This document shows positions 1-50,718 of a DNA stretch of 50,718 nucleotides, piece after piece. Numbering within the stretch: position 1 is the stretch's first letter; each line of letters starts with the position of its first letter. The translations under genes were made by a program, and so were the position numbers. Source of the stretch: Limisphaerales bacterium (GTDB lineage Bacteria > Verrucomicrobiota > Verrucomicrobiia > Limisphaerales > SIBE01). The notes under the pieces were generated by a model. The model ran no database searches. It saw nothing but the letters and a program-made list of their open reading frames with translations, and had not been told where the DNA came from. The stretch covers positions 1 through 50,718 of the forward strand of contig JBGAIN010000041.1 of the NCBI GenBank assembly GCA_044225505.1, written 5' to 3'.

Positions 1-1216
1 GAATGGTGCGCGCGATGTAGCCGGGGGGCGGTGAATGTGAGCCTCCCTGCGTCACACTTTGGAGGAAGCGCAGCGCGTCGAAGGCCTTCTTCGCTCGTTT
101 TCTCGCATTCTCGTCACTGGTCGATCCATAGGCAAAGCATTCACCTGCTCCGTACATCGCGGTCCAGAGCCCATCGTTGTCGCTGTCCTGGGGGTGGGCT
201 GTTTCCTTCGCTCCCGGTCGTTCGAGAGGGGCTTCCGCGACAAACCCAAACGACGTTCTTTGAATGTACCGTTCGATCTCGTCTTCGAAGAAGAGCGCTT
301 TTTCTGCCAAAGTCATCGGCCGTCGTTCAAGAGCTCCAATCCCTTTCGCCGTTAAGCACCAGACGCGGCCTTCCGGCTCTACGAGAATCTGGCGCACGTC
401 ATCGTTGGGCAGCCAGCGCGGACCCTGGCGATAGTCCCATTCAGCGCCATTGAATCGAACAATGCCAAGATGCGTCGCAAACCAGACATTACCGGCACCG
501 TCCGCAGCCAACCCGGTGAAATCATTCCAGGGCAGACCATCTTTCCCCTCAAAGAACCGCCACCCCGTGGCCGTCTCACAACTAGCCCCGGCTCGAGTGG
601 CAAACCAAAGCCGATCTTGAGCGTCAAAGGCAACCCCAAGGACGTCCTGCTTTCCCCACGCCCGCCCCCCTTCATCTCGGATCTCGAGCGATCGCCACTT
701 ATCGGCGGTGCGCTCACGCAGTCCATCGCTGGACGCAACGACCACTCGGCCGGAAGCTGAGCCTGCAACTTGCTGAATGCGCTCGGCGATGGGCCAGTCC
801 AATGGAGCCGCTTGCCCGTCCGCGACTCGGTAAATCCGATTTGAAGTGGCAACGAGCACCGACGTGCTCAGGCGCAAAACTTCGCGCACCTGACTCCAGG
901 GCAAAGCGAGGCGGACGACTTGGCCTGAATCGTCCGGAAGCTTGAATTCGTCGCGAGTCTGGGGGGCGAGATCGATACGCTCATGCCAATTTGCTCCATC
1001 CAGTTCAAACCAGTGCCCGTCGGCAAAGCCCTGGATTTGCTGGACCGGCCCGATCGAAAGGAATTGCAGCTCTTGCGGTGCGGTTCCAGTTGTCGGAGGC
1101 GCAACGTGTCGAGATACTTCTTGGAGAAAACTCTGTGGAACCGGGCGAAATTCTGCACTGTGGACCAGCGACAGGTATGCGCCCACGCCAATCACGGTCA
1201 GCCAAGTTAACTTCAT
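1..1216 (-). CDS. Secreted hypothetical protein, truncated by the window edge: beta-propeller-like repeats followed by a helical domain
   Basis: Not in the ORF track because it runs off the edge. Manual translation from ATG at 1216 is open to base 2: MKLTWLTVIGVGAYLSLVHSAEF (signal-peptide-like), DAQDRLWFAT, DGLPWNDFTGLAADGAGNVWFAT, WLPNDDVRQILVEPEGRVW (propeller-type repeats), then QDSDNDGLWTAMYGAGECFAY...PPPGYIARTI. Confidence 0.8.
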   Translation of the reverse strand, partial: MKLTWLTVIGVGAYLSLVHSAEFRPVPQSFLQEVSRHVAPPTTGTAPQELQFLSIGPVQQIQGFADGHWFELDGANWHERIDLAPQTRDEFKLPDDSGQVVRLALPWSQVREVLRLSTSVLVATSNRIYRVADGQAAPLDWPIAERIQQVAGSASGRVVVASSDGLRERTADKWRSLEIRDEGGRAWGKQDVLGVAFDAQDRLWFATRAGASCETATGWRFFEGKDGLPWNDFTGLAADGAGNVWFATHLGIVRFNGAEWDYRQGPRWLPNDDVRQILVEPEGRVWCLTAKGIGALERRPMTLAEKALFFEDEIERYIQRTSFGFVAEAPLERPGAKETAHPQDSDNDGLWTAMYGAGECFAYGSTSDENARKRAKKAFDALRFLQSVTQGGSHSPPPGYIARTI

Positions 1217-1276
1217 GGGGCTGACGATGACACGGATTCGCTCTCTCAGGCAAGCGGCAGGAACAGCCGGTCTGTG

Positions 1277-2092
1277 CTATGGGATGCTGCGTTGCCGATA
1301 AGCTTCGTAGAGGAACACGGCTGCTGCGCTACCGACGTTCAACGAATCTACCCCGGGGGCCATCGGAATGGCCACGGCGTCATCACAAGCTTCTAAGAGC
1401 GGGCCGGAGATTCCGGCTCCCTCGCTCCCGAAGATGGTGCAGCAATCTCCGTCGAATCGAGCGTCTGCAAGCACACGGCCCGTCGTGTGAGGATGTGCGG
1501 CAAGACAGTGAATGCCTTGGCTGCGAAGAAGCTTCACTGTTTCTACCAAATCCAAGTCCTCGAGCACAGGCAGCTTGAAGACGGTTCCCATCGACCCGCG
1601 CACCGCCCGGCGAAGGTAGGGACTCGCTGACGTTCGATCGACGAGCAAGCCGTGAACTCCAAACGCGACAGCGTTTCGCACCAACCCGCCGAGATTCTCG
1701 GCGTTGGTGATCCCTTCGACTGCCGCAAAGAGACGCGGGTGGGGAGCCAGCTTCAGCAAGTGCGGCAACGGTGTGGGGAGGGGAACCTTTCCGACCGCCA
1801 GCACCCCCTGGTAAAAGGTGAAGCCGGTGAGTTGTTCCAGTTTATGGCGCTCCATTAAGTAGACCGTAATGTCTTCGTGCCGTGCGGCGAGCAGAGGTTC
1901 AAACCGGTTGAACCACTTTTCAGGGAGGAGCAACGAAACGACCGTGAAGTTGCTCTCTAGCAATCGCTCGACGACCTTTTCGCTCTCGGCAACAAAGATG
2001 CCTTCCTGCCGATGTTCCGTCTGGCGGCGCATCGTCCGGTACGGCGCCAACGCCGGCAATTCCAGCGACTCGATTCGCTGCACGTCTACCAT
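1277..2092 (-). CDS. TrmH/SpoU family RNA methyltransferase
   Basis: SPOUT motifs: EGITNAENLGGLVRNAVAFG, FGSEGAGIS, IPMAPGVDSLNVGSAAAVFLYE. Confidence 0.92.
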   Translation of the reverse strand: MVDVQRIESLELPALAPYRTMRRQTEHRQEGIFVAESEKVVERLLESNFTVVSLLLPEKWFNRFEPLLAARHEDITVYLMERHKLEQLTGFTFYQGVLAVGKVPLPTPLPHLLKLAPHPRLFAAVEGITNAENLGGLVRNAVAFGVHGLLVDRTSASPYLRRAVRGSMGTVFKLPVLEDLDLVETVKLLRSQGIHCLAAHPHTTGRVLADARFDGDCCTIFGSEGAGISGPLLEACDDAVAIPMAPGVDSLNVGSAAAVFLYEAYRQRSIP

Positions 2093-2108
2093 ACAACCTG
2101 TTAAGTCA

Positions 2109-3074
2109 TCACAGGGCTAGTCTCTGCTCCACGAACTTTTGCAGTTTGAGACCGTCCGCCGCAAATAGCCGGATGCCATCCGAGAGCTTCTCCGTTGCCA
2201 TTTGATCTTCGTTCAGCTCCCAGCGGAAGCTCTTTTCATCCAGGCCATGACGTTCTGTTTGGCACTCGTGACTTGCGTTCGCCGGGCTGAGTTTCCGGGT
2301 GAGTTGGCCCGGGGTCTTCTGAAGTTCTTCCAGCAAGGACGGGCTGATCGTTAGCAGGTCGCATCCCGCCAACTCCAAAACCTCGCCAACATTCCGAAAA
2401 CTCGCGCCCATCACCTCGGTCGTATACCCGTGCTTTTTATAATGGTTATAGATACGTGCAACGGACTGGACGCCCGGGTCGTCCGACGGCGTAAAGTCCC
2501 GCCCAGTGGCTTTCTTATGCCAATCTAAAATCCTTCCGACAAAAGGCGAAATCAGTTGAACGCCTGCCTCCGCACAGGCGACCGCTTGGGCAAACGAAAA
2601 CAGAAGTGTGAGGTTGCAATGGATCCCTTCGCGAGTGAGTTGTTCGGCCGCACGAATGCCTTCCCAAGTCGAGGCGAGCTTAATCAATACCCGTTCTCGA
2701 GCAACACCTGCCTTTTCGTAGAGGCCAATCAAAGATCGGGCCTTTTCCATCGAACTCACGGTGTCAAAGCTGAGCCGCGCATCCACTTCCGTAGAGACCC
2801 GGTGCGACACGATTTTGAGGATCTCGATTCCAAACGCGACCGCGAGCTTGTCCATGGCGAGGCCAACGCTTTGTTTCGTGGTGAGCGATCCGTGACGACT
2901 CTCTGAGAGGACCTTTTCCAGTAAGTCCCCATACTCCGGCATTTGTGCCGCCTTGAGCAAGAGACTCGGATTTGTGGTTGCGTCGCGCGGCTGATATTTG
3001 CGAATGCTCTGGAAATCGCCAGTGTCTGCCACAATCAGGCTCAACTGCTTGAGCTGGCTTAGTAAATCGTTCAT
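2109..3074 (-). CDS. tal: Transaldolase
   Basis: [68 protein letters not shown]. Start placed at MNDLLSQLK (ATG 3074). Confidence 0.97.
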
Positions 3075-3242
3075 TTGTTTCCCTCGGTGTAAGTGTTGTC
3101 GTCGGTTCGCTCTGTTTATGGCCTCAAGCCGATTGCAAACACCTGGGCTACGGGACCACTCGTGCAATTTCGACTCTGCTTAATACGCCATCTTTTCGCC
3201 AGAGACAAGTTGGCCGCTTCCATCGCTGTCACTCACCACACG

Positions 3243-4187
3243 TCAGACCCGGAAAACAGATTGCATCCGCGTCAGGACGTCTGGAATTGCCTTCCAGGGA
3301 TCTTCCGCGGCTTCATACTCCAACGCCACGTAGCCCTGGTAGCGGGCCTTGCGGAGAATGGCCGCGAGTCGGTCGAAGTCAGCGAGTTCCTTTGATTTTC
3401 CTGATCGCTGGATTTCGGTCTTCCACTGGACGTTAACAGCATATGGGGCGCAGCGAGCCAAATCTTCGTACGGATCAGCCGAATTGAAATTACCTGTATC
3501 GAGGTTGATTCCGAACCAGGGGCTGTCGACGGCTTTGACAATTTCAAGAAGGTCATCCGCCCGGGCCACGATACCGCCGTGGTTTTCCAATCCCAAGCTG
3601 ACGCCCTTTGACCCAGCGTAGGCGCAGCACTCCTGCAGTGCGTCGATCGCATATTTCCGAGCCTCCTTTGGCGCCACGGTTTCGGCCGAACCTGCAAATA
3701 CACGAATGTGAGGCGCCCCCATAAGTTGAGCGCGGTCGATCCACTGTTTCACTGATCGGACTTCTTGCGCGCGACGTTCGGCCGAGGGTGAGGTAAAGGT
3801 GTTGCCCACCGCAGTGCCACTGATCGCCAAGCCCCTTTGAAAGGCATGGCGCTTAAGCCGCAGGAGGAATTCATCCGAGATTTCCTTAGGGAAATAGTAG
3901 CTGGTCAGTTCTGTGCCAAGGCAACCGTGAGCCGCGCAGTAATCCATGAACTGGAATAGGTCCAGCTCTGGCGCCGCGCCCGCCTTAGTGTTTTGACGGT
4001 GGCTGCTATCCCGGAAGAAATCTCGGAAAGAATAGGCCGCCAGACTGAGTAAAAGCCGCGCCGGACCTTCCCGGAGAATTGGCTCGATTCCCGAATTGAA
4101 GACAGGGAGAACTCCAGTCACCGTGCTGGCGGCGACGCTGACCTTGGCGATTTGACGCAGGAAGGTGCGTCGACAGATGGCGCTCAG
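3243..4187 (-). CDS. Sugar phosphate isomerase/epimerase (xylose isomerase-like TIM barrel) with Tat-like signal
   Basis: RRTFL twin-arginine motif; GAPHIRVFAG, LGLENHGG, GINLDTGNF, GYVALEYE. Start uncertain: CTG at 4187 is in frame, while the nearby ATG at 4198 is out of frame. Confidence 0.85.
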   Translation of the reverse strand: MSAICRRTFLRQIAKVSVAASTVTGVLPVFNSGIEPILREGPARLLLSLAAYSFRDFFRDSSHRQNTKAGAAPELDLFQFMDYCAAHGCLGTELTSYYFPKEISDEFLLRLKRHAFQRGLAISGTAVGNTFTSPSAERRAQEVRSVKQWIDRAQLMGAPHIRVFAGSAETVAPKEARKYAIDALQECCAYAGSKGVSLGLENHGGIVARADDLLEIVKAVDSPWFGINLDTGNFNSADPYEDLARCAPYAVNVQWKTEIQRSGKSKELADFDRLAAILRKARYQGYVALEYEAAEDPWKAIPDVLTRMQSVFRV

Positions 4188-4305
4188 GTTGTTCTCATGT
4201 TTAAGGTGGTCGAGCCGAGGAGAGAAGCGAAAAGGAAAAGGCCCGGAACAATGATTTTCTGGTTTTTCCCTGTGGTTTCTAATGTTTGCGCCCAGTTTCT
4301 CCAAA

Positions 4306-6144
4306 ATGAAGACGACCTCTGTTGATACGCTCGCGGGAATTGCCAACCAACTCCGGATTCATTCCATTGCCTCCACTACGGCGGCCGGCAGTGGACATCC
4401 GACGTCGTGTTGCTCGGCGGCGGAGATCATCGCAGCGTTATTCTTCGGACAAATGCGCTACGATCCCAAGGATCCGCGATATTTTAACAACGACCGATTT
4501 GTGCTCTCCAAAGGGCACGCGGCTCCCTTGCTTTACGCGGCTTGGTCGGAGGCGGGGCTGATTCCTGCTGCTGAGTTATTGAAGCTCAGAGTCCTGGACA
4601 ACGATCTGGAAGGGCATCCGACGCCCCGACTTCCGTTTGTCGATGTGGCCACCGGTTCGTTGGGACAAGGATTGAGTGTCGGAGTCGGGATGGCGCTCAG
4701 CGCTCGCTTGGATAAACTGGACTTTCGTACCTACGTTCTCTTGGGAGATGGGGAGTGCGCCGAAGGAAGCGTATGGGAGGCGGCGTCTTTAGCGGGCATT
4801 TACAAGCTGAATAGTCTCGTCGCGATCGTCGACGTCAATCGCTTGGGCCAGAGCCAGGCGACTGCGTTTGGCCACCACACCGAGGTCTACCGAGACCGTT
4901 TTGCGGCGTTTGGCTGGCGGGCTGTGGTGGTCAATGGACAGGACGTCGCTGAGGTTGTCAATGCCCTTGGCACGGTTGGTCAGGGGGATCTGCCTCTCGC
5001 CATCGTCGCTAAGACCCAGAAAGGCGCGGGGGTTTCCTTCTTAGCCGACAAAGACGCCTGGCACGGAAAGGCACTTTCTAAAGAAGAGGCCGATCGAGCG
5101 ATCGCGGAGTTAAAGCCGAAATCCAAGTCGGGACTGGGTGTGTCCATTCCAGCGCCGGCTCGTCTGAGCGCGCCCCCAAAATCTGTCCCGTCAAGTTTTC
5201 CGGCAATCAGTTACAAGTTAGGCGATAAGGTGGCTACGCGCGAGGCCTACGGCGCCGCACTCGTCAGGGTTGGCGAAGCCGATCCGCGCGTTGTGGCCAT
5301 GGACGGAGATACGAAAAACTCCACCTACGCAGAAAAATTCGCAAAGAAATTCCCCGATCGATTTACCGAGTGCTTCATCGCAGAACAGAACATGGTCGGA
5401 GTGGCGGTCGGATTTGGAGCGAGGGGGCATGTTCCGTTTGCGTCAACGTTTGCCGCATTCTTCACTCGAGCGGCGGACCAGATACGGATGGCCGGAGTTT
5501 CGACCTCAAACATCAAATTGGTCGGCTCCCATGTGGGCGTTAGCATTGGCGAGGACGGAGGTTCGCAAATGGGGCTCGAGGATATCGCGATGATGCGGGC
5601 CGTCATCGGCAGCGTGGTTTTGTATCCGTCTGACGCTGTCAGCACGGAAAAGCTGGTTGAACAGGCGGTTGTTCACCAGGGGATTGTATTTCTTCGTACG
5701 TCCCGCCCGAAAACGCCCGTGCTTTATTCGAATGACGAGGCCTTTCCAATTGGTGGTGCGAAAATCCTGAGGCAATCCCCTGAGGACAAGATAACGGTTG
5801 TGGCCGCTGGCGTGACGCTGGCCGAAGCGGTGAAAGCGGCCGATGCCTTGCACCGTGAAGGCATCGGAATTACTCTGATCGACGCATATAGCGTCAAACC
5901 GCTTGGAGTGGATGTGATCCGAAGCGCCGCTCAAAAAACCCGCAACCTGGTTCTAACCGTAGAAGACCACTACCCCGAGGGGGGCTTGGGGGACGCTGTT
6001 GCTGGCGAATTGAGCCGGGACGGGATCCGAGTCCACAAACTGGCCGTATTTAGCCTGCCGCGTTCTGGAAAGCCGGAAGAACTCCTGGCCCGTTATGGCA
6101 TCGATGCCGCGGCAATTATTCGCAAGGTCAAGTCACTCAACTGA
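4306..6144 (+). CDS. tkt: Transketolase (short, animal-TKT-like type)
   Basis: GSGHPTSCCSAAEI, DRFVLSKGHAAP, ATGSLGQG, TPP motif GDGECAEGSVWEA...NRLGQS, IAEQNMV, SHVGVSIGEDGGSQM, VEDHY. Confidence 0.95.
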   Translation: MKTTSVDTLAGIANQLRIHSIASTTAAGSGHPTSCCSAAEIIAALFFGQMRYDPKDPRYFNNDRFVLSKGHAAPLLYAAWSEAGLIPAAELLKLRVLDNDLEGHPTPRLPFVDVATGSLGQGLSVGVGMALSARLDKLDFRTYVLLGDGECAEGSVWEAASLAGIYKLNSLVAIVDVNRLGQSQATAFGHHTEVYRDRFAAFGWRAVVVNGQDVAEVVNALGTVGQGDLPLAIVAKTQKGAGVSFLADKDAWHGKALSKEEADRAIAELKPKSKSGLGVSIPAPARLSAPPKSVPSSFPAISYKLGDKVATREAYGAALVRVGEADPRVVAMDGDTKNSTYAEKFAKKFPDRFTECFIAEQNMVGVAVGFGARGHVPFASTFAAFFTRAADQIRMAGVSTSNIKLVGSHVGVSIGEDGGSQMGLEDIAMMRAVIGSVVLYPSDAVSTEKLVEQAVVHQGIVFLRTSRPKTPVLYSNDEAFPIGGAKILRQSPEDKITVVAAGVTLAEAVKAADALHREGIGITLIDAYSVKPLGVDVIRSAAQKTRNLVLTVEDHYPEGGLGDAVAGELSRDGIRVHKLAVFSLPRSGKPEELLARYGIDAAAIIRKVKSLN

Positions 6145-6332
6145 AAGACTTTGTCAATTAGGGACCCAGCCTTTACCTGGGATGTATTCACGGCTGCCGG
6201 AATGATGCTTGCAGCCACTGGCGCCAACGAGTGTTACGGTTAAGAGTATCAGTGCGATAAGCTTTAGCATGCTCACTATTCTAATGAGCGCGTGAGGCTC
6301 GGCAAGTCTAGGAGACGAAGTAATACTGGGTC

Positions 6333-6896
6333 ATGGCCGAATCATTCGAATCCTTGCGCGGCCAGCTGTTGCTCGATAGTGGACAGCTAACCGGTTCGTT
6401 TTTCCATCGCACCGTGGTTCTTATTTGTCAGCACGACAAGGACGGTGCGTTTGGACTGGTGCTCAACCAGCCGACGGACAATAAGGTTGGGGAAGCGCTC
6501 GTGGCGGATCTTCCCGAGGCGCTCAAGGAACAAACGCTCTACCTGGGCGGACCTGTCCAACCGACGGCACTCAGCTATCTTCGAGCTGACAGTTTCATTC
6601 CCGACGCGAGCGTTTTGCCCAATCTAGATCTGGGGCATTCGCTCGAGAGTCTTGTTGAGTTAGGCCAATCTTTCTCGGCGGGCCAGCAACTGCGTCTTTT
6701 CGCCGGCTACGCCGGTTGGTCTCCAGGCCAGTTGGAGGATGAAATTCAGCGAAACGCTTGGATCGCGCATGGCGCTTCCATAGAGCTGGTTTTCCACGCC
6801 GATTCGCGGAACTTGTGGCGGCACATTCTGCGCCAAAAAACGGAGTGGCGCTACCGGTTGCTTGCGGATCTGCCTGACGATCCGGCGGCCAACTAG
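6333..6896 (+). CDS. YqgE/AlgH family protein (UPF0301)
   Basis: FFHRTVVLICQHDKDGAFGLVLNQP, LYLGGPV, FAGYAGWSPGQLEDEI. Confidence 0.93.
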   Translation: MAESFESLRGQLLLDSGQLTGSFFHRTVVLICQHDKDGAFGLVLNQPTDNKVGEALVADLPEALKEQTLYLGGPVQPTALSYLRADSFIPDASVLPNLDLGHSLESLVELGQSFSAGQQLRLFAGYAGWSPGQLEDEIQRNAWIAHGASIELVFHADSRNLWRHILRQKTEWRYRLLADLPDDPAAN

Positions 6897-6983
6897 TACG
6901 TAGTACGGTCTCGGGATTTACCAAACTTCTGCAATCGTTGGACAGCACACTGGCTGCGCGAATCCCACGTTGGATAGAATCTT

Positions 6984-7865
6984 CTACTTCCCCGGAATCT
7001 TACGCGTAGCCCGCTCCTGGAGCCAAGCGACGTCCTTGTTATTAGGAGAGGCCTGGTTCAATGGAAGCAACTGGCCTTTCTTGAGGACGGGGTAGGTCCG
7101 AGGATCTTGCCACTTCTTGATCTCCGCGTGGCCATCGGCAAATGAAAACCCCGCGGCCCGGTTGTGGTAGCTGGCGGGATAATCGACCAGCATGGTTTGA
7201 GCCGTGTTAGGGTATCCATTCATTTGGGTCACCCAAAACCCGTCGTTCATGCTATCCTCGCGTTCGTCCAACAGCACCCACGTCATGCTTGGCCCTGGGT
7301 CTTGCATATCCCCCATCTTACGGTAGACACGCCACGCATTGGCCGGCCAGCCGTCCTGGGTCCAACCAGGATTCCAGGTGAGCTCACCATTTCCGCCCAC
7401 AAAATTGCTCATGGAGAGAGAGCGGACGCGCCGGACGGTTTGGCCTTTATACTGGCCGGAGGTCGGTTTGACGGTGCTTTGATCCGCTGGGCACTTCCAG
7501 ATTCCCGCAGACCCGCCACAGAACGGCCACAATGGACTTTTTTGGATGTCCTTGGTGACATCCCAATTCGATGCATTGGCACCGCTAAAATCCAAAGAGC
7601 TCGTTCCGACATAGCCGTATTTCGTCCCATAGCCCTCCACGACCCGGTCGTCATTCTCCTCGGCGTACATCCTCCAAGCCAACATCATCTGCTTGTTATT
7701 GTTCATGCACATGATGCCTTGCGCCTTCAATTTTGCTTTCGACAATGCTGGCAGGAGCATGCCGGCCAGGATGGCAATAATGGCAATGACCACCAGTAGC
7801 TCAATTAAGGTGAAGCCGGATCTTGAATCTTGCCGAGTCGGATACGTTTTGGAGCTTAGTTTCAT
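6984..7865 (-). CDS. Prepilin-type N-terminal cleavage/methylation domain protein with C-terminal H-X9-DG motif (DUF1559-like)
   Basis: [58 protein letters not shown]. Confidence 0.93.
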
Positions 7866-8123
7866 AATTTACGTCAGACGCCCACTGAAGCTTAGGGTGT
7901 CTTACAGCAAATCAACGCTGAGAACAAGCGTGCGTTTTAGGGCACACGGCTGCGGGACGCAGTTTGACACGGAGCGCGGCTCTACCCGTAGGATCAGCCG
8001 CAGGTGGGAGTGTGGTGTGGGCTAAGGATCCAAAATGGAGGGAATGCTGCCACTGGTGCTGCGCACACCGTCGCGCTCCGTCATTAGCACGGAGGGTGGC
8101 TGTCCGACGGACGCCCGCTATTC

Positions 8124-10178
8124 TCAGTTCGGAGCTTTCAGTCGCTTCGGGGACCTCTTCGCTTTGTATCGCACCGGTTCTGTCCCGCTTCTGCCCGAAC
8201 CCGCGGCGGCTTGCGCTGGACTGGTCCCGCGCTTCAGTTCTCGAATCTGGTCCCGCAGCAGCGCGGCCTTTTCGAATTCCAAACGCGCTGCCGCTTCAAC
8301 CATTTCAGCTTCTAATTCTCGAACTGTTTCAGTGACGTCGAAATTACCGCCGGTTTCGTTGATGACCGATACCGCCTTCTCCGTGCCCGGCCGAGACGAA
8401 AGGCTTTCCTCTACCGCACGAGAGACGCTTCGCGGTGTGATCTGATGAAGTTGGTTGTATTCGATTTGCCGTTGTCGGCGGTAATTCGACGTCGCAAGAA
8501 ACTTTTGGATGCTTTGCGTCATTACGTCGGCATAGAGAATCACTTCCCCGTGCAAGTGCCGTGCCGCTCGTCCGGCAGTCTGGATCAGGCTCGTGGCGGA
8601 TCTCAAATAACCTTCCTTGTCTGCGTCCAGAATCGCCACCAGTGAGACCTCCGGTAGATCCAGGCCCTCACGGAGGAGGTTTATTCCTACCAGAACGTCA
8701 AACTCGCCCTTGCGAAGCGCGCGCAGGATCTCGACGCGTTCAATGGCATCGATCTCACTGTGAAGATAACGCACGCTGATTCCCAAGTCGCGGAGGTAGT
8801 CCGTGAGCTCTTCGGCCGTCCGTTTTGTGAGCGTGGTGACCAGAACTCGCTCTTTTTGATCGACTCTTCGACGGGCCTCCTCGATCAGATCGTCAATTTG
8901 ACCTTTGAGCGGTTTGACCGTGACCTTGGGATCGATCAATCCGGTCGGGCGCACAATCTGCTCGACCACTCGGTCCTGAGCCCATCCGAGTTCGAGATGC
9001 CCTGGTGTCGCGCTGACATAGAGCGTTTGACTTTGTATGGTCTGAAACTCCTCGAAGTTCAATGGCCGATTGTCGAGCGCGCTCGGTAGGCGAAATCCGT
9101 GTTCTACCAGGACTGTTTTTCGAGACCGATCTCCCTCGTACATGCCCCCAACCTGTGGCACGGTCGCGTGGCTTTCGTCGATCACCAACAGATAGTCCGA
9201 GGGGAAAAAGTCGAACAAAGTGCAGGGCCGCGAGCCAGGCCGGCGCCCACTCAAATGCCTGGAATAATTCTCGATTCCGGAGCAAAACCCCATTTCGAGC
9301 ATCATCTCTAGATCATACTCGGTGCGCATCTTAATCCGCTGCGCCTCGAGTAGTTTACCCTGCGCTTCGAACCAGGCAATGCGATCTGTCAATTCAGCTC
9401 GAATGCTAAGTATGGCGCGCTTAATCTTCTCTTGAGGAGTGACGAACTGTTTCCCCGGATAAATGGTGATGGCTTGCACGTTTTCAAGCTTGTTTCCGGT
9501 TAGCGGTTCAAAACGTGTGATCCGCTCGATTTCATCGCCAAAGAACTCGATGCGTAACGCGTCCTCCGCCGACGCGGGATGAATCTCCACCGTATCGCCC
9601 CGGACGCGAAAGGTTCCGCGGGCTAGTTCGATGTCGTTGCGGTTGTACTGCAGGTCGACGATGCGAACGAGCAGTTGGTCTCTCGTGATTTGCTGGCCGA
9701 CCGAGATCGGCACCACCAGGGCCTGATAATCCTCTTTGCTGCCGATCCCGTAGATGCAGGAGACGCTGGCGACGACGACCACGTCACGGCGAGCAAAGAG
9801 TGAACTCATGGTCGAGAGACGCAACCGTTCGATCTCTTCGTTGATGCTGGAATCTTTCTCGATGAAGGTGTCGGTTCGAGGGATGTACGCTTCGGGCTGG
9901 TAATAATCGAAATAGCTTACGAAGTATTCCACAGCGTTCTTCGGGAAGAACGCCTTGAATTCCGCATAAAGCTGCGCGGCCAAAGTCTTGTTATGAGAGA
10001 TGACCAAAGTCGGCTTGTTAACATTCCGAATGACGTTGGCGATGGAGAAAGTCTTTCCCGATCCGGTCACACCCAACAAGACTTGGTGTTTGGCGCCGCC
10101 GAGAACCCCTTCCGTCAGCTTCGCAATAGCCTGGGGTTGATCGCCAGCCGGCGCGTAGGGTGATACCAGTTCAAACAT
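8124..10178 (-). CDS. uvrB: Excinuclease ABC subunit B
   Basis: PAGDQPQAI, Walker [46 protein letters not shown]-terminal UVR domain ([11 protein letters not shown]). Start placed at MFELVSPY. Confidence 0.98.
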
Positions 10179-10293
10179 AGCGGCTCGCAATCTCCATGGG
10201 AAACGGCTCCGTTTCAACTCCGGAAGCAAGACGTGAGCTCCGCACCTCCTTCAACCTGCTTTGCACCCGGACCACACCACGAGCTCTGGTCCA

Positions 10294-12375
10294 CTACTGG
10301 GAACTTTCTACCAACCGGAAGAAACGGGTCGCTTGGGCGACGGGAAGCAAAACCACATTGCGACCGTCGACAACGATCACCGGTGCCGCGACGTCAATCC
10401 ATTCTGCTCGTCGGGCCGGGAATTCGGCGCTCTGCAATTTCAAGCCTTCTTCTGTCTCAGGCCACGCCACTTCGATTTGCTCGAACCCAATGCGCCGTAC
10501 AGAGAGTGGGGTGGACCCGGTCACGGCCACGCTCGTGAACGAAGTGCCTAAAGCGGACTCTTCAAGGGTTGTCCCGGATGTCGCAATGGCCAAGAGATGC
10601 AGTCGCTCAGGAGTTGAGGGAGCGATTTCCACCGTCAGGGTGGCGCTGGCAAAAGGCTCAAGCCAGTTCAAGACCAAGGTGATGACCCCATTGGTTACCG
10701 TCGGGGCGCCTTGGCTTGAAGTCACCTGCACAATTTGCGGATTTGCCTGAGGCAAATTGTTAAATGCGGGTCCGTTCGTTGTCCAGACAACCACCTCCCC
10801 CCGGGTTGGTGCGCCATAGGCAAACTCTTGAGTCAGCACCAACTGCTCAAGCGCGCTGCTCGTCAAATTGGTAACGAGGAGGGAGAAGATCAAGTCCTCC
10901 CCGATCGCTACGGTCGCGCTGGACGGGGCAACAACAACGCCGATTTCCCCAGTGTTGAACGCTTCGAAGTTTGTTTGGCTGGTCGCCACGCCGGTCGCCG
11001 TCACGATCGAGATCGGCCCTGCTGTTGTAAACGCTGGAACCGTCGCCACCAATTCATCTCCGTAACTCTCAAAGGCAGCCGCTTTTCCGTTGAAAAGAAC
11101 TTGGCGAACCGTTCCGAAGTTGGCGCCGCGAATCCCCACCAAGGTGCCGTCGATCCCGGAACTTGGGCTAAAATCGATGATCTCCGGGGCAGGTGGACCT
11201 CCAACGACGGTGAAGTCTTCCGTAGAGGTTGCGGTTCCTCCGTCCGTCTGCACGGTGATTTTCCCGGTTGAAGCATACGGAACCACCGCGCCCAAGAAAT
11301 CGGGCGAGATCATGGAGAATTCAGCTGGAACCCCGTTAAACTGGACGGAGCGTGTTCCGACCAGATTCTGACCACGGATCGCGATGGTCGCCCCGGGCCT
11401 CCCGCTCGTCTGCGAAAGACTGGTGATCACTGGTTTCGGTGCCTGGGTCACGGCAAAGCTCGAGGCGGACACACAACTGCCCGAGATTGTCTCGATTCGA
11501 ATCAACCCATCGGATGCGCCTGGAGGAACAATGGCCAAGAGTTGTCCGTCGAAGAACCCCAGTGTAAACAGGGCAGATTTATCGCCGAAATAGACGGCCA
11601 CCACATCGACTAGATTGCTGCCCTGAATGGTGACTTCGGTCCTGGCGGGACCGCTCCTCGGCGTAAAACTGGAAATGACTGGCGTTCCAGAGGTCACGAC
11701 CACAAATGGCAGATCGGTCGTGGTCGAACCCTCCTTCGTCACGACGGTGATCGGCCCTGTCGTCGCCCCGTCCGGGACGATCGCGGTAAACCCTGCGAGA
11801 GTCTGGAAGGAAGCTTCCACCCCATTAAATCGGACGCTGGTGATGTTCGCCAAGTTTGCCCCAGAAAAGGTAACAGTGGTCCCTTTGCGCCCTTGGGACG
11901 GTTCAAAAGCCGTGATCGATGGGGGGCCACTTTCCACTTGGAAATCTTGAATGCTGGTGGCAACGCCAGCCGCCGTGACGATTTGGATTGGGCCAGTCGA
12001 TGCATTGGCCGGCACTTCCGTCTGCACAGCACTGCCATCGTCGAGACTGCCAAAAATCGCGGCCTCGATCCCAGAGCTGAAGTTGATTTGGGTAATCTGC
12101 CAGAGATTGCTTCCGGTAACGATCACCAGAGTCCCCGGGGGTCCGCTGGAAGGAGTGAAGCCGGCAATGATCGGTGGCATGTTGGCGTCTGCGCCATAGG
12201 TCACGGTTCCTAAACTCAAGCTCAGAGCGAGCAAAGAAGCTATCAGGTGAGCGAACCAGGACAGTTGGGAGAACAGGCCGTTGCATCCGCCCAGGCGAGC
12301 CCTAGCGAATCGCACCGTCCCTCGTCGGCCACGAGGAGCGTTAATGCGAATGTTCCAGGACACATCTCCACTCAT
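10294..12375 (-). CDS. Secreted protein with ~5 tandem IPT/TIG (Ig-like) domains, a DUF11-like domain and a C-terminal RFFRL tail
   Basis: Repeated P.I..F.P.SG..GT.V.I.G.N...V.F.G...VP..A..G.I.V.T..G units; hydrophobic signal-like segment; C-terminus WPE...LQSA...W...RFFRL. Start uncertain. Confidence 0.85.
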   Translation of the reverse strand: MSGDVSWNIRINAPRGRRGTVRFARARLGGCNGLFSQLSWFAHLIASLLALSLSLGTVTYGADANMPPIIAGFTPSSGPPGTLVIVTGSNLWQITQINFSSGIEAAIFGSLDDGSAVQTEVPANASTGPIQIVTAAGVATSIQDFQVESGPPSITAFEPSQGRKGTTVTFSGANLANITSVRFNGVEASFQTLAGFTAIVPDGATTGPITVVTKEGSTTTDLPFVVVTSGTPVISSFTPRSGPARTEVTIQGSNLVDVVAVYFGDKSALFTLGFFDGQLLAIVPPGASDGLIRIETISGSCVSASSFAVTQAPKPVITSLSQTSGRPGATIAIRGQNLVGTRSVQFNGVPAEFSMISPDFLGAVVPYASTGKITVQTDGGTATSTEDFTVVGGPPAPEIIDFSPSSGIDGTLVGIRGANFGTVRQVLFNGKAAAFESYGDELVATVPAFTTAGPISIVTATGVATSQTNFEAFNTGEIGVVVAPSSATVAIGEDLIFSLLVTNLTSSALEQLVLTQEFAYGAPTRGEVVVWTTNGPAFNNLPQANPQIVQVTSSQGAPTVTNGVITLVLNWLEPFASATLTVEIAPSTPERLHLLAIATSGTTLEESALGTSFTSVAVTGSTPLSVRRIGFEQIEVAWPETEEGLKLQSAEFPARRAEWIDVAAPVIVVDGRNVVLLPVAQATRFFRLVESSQ

Positions 12376-12440
12376 ACATTCTCAGAGTAGGACTGCAACG
12401 GACGTTGTGTCAACGACCACGGGGTTTGCCGAACCCCAAT

Positions 12441-12613
12441 CTAGGGTGCTGTCCCCGAATTCGGTTAGCTTTCGCGGCCAGGAGTTTTGCCTCGTCCGCA
12501 CGGCGCGAGCGAGGCGCATCCCCGTCCCCGACAGGGCGGGAGAACGAGCGCGCCTCGCCAAGACCCATTTTGAGCGCAACGAATGCCTGCGGAATTAGGG
12601 GACAGCACACTCG
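12441..12613. mobile_element. MITE-like non-autonomous element with ~22-bp imperfect terminal inverted repeats
   Basis: Left end CTAGGGTGCTGTCCCCGAATTC versus reverse complement of the right end CGAGTGTGCTGTCCCCTAATTC (19/22). The interior resembles 25950-26030. Confidence 0.6.
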
Positions 12614-12660
12614 CTCCGCCAGAGCCCGCTTGGGTCACCCACACAGCTCAGGGCCAAGGG

Positions 12661-13461
12661 TCATTCGGACGATGTCACTTTCGGATCAATTCCCACTCTC
12701 CACCATCGATCCTCATTCTTGAGGTTTCCCGGCCCGGTCCGGTAGCGACTGCCACCATAAAAGTTAACGTGGTTATCCCCGTGCACCACGTTAACTCCCT
12801 CTTTGCCAGAGCGATAAGAATGAATCGGTATAGGCCAGACGTAGCCCAACGCCAAGTCCGCCGTCTCGGGGTAGGTTTTGAAGGTCCACACCGATTGGAA
12901 CCGTGCGCCTTGGTCCAGGAACAGCTTCACATCGGAAGGTTGCGGCAATTTGTCGAGCTTTTGTCGTGGGTACTCATCATCGGCCGCGGTAATCGCATAG
13001 ATATTCCCCATCATCGCAATTTCGGGTGCCGGCAGATCCGCGCGATATTCCGGACTGTTCAATTGTCGCTTGCAGGAGGGGCATAGCCAGACAGCGTCGT
13101 TTTGAAGATACGATCGCAGTCGCGCGAAGTAATTATCTACAAAACCGGCAGCCTTCGGGTCGTAGTAATTAGACGCATCCGGATTGGCGACCGAGACAAA
13201 GCGAGTTTCGCTTTCGGGCAATTCTCCATTGTGATCGTCTGAATAGAGCCGCACGCCGATCCCGATCTGTCTTAAATTATTCGCGCACTGGGTGCGCAGT
13301 GCTGCTTCTTTGGAACGGCTCAAAACAGGGAGCAGAAGTGCCGCCAGAATTCCAATGATGGCGATCACGACCAGCAGTTCGAGGAGGGTGAACCCGGGAT
13401 GTTGACAAGGTCGGGCGCACATCGGTTGGTTGGCCATTGGTCTGAATCTTGGCTCACCCAT
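12661..13461 (-). CDS. Prepilin-type N-terminal cleavage/methylation domain protein (DUF1559-like, divergent C-terminal motif)
   Basis: [45 protein letters not shown]...[11 protein letters not shown]. Confidence 0.9.
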
Positions 13462-13774
13462 AAAGCGAATTCTGTGTGGCTGGGATGCCTTGCCGTCCGG
13501 CTATTGTCGTCTCAGAATCGATCGGTTTCACAGAAAATGCAATCTTCCATGGAAATGGAGGGCTCGCGCAGCCGCGGACCTGCCGGTTTTTTGGCTCGAC
13601 GCCTTCGGGGTGGTTATAGCATGTTGGAATCGGACCGGAGTTGCCGGATTTCCGGCATGAGGACCGCACGGTCCGACGGACAAGGTATATTTGTGGGGAA
13701 CAGACCCCCATTTTGGGAATTCCACTGGTTTTCCCAGGGATGGCTTTTGGGTCACAGTAGTCCAGAAAGAATCT

Positions 13775-15640
13775 ATGAGAGAAGAGTTTGAGAAGCTGGT
13801 CGCCGCCGGAAAGATCAGTCGGCAACATGTCGAGCCGCTGGTGCAATTGGCCAAAGCAGGTTACTGCATGCACCGCAGTTGGGGGTTCGGCAAGATCACC
13901 GCCGTCGATACCTTACTGTGCCGGTTCCTCGTTGATTTCTCGGGGAAGGCCGGACATTCAATGGATCTTTCTTTCGCTGCGGAGTCGTTGAAACCGATCC
14001 CGAGCGAACATATCCTTGCGCGGAAAGCTGCTGACCTGGCTGGGTTGCGACAAACGGCTGCGTTACACCATTTAGACCTGATCAAGATTGTTCTCCAGAG
14101 CTACGGTGGCAAAGCGACCGTCGATCAAATCCAACAAGTCCTCGTTCCCGACGTGATTGCGGATGACTGGAAGAAGTGGTGGGAAGTGGCGAAGCGAGAG
14201 CTCAAGAAGGATGGTCATTTTCAGGTTCCGCTGAAAAAGAGCGAGCCGATTGTCTATCAAATGCAGGAGGTTTCGCTGCAACAGCGATTATTGGCGGAGT
14301 TTCGTGCGGCCAAAGGTCTCAAAGCCAAGCTCAGCGTTGCTTCGGAGATTCTGAAGAATTGGCCGGACCTTCAAGATCCCAAACCGTTGACAGCGGAAGT
14401 CGTCCCGGCGCTGAACGCTGATATTGCCAGTCACCAACGGACCCAAACGTCGCTGGCTTTAGAGGCTGTGTTTCTTCGTGATGAGTTGGCCACCTTGGCA
14501 ACGATGCCTCCGCAAGAAGGACAACTGACGGAGGCAAACCTGTGGGCTTACGCCTCGCGTCCAAATCAGGTTCTGGAATCGATCCCGGCAGCAAAGCACA
14601 AACGCGCGTTGCAGTCCTACCAGGACGCTCATCCGACCGAATGGGTGGAATCGTTGCTCGGAGCGCTCAATGGCATGACCGCGAAGCTCTGTGGCGAAGC
14701 GACTTCCCTGCTCATTTCGCAAGGCCAGTTGAATTTGCTCAAGGAACACCTGGCGCGCTTGATCAGTCAACACAACGCCAGCAGTGAACTCCTGCTGTGG
14801 CTGGCCAAGGAGCGTTCCGATGCCTTCGCGGATATTCTCGGGCCTGAAGTCTTCCGCGCGATGTTAACGACGATGGAGCGAGACCAATTCAACGAGAAGA
14901 AGTCCAACCGCCTTCGCGATTATATTTTGGATGATCAGGATTTGTTGGTGGAACTGATCGGTTCGGCCGACTTAGAGGTCATTAAGGACTTGACGCGAGC
15001 CTTACAGCTATCCCCTTGCTTTGATGACATGGACAAGCGCTCGCTCCTGGCGCGGATTGTGAAGAGCTATCCTGCGGTGCAGTCTTTGATCTCCGGGGAG
15101 CATTCCAAACAAGATGCAACGTTGGTGGTTTCGTGGGAGAGTTTGGAACGTCGGAAGGATGAGTATCAAGAGCTCGTGCATAAGAAGATCCCGGCCAATT
15201 CCAAGGAAATCGCCATCGCGCGCAGTTATGGCGATCTGCGGGAAAACCATGAGTACAAAGCGGCCAAAGAGATGCATAAGCTTCTCATGCGCCGCAAGGG
15301 AGAATTGGAAAACTTACTGGTTCGGGCGCGAGGATCGGATTTCGCCAATCCTAAGACGGACGGCGTTGGTATTGGCACGATCGTCCAGGTGACCGACCTG
15401 CGAGCCGCCCATGCGGAGACATACACGATCTTAGGGGCGTGGGATTTTGACGCGGACCGCCATATCATTAGCTATTTGAGTCCTATGGCCCAGGCTTTAA
15501 TCGGACATAAGCCAGGAGAAGAAGTCGAGTTCGAGATGGACGGGGAAAAGAAGCATTACCGGGTCGAGTCGATCATTGCGTACAAAGCGCCAGCGCCCGC
15601 GGCTTCCCCGGCTGCCGCCGCCCCGGTCGCGACGCCGTGA
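13775..15640 (+). CDS. greA: GreA/GreB family transcription elongation factor with large N-terminal extension
   Basis: C-terminal Gre domain: KIPANSKEIAIARSYGDLRENHEYKAAKE, VGIGTIV, YTILGAWD, ISYLSPMAQALIG. Preceded by ~450 aa. Start placed at MREEFEKL. Confidence 0.88.
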   Translation: MREEFEKLVAAGKISRQHVEPLVQLAKAGYCMHRSWGFGKITAVDTLLCRFLVDFSGKAGHSMDLSFAAESLKPIPSEHILARKAADLAGLRQTAALHHLDLIKIVLQSYGGKATVDQIQQVLVPDVIADDWKKWWEVAKRELKKDGHFQVPLKKSEPIVYQMQEVSLQQRLLAEFRAAKGLKAKLSVASEILKNWPDLQDPKPLTAEVVPALNADIASHQRTQTSLALEAVFLRDELATLATMPPQEGQLTEANLWAYASRPNQVLESIPAAKHKRALQSYQDAHPTEWVESLLGALNGMTAKLCGEATSLLISQGQLNLLKEHLARLISQHNASSELLLWLAKERSDAFADILGPEVFRAMLTTMERDQFNEKKSNRLRDYILDDQDLLVELIGSADLEVIKDLTRALQLSPCFDDMDKRSLLARIVKSYPAVQSLISGEHSKQDATLVVSWESLERRKDEYQELVHKKIPANSKEIAIARSYGDLRENHEYKAAKEMHKLLMRRKGELENLLVRARGSDFANPKTDGVGIGTIVQVTDLRAAHAETYTILGAWDFDADRHIISYLSPMAQALIGHKPGEEVEFEMDGEKKHYRVESIIAYKAPAPAASPAAAAPVATP

Positions 15641-15659
15641 CCGTCTCCTCGGCCCGCAG

Positions 15660-15678
15660 CCCGGGGTAGAGCCCCGGG
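15660..15678. terminator. GC-rich hairpin between convergent greA and SCO genes
   Basis: CCCGGGG-TAGAG-CCCCGGG inverted repeat. Confidence 0.45.
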
Positions 15679-15697
15679 CCGGGCATTTAAAGAAGCC

Positions 15698-16654
15698 TCA
15701 GGGCACGCGTGCTGGAGTTGACGCGGTGAGCTTGACTTGAGCGGCTTTGACGATTTCCTCAACGAGTTCATCTGGCTTCCATTCATTGCCGTAGATGATC
15801 TTTTGGACCCGCCCGTTCGTATCGATCACCACCGTGCGCATCTTGTGATCCCAATCGTTGCCGCGTTTCACGATGATTAACTCGAACTGGTCCGTGATCG
15901 CGTCGATGTCGATCATCGCACCTGTGACAAAATTCCAGCGAAGCGGATCGTTCTGGAATGCTTTGGAGTAACCTTCCAATACCGAGGGTGTGTCGAAGTG
16001 CGGGTCGAACGAGATACTCAGGAGATGCCAGTTTGTTGGACCATTCGACATCGCTTTAAGCTTTTCACAAACGTCCGCGAAATTACGCGACATTCGCGGA
16101 CAAAAATCGGGCAGGGGACAGCGGGTGAAAATAAACGTGAAGGCCAGCGCTTGGCCGCGGAAATCCTGCAATTGCACCGTTCGACCGAGCTCGTTGGTAA
16201 AGGTGTAGTTCGTCATCAGGTCGCCCACCTGCAAAGGTTCGACATCTCGGGCCACGCGCACGGCTTCACGTTCGGGCGGCGCATTGGTTTGGGGCGGTGC
16301 CGCCACTGCTTTCGTGATTTTGTCGATCCACGATTCATCCGCGGACACCCAGAGTCTGAACCAGATAGCATCGCCCGGAGCCAAGCCGTCCAGTTGCGAC
16401 AACTCCTTCACGTTGAAAGGCATCGTCATCGCCGGCATGTAATTGGGGATTTCCTCGTGTTGGATTGAAATCTTTTTCTCGTCCGGAATAATCTTTTTAA
16501 TGGTCCCGCGGACGAGAAAGAAATTGACGTTAGTCGAGCCGGAGATGGGGGGATTGGTGGAGAGGGTGGAGGTTGCGGTCTGGGTCGGCTTCGGTCCGCA
16601 CCCTGCGATGCCGCTGGCGATGAGCAGGAGAATTCCGATCTGCAGAATTTTCAT
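15698..16654 (-). CDS. Lipoprotein: CusF-like copper-binding domain fused to a SCO1/SenC domain
   Basis: Lipobox IAGC; CusF-like IQHEEIPNYMPAMTMPF; SCO motif FIFTRCPLPDFCP, SISFDP, and a His in WDHKMRT. Confidence 0.9.
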   Translation of the reverse strand: MKILQIGILLLIASGIAGCGPKPTQTATSTLSTNPPISGSTNVNFFLVRGTIKKIIPDEKKISIQHEEIPNYMPAMTMPFNVKELSQLDGLAPGDAIWFRLWVSADESWIDKITKAVAAPPQTNAPPEREAVRVARDVEPLQVGDLMTNYTFTNELGRTVQLQDFRGQALAFTFIFTRCPLPDFCPRMSRNFADVCEKLKAMSNGPTNWHLLSISFDPHFDTPSVLEGYSKAFQNDPLRWNFVTGAMIDIDAITDQFELIIVKRGNDWDHKMRTVVIDTNGRVQKIIYGNEWKPDELVEEIVKAAQVKLTASTPARVP

Positions 16655-16708
16655 CCTTCTACCATAAACGCGTCTCTGGCCGGCTCAAAGCGAAAAGCCG
16701 GCATTGCT

Positions 16709-16736
16709 TTGACAGGTTTAATTCAGGCTTTATCCT
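16709..16736 (+). promoter_or_regulatory. Sigma70-type promoter for aroB (probably leaderless)
   Basis: TTGACA (16709-16714), 16-bp spacer, TATCCT (16731-16736); the ATG follows 6 nt later with no Shine-Dalgarno sequence. Confidence 0.55.
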
Positions 16737-16742
16737 GCGCTG

Positions 16743-17834
16743 ATGCGCGTCGTTAAAGTAGCGTTGGGGGCCCGATCCTATCGCATCGCTATCGGCCGTG
16801 GGTTGCTCGGTCGATTGGGTGCGGAATGCAAAGCGCTCGAACTGGGGCAGCGTTGTGTCGTCATCACGGATAGGAATGTCGCCCGGCTTTACAGCCAAAG
16901 TGCATTGGACTCACTGGCCGCAGCTGGATTTGAGCCCTTTCTCGTGACCGTGCGCGCCGGGGAGAAGGCCAAGAGCTTAAAAGTGGTCGGCGATTGTTAC
17001 GACCGATTGGCGAGCCACCGTTTGGAACGTAAGTCGTTCGTTGTCGCCTTGGGCGGCGGTGTGGTGGGGGATCTCGCAGGGTTTGTCGCTGCAACTTATC
17101 TTCGTGGAGTGCCATTCGTCCAAGTTCCAACCACCTTGCTGGCGCAGGTGGATAGCTCGGTCGGTGGCAAAGTTGGTATTAACCTGGAGGCAGGCAAGAA
17201 CCTGGTCGGCGCATTTTACCAGCCTCGTTTGGTGTTGTGCGACTTGAATACCCTCGACACGCTGCCGGTCCGTGAGTTTCGCGCCGGTGTCAGTGAAGTC
17301 ATTAAGTATGGGATTATCTACGACGCAGGACTGTTTCGGCAATTGGAGCGTGATCTGAATCGCCTCATGGCGTGTGACGAGAAAGTTCTGGGCCCGGTTA
17401 TCGAGAAGTGCTGCGCGATCAAGGCAGACGTGGTGGGGCAGGACGAGACAGAGTCGGGCCTGCGCGCGATATTGAATTTTGGGCACACGATTGGCCATGC
17501 TCTCGAAGCCATCTCGGGGTATGGTCGGTACCTTCACGGCGAAGCGATTTCTATTGGCCAGGTGGCGGCCGCGCATCTGTCAAAAGCTGTTCTCGGCCTT
17601 TCCGCGGACGAGGTGGAAAGGATCCAGGCGTTATTGGACCAATCTGGCTTGCCGACCTCGGTCGCCCTCACTCGCCCGCAAAAGCAACGCCTATTCGCGG
17701 CCATGCGCCTCGACAAGAAGGTGAGCGCGGGTGAGATTAAGTTCGTCCTGGCCCGGAAGATAGGCAAAGTCGACTTTGGACAACGCGTTCCTGCCGACAC
17801 GATCGATCAAGCGCTAGCGGCCGTTGCGTCGTGA
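16743..17834 (+). CDS. aroB: 3-dehydroquinate synthase
   Basis: GEKAKSL, ALGGGVVGDLAGF, PTTLLAQVDSSVGGKVGIN, KNLVGAFYQP, LNFGHTIGHALE, HGEAI. Confidence 0.98.
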   Translation: MRVVKVALGARSYRIAIGRGLLGRLGAECKALELGQRCVVITDRNVARLYSQSALDSLAAAGFEPFLVTVRAGEKAKSLKVVGDCYDRLASHRLERKSFVVALGGGVVGDLAGFVAATYLRGVPFVQVPTTLLAQVDSSVGGKVGINLEAGKNLVGAFYQPRLVLCDLNTLDTLPVREFRAGVSEVIKYGIIYDAGLFRQLERDLNRLMACDEKVLGPVIEKCCAIKADVVGQDETESGLRAILNFGHTIGHALEAISGYGRYLHGEAISIGQVAAAHLSKAVLGLSADEVERIQALLDQSGLPTSVALTRPQKQRLFAAMRLDKKVSAGEIKFVLARKIGKVDFGQRVPADTIDQALAAVAS

Positions 17835-17849
17835 ATCAGCAAGCGGCTG

Positions 17850-19697
17850 TCACCGTGATTCACGCGAGCTTTGAGCTTCCTCGATCGCTTTGAGCAGTTG
17901 GTCCACGGTGTAGGCGTCGCTGGCAAAGAGCGGCTTGCCGTCAGGTGAATAAACCACAAGGTAGGGAATCGTGCGGCGCCCGACATCAATCAGTTTTCGA
18001 TTCCCTTCCTGGTTATTTCCAGTGAGATCGATCTTAATCGGGGCAACGCTGTCGCTGTTTAGAACCTTAACCACTCGTGGGTCGTGCAGCACCGTTTGCT
18101 CAAGGGCGTGACAGTTTAGGCACCAAGCGGCCGTAAACTCTAGAACGACGATCTTCCGCTGACTCTGCCTTTCCGCAAGACGTTCCGGCGTGTAGTAAAC
18201 CCAATGGATCGGGCTGCCGCGAGTGAATCGCACCGCCATGCCGACCGCCAAGAGCACAAACAGTAGGCCGACTAGTCCAAATACCGCCCGATTTATCGCT
18301 CGCTTAGTCAGCTGAAAGGTGCGCCACGTCAACCACCCTCCGCCCGCGGCAATCAAAGCGGCGACCGCCCACCAATACGCGTTTGTCGGTGGGTCAGGCG
18401 GCTTCGCCAAGAGCCCAGCGGCGCCAGTGCCGAGAAAGTAAGCTCCAGCCGCGAGCATGAACAATCCCATGACCTGCTTGATTAATTCGCTCGCTGGACC
18501 TGTCCGAGGCATACGATTGACGAGGAACGGGAATGCGGACAAAAGCAAATAAGGCAAGGCCATGCCCGTGCCGATCGCAGCAAACGTCGTCATTGTAATC
18601 AAAGGCCGCTGTGTGGCTGACCAGGCCGCGGCCGCGCCCATAAAGGGAGCTGTGCAGGGCGTGGAAAGCACCGCCGTCATGATGCCGAACAGGAAAGAGC
18701 CGCCCACCGATTCTTGTGACGGATTGACGCGGTAAACCGCTTGCGGGAGCTGAATGGCGAATAGCCCGCACATTCCGACGGCCATAGCGCAGATGATCAC
18801 TCCCACTCCAATCGTGAAAGCCGGGTACTGAAAGAGTTTGTTCGTGGCGTCGAATCCGCTGATGCTCGAGACAGCCACTGCTAAGCCAAGCCAGAAGGCG
18901 ATGACGCCGGCGGACAAGCTCAGTCCCAGCAAAAGGCAACGCTGACGGTTACCCGCCGCCCGGGAAAGCCCAATAATTTTTATCGGAATCAACGGAAGCA
19001 CGCACGGGGTGAAGTTCAGGAGTATGCCACCGATTGCCGCAATCGCCAGCAAGAGCCAAAACCGGGAGGGAGCGATTTTAAAGTCCCATCCGAAAAAAGC
19101 GATATTCAGACGATCTTGCGCCTCTTTGAGCCCGGCAAATATCTCGGCATTGGCCTGTGTTTCAGGGGTCGCGGGATCTAAGACGGTCAATGTGAGCTTC
19201 GTCTCCGTGCTTGCCGGCCTTTGACACGTTTTGTCGTCACAAGCCTGGTAGCGCACAGAAACCTCTAACGGCAGCGTTCCCGGTTTCGCCGTACTCGTCA
19301 CGGCCATCGGGATATAGACCGTTGTCCGATCCGAAAAAACCCGAATTACCTCTTTCTGAGTCCCCACGCCGAATTCTAACGATTTCGGCTCGGGATAAAC
19401 CGGCGTGCTGCTCTGAACTTCGGGCGGGGCGGTCGCGAGTTCGATGACCGTTGGGATATACGGCTCCGCTGCCCTATCGAAGTTGATATGGTACGGTTTG
19501 CGGATATCGAGGACGAGCGCCAGCGTGATTCGGCCCCCCGGTTTGACGCCGTTGGCAGACCAGTAATGGGTCACACGAACGACTGGGATCTCGTCCGCTT
19601 GGAAACCCGCGACGGCCACGCTTTCTGTTTGGCAGAACGCTTGGGGTGATAATCCCAGGAGCAGTCCGAGCCAAAGCCACCGGTGAACTGATTTCAT
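17850..19697 (-). CDS. DsbD-like protein-disulfide reductase (N-terminal Ig-like domain, CcdA-type transmembrane domain, thioredoxin domain)
   Basis: YQACDDKTC in the N-domain; LNFTPCVLP and STPCTAP transmembrane cysteines; FTAAWCLNC thioredoxin motif. Confidence 0.92.
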   Translation of the reverse strand: MKSVHRWLWLGLLLGLSPQAFCQTESVAVAGFQADEIPVVRVTHYWSANGVKPGGRITLALVLDIRKPYHINFDRAAEPYIPTVIELATAPPEVQSSTPVYPEPKSLEFGVGTQKEVIRVFSDRTTVYIPMAVTSTAKPGTLPLEVSVRYQACDDKTCQRPASTETKLTLTVLDPATPETQANAEIFAGLKEAQDRLNIAFFGWDFKIAPSRFWLLLAIAAIGGILLNFTPCVLPLIPIKIIGLSRAAGNRQRCLLLGLSLSAGVIAFWLGLAVAVSSISGFDATNKLFQYPAFTIGVGVIICAMAVGMCGLFAIQLPQAVYRVNPSQESVGGSFLFGIMTAVLSTPCTAPFMGAAAAWSATQRPLITMTTFAAIGTGMALPYLLLSAFPFLVNRMPRTGPASELIKQVMGLFMLAAGAYFLGTGAAGLLAKPPDPPTNAYWWAVAALIAAGGGWLTWRTFQLTKRAINRAVFGLVGLLFVLLAVGMAVRFTRGSPIHWVYYTPERLAERQSQRKIVVLEFTAAWCLNCHALEQTVLHDPRVVKVLNSDSVAPIKIDLTGNNQEGNRKLIDVGRRTIPYLVVYSPDGKPLFASDAYTVDQLLKAIEEAQSSRESR

Positions 19698-19857
19698 TTT
19701 CAGAGCCAAGCATACACCCGCTGACCCGGGAATAGCCAGCACCGGAATTGAGGATCCCGGCCTTGATCTGCGGCGTCATGCGCCAGTGCCTTGTGCTCTA
19801 TGCCGAGGGAAACCACTATTCACTTGATATTTCATCAGCGGCACGCCTAATGGTGGT

Positions 19858-22742
19858 ATGGTAAATCCCGTATCTCACACCAAGGTATTTTCCTTGAAGA
19901 GAAGTAGGAGTTCTCACGAATCCAACCGATCGGATTCTCTCGGGCTCAGGCCCATACGCACAACGGTTTCCGACACGTTGAATCGCGCGGGGTTCGCACT
20001 GGCGACCGCCGCTTTTCTTGCGCACGCTGTCTCGGTCTCCGCTCAGACCCCGGCGGCACCAAGCCCCGCCCCGCCCGCAACCGCACCCGCAGCCCCGCCG
20101 TCGAAGTTCCGTGACTTTAATGACGTCACTCGCGGAACCGAGCGATTTGACGGGTTGCTGACGATGTATCGCACAAACGACACGCTTTACGGTGAATTCA
20201 AGCCCGGGCAATTGGACCAGCCTTTTATCGCGCCCATGGCCATCGCGCGCGGGTTAGCCTCGGCCGGCCAACCGCTGAATTTCGGAGATGAATGGATTCT
20301 GGTTTTCCATCGCGTCGGCGACAAAGTCCAACTTTTGCGACGGAACATCCATTATAAGGCGCCTGAGAATACGCCTCTGCAAAAGGCGGTTCGCCAAAAC
20401 TATACCGATTCCGTTTTGATGGCATTGCCGATTGTTACGATCAACCCGGCCGGGCAGGGGGTTGTGATCGATCTGGGTCAGATTTTCTTCAGTGATTTCG
20501 CTGAGATTGGTTTGGGCTCGCTCGATCGGAACCGGAGTAGTTGGGCTAAGATTAAAGCTTTCCCGAACAATATTGAGCTCCAGGTGGAAGCGACGTTTTC
20601 TGGGCGCTCCTTTTCCGGGGGGCTTGGTTTTTCCGATGACGGCGTGGCTGATCCACGCGGGATCACCATGGTGATCCATTACAGTTTGGCTAAACTGCCC
20701 GATCCGGGCTACAAGCCGCGCATGGCCGATAATCGCGTGGGGCATTTCTTGAACGCGACCAAGGATTTTGGCTCGAACAATCCGGATACGACCTTTGTTC
20801 GCCAGATCAATCGGTGGCGCTTGGAGAAATCAGATCCCAAAGCCAAAGTATCTCCGCCCAAGAAGCAGATTGTTTGGTGGGTCGAAGATACGGTTCCGCA
20901 AGAGTTCCGCCCATATGTCGAAGAAGGGATTCTCGAGTGGAACAAAGCCTTTGAGAAGATCGGATACCGGAATGCCATCGCCGTTCGCTGGCAGAATGAA
21001 CGCGATGAGTTTGACCCGGAGGACATTAATTACTGCACATTCCGGTGGATCACCACGAGCTCCGCATTCGCCATGTCCGCTCTGCGATCCAACCCGCTGA
21101 CCGGTGAAATGATCGACGGCGACGTCATTTTTGACGCCAGCTGGATCCGCTATTGGAAGACAGAGTATGCATTCCTGGTGGGATCTCCTGTGCCGACGGG
21201 GCAACGCAACAACGCTAACAACATGTCCATTCTCGGAGTCGGCGAAGTCATTAGCCCCGCGATGGCCGCCAAGTATGGCTATGGGTTGCCCTCTCCGCTC
21301 CCGGGCATGGTTCTCAAGAACGGCCAGTCCAACCGTTCCGAAGATGGACTGGTGATGGATGTTGTTCCGGCGGAGTTCAGTCCCTTGCAATTGGCGCTCC
21401 GCCGCCGTTTGTCACCCGGGAAATTTGCGAGTTGCCAGTTTAACTCCATGCGTTTGCAGGAGTATAGCCTGGCGGCGATGGCTCTGGCAGAGCCGGGCAG
21501 CACGAATGATGCTGGCGGCAAGCTTCCCGAAGAGTTTTTGGGGCAGGCGATCAAGGAAGTGGTCATGCACGAAGTGGGGCATTCCTTGGGGCTGCGTCAC
21601 AACTTCCGGGCGAGCACGATGCTGCCCTATGAACAGATCAACGATACAAGTATCACTCGAGTTAAGGGCATGACGGGCAGTGTCATGGATTACAACCCCA
21701 TCAACATCGCTCCCAAAGGTCAGAAACAAGGGGACTTTGCCACCACAACGATTGGGCCTTACGACTATTGGGCGATCGAGTACGCCTACAAACCGATCGA
21801 TGGAGATGAAACCGCTGAGTTGACCAAGATCGCGGCGCGTTCGCCAGAACCCGAGCTCACCTTTGCCACCGACGAAGACATGTACCTGGACGACGATCCG
21901 TTGATCAACGTCTACGACTTGGGTTCTGATCCGTTGAAGTTCGGCAAAGACCGCATGGCCTTGGCGGCGGACTTGCTCAAGAACCTCGACCAGCGCGTCG
22001 TTAAAGATGGCGAATCCTGGGCGCGACTCCGTTCGGCTTTCTCGGTTTTGTTCAGCCAGTTTGGAGACGCCGCGTTCTTCGCCGCCAGTTACATCGGCGG
22101 ACAGAATGTCTCTCGTGACTTCAAGGGCGGCGAGAAGAGCAGGGATCCGGTCGTGCCGGTCACCGGCGAGAAACAACGCGAAGCCTTGCAGTTCTTGACG
22201 GAGAATATTTTGAGCGACAAAGCGTTTCAGTTCTCTCCAGCGCTGCTGCGCCGGCTCACCACGGAGTACTGGTATCATTGGGGCAGCGATTATGCTTCGC
22301 TCCCAGCATTCTCTCGCGCATCCAAAACCAGGAGCTGCAATCCGAACCTAAGAGCAAGCCGTTGAAGATGGAAGAGATCTTCTCGACGCTGACGGAGGGG
22401 GTCTGGTCGGAGTTGAATGGCAGCGCGACCTGCTACTCGACTGTTCGCCGAAACCTGCAAAGAGAGCATTTGCGCCGACTGATGACCATGGTCGTTGGGA
22501 ATCGACGTAGTCCGTTGGAAGACCTTTACGGGTACATCATCATCCTGGGCAACTCCGGGACGGTCCCCGCCGATGCCAAAAGCTTGGCGCGGATGCACCT
22601 CTCGGACATCGCGGGCCGCATCACGAAGGTCCTCGAGACCAAGAGCGGCACGCTGGATGATTCGACTCGGGCCCACTTGGTTGAGTGCAAACAACGCATC
22701 CAAAAGACTCTAGATTCGAGCTACACCGCCAACGAGCTGTAA
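19858..22742 (+). CDS. Secreted zinc-dependent metalloprotease (DUF5117/DUF4953, EcxA-like), reading frame broken near 22290-22300
   Basis: HEVGHSLGLRHNF zinc motif, SVMDY Met-turn, GPYDYWAIEYAY. The C-terminal part (SRIQNQEL...RRNLQREHL...DAKSLAR...TRAHL) continues in another frame (22278-22742). Confidence 0.85.
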
Positions 22743-22783
22743 GCATCGTGGCACCTTAGGCGAAACAAGAGTTATTCGTCGCA

Positions 22784-22813
22784 AGCGGCGGTTCTGTAAG
22801 GAGCCGCCGCGTT
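22784..22813 (+). terminator. Probable intrinsic terminator downstream of the metalloprotease
   Basis: GCGGCGGTTC-TGTAAG-GAGCCGCCGC hairpin followed by GTTT. Confidence 0.55.
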
Positions 22814-22886
22814 TGATTAGGCGGAGGCTGGGCCACTCCAAGGCGCTAACGTGTCAGCGTTATAAACGGAGTGCCAGCGATTTCAT

Positions 22887-22996
22887 GGGAACGCGGACTT
22901 TAGTCCGCCGGATCAGGTGCGCGGAGGGCAGGCTGCGGGTCAACCCAGGGGGCGTTCGCCAGTCGAGGCTTCCGGCGGGATGAATTCCGCGATCCA
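22887..22996. repeat. REP-like inverted palindrome pair (GGAACGCGG...CCGC family)
   Basis: GGGAACGCGGACTTTAGTCCGCCGGA ... TCCGGCGGGATGAATTCCGCGATCC; a related single copy lies at ~47446-47470. Confidence 0.6.
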
Positions 22997-23072
22997 ATCA
23001 TTTCCGAATCCACTGAGTTTCACCCAGCTAATAATGACTTGGCTGCGGCTGCGGCGGCAGCTACGCTCGAGC

Positions 23073-23996
23073 ATGCGTCCGGTCCGCGTTGTCGGCCTGT
23101 ATCTGCTCTTTGTATTTCTGGGCGGAGCATTGCTCGCTCCCTGGATCTACAAGTTTTTTCAGCTCCTCGCCTCTTGGATGCCGGCGATGCAGGGAGCGGC
23201 CTCAAAACCATTTCCGCGTTTCGTAAACCGTGCCCTCCTGATTCTGGCATTGATCGGGTTGAGACCATTTCTGCGGGCGGTGAATCTATCGAGTTGGCGG
23301 GCGGTGGGTTTGCCGCAACGCGGGGATGGCATCACGCAAGCGGGATGGGGATTCGGGATCGGGCTCACGTCGCTTGCTTGTATTGTAGCGCTTGCGCTGA
23401 CTTCCGGCGCTCGCGAGCTTGTGCATGAACATCGGGTTTGGACGATCCTTGGGCAGTTGCTCAAGGCGGCACTCGTCGCGCTCTTGGTGGGAACAATGGA
23501 AGAGATTGTTTTCCGGGGTGCACTCTTTGGCGCCTTGCGCAAATCGCTGCATTGGTCTTTAGCGCTGGCGCTGAGCAGCCTGATTTATGCGGTGCTCCAT
23601 TTCCTGGAACGTCCGAGCGCGTCGGGCTTGGTCACTTGGAGCTCCGGCTTGGGCGTCCTCGCGGGCATGGCTCAGGGCCTCGGCGATTGGAATCGAATTA
23701 TTCCCGGGTTGATCAACTTGATCGTGATCGGAGCTATTCTAGCGTTGGCTTACCAACGAACGGGCTCGCTCTACTTTTCGATCGGGCTGCACGCGGGCTG
23801 GATTTTCTGGTTAAAAGCGTATGGGCTGATGACCGACGAGACCGCGACCCCACGAAGTTGGCTGTTTGGCTCGAATAAACTGGTTGATGGTTGGCTGGCT
23901 TTTGTTTTACTTGCCGGGACCTTGGCGATTTTGAGCCGGGTTTTAGTCCAGGAGGATGTTCGCACCACATGGAAAGAGCGACAGCTGTTAAGCTGA
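23073..23996 (+). CDS. CPBP (Abi/CAAX) family intramembrane metalloprotease
   Basis: EEIVFRG, YAVLHF and GLHAGW motifs in a multi-pass membrane protein. Start uncertain (23034 or 23073). Confidence 0.9.
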   Translation: MRPVRVVGLYLLFVFLGGALLAPWIYKFFQLLASWMPAMQGAASKPFPRFVNRALLILALIGLRPFLRAVNLSSWRAVGLPQRGDGITQAGWGFGIGLTSLACIVALALTSGARELVHEHRVWTILGQLLKAALVALLVGTMEEIVFRGALFGALRKSLHWSLALALSSLIYAVLHFLERPSASGLVTWSSGLGVLAGMAQGLGDWNRIIPGLINLIVIGAILALAYQRTGSLYFSIGLHAGWIFWLKAYGLMTDETATPRSWLFGSNKLVDGWLAFVLLAGTLAILSRVLVQEDVRTTWKERQLLS

Positions 23997-24754
23997 ATGG
24001 TTGGCAACCGTTGCTGGCCAAAACCACAAGTTGGTGGGAAGCGGCCTTAAGCTTCTTCTATCCGAATACCTGCCAGATTTGCCTGAACGCCCGTGCCATG
24101 GCTGCGGAGGGCTACGTTTGCACGGGGTGTCGAGCCCGGCCCGGGGCGGTGCAACGAATTCAGGCACCGTTTTGCGCGCGCTGCGGGTTGCCTTTTCCTG
24201 GGGATATTACCGGTCCCTTTGAGTGTTCCAACTGTCGCGAACTGGAATTTGACTTTCGTTACGCTCGGGCCGCCGTGGCCGCCAAAGGTCTAGTCTTGGA
24301 CGTCATTCACCGTTACAAGTATTCGGGGGCTGTTTGGTTCGAGCCGTTCCTCGGCCAGCTCTTCGCGGAGGTTGCAGCGCCCGTCCTCCAGGCTGAGGAA
24401 TGGGACTGGATCGTTCCAGTCCCGCTGCATCCGGTCAAACGACGCGAGCGCGAATTCAACCAGGCCGAACAAATGGCCAAATGGCTCCACCGTGCGACTC
24501 AAATTCCGGTCGTCGCGGATGCGTTGAAGCGAGTCACGCCGACCCGAACGCAAACGTTGCTGAGCCGGGCTGAACGCGCTGCCAACGTCAGTCGCGCGTT
24601 CGCGCTCCGTCCGGGGCGCGAGGTTCAAGGCCGGAAGGTGATCCTGGTTGACGACGTTTTTACGACGGGGGCAACCACTCAGGCATGTGCTAAGGCGTTG
24701 CGGCGCAATGGTGCCGAAGAGATTTGCGTCTGGACCGTTGCTCGCGGTCTTTAA
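23969..24754 (+). CDS. comF: ComF family protein (double zinc ribbon plus phosphoribosyltransferase-like domain)
   Basis: CxxC pairs, VPVPLH...REFNQAE, ILVDDVFTTGAT, VARG; AGGAGG upstream of ATG 23969. Confidence 0.9.
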   Translation: MERATAVKLNGWQPLLAKTTSWWEAALSFFYPNTCQICLNARAMAAEGYVCTGCRARPGAVQRIQAPFCARCGLPFPGDITGPFECSNCRELEFDFRYARAAVAAKGLVLDVIHRYKYSGAVWFEPFLGQLFAEVAAPVLQAEEWDWIVPVPLHPVKRREREFNQAEQMAKWLHRATQIPVVADALKRVTPTRTQTLLSRAERAANVSRAFALRPGREVQGRKVILVDDVFTTGATTQACAKALRRNGAEEICVWTVARGL

Positions 24755-24904
24755 AACAGGTAGTATGCAGCGCAATTACTGAACGTGAAAAGATTCGTGT
24801 TCCACGCTGGACGTTCTCGGCAGTCAAAGGGTTTATCAGGAAGCCGCGGTTCCTTGGGGTTTTTGCCTGCGTGCGGTGCCGACTATTAACCAGAAACTCT
24901 CACT

Positions 24905-25876
24905 ATGACGCCTACCATTTTCACCAAGAAAATCCTGGCGCTGGAATCCACTCAGACTGGCACCGGCCCCAAATCCAGCACCCCGCCCACGACCCTTCCG
25001 AAGAAGCCTAAGATCGGCGCGTCCAAATCGAAAAAGCGCGAGATTCCCGAGGGGCTTTGGACGAAGTGTCCCAAGTGTTCGGTCATGCTTTATGACAAGG
25101 AACTCGATGAGAACCTGAAGACTTGCCTGCATTGCAACCACCATTTTCCGATCACAGCGCGGGAACGTATCAATTCGCTCGTTGAGACCTGCTCGTTTGC
25201 GGAGATGGATACCGAGATGACCAGCGTCGATGTCTTGAAGTTCACGGGCGTGGCTGCCTACGAGGACAAGCTGACCGCATATCAGAAATCGACCGGGCTA
25301 AAAGATGCCGTCATTACGGGGTTGGGCAAGATTGGCTCGCATCGCGTCGCTCTCGGAGTGATGGACTTTGGTTTTTTGGGCGGGTCGATGGGCTCGGTCG
25401 TAGGCGAGAAGCTGACGCGTTTGGTGGAAACGGCGACGGCGAAAGGGCTGCCCGTAGTCATTATCTCGAGCAGCGGCGGTGCTCGCATGTATGAAGGGAT
25501 GTGCAGTTTGATGCAGATGGCCAAAACGTGCGCTGCACTAGCGTATCACGCCCAAGCCAAGCTCCCTTATATCAGTGTCCTGACCAATCCCACCACCGCC
25601 GGTGTCATGGCCAGCTTTGCCACCGTGGGTGATCTGATCATTGCCGAGCCCGGTGCAATGATTGGTTTTGCCGGGCCACGTGTCATCAAAGACACAACCC
25701 AGTCCGAGCTGCCGCCCGGTTTTCAGACCGCCGAATTCCTTCTCGATTATGGTCTGATCGATGCCTTGGTTCCACGCAAGGACATGAAAGACCGCCTGAA
25801 CTACTACTTGCATTTTCTCAGTATTTCGTCGGTGACATCTCCTGTGCCGCCGATCGTGGCACGTGTGACCAATTGA
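24905..25876 (+). CDS. accD: Acetyl-CoA carboxylase carboxyltransferase subunit beta
   Basis: PEGLWTKCPKC...CLHC zinc finger, MDFGFLGGSMGSVVGEK, SGGARMYEG, IGFAGPRVI, LPPGFQTAEFLL. Confidence 0.97.
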   Translation: MTPTIFTKKILALESTQTGTGPKSSTPPTTLPKKPKIGASKSKKREIPEGLWTKCPKCSVMLYDKELDENLKTCLHCNHHFPITARERINSLVETCSFAEMDTEMTSVDVLKFTGVAAYEDKLTAYQKSTGLKDAVITGLGKIGSHRVALGVMDFGFLGGSMGSVVGEKLTRLVETATAKGLPVVIISSSGGARMYEGMCSLMQMAKTCAALAYHAQAKLPYISVLTNPTTAGVMASFATVGDLIIAEPGAMIGFAGPRVIKDTTQSELPPGFQTAEFLLDYGLIDALVPRKDMKDRLNYYLHFLSISSVTSPVPPIVARVTN

Positions 25877-25921
25877 CCCGTTCGATGGAAGTCGCCTCGA
25901 TCTGCAGGATCCGAGATGAGT

Positions 25922-26055
25922 CTAGTGCGGTGACCGCTAAGTCCTTGCACTTTCGCGGCGAGGGGTTTTGCACTCCCGCAAGGCGCGAGCGAGGCGCATA
26001 CCCGTCCTGACAGGTCGGGAGAACGAGCGAGTAACGCCGCGGGCGCGCGAAAGCG
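25922..26055. repeat. Second, partial copy of the 12441-12613 repeat family, hairpin-forming
   Basis: CTTTCGCGGCGAGGGGTTTTGC...GGCGCGAGCGAGGCGCATACCCGTCC.GACAGG.CGGGAGAACGAGCG closely matches 12469-12550. Starts with CTAG; closing stem CTTTCGCG/CGCGAAAG. Confidence 0.65.
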
Positions 26056-26221
26056 GCGAGAATCCTGGAGGGGGGAAGCCTGCGTTCGGTCTGCGACCAA
26101 GTGGCGGTGCGAAGTGTGGGGTGCTGGTTGTCTTTTGAGCCGAATCAAGCTCGAAATTCCCTGGGTGAATTGACAAGAAAAGAGACTTTGTTTTTTTCAG
26201 GGCCTTCGGCAACATGCGACC

Positions 26222-26401
26222 ATGAGTAATCCAGTTCCTAGGGTGCGCGATCTGGCCGATTTGGAAGAAAAGCTGCGACGAGTCCGCAAGGAGTCGCTGG
26301 CTGCTTCCCAAGCGGGGGACTTTCGCACCGTCGCGAAGCTTACCAGCGAGGCCGCGCGCCTCAACGAGGAGATCCGGGCACGTCGAGTCGTCATGGACTA
26401 G
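26222..26401 (+). CDS. Small helical hypothetical protein (59 aa, UVR-domain-like coiled coil)
   Basis: Below the ORF track cutoff. Translation: MSNPVPRVRDLADLEEKLRRVRKESLAASQAGDFRTVAKLTSEAARLNEEIRARRVVMD. TTGACA lies upstream at 26170. Confidence 0.7.
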   Translation: MSNPVPRVRDLADLEEKLRRVRKESLAASQAGDFRTVAKLTSEAARLNEEIRARRVVMD

Positions 26402-26493
26402 TCTAACCGATCCGGCCACTCGCCGCCGGCCGCTCCGGGCCTAGAGGAACCGCTTACGAAGCACTTCACCGTTGGAAGGAGCGCTAGCGCGAT

Positions 26494-27486
26494 TCACTTT
26501 TTCAAGGTCGGTCCTGGGACCGGCGCTGGAGTCCGCACCGAGGCGGGAGTCACTGGGCGCAAGGCCAGGAACCCCTTCGCCAGCAAATCGGCGGCCTTGC
26601 TATCTCGGACCTTTCGGTCGGCACTTCCCAGGACCACCGCGATCACCCTCTGACCGTTGCGCGCGGCGGTGGCGGCGATGGAGAATCCCGCTTGTGAAAA
26701 GAAACCCGTCTTCAGACCATCACATCCGTCCACTTGAGCCATGAGATGGTTGTGCGTTCGCATCACTACCGTTTTGGCACCGGCGTCCGGTCGAAAGGGG
26801 CGCTCGCGTGTCGAGGTATAGCGAAGGGTGTCCGGGTATTTCAAAAGCTCTCGGCAAAGAATGGAGAAATCGCGCGCCGTCGTCACGTCGGGCTCTTGTC
26901 CTGCGCCGGGCGGTAACCCATGCACAGAGTGAAATGAGGTGTTTACCATTCCAAGGTGTTTCGCCTTCTCGTTCATAATCTGAACAAAGGCATCGGTCGT
27001 GCCCGCGGCTTTTTCTGCCAAAGCCACGGCGGCGTCGTTCGCGGACTGAACCATGAGCGCGTAGAGCAGCTCGTCCACCGTAAAAACCTCTTTCTCGGCG
27101 AGCCATACTTGCGAACCCCCGGTCTTCGCTGCCCGAACACTCACCGTGACCTGGTCCTGAAGGGTCAACTCATGATGTTGCACCTTCTCCAAGAGGATGA
27201 GCAGATCCATGAGCTTCAGCACGCTGGCCGGGTAACCTTTCGCATCGGGTTGATCTTCCACCAGGGCGCGACCGGTCGCAGCGTCGATCACGATCGCTCC
27301 GATATACGGATCGCGCGCGATCGTTTTCCGTTCCACCGGCGCCTGTTGAGGGGGACGCGCTGGGGCCGCTTTCTTAGGGGCGGGCGCGGCGGCCGCCATC
27401 GGAAGGAGCCAGCAGGCCGAGAGGAACGCTAGCAACGTCGAAGCGAAGGGTAAGGGACGGAAGCGAAAGGTCAGATTGGAGGTCAT
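26494..27486 (-). CDS. D-alanyl-D-alanine carboxypeptidase (peptidase S11)
   Basis: SxxK (PASVLK), SAN, HGL and KTG motifs; N-terminal signal peptide. Confidence 0.94.
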   Translation of the reverse strand: MTSNLTFRFRPLPFASTLLAFLSACWLLPMAAAAPAPKKAAPARPPQQAPVERKTIARDPYIGAIVIDAATGRALVEDQPDAKGYPASVLKLMDLLILLEKVQHHELTLQDQVTVSVRAAKTGGSQVWLAEKEVFTVDELLYALMVQSANDAAVALAEKAAGTTDAFVQIMNEKAKHLGMVNTSFHSVHGLPPGAGQEPDVTTARDFSILCRELLKYPDTLRYTSTRERPFRPDAGAKTVVMRTHNHLMAQVDGCDGLKTGFFSQAGFSIAATAARNGQRVIAVVLGSADRKVRDSKAADLLAKGFLALRPVTPASVRTPAPVPGPTLKK

Positions 27487-27666
27487 GCAACACGGTTATC
27501 GAATCGATTGAGCTCTGGGTGCGCCGTTCGAATTGGATTCGATGGCTTCTGGCAGAGCGTCGGTAGGCTGCGCGTTCGGGAGTTCGGCGTCAAGTGTGCA
27601 GCCGTAGGCGATACGGATTGAAGACTCGCTGATTCTTGGGAACACCGGCGGGGATCGTTCGTATTT

Positions 27667-27753
27667 AACAGGGAGACAACATGGAATTAACAGGGATATA
27701 ACACGGATAAAACCCGTGTTATATCCGTGTTATATCCGAGTAATCTCCGTGTT
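27667..27753. repeat. Inverted array of 11-bp units (4 forward, 4 reverse) forming an ~87-bp palindrome
   Basis: AACAGGGAGAC AACATGGAATT AACAGGGATAT AACACGGATAA, then (A)AACCCGTGTT ATATCCGTGTT ATATCCGAGTA ATCTCCGTGTT. Confidence 0.85.
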
Positions 27754-28927
27754 ATCTACGGACGAAGGGCCGGCAGATCCCGAATCCCGACTCGACCTTG
27801 AGTCGGCTCGCCCTGCTCGCAAGTCGGCGATGCATGATCCAACCTCCGACAAATCCCGCGCCTAAAGCACTCGCGACGAGGGACACCGAATTCTTAGACG
27901 TCGTGCCGTTGCGCCGGTCGAGAGGGTCGCTCGGCCGGTTCTCGAGCGCGGCTGGAGGCGTGGTTGCTTCCGCGCCCTGCGACAAGGCGGCTTCGACCAA
28001 GGCATCGTGGTGCGGAATCCCCTCTTGAGCTCGCCCTTCTTCCGTGACTGCCATCGCATGAGAACTCGGCACGATGCGCGAGCCGGTGGCTTTGGCGTAG
28101 ACTTGCGTGAATTCCGCGCCAAAGAACAAAATGAGCGAGGAATAGTAAACCCAGAGGAGCAAGATCACCACCGATCCAGCGGCGCCGTAGGCGGAGCTCG
28201 TGCTCTCTCGGCCAAGGTAGAGAGCGAGCAAGAACTTGCCGATGGTGAATAGCAAGCTCGTGCCGAGTGCTCCTACCCAGACATCACGCCATTGCACGTT
28301 GGCATCGGGCAAGACCTTGTAGATCATGGCAAAGAGGAGGCTGATCACGAGGAACGAAACGCTAAATTGCAGAATGTGCGCGACCGCCTCGGGCATGGGA
28401 ATCCACTGATTAATCCGCCCGCTCAGCGCTTGCAGAGTGGTCGTCACGACCATGGATACGAGGAGTAGAAACGCTATTCCCAAGACCATGGTGAAGGAAA
28501 GGAACCGTGATCGGACGAAGCCCCAAACACCTTGGCCAGGCTTGGGTTTGACCTCCCAAATCGTATTGAGCGCATCTTGGAGTTGGCCGAAAACTCCGGT
28601 GGCGCCAAAAAGCAGAGCGACAACGCCAAGGATCGTCGCGAGGAGGCTCGAGCCGTGGTTCTGGGTCGTAAGCATGGTCTCTACGGTTTTCGCCGCGGTG
28701 GGCCCCATGAACGACTGAATTTGCGCGTGCACTTCTGTGCTCACGGCGCCTCGATCGAAAACCATGGCGGCCAACCCAATCACAATCACCAGAAGCGGTC
28801 CGAGAGAAAACATGGAGTAATAAGCGAGCGCCGCCGCCAGTCGCGGAACGCTGTCTTCCATGAATTCCGCAACCGTGCCTTTTAGACTGTCCCAGCTGGA
28901 ACCCTTGGTCTGTGCGAGATTGTGCAT
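27752..28927 (-). CDS. YihY/virulence factor BrkB family membrane protein
   Basis: LAAALAYYSMFSLGPLL, LQDALNTIWEV, YKVLPD, AYGAAGSVVILLLWVYYSSLILFFGAEF. Confidence 0.95.
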   Translation of the reverse strand: MHNLAQTKGSSWDSLKGTVAEFMEDSVPRLAAALAYYSMFSLGPLLVIVIGLAAMVFDRGAVSTEVHAQIQSFMGPTAAKTVETMLTTQNHGSSLLATILGVVALLFGATGVFGQLQDALNTIWEVKPKPGQGVWGFVRSRFLSFTMVLGIAFLLLVSMVVTTTLQALSGRINQWIPMPEAVAHILQFSVSFLVISLLFAMIYKVLPDANVQWRDVWVGALGTSLLFTIGKFLLALYLGRESTSSAYGAAGSVVILLLWVYYSSLILFFGAEFTQVYAKATGSRIVPSSHAMAVTEEGRAQEGIPHHDALVEAALSQGAEATTPPAALENRPSDPLDRRNGTTSKNSVSLVASALGAGFVGGWIMHRRLASRASRLKVESGFGICRPFVRR

Positions 28928-29385
28928 TCGAGTCAAGTGTTTGCGTCAGGCGTGTTCCACAAGGATTCTACTGAGCGAGGCCGTGGAACTGGGGGACCGT
29001 TGCGGATAACAGCTAAACTGAAAAAGATGAACGGGGAGAAGGCTCGCCTCGCTTGAATGAACGATCATGAGGTGAATGGCGTTGACGGCACCGAGTTTCG
29101 CGGTGGGGAGCGCCTGGACCCGCACCACACCGGTCTGAGCGCCTTTCGTTGCATATTACTGAAGTAAGGCGCCGATGCCCCAGGCGCCACCGGCCTCCAG
29201 CCTGTTTTGGATTTCAGGTTTTCCCTAAGACCGGTGGCTGCCTTGCGAAGCAAGGGGACGGGGCATGATCTGGCGTGCATTTTCGGCGCGAGAAATGTCC
29301 AAGGGGTGGCGGGATGATCGATCTCGTGCGAAAATCGATTTGCCGGAGTGAGCAGATAGTGCGTCAATGCAGGCGAAACGGTGTT

Positions 29386-31101
29386 ATGAGCGGCGTGCGG
29401 CTGGAACAGAGCATTGAAAAAACGGTTCCGCATGGGGCCTGCCCACGGGCGGCCTGGCGAATTCGTCGCGGCTGGTTGTTCAGCGAGGGGTGTTTGGGGT
29501 CGCGTTGGATGGTGCTGGCGTTCGTCTTGAGCTTGGCCCTCGGCGTCGTGGCGGAGGTTCGAGAGGGGGACGAACTCTTCACGACGGACGACGTCATTGC
29601 CATTCAAATCGAGGTTCCAGCGAAAGGGCTGAAGCAGTTGCAAAGCCGGGGATGGACATGGGGGGGCACCGGACGCGAGCGGCCCGAGGTGGAGGTGACA
29701 GTGCGCGACAAGTCAGGGGTCTACACGAATGTGGCGATGCATTTGAAGGGCGCGGCTGGCAGCTTCCAACCGGTTGACTCTAAGCCTGGCCTGACCTTGA
29801 ACTTCGATAAGTTCATCAAAGGCCAGCGGTTTCACGGGCTGCAGAAGATTTCGCTGAACAACTCTGTGCAGGATCCGAGTTACCTGACCGAGAAGATCTG
29901 TCGGGAATTGTTCACGGCCGCTGGTGTGCCCGCCCCTCGAGCGGATTACGCGACGGTGGAGTTGAACGGTCGGAAGCTGGGCCTCTACGTTTTACTGGAG
30001 GGGTACAACCGGCAGTTCTTGAAGCGGCATTTCAAGAGCGGCAAGGGTCGGCTCTATGATGGAGGGTTTCTCCGTGATGTGGATTCGCCAGCCGCGCAAG
30101 CGCCCGATGCGGTATCTGAGGATCGCTCGACGCTACGCCCGCTGGTGGATGCCGCCAATGATCCCGAAACCACGTCTCGATTCTCGCGTCTGGCGGAGTT
30201 CGTGGATATGGACCGGTTCATTTCGTTTCTGGCCATGGAGACCCTCGTTTGTCACTGGGACGGATATTCCATGAACAAGAATAATTACCGGGTCTACCAT
30301 GATCTGGAGACCGATCGGGTGGTCTTTATGCCGCATGGAATGGACCAGATGTTTGGCGTCATGATGGTCCCTCCAGCGCTGAGCGTCCTGCCGCCGCTGC
30401 AAGGGTTGGTGGCGAAAGCAGTGCGGGAAACGTCCGAGGGCCGCCGGCGTTATTTCCAGCGCCTCCGCCAACTCAATGCATCGATCTTCGATGTCGAGCG
30501 GATTACCAATCGCATCCAGCAATGTGTGGGGCGCGTTCAACCGATCCTGACGCAGTTGGACCCGAGCATGGCTTCTCAGCATCGGGTCGCAGTGGACGAC
30601 TTGTGCGAGCGGATCGCCATTCGCAAGCAAAGCTTGGATGAACAATTGGCCGGTGGGCAGGGAATCGTGCCCGAGTTCGACAGCGCGGGCGTTGCTAAAG
30701 TTTCCGGTTGGGCCGCGAAGACGAATGCGGGGATTCCCGTGGTGCAACAATCGCGGAGCTCGGAAGGCTCTACTGTCTTGCAACTCGCGGCGGGGAGTTC
30801 TCCGACGATCGCATCCTGGCGAGTGAAGGTTTTGCTCGAATCTGGCCATTACAGCTTCGCAGGTCGAATGCGCACCCAGGGAGTCTCTTCCGATCCGCGG
30901 GACAAACGCGCTGGGGCCGGCTTGCGGGTTGACAAAAAGCCAGCTTGGGACAAAACGCTTGGCGATACGGACTGGAAAGAAGTGAGCTACGAGTTCGACG
31001 TGGCCGATGGGCTTTTTGATATTGAGTTAGTCTGCGAACTGCGCGCTTCCCAGGGCCAAGTCTGGTTCGATGCGGATTCCCTCCGCTTGATTCGCCAGTG
31101 A
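29386..31101 (+). CDS. CotH kinase family protein with C-terminal beta-sandwich (carbohydrate-binding-like) domain
   Basis: LKGAAGSF, KP.LTLNFDK, LNNSVQDPSYL.E, LGLYVLLE, HWDGY..NKNNYRVY, F.PHGMDQ. Start uncertain (29275, 29386 or 29509). Confidence 0.88.
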   Translation: MSGVRLEQSIEKTVPHGACPRAAWRIRRGWLFSEGCLGSRWMVLAFVLSLALGVVAEVREGDELFTTDDVIAIQIEVPAKGLKQLQSRGWTWGGTGRERPEVEVTVRDKSGVYTNVAMHLKGAAGSFQPVDSKPGLTLNFDKFIKGQRFHGLQKISLNNSVQDPSYLTEKICRELFTAAGVPAPRADYATVELNGRKLGLYVLLEGYNRQFLKRHFKSGKGRLYDGGFLRDVDSPAAQAPDAVSEDRSTLRPLVDAANDPETTSRFSRLAEFVDMDRFISFLAMETLVCHWDGYSMNKNNYRVYHDLETDRVVFMPHGMDQMFGVMMVPPALSVLPPLQGLVAKAVRETSEGRRRYFQRLRQLNASIFDVERITNRIQQCVGRVQPILTQLDPSMASQHRVAVDDLCERIAIRKQSLDEQLAGGQGIVPEFDSAGVAKVSGWAAKTNAGIPVVQQSRSSEGSTVLQLAAGSSPTIASWRVKVLLESGHYSFAGRMRTQGVSSDPRDKRAGAGLRVDKKPAWDKTLGDTDWKEVSYEFDVADGLFDIELVCELRASQGQVWFDADSLRLIRQ

Positions 31102-31116
31102 TCTGGTATTCGCCTT

Positions 31117-31168
31117 CCTCGTAATCGTAATCGTAATCGTAATCGTAATCCTCTTCGTATTCGTAACC
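31117..31168 (-). repeat. Short hexamer repeat (GTAATC)5 plus degenerate units; reverse complement of the 31709-32003 array
   Basis: CCTC(GTAATC)5CTCTTC GTATTC GTAACC. Confidence 0.9.
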
Positions 31169-31254
31169 TCCCTTTATCGTCCTTCACGCTTGTGTGCCGC
31201 CGCGGCTCTCGTCGCTTCTGAGGGTTTTGACGGATTCACAAAAGCGGTGCCCAA

Positions 31255-31659
31255 TTAACCGTCAAATTCGACGGGTTGCTTCCCGATTCCCTCATGCATC
31301 CTGTATCCAGAGTTCGCCCGGATTAAACCAACCAACATCGAGACGATTCTAAAAAGTCGCTCTTTTCCAGGTTCGAGGTTTTCAGCGCTCCAGCGTCCTT
31401 TGGCGGCCAACACGTCCAGGGCCGCTGCACACTCCAGCGCGGAGCCACGAGCTATGTCGAAGAAACGGCATCGATCTGCCTCAGTGAATTTACCGTTGCC
31501 CTCAGCGATATTGAGAGGGATAGAAGTGCTGGCACGGTCCAGTTGATCGGCGACCGAAAGTGACCTCGGCAAGGCCTGCAAGAATGGTTCAATCCAGCGA
31601 AGATGCTCGATTGCCGCTTGATATACCTCCAGCTTTTCGTGATCAAAGCGTCGGTTCAC
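31255..31659 (-). CDS. Four helix bundle protein (23S rRNA intervening-sequence protein / TIGR02436-like family)
   Basis: FDHEKLEVYQ, DQLDRASTSIPLNIAEGNG, RFFDIARGSALECAAALD, IVSMLVGLI; GTG start. Confidence 0.92.
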   Translation of the reverse strand: MNRRFDHEKLEVYQAAIEHLRWIEPFLQALPRSLSVADQLDRASTSIPLNIAEGNGKFTEADRCRFFDIARGSALECAAALDVLAAKGRWSAENLEPGKERLFRIVSMLVGLIRANSGYRMHEGIGKQPVEFDG

Positions 31660-31708
31660 GCGGAGAATTATGCGGCGTCAGGAAAGGGAAAAGAAGGAGG
31701 AAGAAGCG

Positions 31709-32003
31709 GACGATTACGAAGAGGATTACGATTACGAGGAGGATTTCGATTAGGAGGAGGATTTCGATTAGGAGGAGGATTTCGATTAGGAGGAGGATTT
31801 CGATTAGGAGGAGGATTTCGATTAGGAGGAGGATTACGATTACGAGGAGGATTACGATTACGAGGAGGATTACGATTACGAGGAGGATTACGATTACGAG
31901 GAGGATTACGATTACGAGGAGGATTACGATTACGAGGAGGATTACGATTACTGAGGATTACGATTACGAGGAGGATTACGATTAGGAGGAGGATTACGAT
32001 TAT
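31709..32003 (+). repeat. Tandem array of ~16 x 18-bp units (GAGGAGGATTWCGATTAS)
   Basis: 1 x GAAGAGGATTACGATTAC, 5 x GAGGAGGATTTCGATTAG, 7 x GAGGAGGATTACGATTAC, one 16-bp unit and two terminal variants. No spacers. Confidence 0.97.
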
Positions 32004-32091
32004 GAACAGGGCTGAGAGCTAGATTGGGAGGTGACAGCGGTTTACTTCCAGATTGGACACCAGGAACGGTTCCGCTAGGTTGTGCGGAGGT

Positions 32092-32676
32092 ATGGTCCTG
32101 GTCATCGATAACTACGATTCGTTCACCTACAACCTGGTGCAGTACCTGGGCGAGCTGAAGGCTGACGTCCATGTCCATCGCAATGACCAGATCTCACTGG
32201 AACAGATTCGGGATCTGCGCCCGGAACGGATCCTGGTCTCGCCCGGACCATGCTCGCCGCGCGAGTCGGGATTGTGCAACGAGATCATCCGGACCTTCGG
32301 CCAAACAACGCCAGTGTTTGGCGTTTGCCTGGGGCACCAGTGCATTGGACATACGTTTGGGGCGGATGTGGTCGTGAACTATCGCATGATGCACGGCAAA
32401 ACTTCCCTGATTAAGCATAATGGCCAGGACTTGTTTGAAGGGATGCCCAACCCGTTCATGGCCACCCGTTACCATTCCCTGGTGATAAAGCGGGATACGG
32501 TTCCAGACATCCTGGAAATTACGGCGGAAACGGACGAAGGGGAGATCATGAGAGTCAAGCACAAGCATCTACCTATTTGGGGAGTCCAATTTCATCCGGA
32601 AAGCATTTTGACGGAGAATGGACGGCAGATCCTCCAAAACTTCCTTCGTTTACGCGCATGTCAGCCCGCCGCTTAA
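32092..32676 (+). CDS. trpG: Anthranilate/aminodeoxychorismate synthase component II (glutamine amidotransferase)
   Basis: IDNYDSFTYNLVQY, SPGPCSP, GVCLGHQ, RYHSL, GVQFHPES; GGAGG RBS. Could equally be pabA. Confidence 0.93.
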   Translation: MVLVIDNYDSFTYNLVQYLGELKADVHVHRNDQISLEQIRDLRPERILVSPGPCSPRESGLCNEIIRTFGQTTPVFGVCLGHQCIGHTFGADVVVNYRMMHGKTSLIKHNGQDLFEGMPNPFMATRYHSLVIKRDTVPDILEITAETDEGEIMRVKHKHLPIWGVQFHPESILTENGRQILQNFLRLRACQPAA

Positions 32677-33507
32677 CCTTAGGGCATTCGCCCGATCCCG
32701 ATGACGCGTTCATGTTCTATGCGCTGGCGAAGGACTTGATCCCTGCGCATGGGTTTCAGTTCGAGCACATTTTGCAGGATATTCAGACGCTCAACGAGCG
32801 AGCCACCCGTGGCGAATTGGACATCTCCGCAATCAGCATTCATGCCTACGCTTATGGAGGACACCTACGCTCTCCTCCCCGCCGGCGCGAGCATGGGAGA
32901 CGGCTACGGACCGATGCTCGTGGCGAAGCGCCGGATGGGCCTGAGCGAGCTCCGCCAGAAACGCATCGCGGTGCCCGGCAAAATGACCAGCGCATTCCTC
33001 GCGCTGCTGCTTTGACTGGAGACGCCGGCGTCTCAGTTGGATCTCATTGTGGTGCCGTTTGATCAGATTTTTGAGGCAGTCCGAACCGGGCGAGCGGATG
33101 TCGGCCTTATCATCCATGAAGGCCAGTTAACCTATCGCGACCAGGGCTTGGACCTGTGTCAGGACTTGGGAATTTGGTGGGGGGAAACCAATGACGGCCT
33201 GCCTTTGCCTTTGGGCGGCAACGTTATCCATAAGCGCATCCTGGCTCCCGCTCGTCGCCAGATCTCCGATGTGTTGTCCGCGAGCATCCAGTACAGCTTG
33301 GATCATCGTCCTGAGGCCGTCGCCCACGCGCTGCAGTACGCCCGGGATATGGGTAAAGAGTTGGCGGACAAGTTCGTGGGCATGTACGTCAATCATTGGA
33401 CTCTCGATTATGGCGAGAAAGGCCGAGAATCGATCCGCCGTTTTCTGTCGCAGGCGTTCGATCAAGGCCTGATTCCTAAGCGGCCGGAATTAGAATTTGT
33501 CGCGTAG
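32658..33507 (+). pseudogene. mqnD: 1,4-dihydroxy-6-naphthoate synthase (MqnD; MqnA/MqnD family), interrupted by one frameshift and one in-frame TGA; may be sequencing error
   Basis: [25 protein letters not shown]; frameshift at ~32853; [25 protein letters not shown] at 33013-33015; GLIIHEGQLTY, LPLPLGGN, FVGMYVN. Confidence 0.85.
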
Positions 33508-33846
33508 TCGGCCTGCGAATTGAAACGATGAGAGCAAAATGCTCTCGAAGCCGGGCGCGCGCCGTTTTCGGCATGGGGCGCGGCTGTATTCGAAGGATCC
33601 GCCGCAGAATGGCTGCAGTCGTAACGTTTATCTGGCGGCAACTTCAATTCGGCAAAGCGTCCTTGGTGACAACTATCAGTCACCTGCTGCTACCTGCTGC
33701 TGAATTGCAACGGTTTCAAGCGTCGGTTGATGCCGCACGATTTGTTGCATACTCTGTCCGCAATTTGTTGACACGGCGAAAGGTTGTTATCCGTTAGCGA
33801 CTTACGTATCCCGATATGCCAGCACCTCTAACGCTTCGGCGCGACG

Positions 33847-34966
33847 TCAGCGCTGGGACTTACCGACGGGCTGGGGTGAGCGGATAATCTCTGTGTTCGG
33901 CGAATGGCTCACCCATTCATACCATTCGGTCACATAACTGCGTGCGCTCGGCAGGTTGGTTTGACCGCCTCCGTTGGCTGTGGCAACGCCAAAGGCATTC
34001 CATTCCACTCCGTCGGGGGTGCGGAAAGATAGGGGGGTGGTCGAACTTAAAGATATCCCGGTCCGATACGAGGTTTGGCTCAGGTCGAATGCCGTCATGG
34101 CCAGCTCGCCGTCGCGAAGAATTAATACGGGCTTCTCACCCAGGGAAACGAGGAAGAGGTTAGTAAGGCACTAACTGTGTGGCTGGGATGGCATAGGATT
34201 TGTCAAGGATCGCATCGCGAATTCCCAGCACCAACTCGTGGGTCTCCAAACGGTGATCCGTGAGGTTCGCGGTGGCCGCGAAGAGCGGGGGCAAGTCCGG
34301 ATCGCCGATGTGGCCACCCGCTTCAGCGCCATGGGGGCGTTCCCGAAGTTGTGCACTTCCGTTAACGACGAAGCCTTTGCGATAACGTTGTTTCCACTCT
34401 CGCCACGTCATGACAAGCAGTGGAAATGTCTCTAACGTTGTCGCTTGTAACGGACCTTCAAAGGCCAAGCCAAGAAACGGACGCCACTTGGAATGGGTTT
34501 GGTGATCCATGATCTCAATGGTGCCTAAACTCACCCCACAGATCTGGAACGACAGCGGAATTCTCGGCAACTCCGGCACAACCGGCCGGAAGGCGGACGC
34601 GCCGCCGCAGACTTCACAGAGCGTTATAAGCAATGGAGTTTCACCCACCGTATCGTTGATGACGTGGTAGTTGCTCGTGATCCACCAGGGATAAGCGCGC
34701 GCTTCCCCTTCTACGAGAACGCCCAGGACGAGGTCGGCGTCGCGCATGAATGTTGCGTCGGTGACCGGCACGATGTCCGTTGTTCCCGAGGGTAGTGTAG
34801 ACCGACGTACGGCCATGAAATTGCTGGTCACGGCGCGCTCTTTCCAATCCGGGCCAGGATCTGGTAAGGGTGCCGATTCGAATTTAGCTGCGAAGAGAAA
34901 GCAGAGCCCGGCGCCGATGAGGACGCCGACGCCAACACCAAGAGTCGCTACGAGAGCTGGTTTCAT
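33847..34966 (-). CDS. DUF3179 domain protein, frameshifted at ~34160
   Basis: VLGVLVEGEARAYP, HVINDTVG, CEVCG, DHQTHSKW...GPL, TWREWKQRY. After the shift it continues NLFLVSLGEKPVLILRDGELAMTAF...EWYEWVSHSPNTEI. Confidence 0.78.
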
Positions 34967-35053
34967 GAGCAGACGGTTTCGACTGTTGGAGAAGTTTATC
35001 CGCGACGAACGACGGAACCAACGCGAATCGACGCCTTTCCGGGGTGACCGTCT

Positions 35054-35257
35054 GCGCGGCAGCGTCGAGAAGTGCGGCAGACCTCTGCCGCGCTGTGGGG
35101 GGCGGACGCGGAGGGCGTGTGGCAGACCTCGGTGGGGTCGAGCGATTTCGGCGCGAAAAAGCTGGAGAGGGCTCCAGCACTCCAAGACCTGGCGGAGCGC
35201 GGAGGCGTGCTTTGTTGCGCGGCAGCGTCTTGGAGTGCGGCAGACCTCTGCCGCTAT
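35054..35257. repeat. REP/BIME-like cluster (GGAGTGCGGCAG...CTGCCGC family), three palindromic units in alternating orientation
   Basis: GCAGCGTCGAGAAGTGCGGCAGACCTCTGCCGC; AAAGCTGGAGAGGGCTCCAGCACTCCAAGACCTGGCG; GCAGCGTCTTGGAGTGCGGCAGACCTCTGCCGCT. Confidence 0.8.
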
Positions 35258-35589
35258 AGCCCTCGAACCGCGAGCGTGGGCCGCGTTCACTCGCGGTGTG
35301 CGTCAGGCGATCTCGCGAAAACCGTGAAGAACAACTGCGATCGAAAAACCTTGCGGAGCGCAGTGCCTTAGCGCTCTAGCGGCTGTGTCAGTTCGTGGAA
35401 TCTCGAGGGTTGGGTAACGGTGCTGCGTCCGGCGATCACGCTCGTCCATTTTGGATCACAAAACCTCCACTTGGACAAAGATCTAGTCCCTCCTGTGCCT
35501 TCAAAAACACAGTTGACCCTAAGGACTTGAATGGGTAAGGATCGCTGGAAATCACCGTCAATCCGTAACAATCGAAAGATTGGGATCTT

Positions 35590-36461
35590 ATGACAACTTG
35601 CCGTAGCCGTTCCCCTCGGCGCTCTGCTGGGTTACCCTGATCGAATTGCTCGTTGTGATCGCCATTATCGCGATCCTGGCGGGAATGCTTTTGCCGGCGT
35701 TAGCCAAGGCGAAGACGAAAGCTCAAGGCATCAAATGCATGAGCAACAACAAACAGTTGGGCTTGGCCTGGCATTTGTATGCCGGCGATTTTGATGACAA
35801 ATGCATCAACAATTTTACAATCCCTGGCACTCAGCGAGCGATTCAGAACAAGACGTTCGATAACTGGGTCAACAACATCATCACTTCGGGCGCAGGATCG
35901 AGCATCGAAGATATCAGCAATACCAATGTGCTCTGGGTGAAGAATGGAATTCTGGCGCCATACTCCACTGCCGCTTTGGATATCTACCAATGCCCGCCGA
36001 CATGTATTTGAGTAAAGCGCAAAAGGCCAAAGGATGGAGCCGTCGGATTCGCAGCAATTCCATGAACGCGCTGTTCGGGCTCTCGCAACCCGATCCAACC
36101 TCCTCGCACCGATCGGGCCATGCCTGGTACGATCCGGCTTATCGCCAATATTTGAAGCTGAGCGATGTGCAAACGGCCAGCATGACGTGGCTGACGCTGG
36201 ACGAACATCCGGACTCAATCAACGACTCCTTCTTTATCGTCGGAATTGGTGCCACCCAGTGGGGCGATCTTCCGGCTTCTTATCACAATGGCGCTTGCGG
36301 CTTCAGCTTCGCCGATGGCCATGCCGAAGTGCACAAGTGGCTGAGCCCAACTTCAAAGTATCCGGTGAAGTTCGCCTTTAGCGTTCGTCCGTTTGATGCT
36401 GCAGAGCAAACTCGATTTTCAGTGGTATAAAGAGCGCACGGGATATTTGCTCTATCGCTAA
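35590..36461 (+). CDS. Prepilin-type N-terminal cleavage/methylation, H-X9-DG protein, with three apparent frameshifts (~35632, ~35995, ~36405)
   Basis: Joined frames give G[F][31 protein letters not shown][A][44 protein letters not shown]. Paralog of 6984-7865. Confidence 0.8.
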
Positions 36462-36472
36462 GTCCGAGCCGC

Positions 36473-38785
36473 TCAATGCGGCTGGCTTACCGAGTGGTAT
36501 TGATCGATGGCCGGATGGTGGATCGTGGTGATCTCGCCATCCGGCCATCGAATTTCTGCCGCTTCGACTGCTTGGGCTGAGCCTAGCCCAAAATGCGGCG
36601 TGCTTGGGACTGAGTGCAAAGAATCTCCTGTGACGATGGCGCGCACGGTTTCGTGTCCCGTCCAGCGCACGCGCACCGTCGTTCCAATCACCGGGCGTCC
36701 TGGAGCGTTGCGAAAGCGGAAACCGATCCAGCGACCCGTGTCCGTGAGCGCGTTGCGGTAGATTCGAAGGCCGTGTTTAAGTTCGGGCGATTGTTGCACC
36801 GTCGTAAAAATCAGATCCGGTCGACCATCCGCATCAAGATCCGCCGCGACCGCACACCGCGAATCGTCTTCAGCCGCCACGCCGAAGAGGTGGCCTACTT
36901 CCGCAAACGAGGCACCGGTTTGATTCCAGTAGAGGCGGTTTTTGTCCCAGCCTCCATACGACCAGCCAGCGCCTCGAGTGCGCCCGAACTTTCCCATGAA
37001 GTAAGTCGTCGCGCTCACATCGTCAACGGAACGTTCGATGAAGATATCGTGCAGCCAAAACTCGGGTTCGTACTCGCGGACGGTCTGGCGGGAGTCATGT
37101 CCGTTCGTAATATAAATGTCGGGGAAGCTATCGTTGTCAAAATCCGCGGCGGCGCAACCCCATGACCACCCCGAGCGAGCGACTGTTTCTCCCATCGGCG
37201 TCTGCGCAAAGCCACCGTCTGTACGGCTGAGGAAGAGGCGATTCCCAAAAGCCATGTGCCGTCGTATCGCTGGGTCCGATCCGGCGAGCGGACGTTCCAA
37301 GTGAAGATGTTCGAGCCGATCAACGGTCGGTGAGGTCATGCCTAAATCGAGCAGGTCCAACCGGCCATCCTGGTTGAAATCAGCGACCGTCTGGCCCATG
37401 CCAAACCCGTGGGATTCCGGGAGCCAGTCATGGGTTGCGTCGACGAAGTGCCCGGCGCCATCGTTGCGATAAACGTCAGCGCCGGCAAAGTCGCTGGAAA
37501 CAAAAAGGTCCAACGCCCCATCGCGGTTCAAATCGACAAACGATGCGCTAAAGACTCGGCGACGACGTTTCGCGTCAAGTCCAGCGGCGGTTGTGGCGTC
37601 GGCGAATCGGCCGTGTCCGTCATTTAGCAGGAGGTGGGCTGGGTGCCCGTCGTTGGCATCGTAATAATTCGGAGCGAGCACTTGACCAAGGGTAGGAACA
37701 CGATATTGGCCCAGGAACAGGTCGAGGTCCCCATCGCGATCGATATCGCCGCAGGTCAGAGCCATTGGATTCACGAGCGGGAGTGCGGAGGCCCAGACCA
37801 TCACTCCCGGTTGATCAAAAGTACCGCGTTCAGACCCGCGATAGAGCACGAGCCCTTGGGGAATGGCGCAGAGGAGATCCACGAATCCATCGCTGTCCAG
37901 GTCGGCCAACAGCCCGCTGAAGATGATTTCTTTGAAGTGGGAACAGAGCACTTCGGAGCGGTAGCTTCCGTCGGTTTGTCGGCGATAGACGCGGTTCTTG
38001 GCCAGCAGAATGATTTCAGGAAATCCGTCGCCGTCCAAGTCGTAGACGAGGAGCGGGTCTATCCACGTCACGCCCTCAGCGGAGGGCATCGATTCGCTCA
38101 GAATCTGTTGAAAGGGTGGGGGACCTGCGCGGGTTTTAACCGTCAATCCGCTCGCATCGATACGTCGCACCATCGGGGGCTGGCCAGTTCGCACAGCCGA
38201 TTCACTCCAATCGACGACCAGATCACCGTCGAGGATGGCGCGCTCCAGCTGCAACGCGTTCGTCAGGTGCGCAGCGAAGTAGAATCGGCTCTGGGCCGGA
38301 TTCCCCTCTGCCGCGGGCGTGAATTGGTTGTGACGAAATTCGCACTGCTGCAGTCGCCAGCCGGCGTCGTGCCATTGAGTGACATAGCGTGTCCAATCGG
38401 CCCCGGAAAGGCTTGGCCCAGCACCCGTTGACGCGCGGACTTCCACGCCGTGCGGTAAGGATTGAGAGTGGTTCCATTGGCCGAGATCGACGCGCTGAAC
38501 GGGAAAGGCGGCGGCCACGGCCAGACGATTCGTGGCGGCGTTTAGGGCATCCCACCCATCTTCAAAAACTCGGCCATACTGTTGGGCGAGCATTTCCTTG
38601 GCCCAGATTGTGGTGTCTATCTGGCGTTCGCGGGCTTCCAGGGATGTTTTGGACATTGGGCCTGCTGTGGGCTGAGAAAGCGACGAACTCGGAGAGGTGT
38701 CGCCATCTTGCCGATGACAACCACTCCCTAGCAACGCCATCCCAAAGCAGAGGCTGAGGAATCGATTCGTCCAGAGCAGGGACAC
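36473..38785 (-). CDS. CRTAC1-like FG-GAP repeat / ASPIC-UnbV domain lipoprotein
   Basis: Lipobox-like GSGC; repeated D.D.DG..D motifs; GWSWG..AADFDND; C-terminal HFGLG...IRWPDG. Confidence 0.9.
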   Translation of the reverse strand: MSLLWTNRFLSLCFGMALLGSGCHRQDGDTSPSSSLSQPTAGPMSKTSLEARERQIDTTIWAKEMLAQQYGRVFEDGWDALNAATNRLAVAAAFPVQRVDLGQWNHSQSLPHGVEVRASTGAGPSLSGADWTRYVTQWHDAGWRLQQCEFRHNQFTPAAEGNPAQSRFYFAAHLTNALQLERAILDGDLVVDWSESAVRTGQPPMVRRIDASGLTVKTRAGPPPFQQILSESMPSAEGVTWIDPLLVYDLDGDGFPEIILLAKNRVYRRQTDGSYRSEVLCSHFKEIIFSGLLADLDSDGFVDLLCAIPQGLVLYRGSERGTFDQPGVMVWASALPLVNPMALTCGDIDRDGDLDLFLGQYRVPTLGQVLAPNYYDANDGHPAHLLLNDGHGRFADATTAAGLDAKRRRRVFSASFVDLNRDGALDLFVSSDFAGADVYRNDGAGHFVDATHDWLPESHGFGMGQTVADFNQDGRLDLLDLGMTSPTVDRLEHLHLERPLAGSDPAIRRHMAFGNRLFLSRTDGGFAQTPMGETVARSGWSWGCAAADFDNDSFPDIYITNGHDSRQTVREYEPEFWLHDIFIERSVDDVSATTYFMGKFGRTRGAGWSYGGWDKNRLYWNQTGASFAEVGHLFGVAAEDDSRCAVAADLDADGRPDLIFTTVQQSPELKHGLRIYRNALTDTGRWIGFRFRNAPGRPVIGTTVRVRWTGHETVRAIVTGDSLHSVPSTPHFGLGSAQAVEAAEIRWPDGEITTIHHPAIDQYHSVSQPH

Positions 38786-38946
38786 GGTTCGAGAATGTTA
38801 CGCGGAAACGCCGCCGGATGCAGCAACTCTCCCGCGGGCGCCATCGCCACGTGCAGCGATCGAAGCGTGCAGTTTGTTTTTCAGGAAGCTGCGAAAAGGG
38901 GACTGCACCTTGGACAACGTCGTGAAATTCAACCTTTTCGTGGGTG

Positions 38947-39045
38947 AAAGCGCCAGAGGGTTGGCGCAGTCCAAGACGCTGCCGCGCAATCACTAAGCTC
39001 CTAAGTTCCGCCAGGTTTTGGAGTGCGGCGGCCCTCCGTCGCTTT
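38947..39045. repeat. REP-like inverted pair, same family as 35054-35257
   Basis: AAAGCGCCAGAGGGTTGGCGCAGTCCAAGACGCTGCCGCG ... CCGCCAGGTTTTGGAGTGCGGCGGCCCTCCGTCGCTTT. Confidence 0.8.
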
Positions 39046-39282
39046 TTCGGGGAAGCGTAACTAAAGAAGGGCAAAAGAGAGGGAGCGGAGCATGCGCAAG
39101 AGCACGATCAAGATTAAGACGAACAACGCGGTGGGCCTTCCGCCGCTTTTCCGAAATATCGGCGCCCGACACATGGCCACCGCCAAACTTCGACTGGATT
39201 TAGCGCCAGCCAGATGTATTCTCCCCGCTCCGACCGCGGGAAAGCGTTCTTGCTCGAACAGTTTCGCGGTTGTTGAATTGTT

Positions 39283-42000
39283 ATGACGAGTAGTGAAATA
39301 CGCCAATCGTTTCTCGATTTCTTTCGCTCGAAAGAGCATAGCCTCGTGCCGTCGTCGAGTTTAATGCCCGACGCGCCAAATCTCCTGTTCACGAATGCGG
39401 GCATGAACCAGTTCGTGCCGATATTTCTGGGCCAACGCGCTCCCGATGTGAACCAATGGCCAGGGGTGGTTCCAGCGGCGGCAACGCGCGCTGCGGACAC
39501 GCAGAAGTGCATCCGCGCCGGAGGCAAACATAACGATTTGGAAGACGTGGGGTTGGATACGTACCACCACACTTTTTTCGAGATGTTGGGAAATTGGAGT
39601 TTCGGCGATTATTTTAAGCGCGAAGCCATTCAGTGGGCCTGGGAACTTGTGGCTGGGGTTTGGAAATTCCCGAAGAACCGGCTCTATGCAACGGTGTACA
39701 AACCGGGGCCTGGCGATCCAAGTGAATTTGATCAAGAAGCCTACAATTATTGGGCGGAGATCTTCACGGCTGCCGGACTGGATCCGAACGTGCACATTCA
39801 GTTTGGGGGCAAGAAAGATAATTTTTGGATGATGGGCGAGACTGGGCCTTGTGGACCCTGCTCGGAAATCCACGTGGATTTGACTCCGCGCGGTGATAGC
39901 CAAGGCCGGATGGTGAACCAGGGCAGCCCCCAGTGCATTGAGATCTGGAACCTGGTCTTCATCCAGTTCAATGCGAATCCGGACGGGACATTCTCGTCGC
40001 TGCCCGCGCGCCATGTCGACACGGGTATGGGTTTCGAGCGCGTGACGAGCATTATCCAAAACACACGCGGATTCAGCGATTTCTCAGGGATCGTTTCCAA
40101 TTACGAAACGGACATCTTCCGCCCGATCTTTACGGAAATCGAGAAGCTGAGCGGGAAGCAGTATGGGTCGACCTTGCCCAAAGCCGGAAGCGTTCAATTG
40201 ACTCCCCAAGAAGCAGTGGATATCGCGTTCCGCGTGATCGCCGATCACATCCGCACTTTGAGCTTCGCTATTGCAGACGGGATTGCACCTGGGAACAGCG
40301 ATCGGAATTACGTCTTGCGCCGCATTCTGCGACGGGCGGTGCGCTATGGGCGCACGCTCGGATTTCGGGAGCCTTTTTTCTACAAATTGGTGGGAGTGTT
40401 GGTAGCGAGCATGGGCGGCGTTTTCCCAGAGTTGCGTCAGCGTCAAAAGCATGTGGAAGATGTCATCCGGACGGAGGAAGAAGCGTTTAATAAGACATTG
40501 GACCGGGGCTTGGAATTGTTTCAAGACGAGGCCGAAAAGAAGCCGCGAGAACTTTCCGGAGATTTCGCGTTCAAATTATACGACACCTACGGCTTTCCGA
40601 TCGACCTCACAGAACTGCTGGCGCGTGAACGTGGATTGACCGTGGACATGGCGGGATACAATAAGCTGATGGAGGCGCAGCAGGCACGCGCCCGCGCAGC
40701 CCAAAAACGGGAGGTCATCAGCGTATCGGAAATCCAAGTCGAAAAGCCCACCCGGTTCGTTGGTTTTGAGCAGCTCCAGACTCACGCTCGTATCCTCGAT
40801 GTGGTCGACGTGAAAGATCGCACCGCGGTGGTGGTGGAGACGACCCCGTTCTACGCCGAGATGGGGGGGCAAGTGGGAGACACCGGAGAAATCTCCATCG
40901 GTGACGGAATCTGGAAAGTGGCCAACACTCAGAAAGCGGGAGGCGCATTTCTGCATTTGTTGGAAGGCAAAGCGCCAGGCTTGCTCCCGGGGATGGAAGT
41001 GGATCTGTCAGTGCGCCGCGATCGTCGCGCCGCGATACAGCGGCATCATACCGTGACCCACTTGCTCCATTGGGCCTTGCACGAGGTCGTGAGCAAAGAA
41101 TCTGCACAGAAAGGCTCGTACGTCGGACCGGAAAAGCTCACATTCGACTTCAACAGTGCGCCGCTGAACCCTGCCCAATTGCAAGACATCGAACAGTTGG
41201 TGAACGCTCGAATTGTCGAGAACGCTAGCGTTTCGTGGATTGAGGTGCCTTACGGACAAATTCGTCAGCGAAAAGATGTCATGCAGTTCTTCGGTGAGAA
41301 GTACGGCGACACCGTGCGCGTAGTTCAGATTGGGGGCAAGCCCGGCGAATTGAATGGCTATTCCATGGAACTCTGCGGCGGCACGCACACGACGGGTTCA
41401 GGAGAAATCGGCCTGTTCCGCATTGTCGGTGAATCAGCCATCTCCGCTGGAGTCCGCCGTATTGAAGCGGTGGCAGGATTGGAAGCGTATCAAGTCGCGC
41501 GGCGCGAAGCCGATTCGCTCAGCCGAGCGGCGGATAAGCTAAATTGTCCCGTTGGCGAGCTGGAACGGAAAATCGATTCGTTGCTGGCGCAACAACGCGA
41601 GTTGGAAAAACAACTCAGGGCGGTGCAACAGAAAGAAGCGGCCCAGGCCGCACGAGCGCTGTTGAGCCGTGCCACGCAAATCAACGGCGTGCCCGTCATC
41701 ATTGAGAATGCCGGCCCGCTCGATGGCGACGTTCTGCAGGCAATGGCGAACGAATTGAAAGGGCTCTTTCAAGGCGTCATTCTCCTCGCGGGAAGTGCTA
41801 ATCAAAACGTCGCGATCGTAGCAACGGTCACACCAGGTTACGTGGCTAAAATCGCTGCGGGAAAACTCGTGCAACAGATTGCACCGATCGTCGGCGGGAA
41901 AGGCGGCGGCAAACCCGACAGCGCCCGTGGCGGAGGCAAGGACGTGGCCAAAATCGATGAAGCTCTGACCAAAGCGAAAGCAATCTTGGGTGGACAGTAA
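39283..42000 (+). CDS. alaS: Alanine--tRNA ligase
   Basis: LLFTNAGMNQF, QKCIRAGGKHND, HHTFFEMLGNWSFGDYFK, GPCGPCSEI, DTGMGFER, editing motifs HHTVTHLLH and ELCGGTH, GGKGGGK. Confidence 0.99.
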   Translation: MTSSEIRQSFLDFFRSKEHSLVPSSSLMPDAPNLLFTNAGMNQFVPIFLGQRAPDVNQWPGVVPAAATRAADTQKCIRAGGKHNDLEDVGLDTYHHTFFEMLGNWSFGDYFKREAIQWAWELVAGVWKFPKNRLYATVYKPGPGDPSEFDQEAYNYWAEIFTAAGLDPNVHIQFGGKKDNFWMMGETGPCGPCSEIHVDLTPRGDSQGRMVNQGSPQCIEIWNLVFIQFNANPDGTFSSLPARHVDTGMGFERVTSIIQNTRGFSDFSGIVSNYETDIFRPIFTEIEKLSGKQYGSTLPKAGSVQLTPQEAVDIAFRVIADHIRTLSFAIADGIAPGNSDRNYVLRRILRRAVRYGRTLGFREPFFYKLVGVLVASMGGVFPELRQRQKHVEDVIRTEEEAFNKTLDRGLELFQDEAEKKPRELSGDFAFKLYDTYGFPIDLTELLARERGLTVDMAGYNKLMEAQQARARAAQKREVISVSEIQVEKPTRFVGFEQLQTHARILDVVDVKDRTAVVVETTPFYAEMGGQVGDTGEISIGDGIWKVANTQKAGGAFLHLLEGKAPGLLPGMEVDLSVRRDRRAAIQRHHTVTHLLHWALHEVVSKESAQKGSYVGPEKLTFDFNSAPLNPAQLQDIEQLVNARIVENASVSWIEVPYGQIRQRKDVMQFFGEKYGDTVRVVQIGGKPGELNGYSMELCGGTHTTGSGEIGLFRIVGESAISAGVRRIEAVAGLEAYQVARREADSLSRAADKLNCPVGELERKIDSLLAQQRELEKQLRAVQQKEAAQAARALLSRATQINGVPVIIENAGPLDGDVLQAMANELKGLFQGVILLAGSANQNVAIVATVTPGYVAKIAAGKLVQQIAPIVGGKGGGKPDSARGGGKDVAKIDEALTKAKAILGGQ

Positions 42001-42095
42001 GAGCGAGCCCACGCGATTCGCCGCACCGCCGCCAGGCCGAAGGATGCTTTAGAGCTGGCGTTATAGCATGGCGTGCAGGTTTTGATTGGACAATC

Positions 42096-42297
42096 CGGCC
42101 GTCCCTTCGGGACTTGGACCTGATACCATGGCCTACCCGGCGTTGAAACGCCGGGCTAGTATCGTTGCGTCCCTCCGGGACTAAGTCAGGCGGTTGGTTT
42201 CCAGTCCCGGAGGGACAGCGTGAAAGTAGCCGGGCGTTTCAACGCTGGGTCTAGGATTTGATGATGGCATCCGTCCCGGAGGGACGGTTGAAATGAG
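42096..42297. repeat. 202-bp self-palindromic REP-like module, left copy
   Basis: Hairpins GTCCCTTCGGGAC, CCCGGCGTTGAAACGCCGGG and GTCCCTCCGGGAC, followed by their inverted counterparts; 6 mismatches versus the right copy. Confidence 0.92.
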
Positions 42298-42299
42298 GT

Positions 42300-42746
42300 A
42301 TGTCTTACGTCAGTGCGTGTTTCCACTGCGTCTTTAGCACCAAGGAGCGTCAGAAATTGATAAAGCCGGCGTTGCAGGAAAGGCTCTGGCCTTTTCTGGG
42401 GGGAATAGCGCGACAGAACGATATGTGCGCGCTTGCGGTCGGAGGGATGGAAGACCATGTGCACATGCTTCTTTCGTTGCCAGCGGCAATGCCCGTCGCC
42501 AAAGCAATGCAACTGATCAAAGGGGGGTCCTCGAGATGGATTCATGAGACCTTTGCCGATCAACGGCACTTCGCCTGGCAGGAGAAGTACGGTGCCTTTA
42601 GTGTCAGCGTGTCGCAGTTAGATCGGATCATCCAATATATCCAAGGACAACGCGAACATCACCGGGTTAAGACGTTTGAAGAAGAGTTCATCGGGTTGCT
42701 GAAACGTCACGGGATTCATTACGACGAGCGTTATCTGTGGGAATGA
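42300..42746 (+). mobile_element. tnpA: IS200/IS605-family HUH (Y1) transposase TnpA, REP-associated-like context
   Basis: HCVFSTKER, HUH motif EDHVHML, KGGSSRW, FAWQEKYGAFSVS, catalytic-Tyr region YIQGQREHH. Confidence 0.93.
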
Positions 42747-42748
42747 AT

Positions 42749-42950
42749 CGGCCGTCCCTTCGGGACCTGGACCTGATACCATGGCCTACCCGGCGTTGAA
42801 ACGCCGGGCTAGTATCGGTGCGTCCCTCCGGGACTTAGTCAGGCGGTTGCTTTCCAGTCCCGGAGGGACAGCGTGAAAGTAGCCCGGCGTTTCAACGCCG
42901 GGTCTAGGATTTGATGATGGCATCCGTCCCGGAGGGACGGTTGAAATGAG
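42749..42950. repeat. 202-bp self-palindromic REP-like module, right copy (direct repeat of 42096-42297)
   Basis: 196/202 identity to the left copy by manual alignment. Confidence 0.92.
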
Positions 42951-42986
42951 CCGTATCGAACGGTAGTGCAGAGCGCGCAACGGGTC

Positions 42987-43028
42987 TAAACAAAACGCCC
43001 TCTCCCAGAGTAGCCAGGAGAGGGCGTT
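42987..43028 (-). terminator. Intrinsic terminator for the DUF481 gene
   Basis: AACGCCCTCTCC/GGAGAGGGCGTT 12-bp stem followed by a T-rich run (TTGTTTA) on the minus strand. Confidence 0.7.
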
Positions 43029-43070
43029 ATTTCAATCGGACGCCGTCCAGGAGGGCCTGTCCGGTTGAGC

Positions 43071-43850
43071 TTAGAATTTGTAGGCGATTGCCGTCACGAG
43101 CTTGAGGTCGTTCTTTTGGCGATCTGGGGCGGGTACATTATCGTAGGTGTCGACCGCAAAGACGCGAAGCGACAGCTTTTTGGTCAAACTGGTGTCCAAC
43201 CCGATTTCGCCGTTGACGATATAATTGTTGAAATCATCCACCTGAGGCAAGTACTCCAAAGATTGCCAAATGCGAACGCGGTCGTTCAATTTGTGTTCAA
43301 ACCGCTCGGCCACACGCAAGGTCAGGTATTCCTTCTGATGCTTGCCTTGCTTTTCCATAACAAAGCCAGGGCCGACTTCGCCGCTGAGGGTGGTCTTTTC
43401 GTTCTTGATGACGTAATAACCAATACCAGGACTGAGCGTGAGGCGATAGTCCACATCCGCGACGGCATCGTGCAAAGCATCCAAGCGAAGATAACCGAAC
43501 AACTTTTCGGTGAAGAGCCGGTTGTACTGACCAAAGCCGTGAATCGACTCGGCGTTCTTCGTTTCGTGGTCCTCGCCGTAGGTGGCATCGGCGCCAAACC
43601 GCAGCTCGTTCTGCTCCCACTTCTTCTCGGTCAAAACATTGCCGGTGGCGAGCAGTGTCTTGCTGTTGCCGCGAGTGAGCGAGAGTCCCAAGGAGGCCGA
43701 GGAAACCCAGGCGGTCTTGTCTTCGGGCTTGGGCGCGTCGGCCGCAGGCGCCGGAGCTGGAGCTTGGGCAAAGAGCGCGAGGGGGCAAAGGGTGAGAAGA
43801 GTGCTCAGCGATGAGAGGATTGGACGAGATGCAGCAGGTCGTCTTTTCAT
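43071..43850 (-). CDS. DUF481/YdiY family outer-membrane beta-barrel protein
   Basis: Signal peptide, GLSLTRGNS, DYRLTLSPGIGYY, alternating beta-strand pattern, C-terminal aromatic AIAYKF. Confidence 0.9.
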   Translation of the reverse strand: MKRRPAASRPILSSLSTLLTLCPLALFAQAPAPAPAADAPKPEDKTAWVSSASLGLSLTRGNSKTLLATGNVLTEKKWEQNELRFGADATYGEDHETKNAESIHGFGQYNRLFTEKLFGYLRLDALHDAVADVDYRLTLSPGIGYYVIKNEKTTLSGEVGPGFVMEKQGKHQKEYLTLRVAERFEHKLNDRVRIWQSLEYLPQVDDFNNYIVNGEIGLDTSLTKKLSLRVFAVDTYDNVPAPDRQKNDLKLVTAIAYKF

Positions 43851-44038
43851 AGTTTAAGTTAGGATGAGTTATTGTTTTTGTGAAACGGGCCGGACGCCTC
43901 CGCCCCGTTTCGCGCAGCAGAGGCTATGCAACTGCCGCTGCGACGGCAATAGAAACTACAGACTTTGTTCGTGGCGGCGGCATTCAATGTCCGAAACGGA
44001 GTTGCCGGGCTTTGCCCGTCGGCTTAGGTTGCAGCCGC

Positions 44039-46168
44039 ATGAAGCAAACGATTGGGAAAACGACGATGTGCTTGTCCATGGCGGGTGCTCTGTGGGCCGG
44101 CGGTTGGGACAGCCAAACTGCGGCCGCCGCCGCGAGTGCGACGCCGACAACTCCCGGTAACGACCCGTATCTCTGGCTGGAAGAGGTTACCGGAGAAAAT
44201 GCGCTGACGTGGGTGAAATCACAAAATGCGTTGAGCACGAAGGAGCTGGAAGGTCACGGCGAGTTTGAAGCCATCCGGCAACGCTTGCTTTCGATTCTAG
44301 ACGCGAAGGAGCGGATTCCCTACGTGGCTAAGCACGGGGAATACTATTACAACTTCTGGCGCGATTCCGTCAACGTCCGTGGGCTCTGGCGCCGGACGAG
44401 TTTGGAAGAATTTCGTCGGCCTGAACCGAAGTGGGAGACGGTCTTGGATCTCGATCGTTTGGCGAGTGAAGAGAAGGAGAACTGGGTCTGGAAAGGGGCG
44501 GAAGTGCTTTTTCCCACCTATGATCGGTGTCTGATTTCGTTATCCCGAGGAGGCGCCGACGCGCGGGTGGTGCGGGAATTTGACCTCAACACCAAAAAGT
44601 TTGTTCCGGACGGATTTTCCCTGCCAGAAGCCAAGAGTGATGTGGCCTGGCGGAACCGCGATAGCCTCTATGTGGGCACCGAGTTTGGACCGGGTTCGCT
44701 GACGACGTCCGGGTATCCTCGGCTGGTGAAGCTTTGGCAACGAGGGATCCCGTTATCTCAAGCCAAGCTGGAGTTTGAAGGGGCAAAGGAAGACGTCAGT
44801 GTGGGAGCGAACGTGGTGCATGATCACGGGCATGTGTATGAAATGATTCAACGCGGTAAAACCTTTTATACGTCCGAAGTGTTTCTTCGCCAGGGCGACA
44901 ATTGGGTGCCAATAGAGAAGCCAGACGATGCCCAGCTCGACACCTTTGACGACCAACTTTTGATTCAGTTGCGGTCGGATTGGACCCTTCCAGAGCGGAC
45001 CTATCCAGCGGGAGCGCTCCTGGCCGCGCCGATATCCGGATACCTCAAGGGCGAACGAAACTTTGAAGTTGTATTTCAACCGACCGATCGCAAATCACTC
45101 ACCTCCATCTCCAGCACAAAGCGCTTTTTAGTTTTGAATGAACTCGAGAACGTCCGGAGCAGACCGTGGATGGTGAGCCGCGAGGGAGGGAAGTGGAACC
45201 GGACGCCGATCGAGGCTCCAGAGTTCGGAGCGGTGACCGTAAGTGGCGTGGATTCTCATGAGTCGGACGATTATTTCATGACCGTCGCTGATTTCCTGAC
45301 GCCATCCAGTCTATTCTTCGGGACGCTGGGTCAGGGCAACCGGGAGAAGCTCAAGAGTCTGCCGGCCTTCTTCAAAAGCGAAGGCCTGGAGATCTCCCAA
45401 CACCAGGCTGTTTCAAAGGATGGAACGAAGGTTCCTTATTTTCAGGTTAGCCACAAAGGGGTGAAGACGGATGGGAAGAACGCGACGTTACTCTATGGCT
45501 ATGGCGGGTTTGAGATTCCGATGCTCCCGAACTACAGCGCGGGTGTCGGAGCGACCTGGTTGGAGCGGGGTGGCGTCTATGTGCTCGCGAATATTCGCGG
45601 GGGAGGAGAATTTGGGCCGAAGTGGCACGAAGCCGCGCGCAAAGCCAATCGCCAGCGGGCTTACGATGATTTCATTGCTGTTGCCGAGGACCTGATCCAG
45701 CGCAAGGTGACATCGCCGGAGCATTTAGGAATTCAAGGGGGGTCAAACGGGGGGCTGCTGATGGGGGTGATGCTGACGCAGCGTCCAGATTTGTTCAAAG
45801 CGGTCGTCTGCCAAGTCCCTTTGTTGGACATGCGACGTTTCAATCAACTGCTCGCAGGCGCGAGCTGGATGGCGGAATATGGCAATCCAGACTTGCCGGA
45901 CGAATGGGCTTACATCAGCAAGTATTCCCCGTATCAAAACGTCAGCAAAGAGAAGAAGTATCCGCGCGTGCTTTTCACGACGTCGACTCGCGATGATCGT
46001 GTCCATCCCGGTCACGCCCGTAAGATGGTGGCACGGATGAAAGAGCAGGGGCACAACGTGCTTTATTACGAAAACATTGAGGGAGGACATGGGGGCGCGG
46101 CAAACAACCAGCAAGCAGCTTACATGGCCGCCTTGGCGTATACATTCCTGCTCCATGAACTGCGGTGA
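44039..46168 (+). CDS. Prolyl oligopeptidase family serine peptidase (S9A)
   Basis: DPYLWLEEV, LYGYGGF, ANIRGGGEFG, nucleophile GGSNGGLL, DDRVHP, GGHGG. Confidence 0.96.
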   Translation: MKQTIGKTTMCLSMAGALWAGGWDSQTAAAAASATPTTPGNDPYLWLEEVTGENALTWVKSQNALSTKELEGHGEFEAIRQRLLSILDAKERIPYVAKHGEYYYNFWRDSVNVRGLWRRTSLEEFRRPEPKWETVLDLDRLASEEKENWVWKGAEVLFPTYDRCLISLSRGGADARVVREFDLNTKKFVPDGFSLPEAKSDVAWRNRDSLYVGTEFGPGSLTTSGYPRLVKLWQRGIPLSQAKLEFEGAKEDVSVGANVVHDHGHVYEMIQRGKTFYTSEVFLRQGDNWVPIEKPDDAQLDTFDDQLLIQLRSDWTLPERTYPAGALLAAPISGYLKGERNFEVVFQPTDRKSLTSISSTKRFLVLNELENVRSRPWMVSREGGKWNRTPIEAPEFGAVTVSGVDSHESDDYFMTVADFLTPSSLFFGTLGQGNREKLKSLPAFFKSEGLEISQHQAVSKDGTKVPYFQVSHKGVKTDGKNATLLYGYGGFEIPMLPNYSAGVGATWLERGGVYVLANIRGGGEFGPKWHEAARKANRQRAYDDFIAVAEDLIQRKVTSPEHLGIQGGSNGGLLMGVMLTQRPDLFKAVVCQVPLLDMRRFNQLLAGASWMAEYGNPDLPDEWAYISKYSPYQNVSKEKKYPRVLFTTSTRDDRVHPGHARKMVARMKEQGHNVLYYENIEGGHGGAANNQQAAYMAALAYTFLLHELR

Positions 46169-46184
46169 GCACCGGAGAGTGGCG

Positions 46185-47303
46185 CTACCCTGTCCAGTTG
46201 GCGGCCACCCGAGCTGCGAGGCGCGCGAGCCAGATTCCGGCCTCGCGTTGGGCTTCGACGGAGTGGGCCAGGGTCGGAACGATGCCGAATGTCGCCGAAA
46301 ACGGGTTGGCAGGAGCGCTAGCAGCGGCGGTGACGACGCCCGCCAAGCCAATGCATGGGACGCCAAGCTCGCGGCAAACGGCTCCTAGCTCGCCCACGCC
46401 TTTGCCCATAAGCGTCGATGGATCGATGGCCCCTTCTCCGGTGATCACAAGGTCTGAAGCTGCAATGCGCCCGCGGAGGTCAGATTCCCTCGCAAAGATC
46501 CGAAATCCTGAGATCAGCTCGGCGTTCATAAAACAGCGCAACCCATAGCCGAGCCCGCCGGCAGCGCCTGTGCCAGGCTGTTCCTCCGCATGGCAGCCCA
46601 GAGCACGGCGCACGACCGTGACGAGTTGGCCTAAGCAGGCTTCGGCGAGTGCCATGTCCTCGTGGCGCAGCCCTTTTTGCGGACCGTAAATGCGGCTCGC
46701 GCCCCTGGGACCAAGCAGTGGATTCTGGACGTCAACAGCTACTTGGATCTGGAGACCAGAAGTCCGTGTCGGAGGCACGATTTCGGCGAGGTCAATCAGC
46801 TGCGTCCATTGGTTCAGCGGCCGTCCGTTGCTCCCGAGAAACGACCAACCCAGCGCGCGTGCCATGCCGAAGCCCCCATCGTTGGTAGCGCTTCCGCCGA
46901 TGCCGATCAGGCAGCGTTCGCATCCACGTTGGGAGGCCGCATCGAAGACCGCACCCAGACCGAAGGTATCCAGTTGAAATGGGTGGTATTGTTCTGGTGG
47001 AAGCAAAGCGAGTCCGATCACCTTCGCCGATTCGATCAAGGCGGTCGATTGGGTCGGATTCCACCACCAGAGCGAGTCACTCGGACGGCCAGCGGCATCC
47101 TGAGTGGGGCAAGGCTGCGGTTGCATTTGCAGGACGCTGGCCAGCACCTCTCCGAAGCCATCACCGCCGTCGCTCATTGGGAGAAGGGATAGCACGTCGT
47201 CCGGACGCGCCTCGCGCCACCCTCGGGCGATCGCGCCTGCGGCGGCGGACGCAGTCAGGCTGCCCTTGAACTTGTCCGGGACGATCAATATGCGGCGGGG
47301 CAT
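46185..47303 (-). CDS. Glycerate kinase (GlxK/GarK family)
   Basis: PDKFKGSL, PMSDGGDG, IGIGGSATNDGG, DVQNPLLG...YGPQKG, GAAGGLG, ITGEG. Confidence 0.95.
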   Translation of the reverse strand: MPRRILIVPDKFKGSLTASAAAGAIARGWREARPDDVLSLLPMSDGGDGFGEVLASVLQMQPQPCPTQDAAGRPSDSLWWWNPTQSTALIESAKVIGLALLPPEQYHPFQLDTFGLGAVFDAASQRGCERCLIGIGGSATNDGGFGMARALGWSFLGSNGRPLNQWTQLIDLAEIVPPTRTSGLQIQVAVDVQNPLLGPRGASRIYGPQKGLRHEDMALAEACLGQLVTVVRRALGCHAEEQPGTGAAGGLGYGLRCFMNAELISGFRIFARESDLRGRIAASDLVITGEGAIDPSTLMGKGVGELGAVCRELGVPCIGLAGVVTAAASAPANPFSATFGIVPTLAHSVEAQREAGIWLARLAARVAANWTG

Positions 47304-47445
47304 AGGTTGTCCTATACGATGCGAGCTCCTCTTCGCGCAAATCAAATCCTGGCCGCAGCCAAACGCAGTTGCGCGGGATGATCCAGTTTGAATTAACGAA
47401 CGGGTAATCAAAAGGCCTGACTGACGTCTAAGTTACAGTCCCTTG

Positions 47446-47472
47446 ATGGGAACGCGGGGTTTCACCCGCAGG
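47446..47472. repeat. Single REP-like palindrome related to 22887-22912
   Basis: ATGGGAACGCGGGGTTTCACCCGCAGG versus ATGGGAACGCGGACTTTAGTCCGCCGG. Confidence 0.45.
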
Positions 47473-47667
47473 AACCGCCGAGTTGGGAGGACGCAACGGA
47501 TCAGTCGAGACGCTCTTCCCTAAGCGCAGCTTCCTGCAGAATAAACTCCGCGCACCTTTGAATACCCGGTCAACGATTCAAAGACGATAAACGGGCCCCC
47601 GCGAGCTTGGAGAGAATTGAAACGTAGACGGGAGGGAAGCTCTCTGTCTAAAGTCCCGCCTTTCATC

Positions 47668-48597
47668 ATGATTCTTTGTATTGGAACCACCCCTGCCGCG
47701 CAGCGCGTCATGATCTTTTCGCGCCTTGAATTAGATCAGGTGAATCGCGCGACCCGCACCTTGGATGGTGCTGCTGGAAAATCCATCAATGTCGCTAAGG
47801 TGCTCCAGTTGCTGGGCGAACGTCCGTTCGCCACCGGATTTCTCGGCGGGCCGCGCGGCGAACAGTTGTTGCACCTCTTGGAAAAGCGCGGGTTGGAGAT
47901 GGAGTTTGTGAAGGTCGCGACTCCAACGCGGGAATGTGTCACGGTGATCGACGAGCGTGCGGGAACAATCACTGAGTTGGTGGAAGAGAGTCGCGCTGTG
48001 GACCCAGGTGCTTATGACAAACTCCTGGCCATCGTAGAACGACAGGTGACGCAATGCTGCGCTGTCGTCCTGTCCGGGACCATTGCTTCGGGAGGACCCA
48101 GTGACTTGTATTTTCGGTGCACGGAAATGGCTCACCGTGCTGGCGCCCTCGCCGTGGTGGATGCAAGCGGGCCGGCCCTTGTTCACGCGCTGAAGGCTAA
48201 GCCGAGTGTCATCAAACCGAATCGAACGGAACTCGAAGCGACCGTTGGTGAACCGCTACGGACGGAGCAAGCCGTGACCGGAGCGATGATGGAGTTGCAC
48301 GGGCGGGGCGCCGAACGCGTTGTCGTGACTGCGGGTGCGAGTGTGGTCTTGGCGACGGACGGTCAGCAGGTTTGGAGATTAACGACGCCCGCGATCAAGG
48401 CCGTGAATCCAATTGGATCGGGTGATGCCTTCACGGCGGGATTGGTCTGGCGATTAGTCGCCGGAGACGCGTTGGGAGACGCGTGCCGTTGGGCGGTCGC
48501 GGCCGGGGCTGCCAACGCGCTCAACCCAATGGCCGGAGAATTGAGCCGGACGGATGTCGACAGGTTGCATGAATTCGTTGAAGTGACTAAAGTTTGA
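47668..48597 (+). CDS. 1-phosphofructokinase/tagatose-6-phosphate kinase family (PfkB) sugar kinase
   Basis: AAGKSINVA, TGFLGG, DASG, IKPNRTEL, NPIGSGDAFTAG. Confidence 0.92.
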   Translation: MILCIGTTPAAQRVMIFSRLELDQVNRATRTLDGAAGKSINVAKVLQLLGERPFATGFLGGPRGEQLLHLLEKRGLEMEFVKVATPTRECVTVIDERAGTITELVEESRAVDPGAYDKLLAIVERQVTQCCAVVLSGTIASGGPSDLYFRCTEMAHRAGALAVVDASGPALVHALKAKPSVIKPNRTELEATVGEPLRTEQAVTGAMMELHGRGAERVVVTAGASVVLATDGQQVWRLTTPAIKAVNPIGSGDAFTAGLVWRLVAGDALGDACRWAVAAGAANALNPMAGELSRTDVDRLHEFVEVTKV

Positions 48598-48661
48598 GGA
48601 GTAGTTCCCGATTGCTAAACCCTGAGGGTGTGGCAGTGTATCAGCGAATTTATTACGTCCT

Positions 48662-49000
48662 ATGAACAAGCCTAAAATTGTTGCCTATTTAAAACCGAGC
48701 TGTGGCTGGAGCCAAGGGGTTCGTGCGGTGCTCCGCAAGTATGACCTTCCCTACGAAGACCGGGACATCATCAACGATCCCATGCAACGCAGCGAGATGA
48801 TTGAGAAAAGCGGCCAAATGCTCAGTCCGTGCGTCGTTGTCAATGGCCACATGCTCGCGGATGTGAGCGGTGATGAGGTAGAAGCGTATCTCCTCGCCCA
48901 GAGCTTAGTTGCCCCGAACGCACAGGCCGCGGAGGCACCGACCAATGCCGGCTGTGCACACGAAGGTCCGACGGGAGCTCCGATGTTTTTCCGCCGCTAA
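48662..49000 (+). CDS. Glutaredoxin-like protein (monothiol CGWS)
   Basis: AYLKPSCGWS, cis-Pro region KSGQMLSPCV. Confidence 0.85.
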   Translation: MNKPKIVAYLKPSCGWSQGVRAVLRKYDLPYEDRDIINDPMQRSEMIEKSGQMLSPCVVVNGHMLADVSGDEVEAYLLAQSLVAPNAQAAEAPTNAGCAHEGPTGAPMFFRR

Positions 49001-49113
49001 GCTCGGAGATTGTTTTCAGGCCGTGAAAGCGAGTCTTTCACGGCCTTTTTTGCGCCCGCCTGCGAAAGACAATAGCATTGAAGGCCGGTTCGCCTTGGGC
49101 ACACTCTAGGCCG

Positions 49114-49980
49114 ATGCGAATTGTCAGGTCTTTAGCGGGAATGCAACGATGGGCGCGAGATGCGCGCAAACGCCTGGTCCAGACGGCGTTTGTCCCGACC
49201 ATGGGTTCTTTGCATGCGGGACACATGGCGTTAGTAGCTCGGGCTCGGAAACTGGTCGGGCCTTCCGGTCGAGTGGTTGTCAGCATTTATGTGAATCCAA
49301 CGCAGTTTGGCCCGAAAGAGGACTTTTCCAAGTACCCTCGCGATCTCAAGGGCGACGCGGCGCTCTGCCGCCGAGCGGGGGTCGATTTAATCTTTGCACC
49401 GTCGGACCGAGCGATGTACCCGGAAAACGGCCGCGACCGGTTTAGCACCTTTGTGGTGGAGGAGAATCTGTCGCAGGGGATGGAGGGAGCATCCCGCCCG
49501 ACGCATTTCCGCGGGGTCACGACAGTGGTGACGAAGCTGTTCCACATGGTGGACCCGGACGTGGCGGTGTTCGGACAGAAAGATTATCAGCAAGCGGCGG
49601 TCATCCAGCGCATGGCAAGGGATTTGAACTTCCGCGTTCGGATTGTGGTGGCTCCCACCCATCGAGAGTCGGACGGATTGGCAATGAGTTCGCGCAACCG
49701 GTACTTATCCCAAGCGGAGCGGGAGCAAGCGGTGGTTCTATGGGAAGCGCTGCAAATCGCAAAGCGATCGGTTCGAGAAAACCGCGGCGGATTGCGCGAG
49801 GAGGTATTGCGACGGCGTTTGACACAGTGGATTGAGCGGCATCCCGCAGCGCGCGTCGATTACATTTCCATTTTTGATCCGGTGACGTTAAACCCTGTGA
49901 AGCAAGCGGGACGAGGAGTGCATTTAGCGATGGCGGTGTGGATGGGGCGAACGCGATTAATTGACAACATTCGGCTGTAA
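49114..49980 (+). CDS. panC: Pantoate--beta-alanine ligase
   Basis: VPTMGSLHAGH, SIYVNPTQF, RPTHFRGV, FGQKDYQQ, RESDGLAMSSRN, RLIDN. Confidence 0.98.
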   Translation: MRIVRSLAGMQRWARDARKRLVQTAFVPTMGSLHAGHMALVARARKLVGPSGRVVVSIYVNPTQFGPKEDFSKYPRDLKGDAALCRRAGVDLIFAPSDRAMYPENGRDRFSTFVVEENLSQGMEGASRPTHFRGVTTVVTKLFHMVDPDVAVFGQKDYQQAAVIQRMARDLNFRVRIVVAPTHRESDGLAMSSRNRYLSQAEREQAVVLWEALQIAKRSVRENRGGLREEVLRRRLTQWIERHPAARVDYISIFDPVTLNPVKQAGRGVHLAMAVWMGRTRLIDNIRL

Positions 49981-50014
49981 AACGATTGGAACGTCGGTGC
50001 GGTAAGGTTGCACT

Positions 50015-50718
50015 ATGTCAAAAACGTATCGGCAATTCGATTTTTTGGTTTTGGGCAGCGGCATCGCCGGGCTGACCTTTGCACTGCAAGTTGCCGCGCA
50101 TGGCCGGGTCGCGATTATTACCAAAAAGAACCGCGCCGAATCGAACACCAATTACGCGCAAGGCGGCATTGCCGCAGTCACGTCGAAGGAAGATTCGTTT
50201 GAGATGCATGTCCGGGACACGCTGGAGGCCGGGGCGGGTCTCTGCAAAGAGCAAGTCGTGCGAGCGATCGTGGAGGAGGGGCCAGCGCGCATCGGGGAGT
50301 TAATCGAGTTGGGGATGAAATTCTCCGAACGCGAATTGCCACGCTCTCAAGGGGGGCGAGAGCTCGATTTGGGGAAAGAAGGAGGGCATTCGAAGCGGCG
50401 GATTTTGCACGCCAAAGACGTGACAGGACGCGAGATCGAGCACGCGCTGCTTGAGGCGGTGGCGGCGAGACCTAACATCGAGATTTTTGAAAACCATTTT
50501 GCGATCGACCTGATCACGACGCACAAGCTTGGATTTCCAGGGGTCAACCGGTGCTTGGGAGTCTACGTTTTGGCCCAATCGGACCAACGAGTTCATACCT
50601 TTGTTGCTTCCTGCGTAGTGCTAGCGACGGGAGGCTGTGGCAAAGTTTATCTTTATACGACAAATCCGGATATTGCGACGGGCGACGGGGCGGCGATGGC
50701 CTACCGTGCCGGGACGGC
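50015..50718 (+). CDS. nadB: L-aspartate oxidase, truncated by the window edge
   Basis: Manual translation: MSKTYRQFDFLVLGSGIAGL, SNTNYAQGGIAAV, EGGHSKRRILHAKDVTG, LATGGCGKVYLYTTNPDIATGDG. Confidence 0.95.
   Translation, partial: MSKTYRQFDFLVLGSGIAGLTFALQVAAHGRVAIITKKNRAESNTNYAQGGIAAVTSKEDSFEMHVRDTLEAGAGLCKEQVVRAIVEEGPARIGELIELGMKFSERELPRSQGGRELDLGKEGGHSKRRILHAKDVTGREIEHALLEAVAARPNIEIFENHFAIDLITTHKLGFPGVNRCLGVYVLAQSDQRVHTFVASCVVLATGGCGKVYLYTTNPDIATGDGAAMAYRAGT

Follow-up and report, generated by a model that had tools for sequence, protein, structure and literature searches.

Genes of the PF05635 type were originally discovered within ribosomal-RNA intervening sequences, and to our knowledge they are without known function. 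The closest described systems are the ORF-bearing 23S rRNA intervening sequences of Coxiella and Leptospira, which, in the available part of their description (PMC4990558), occur sporadically and carry an S23p/PF05635 protein gene between complementary stem-loop borders. The accessible portions of two further sources record PF05635 members near diversity-generating retroelements (DGRs) and in cas loci (PMC10053308, PMC3936711). For the mobile cassettes that we describe in relatives, the comparators are the MIC231-type mobile insertion cassettes (PMC3913671) on ISKra4/p-MULT 4 ends (PMC3942029), as presented in the available sections of both papers. The available text of PMC3942029 gives 8-9-bp duplications and promoter targeting at 13-17 bp for the ISKra4 group, and 'MITE' occurs 0 times in it. 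Our literature search, with subscription papers and ISfinder outside its reach, returned no report of repeat-armed PF05635 cassettes outside rRNA, or of ISKra4-ended ones.

The locus analyzed here lies in a stretch of 50,718 nucleotides from a Limisphaerales bacterium (contig JBGAIN010000041.1), which we refer to as the window. An intact four-helix-bundle gene of the FDHEKL clade (31255-31659, minus strand, 134 aa) opens with GTG, and no Shine-Dalgarno-like purine run was seen upstream of it. Its product scores 74.5 bits against the PF05635 profile (cut-off 33.8) and 68.6 bits against TIGR02436 (cut-off 24), and these scores together with its four-helix fold place it in the family. To the left, outside the cassette, is a CotH-kinase-family gene (29275-31101, plus strand; PF08757, 132 bits), whose stop codon is 13 bp from the left arm. 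To the right, also outside, a TrpG/PabA-family glutamine amidotransferase gene (32092-32676, plus strand; TIGR00566, 243.6 bits, cut-off 121) starts with an ATG at 32092. A putative trpG promoter, TTG...17 bp...TAGGTT (32053-32081, plus strand), was matched by eye to the trpG layout of relatives; it falls below the threshold of our promoter/terminator scan, which returned 0 sites.

Two arrays of short repeats flank the gene. The short arm (31115-31166, minus strand), downstream of the gene, consists in the gene's orientation of (GATTAC)5 and variant hexamers of the GANNAN type, and reads on the forward strand as (GTAATC)5 from 31121 followed by CTCTTC; Tandem Repeats Finder reports it at 31119-31166 with period 6 and 8 copies. 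The long arm (31710-32009, plus strand), upstream of the gene and complementary to the short arm, is built of ~16 18-bp units of GANNAN hexamers, reported by the same program at 31710-32002 with period 18 and 16.4 copies. The initial annotation had proposed a four-helix-bundle gene between complementary hexamer arrays, and both the profiles and Tandem Repeats Finder confirm that this arrangement is real. Its single repeat unit for the right array, GAGGAG(GATTAC)2, is found perfectly in 7 units, while 5 others follow the variant GAGGAG-GATTTC-GATTAG.

The window locus has the complementary borders that would be able to form a stem around the ORF. Its arms contain 37 inverted pairs in many registers (for example, 58 nt at 86%), the longest perfect arm-arm duplex being 23 bp. 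When the region 31102-32020 was folded, the arms paired and the gene was looped out on both the plus strand (z = -3.5, 0/20 shuffles as good) and the minus strand (z = -2.5, 1/20 shuffles as good), as the initial annotation had anticipated. Under random placement, ~0.005 opposite-strand array partners within 1 kb would be expected per array. Besides the arms, no long repeat pairs were found near the gene in the window. We found no rRNA match in the window, and the two reverse-transcriptase matches of the genome sit on other contigs, again in line with that annotation; the 23S gene of this genome was not found in its assembly. A related strain at ~91% identity retains the terminal part of the long arm, and a further contig is gapped across the short-arm region. 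In contigs from four read runs, no joint bypassing the cassette was seen, and the single RNA run reached only part of trpG, so that these reads speak neither for nor against excision.

Three other features of the window were noted along the way. At 32658-33507, a menaquinone-biosynthesis gene (PF02621) is split across two ORFs, where an assembly error is likely, given the extra bases inserted in one of the read runs. Three Acido-Lenti-1 RNA matches lie at 42136-42902, two of them forming an inverted pair, and two adjoining short 11-bp tandem arrays are present at 27665-27755, where a YihY/BrkB-family gene ends.

To see how far the arms follow the gene, homologues were collected with one genome per species, and 146 relatives were confirmed. 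The best 80 of these 146 were used, 77 of them with both flanks, and an arm was defined as a run of at least 3 GANNAN hexamers. At least one arm was present in 72/77 of these best-scoring loci and none in 5, compared with 1/137 control windows reaching the arm threshold, so the enrichment of flanking repeats around homologues that the initial annotation had put forward as a check is found. An inverted pair of arrays was present in 47/77, and rRNA was absent from 80/80 of the loci (best 80 of 146), in agreement with the proposal of a conserved unit of gene and inverted hexamer arms outside rRNA. These loci are not independent (five share one genome and four another), and several record titles seem mislabelled. 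In 49 loci from which near-duplicates had been removed, arm-to-arm word similarity within a locus was 0.665, compared with 0.359 +/- 0.033 after shuffling (0/5000 as high), a similarity to which common descent can contribute. Four loci from Planctomycetota (L051, L060, L063, L066) have their arms flipped relative to the gene, with the purine strand upstream, and the arms are still mutually inverted.

PF05635 is abundant in the bacterial family of the window, with 1-22 matches in each of 13/13 genomes. From 100 matches in this family, 28 of the best-scoring loci of other PF05635 clades were sampled. GANNAN runs were found in 0/28 of them, and inverted arrays of other words, mostly of 7-8 bases, were found in 21/28, above the control range. 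At loci in G062, G063, and G003 and at family loci L288-L315, we observed a different 7-/8-base word for each clade. Between genomes, dN/dS of the hexamer-clade gene was 0.04-0.20 in 11/13 pairs, the other 2 being saturated, and the gene is by this measure under purifying selection. The cassettes thus differ from 23S intervening sequences in lying outside rRNA (the window and 80/80 loci, best 80 of 146), and in having arms that are tandem hexamer arrays with many registers around a gene that appears to be under purifying selection.

The cotH-trpG site was compared across relatives. A survey matched trpG in 60/61 relative genomes, and the 29 best trpG loci were compared. In two of them, from G002 and G003, both of the same genus as the window, cotH lies upstream of trpG. 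The gap in G002 is 58 bp and contains neither gene nor arm, as opposed to 990 bp in the window, which provides, in one same-genus genome, the empty site in relatives that the initial annotation had suggested looking for. In G003, the spacer holds ~0.6 kb of unrelated sequence and no cassette. A four-helix-bundle gene lies upstream of trpG in one of the 29 best loci (G040), where cotH is absent. Given the empty 58-bp gap in G002, the simplest reading is that the unit was inserted at cotH-trpG in the lineage of the window.

Relatives also carry mobile forms of the cassette. Five homologues in G001 have a common sharp end outside their arms, and elements in this genome follow the order end, arm, gene or remnant, inverted arm, end. 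The end motif matched 130 times in G001, compared with 0 for the control; related ends gave 44 matches in G062 and 15 in G063, and a 512-bp copy in same-genus G003 is bounded by an end on each side and flanked by a perfect 9-bp duplication. The closest mobile forms are ~500 bp long, have 19-bp ISKra4 (Mutator-like) ends, and contain no transposase. A Pfam search for Mutator-type transposases in five genomes missed the carrier, which was revealed by the end motif in metagenomes: 96 stretches matched, including 1.4-1.5-kb elements with one transposase that scored above the ISKra4 cut-off (218.9 and 224.8 vs 205 bits). The cassette-carrying assemblies yielded no whole cognate transposase; among them, G063 has a 79% piece, together with ends located at contig breaks. 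We rejected L164 as an autonomous element, as its ISKra4 end adjoins a fragment that by eye is an IS110-type transposase. Viral contigs gave 6 matches to the end motif.

The ends are accompanied by target duplications and by a fixed distance to promoter-like sequence. An 8-9-bp duplication flanks 10/29 bounded cassettes, compared with 1/812 mismatched pairs. It flanks only 2/16 full-length ISKra4 copies and 6/6 short elements, the low rate in the former probably stemming from mixed flanks in the assembly of multi-copy elements. At offset 27 outward from the end, TTG is present in 29/84 cassette junctions and 28/88 metagenome junctions, compared with 5 junctions at most at any other offset, and 8/84 cassette junctions have full promoter-like sites. 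As judged from these junctions, end-bearing cassettes insert 27 bp ahead of the -35 box of sigma-70 promoters. The published distance for the group, in the available text of PMC3942029, is 13-17 bp, and the way in which the duplication is counted may perhaps explain the difference. One ISKra4-ended cassette, L009 (2600-2782), is situated immediately upstream of a 6S RNA gene, a position consistent with promoter targeting.

Most mobile copies have lost the gene's integrity. Among the 29 bounded copies, 16 are gutted, 6 broken, and 7 intact; six of the 16 gutted copies have no remaining protein match, and two of these six are possibly false pairings. Within genomes, dN/dS among copies is 0.3-1.1 (7 pairs). 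An intact gene is not required in cis for the spread of ISKra4-ended copies. With their ends, target duplication, and promoter rule, these copies in relatives fit the definition of a mobile insertion cassette as far as the available part of PMC3913671 gives it: they have inverted ends, no transposase, an 8-9-bp duplication, a fixed promoter distance, and internal deletions. They differ in that their cargo is a hairpin-armed PF05635 gene, and the window copy differs further in being without ends or duplication. Six elements (L183, L189, L196, L229, L235, L252) have ISKra4 ends around 140-289 bp of non-coding cargo, each with a 9-bp duplication; this cargo consists mostly of palindromes or short-word arrays and is unrelated to the PF05635 gene. 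The ISKra4-type end seems to collect hairpin cargo.

ISKra4 ends were found in only 11/83 loci, from the four genomes G001, G003, G062, and G063; with 72/83 loci lacking such an end, most insertions are without an identified carrier. In the other 69 external loci, no end remnant was found at offset 27 (0/25 promoter candidates). The gene lies between co-oriented neighbors in 29/63 loci, as judged from crude ORF calls, and for such settings a promoter-targeting transposase is not an obvious route. A generic scan for any end with a duplication returned 3/83 loci, one of them an internal false boundary, and 0/134 controls.

At the window copy itself, an ISKra4-type end was absent by pattern, by profile, and at the point where the promoter would place it. 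The best end-profile scores there were -7.0 and -5.9, compared with at least 17 for true ends. There is no 8-9-bp target duplication, the predicted site matching the end of cotH at 5/9 bases. A 6-base likeness to the end core near 32012, together with this 5/9 match, was recognized post hoc and may also be taken for decayed hexamers, and we did not count it. The genome of the window has 0 matches to the ISKra4 end pattern, and its ISKra4-like transposases are distant only (28-40% identity). In a quick tree with few well-supported forks, the window protein joins a group of 23 rows (SH-aLRT 87) that contains all 11 end-bearing rows, and on this grouping an ISKra4 origin of the window copy is likely. 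Because ISKra4-type ends are missing at the window copy, we infer its own route.

The genome of the window contains further arrays of this type, as well as a sister cassette with another kind of end. GATTAC-type arrays number 48 on 35 contigs, compared with 0.5 in shuffles, and a four-helix-bundle match lies within 400 bp of 7/48. The initial annotation had named hexamers scattered independently of such genes as a sign against its reading, and this sign is present in part, with 41/48 arrays having no such gene within 400 bp. The solo arrays have common head and tail sequences, with one head motif in 20/48 arrays and one REP-like word near 17/48. Some of them (for example, C36:62430, C132:36533, C146:469, C174:7076) were seen inside mosaics of REP-like palindromes.

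An integron array was noted in the same genome (C60:64394-70238, L346, and C311:23515-24918), bordered by a fragment of an integrase and by a full one. The full integrase passes the TIGR02249 cut-off, and the array holds 4-5 gutted C99-type four-helix-bundle cassettes with GATACC-like arms. A GTTRRRY-like core starts 11/14 of the C99-type copies checked genome-wide, and several have attC-like hairpin ends by eye. This sister cassette looks as if it had multiplied in the form of integron cassettes, which it resembles in its core, its attC-like hairpins, and its adjoining integrases. The window copy differs, having no GTTRRRY core or attC outside its arms.

Together, these observations make it moderately probable, in our judgment, that the window carries a passenger cassette packaged in a hairpin, once the cargo of borrowed ends and now immobile. 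Across the protein clade, the gene and its GANNAN arms occur together, both arms using the same words, and in relatives the unit, which does not itself encode a mobility enzyme, moves as the cargo of ISKra4 ends. The window copy would have entered the short stretch that separates cotH from the trpG promoter, most likely through the ISKra4 route, after which the transposon ends would have been lost and one arm would have grown by slippage, leaving the copy immobile. A transcript reading through from cotH would fold the arms into a long stem with the gene looped out. By analogy with the Coxiella intervening sequence, for which RNase III cutting has been demonstrated (PMC4990558, available part), this stem would probably be a substrate of RNase III, which would keep the insertion cheap for the host. 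The weakest step concerns the protein. Its predicted structure has four long helices (pLDDT 86.8), and the structures nearest to the model are PDB 2RLD (BT_0352) and 2GSC (Xcc0516), the latter being also a sequence homologue (E 8e-9). Xcc0516 is a homopentameric ring according to the available part of PMC4990558, and the window protein, probably a pentamer like it, may bind its own arms. Such binding would account for the joint retention of gene and word under purifying selection.

A different reading takes the cassette as a host-domesticated regulator that arrived long ago, with protein and arms tuning the expression of neighboring genes. The arms are triplet runs with a central A, which we take to be reminiscent of TRAP/HutP-type repeat sites, and they stand here before trpG. 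The low dN/dS between genomes (0.04-0.20 in 11/13 pairs) speaks for this reading, as do the sites common to several genomes (e.g., L073/L076/L079/L083), the separate second case upstream of trpG in G040, and the long-arm end retained in the ~91%-identical strain. However, G040 is the only one of the 29 best relative loci with the gene upstream of trpG, and neighbors and orientations differ among loci. Moreover, the putative trpG promoter lies between the arms and trpG, so a trpG transcript would not contain them. We regard domestication as rather unlikely.

The initial annotation had proposed a candidate stand-alone element, selfish or regulatory, whose protein may recognize its own repeats. 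As a stand-alone selfish element, it would have its protein recognize the arms and drive excision, copying, or reinsertion through an RNA or single-stranded DNA stem-loop. The 72/83 loci without an ISKra4 end are in keeping with this idea, as are the tracking of protein clade by repeat word and the relation of the fold to the DGR accessory protein Avd (by structure match, and in the available part of PMC10053308). The claim of independence nevertheless fails for the movement that can be traced, which uses ISKra4 ends and proceeds without an intact gene in cis. Every multi-copy burst examined uses a borrowed device, with ISKra4 or integron-type ends, copies without an intact gene spread, and the protein matched no catalytic family in the TIGR and Pfam profile searches. 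We consider a self-driven element improbable.

Alternatively, the association could be passive, the arrays being ordinary dispersed simple repeats, kept with the gene only by descent and gene conversion, and the stem functionless. Such a view accommodates the 41/48 arrays away from any such gene, the 17/48 beside a REP-like word in mosaic clusters, the arm lengths, which are very unequal in the window and variable between strains, and the unrelated palindromic cargo of six ISKra4-ended elements. It does not accommodate the arms as readily: although non-coding, they stay inverted between loci with synonymous divergence that is saturated or near 1, and the same layout recurs with different words in the 21/28 other-clade loci. 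We judge it quite improbable that the pairing of gene and arms is incidental. Finally, an orphan Avd gene of a diversity-generating retroelement, suggested by the four-helix bundle that the window protein shares with Avd (4DWL, 8UB7) as with Xcc0516/BT_0352 (2GSC, 2RLD), is very hard to credit and already largely refuted by context, since 4DWL is the weaker structural match (TM 0.67, E 0.063) behind 2RLD and 2GSC, identity to Avd is 10-12%, the protein is not basic (neutral pI of 6.3, 18 K+R vs 19 D+E), and no reverse transcriptase or template repeat is linked to the gene, both reverse-transcriptase matches being on other contigs.

Within the passenger-cassette explanation that we favor, the additions made here are the clade with hexamer arms, its ISKra4 carrier that targets promoters, and the form found in integrons. 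As a tentative and rather doubtful generalization, each PF05635 clade may read its own 6-, 7-, or 8-base word; a ring protein with inverted arms would then be a self-addressing module that folds its gene out of host transcripts and is borrowed by unrelated mobility systems (ISKra4 ends, integron sites), with rRNA intervening sequences as a special case and many short-word arrays as debris. The window copy would be an immobile example, so the value of the finding lies more in the class than in the site. The carrier targets promoters, and the hairpin cassettes are therefore placed where host transcription can be affected. That gutted copies of a single cassette recur in the integron array may be relevant to the way in which integron cassettes arise. 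For the PF05635 family, these results provide a traceable DNA route, for which the transposase family can be named and the ends and target rule are defined exactly, and a repeat word that matches the protein clade offers a handle on an orphan Avd-like fold.
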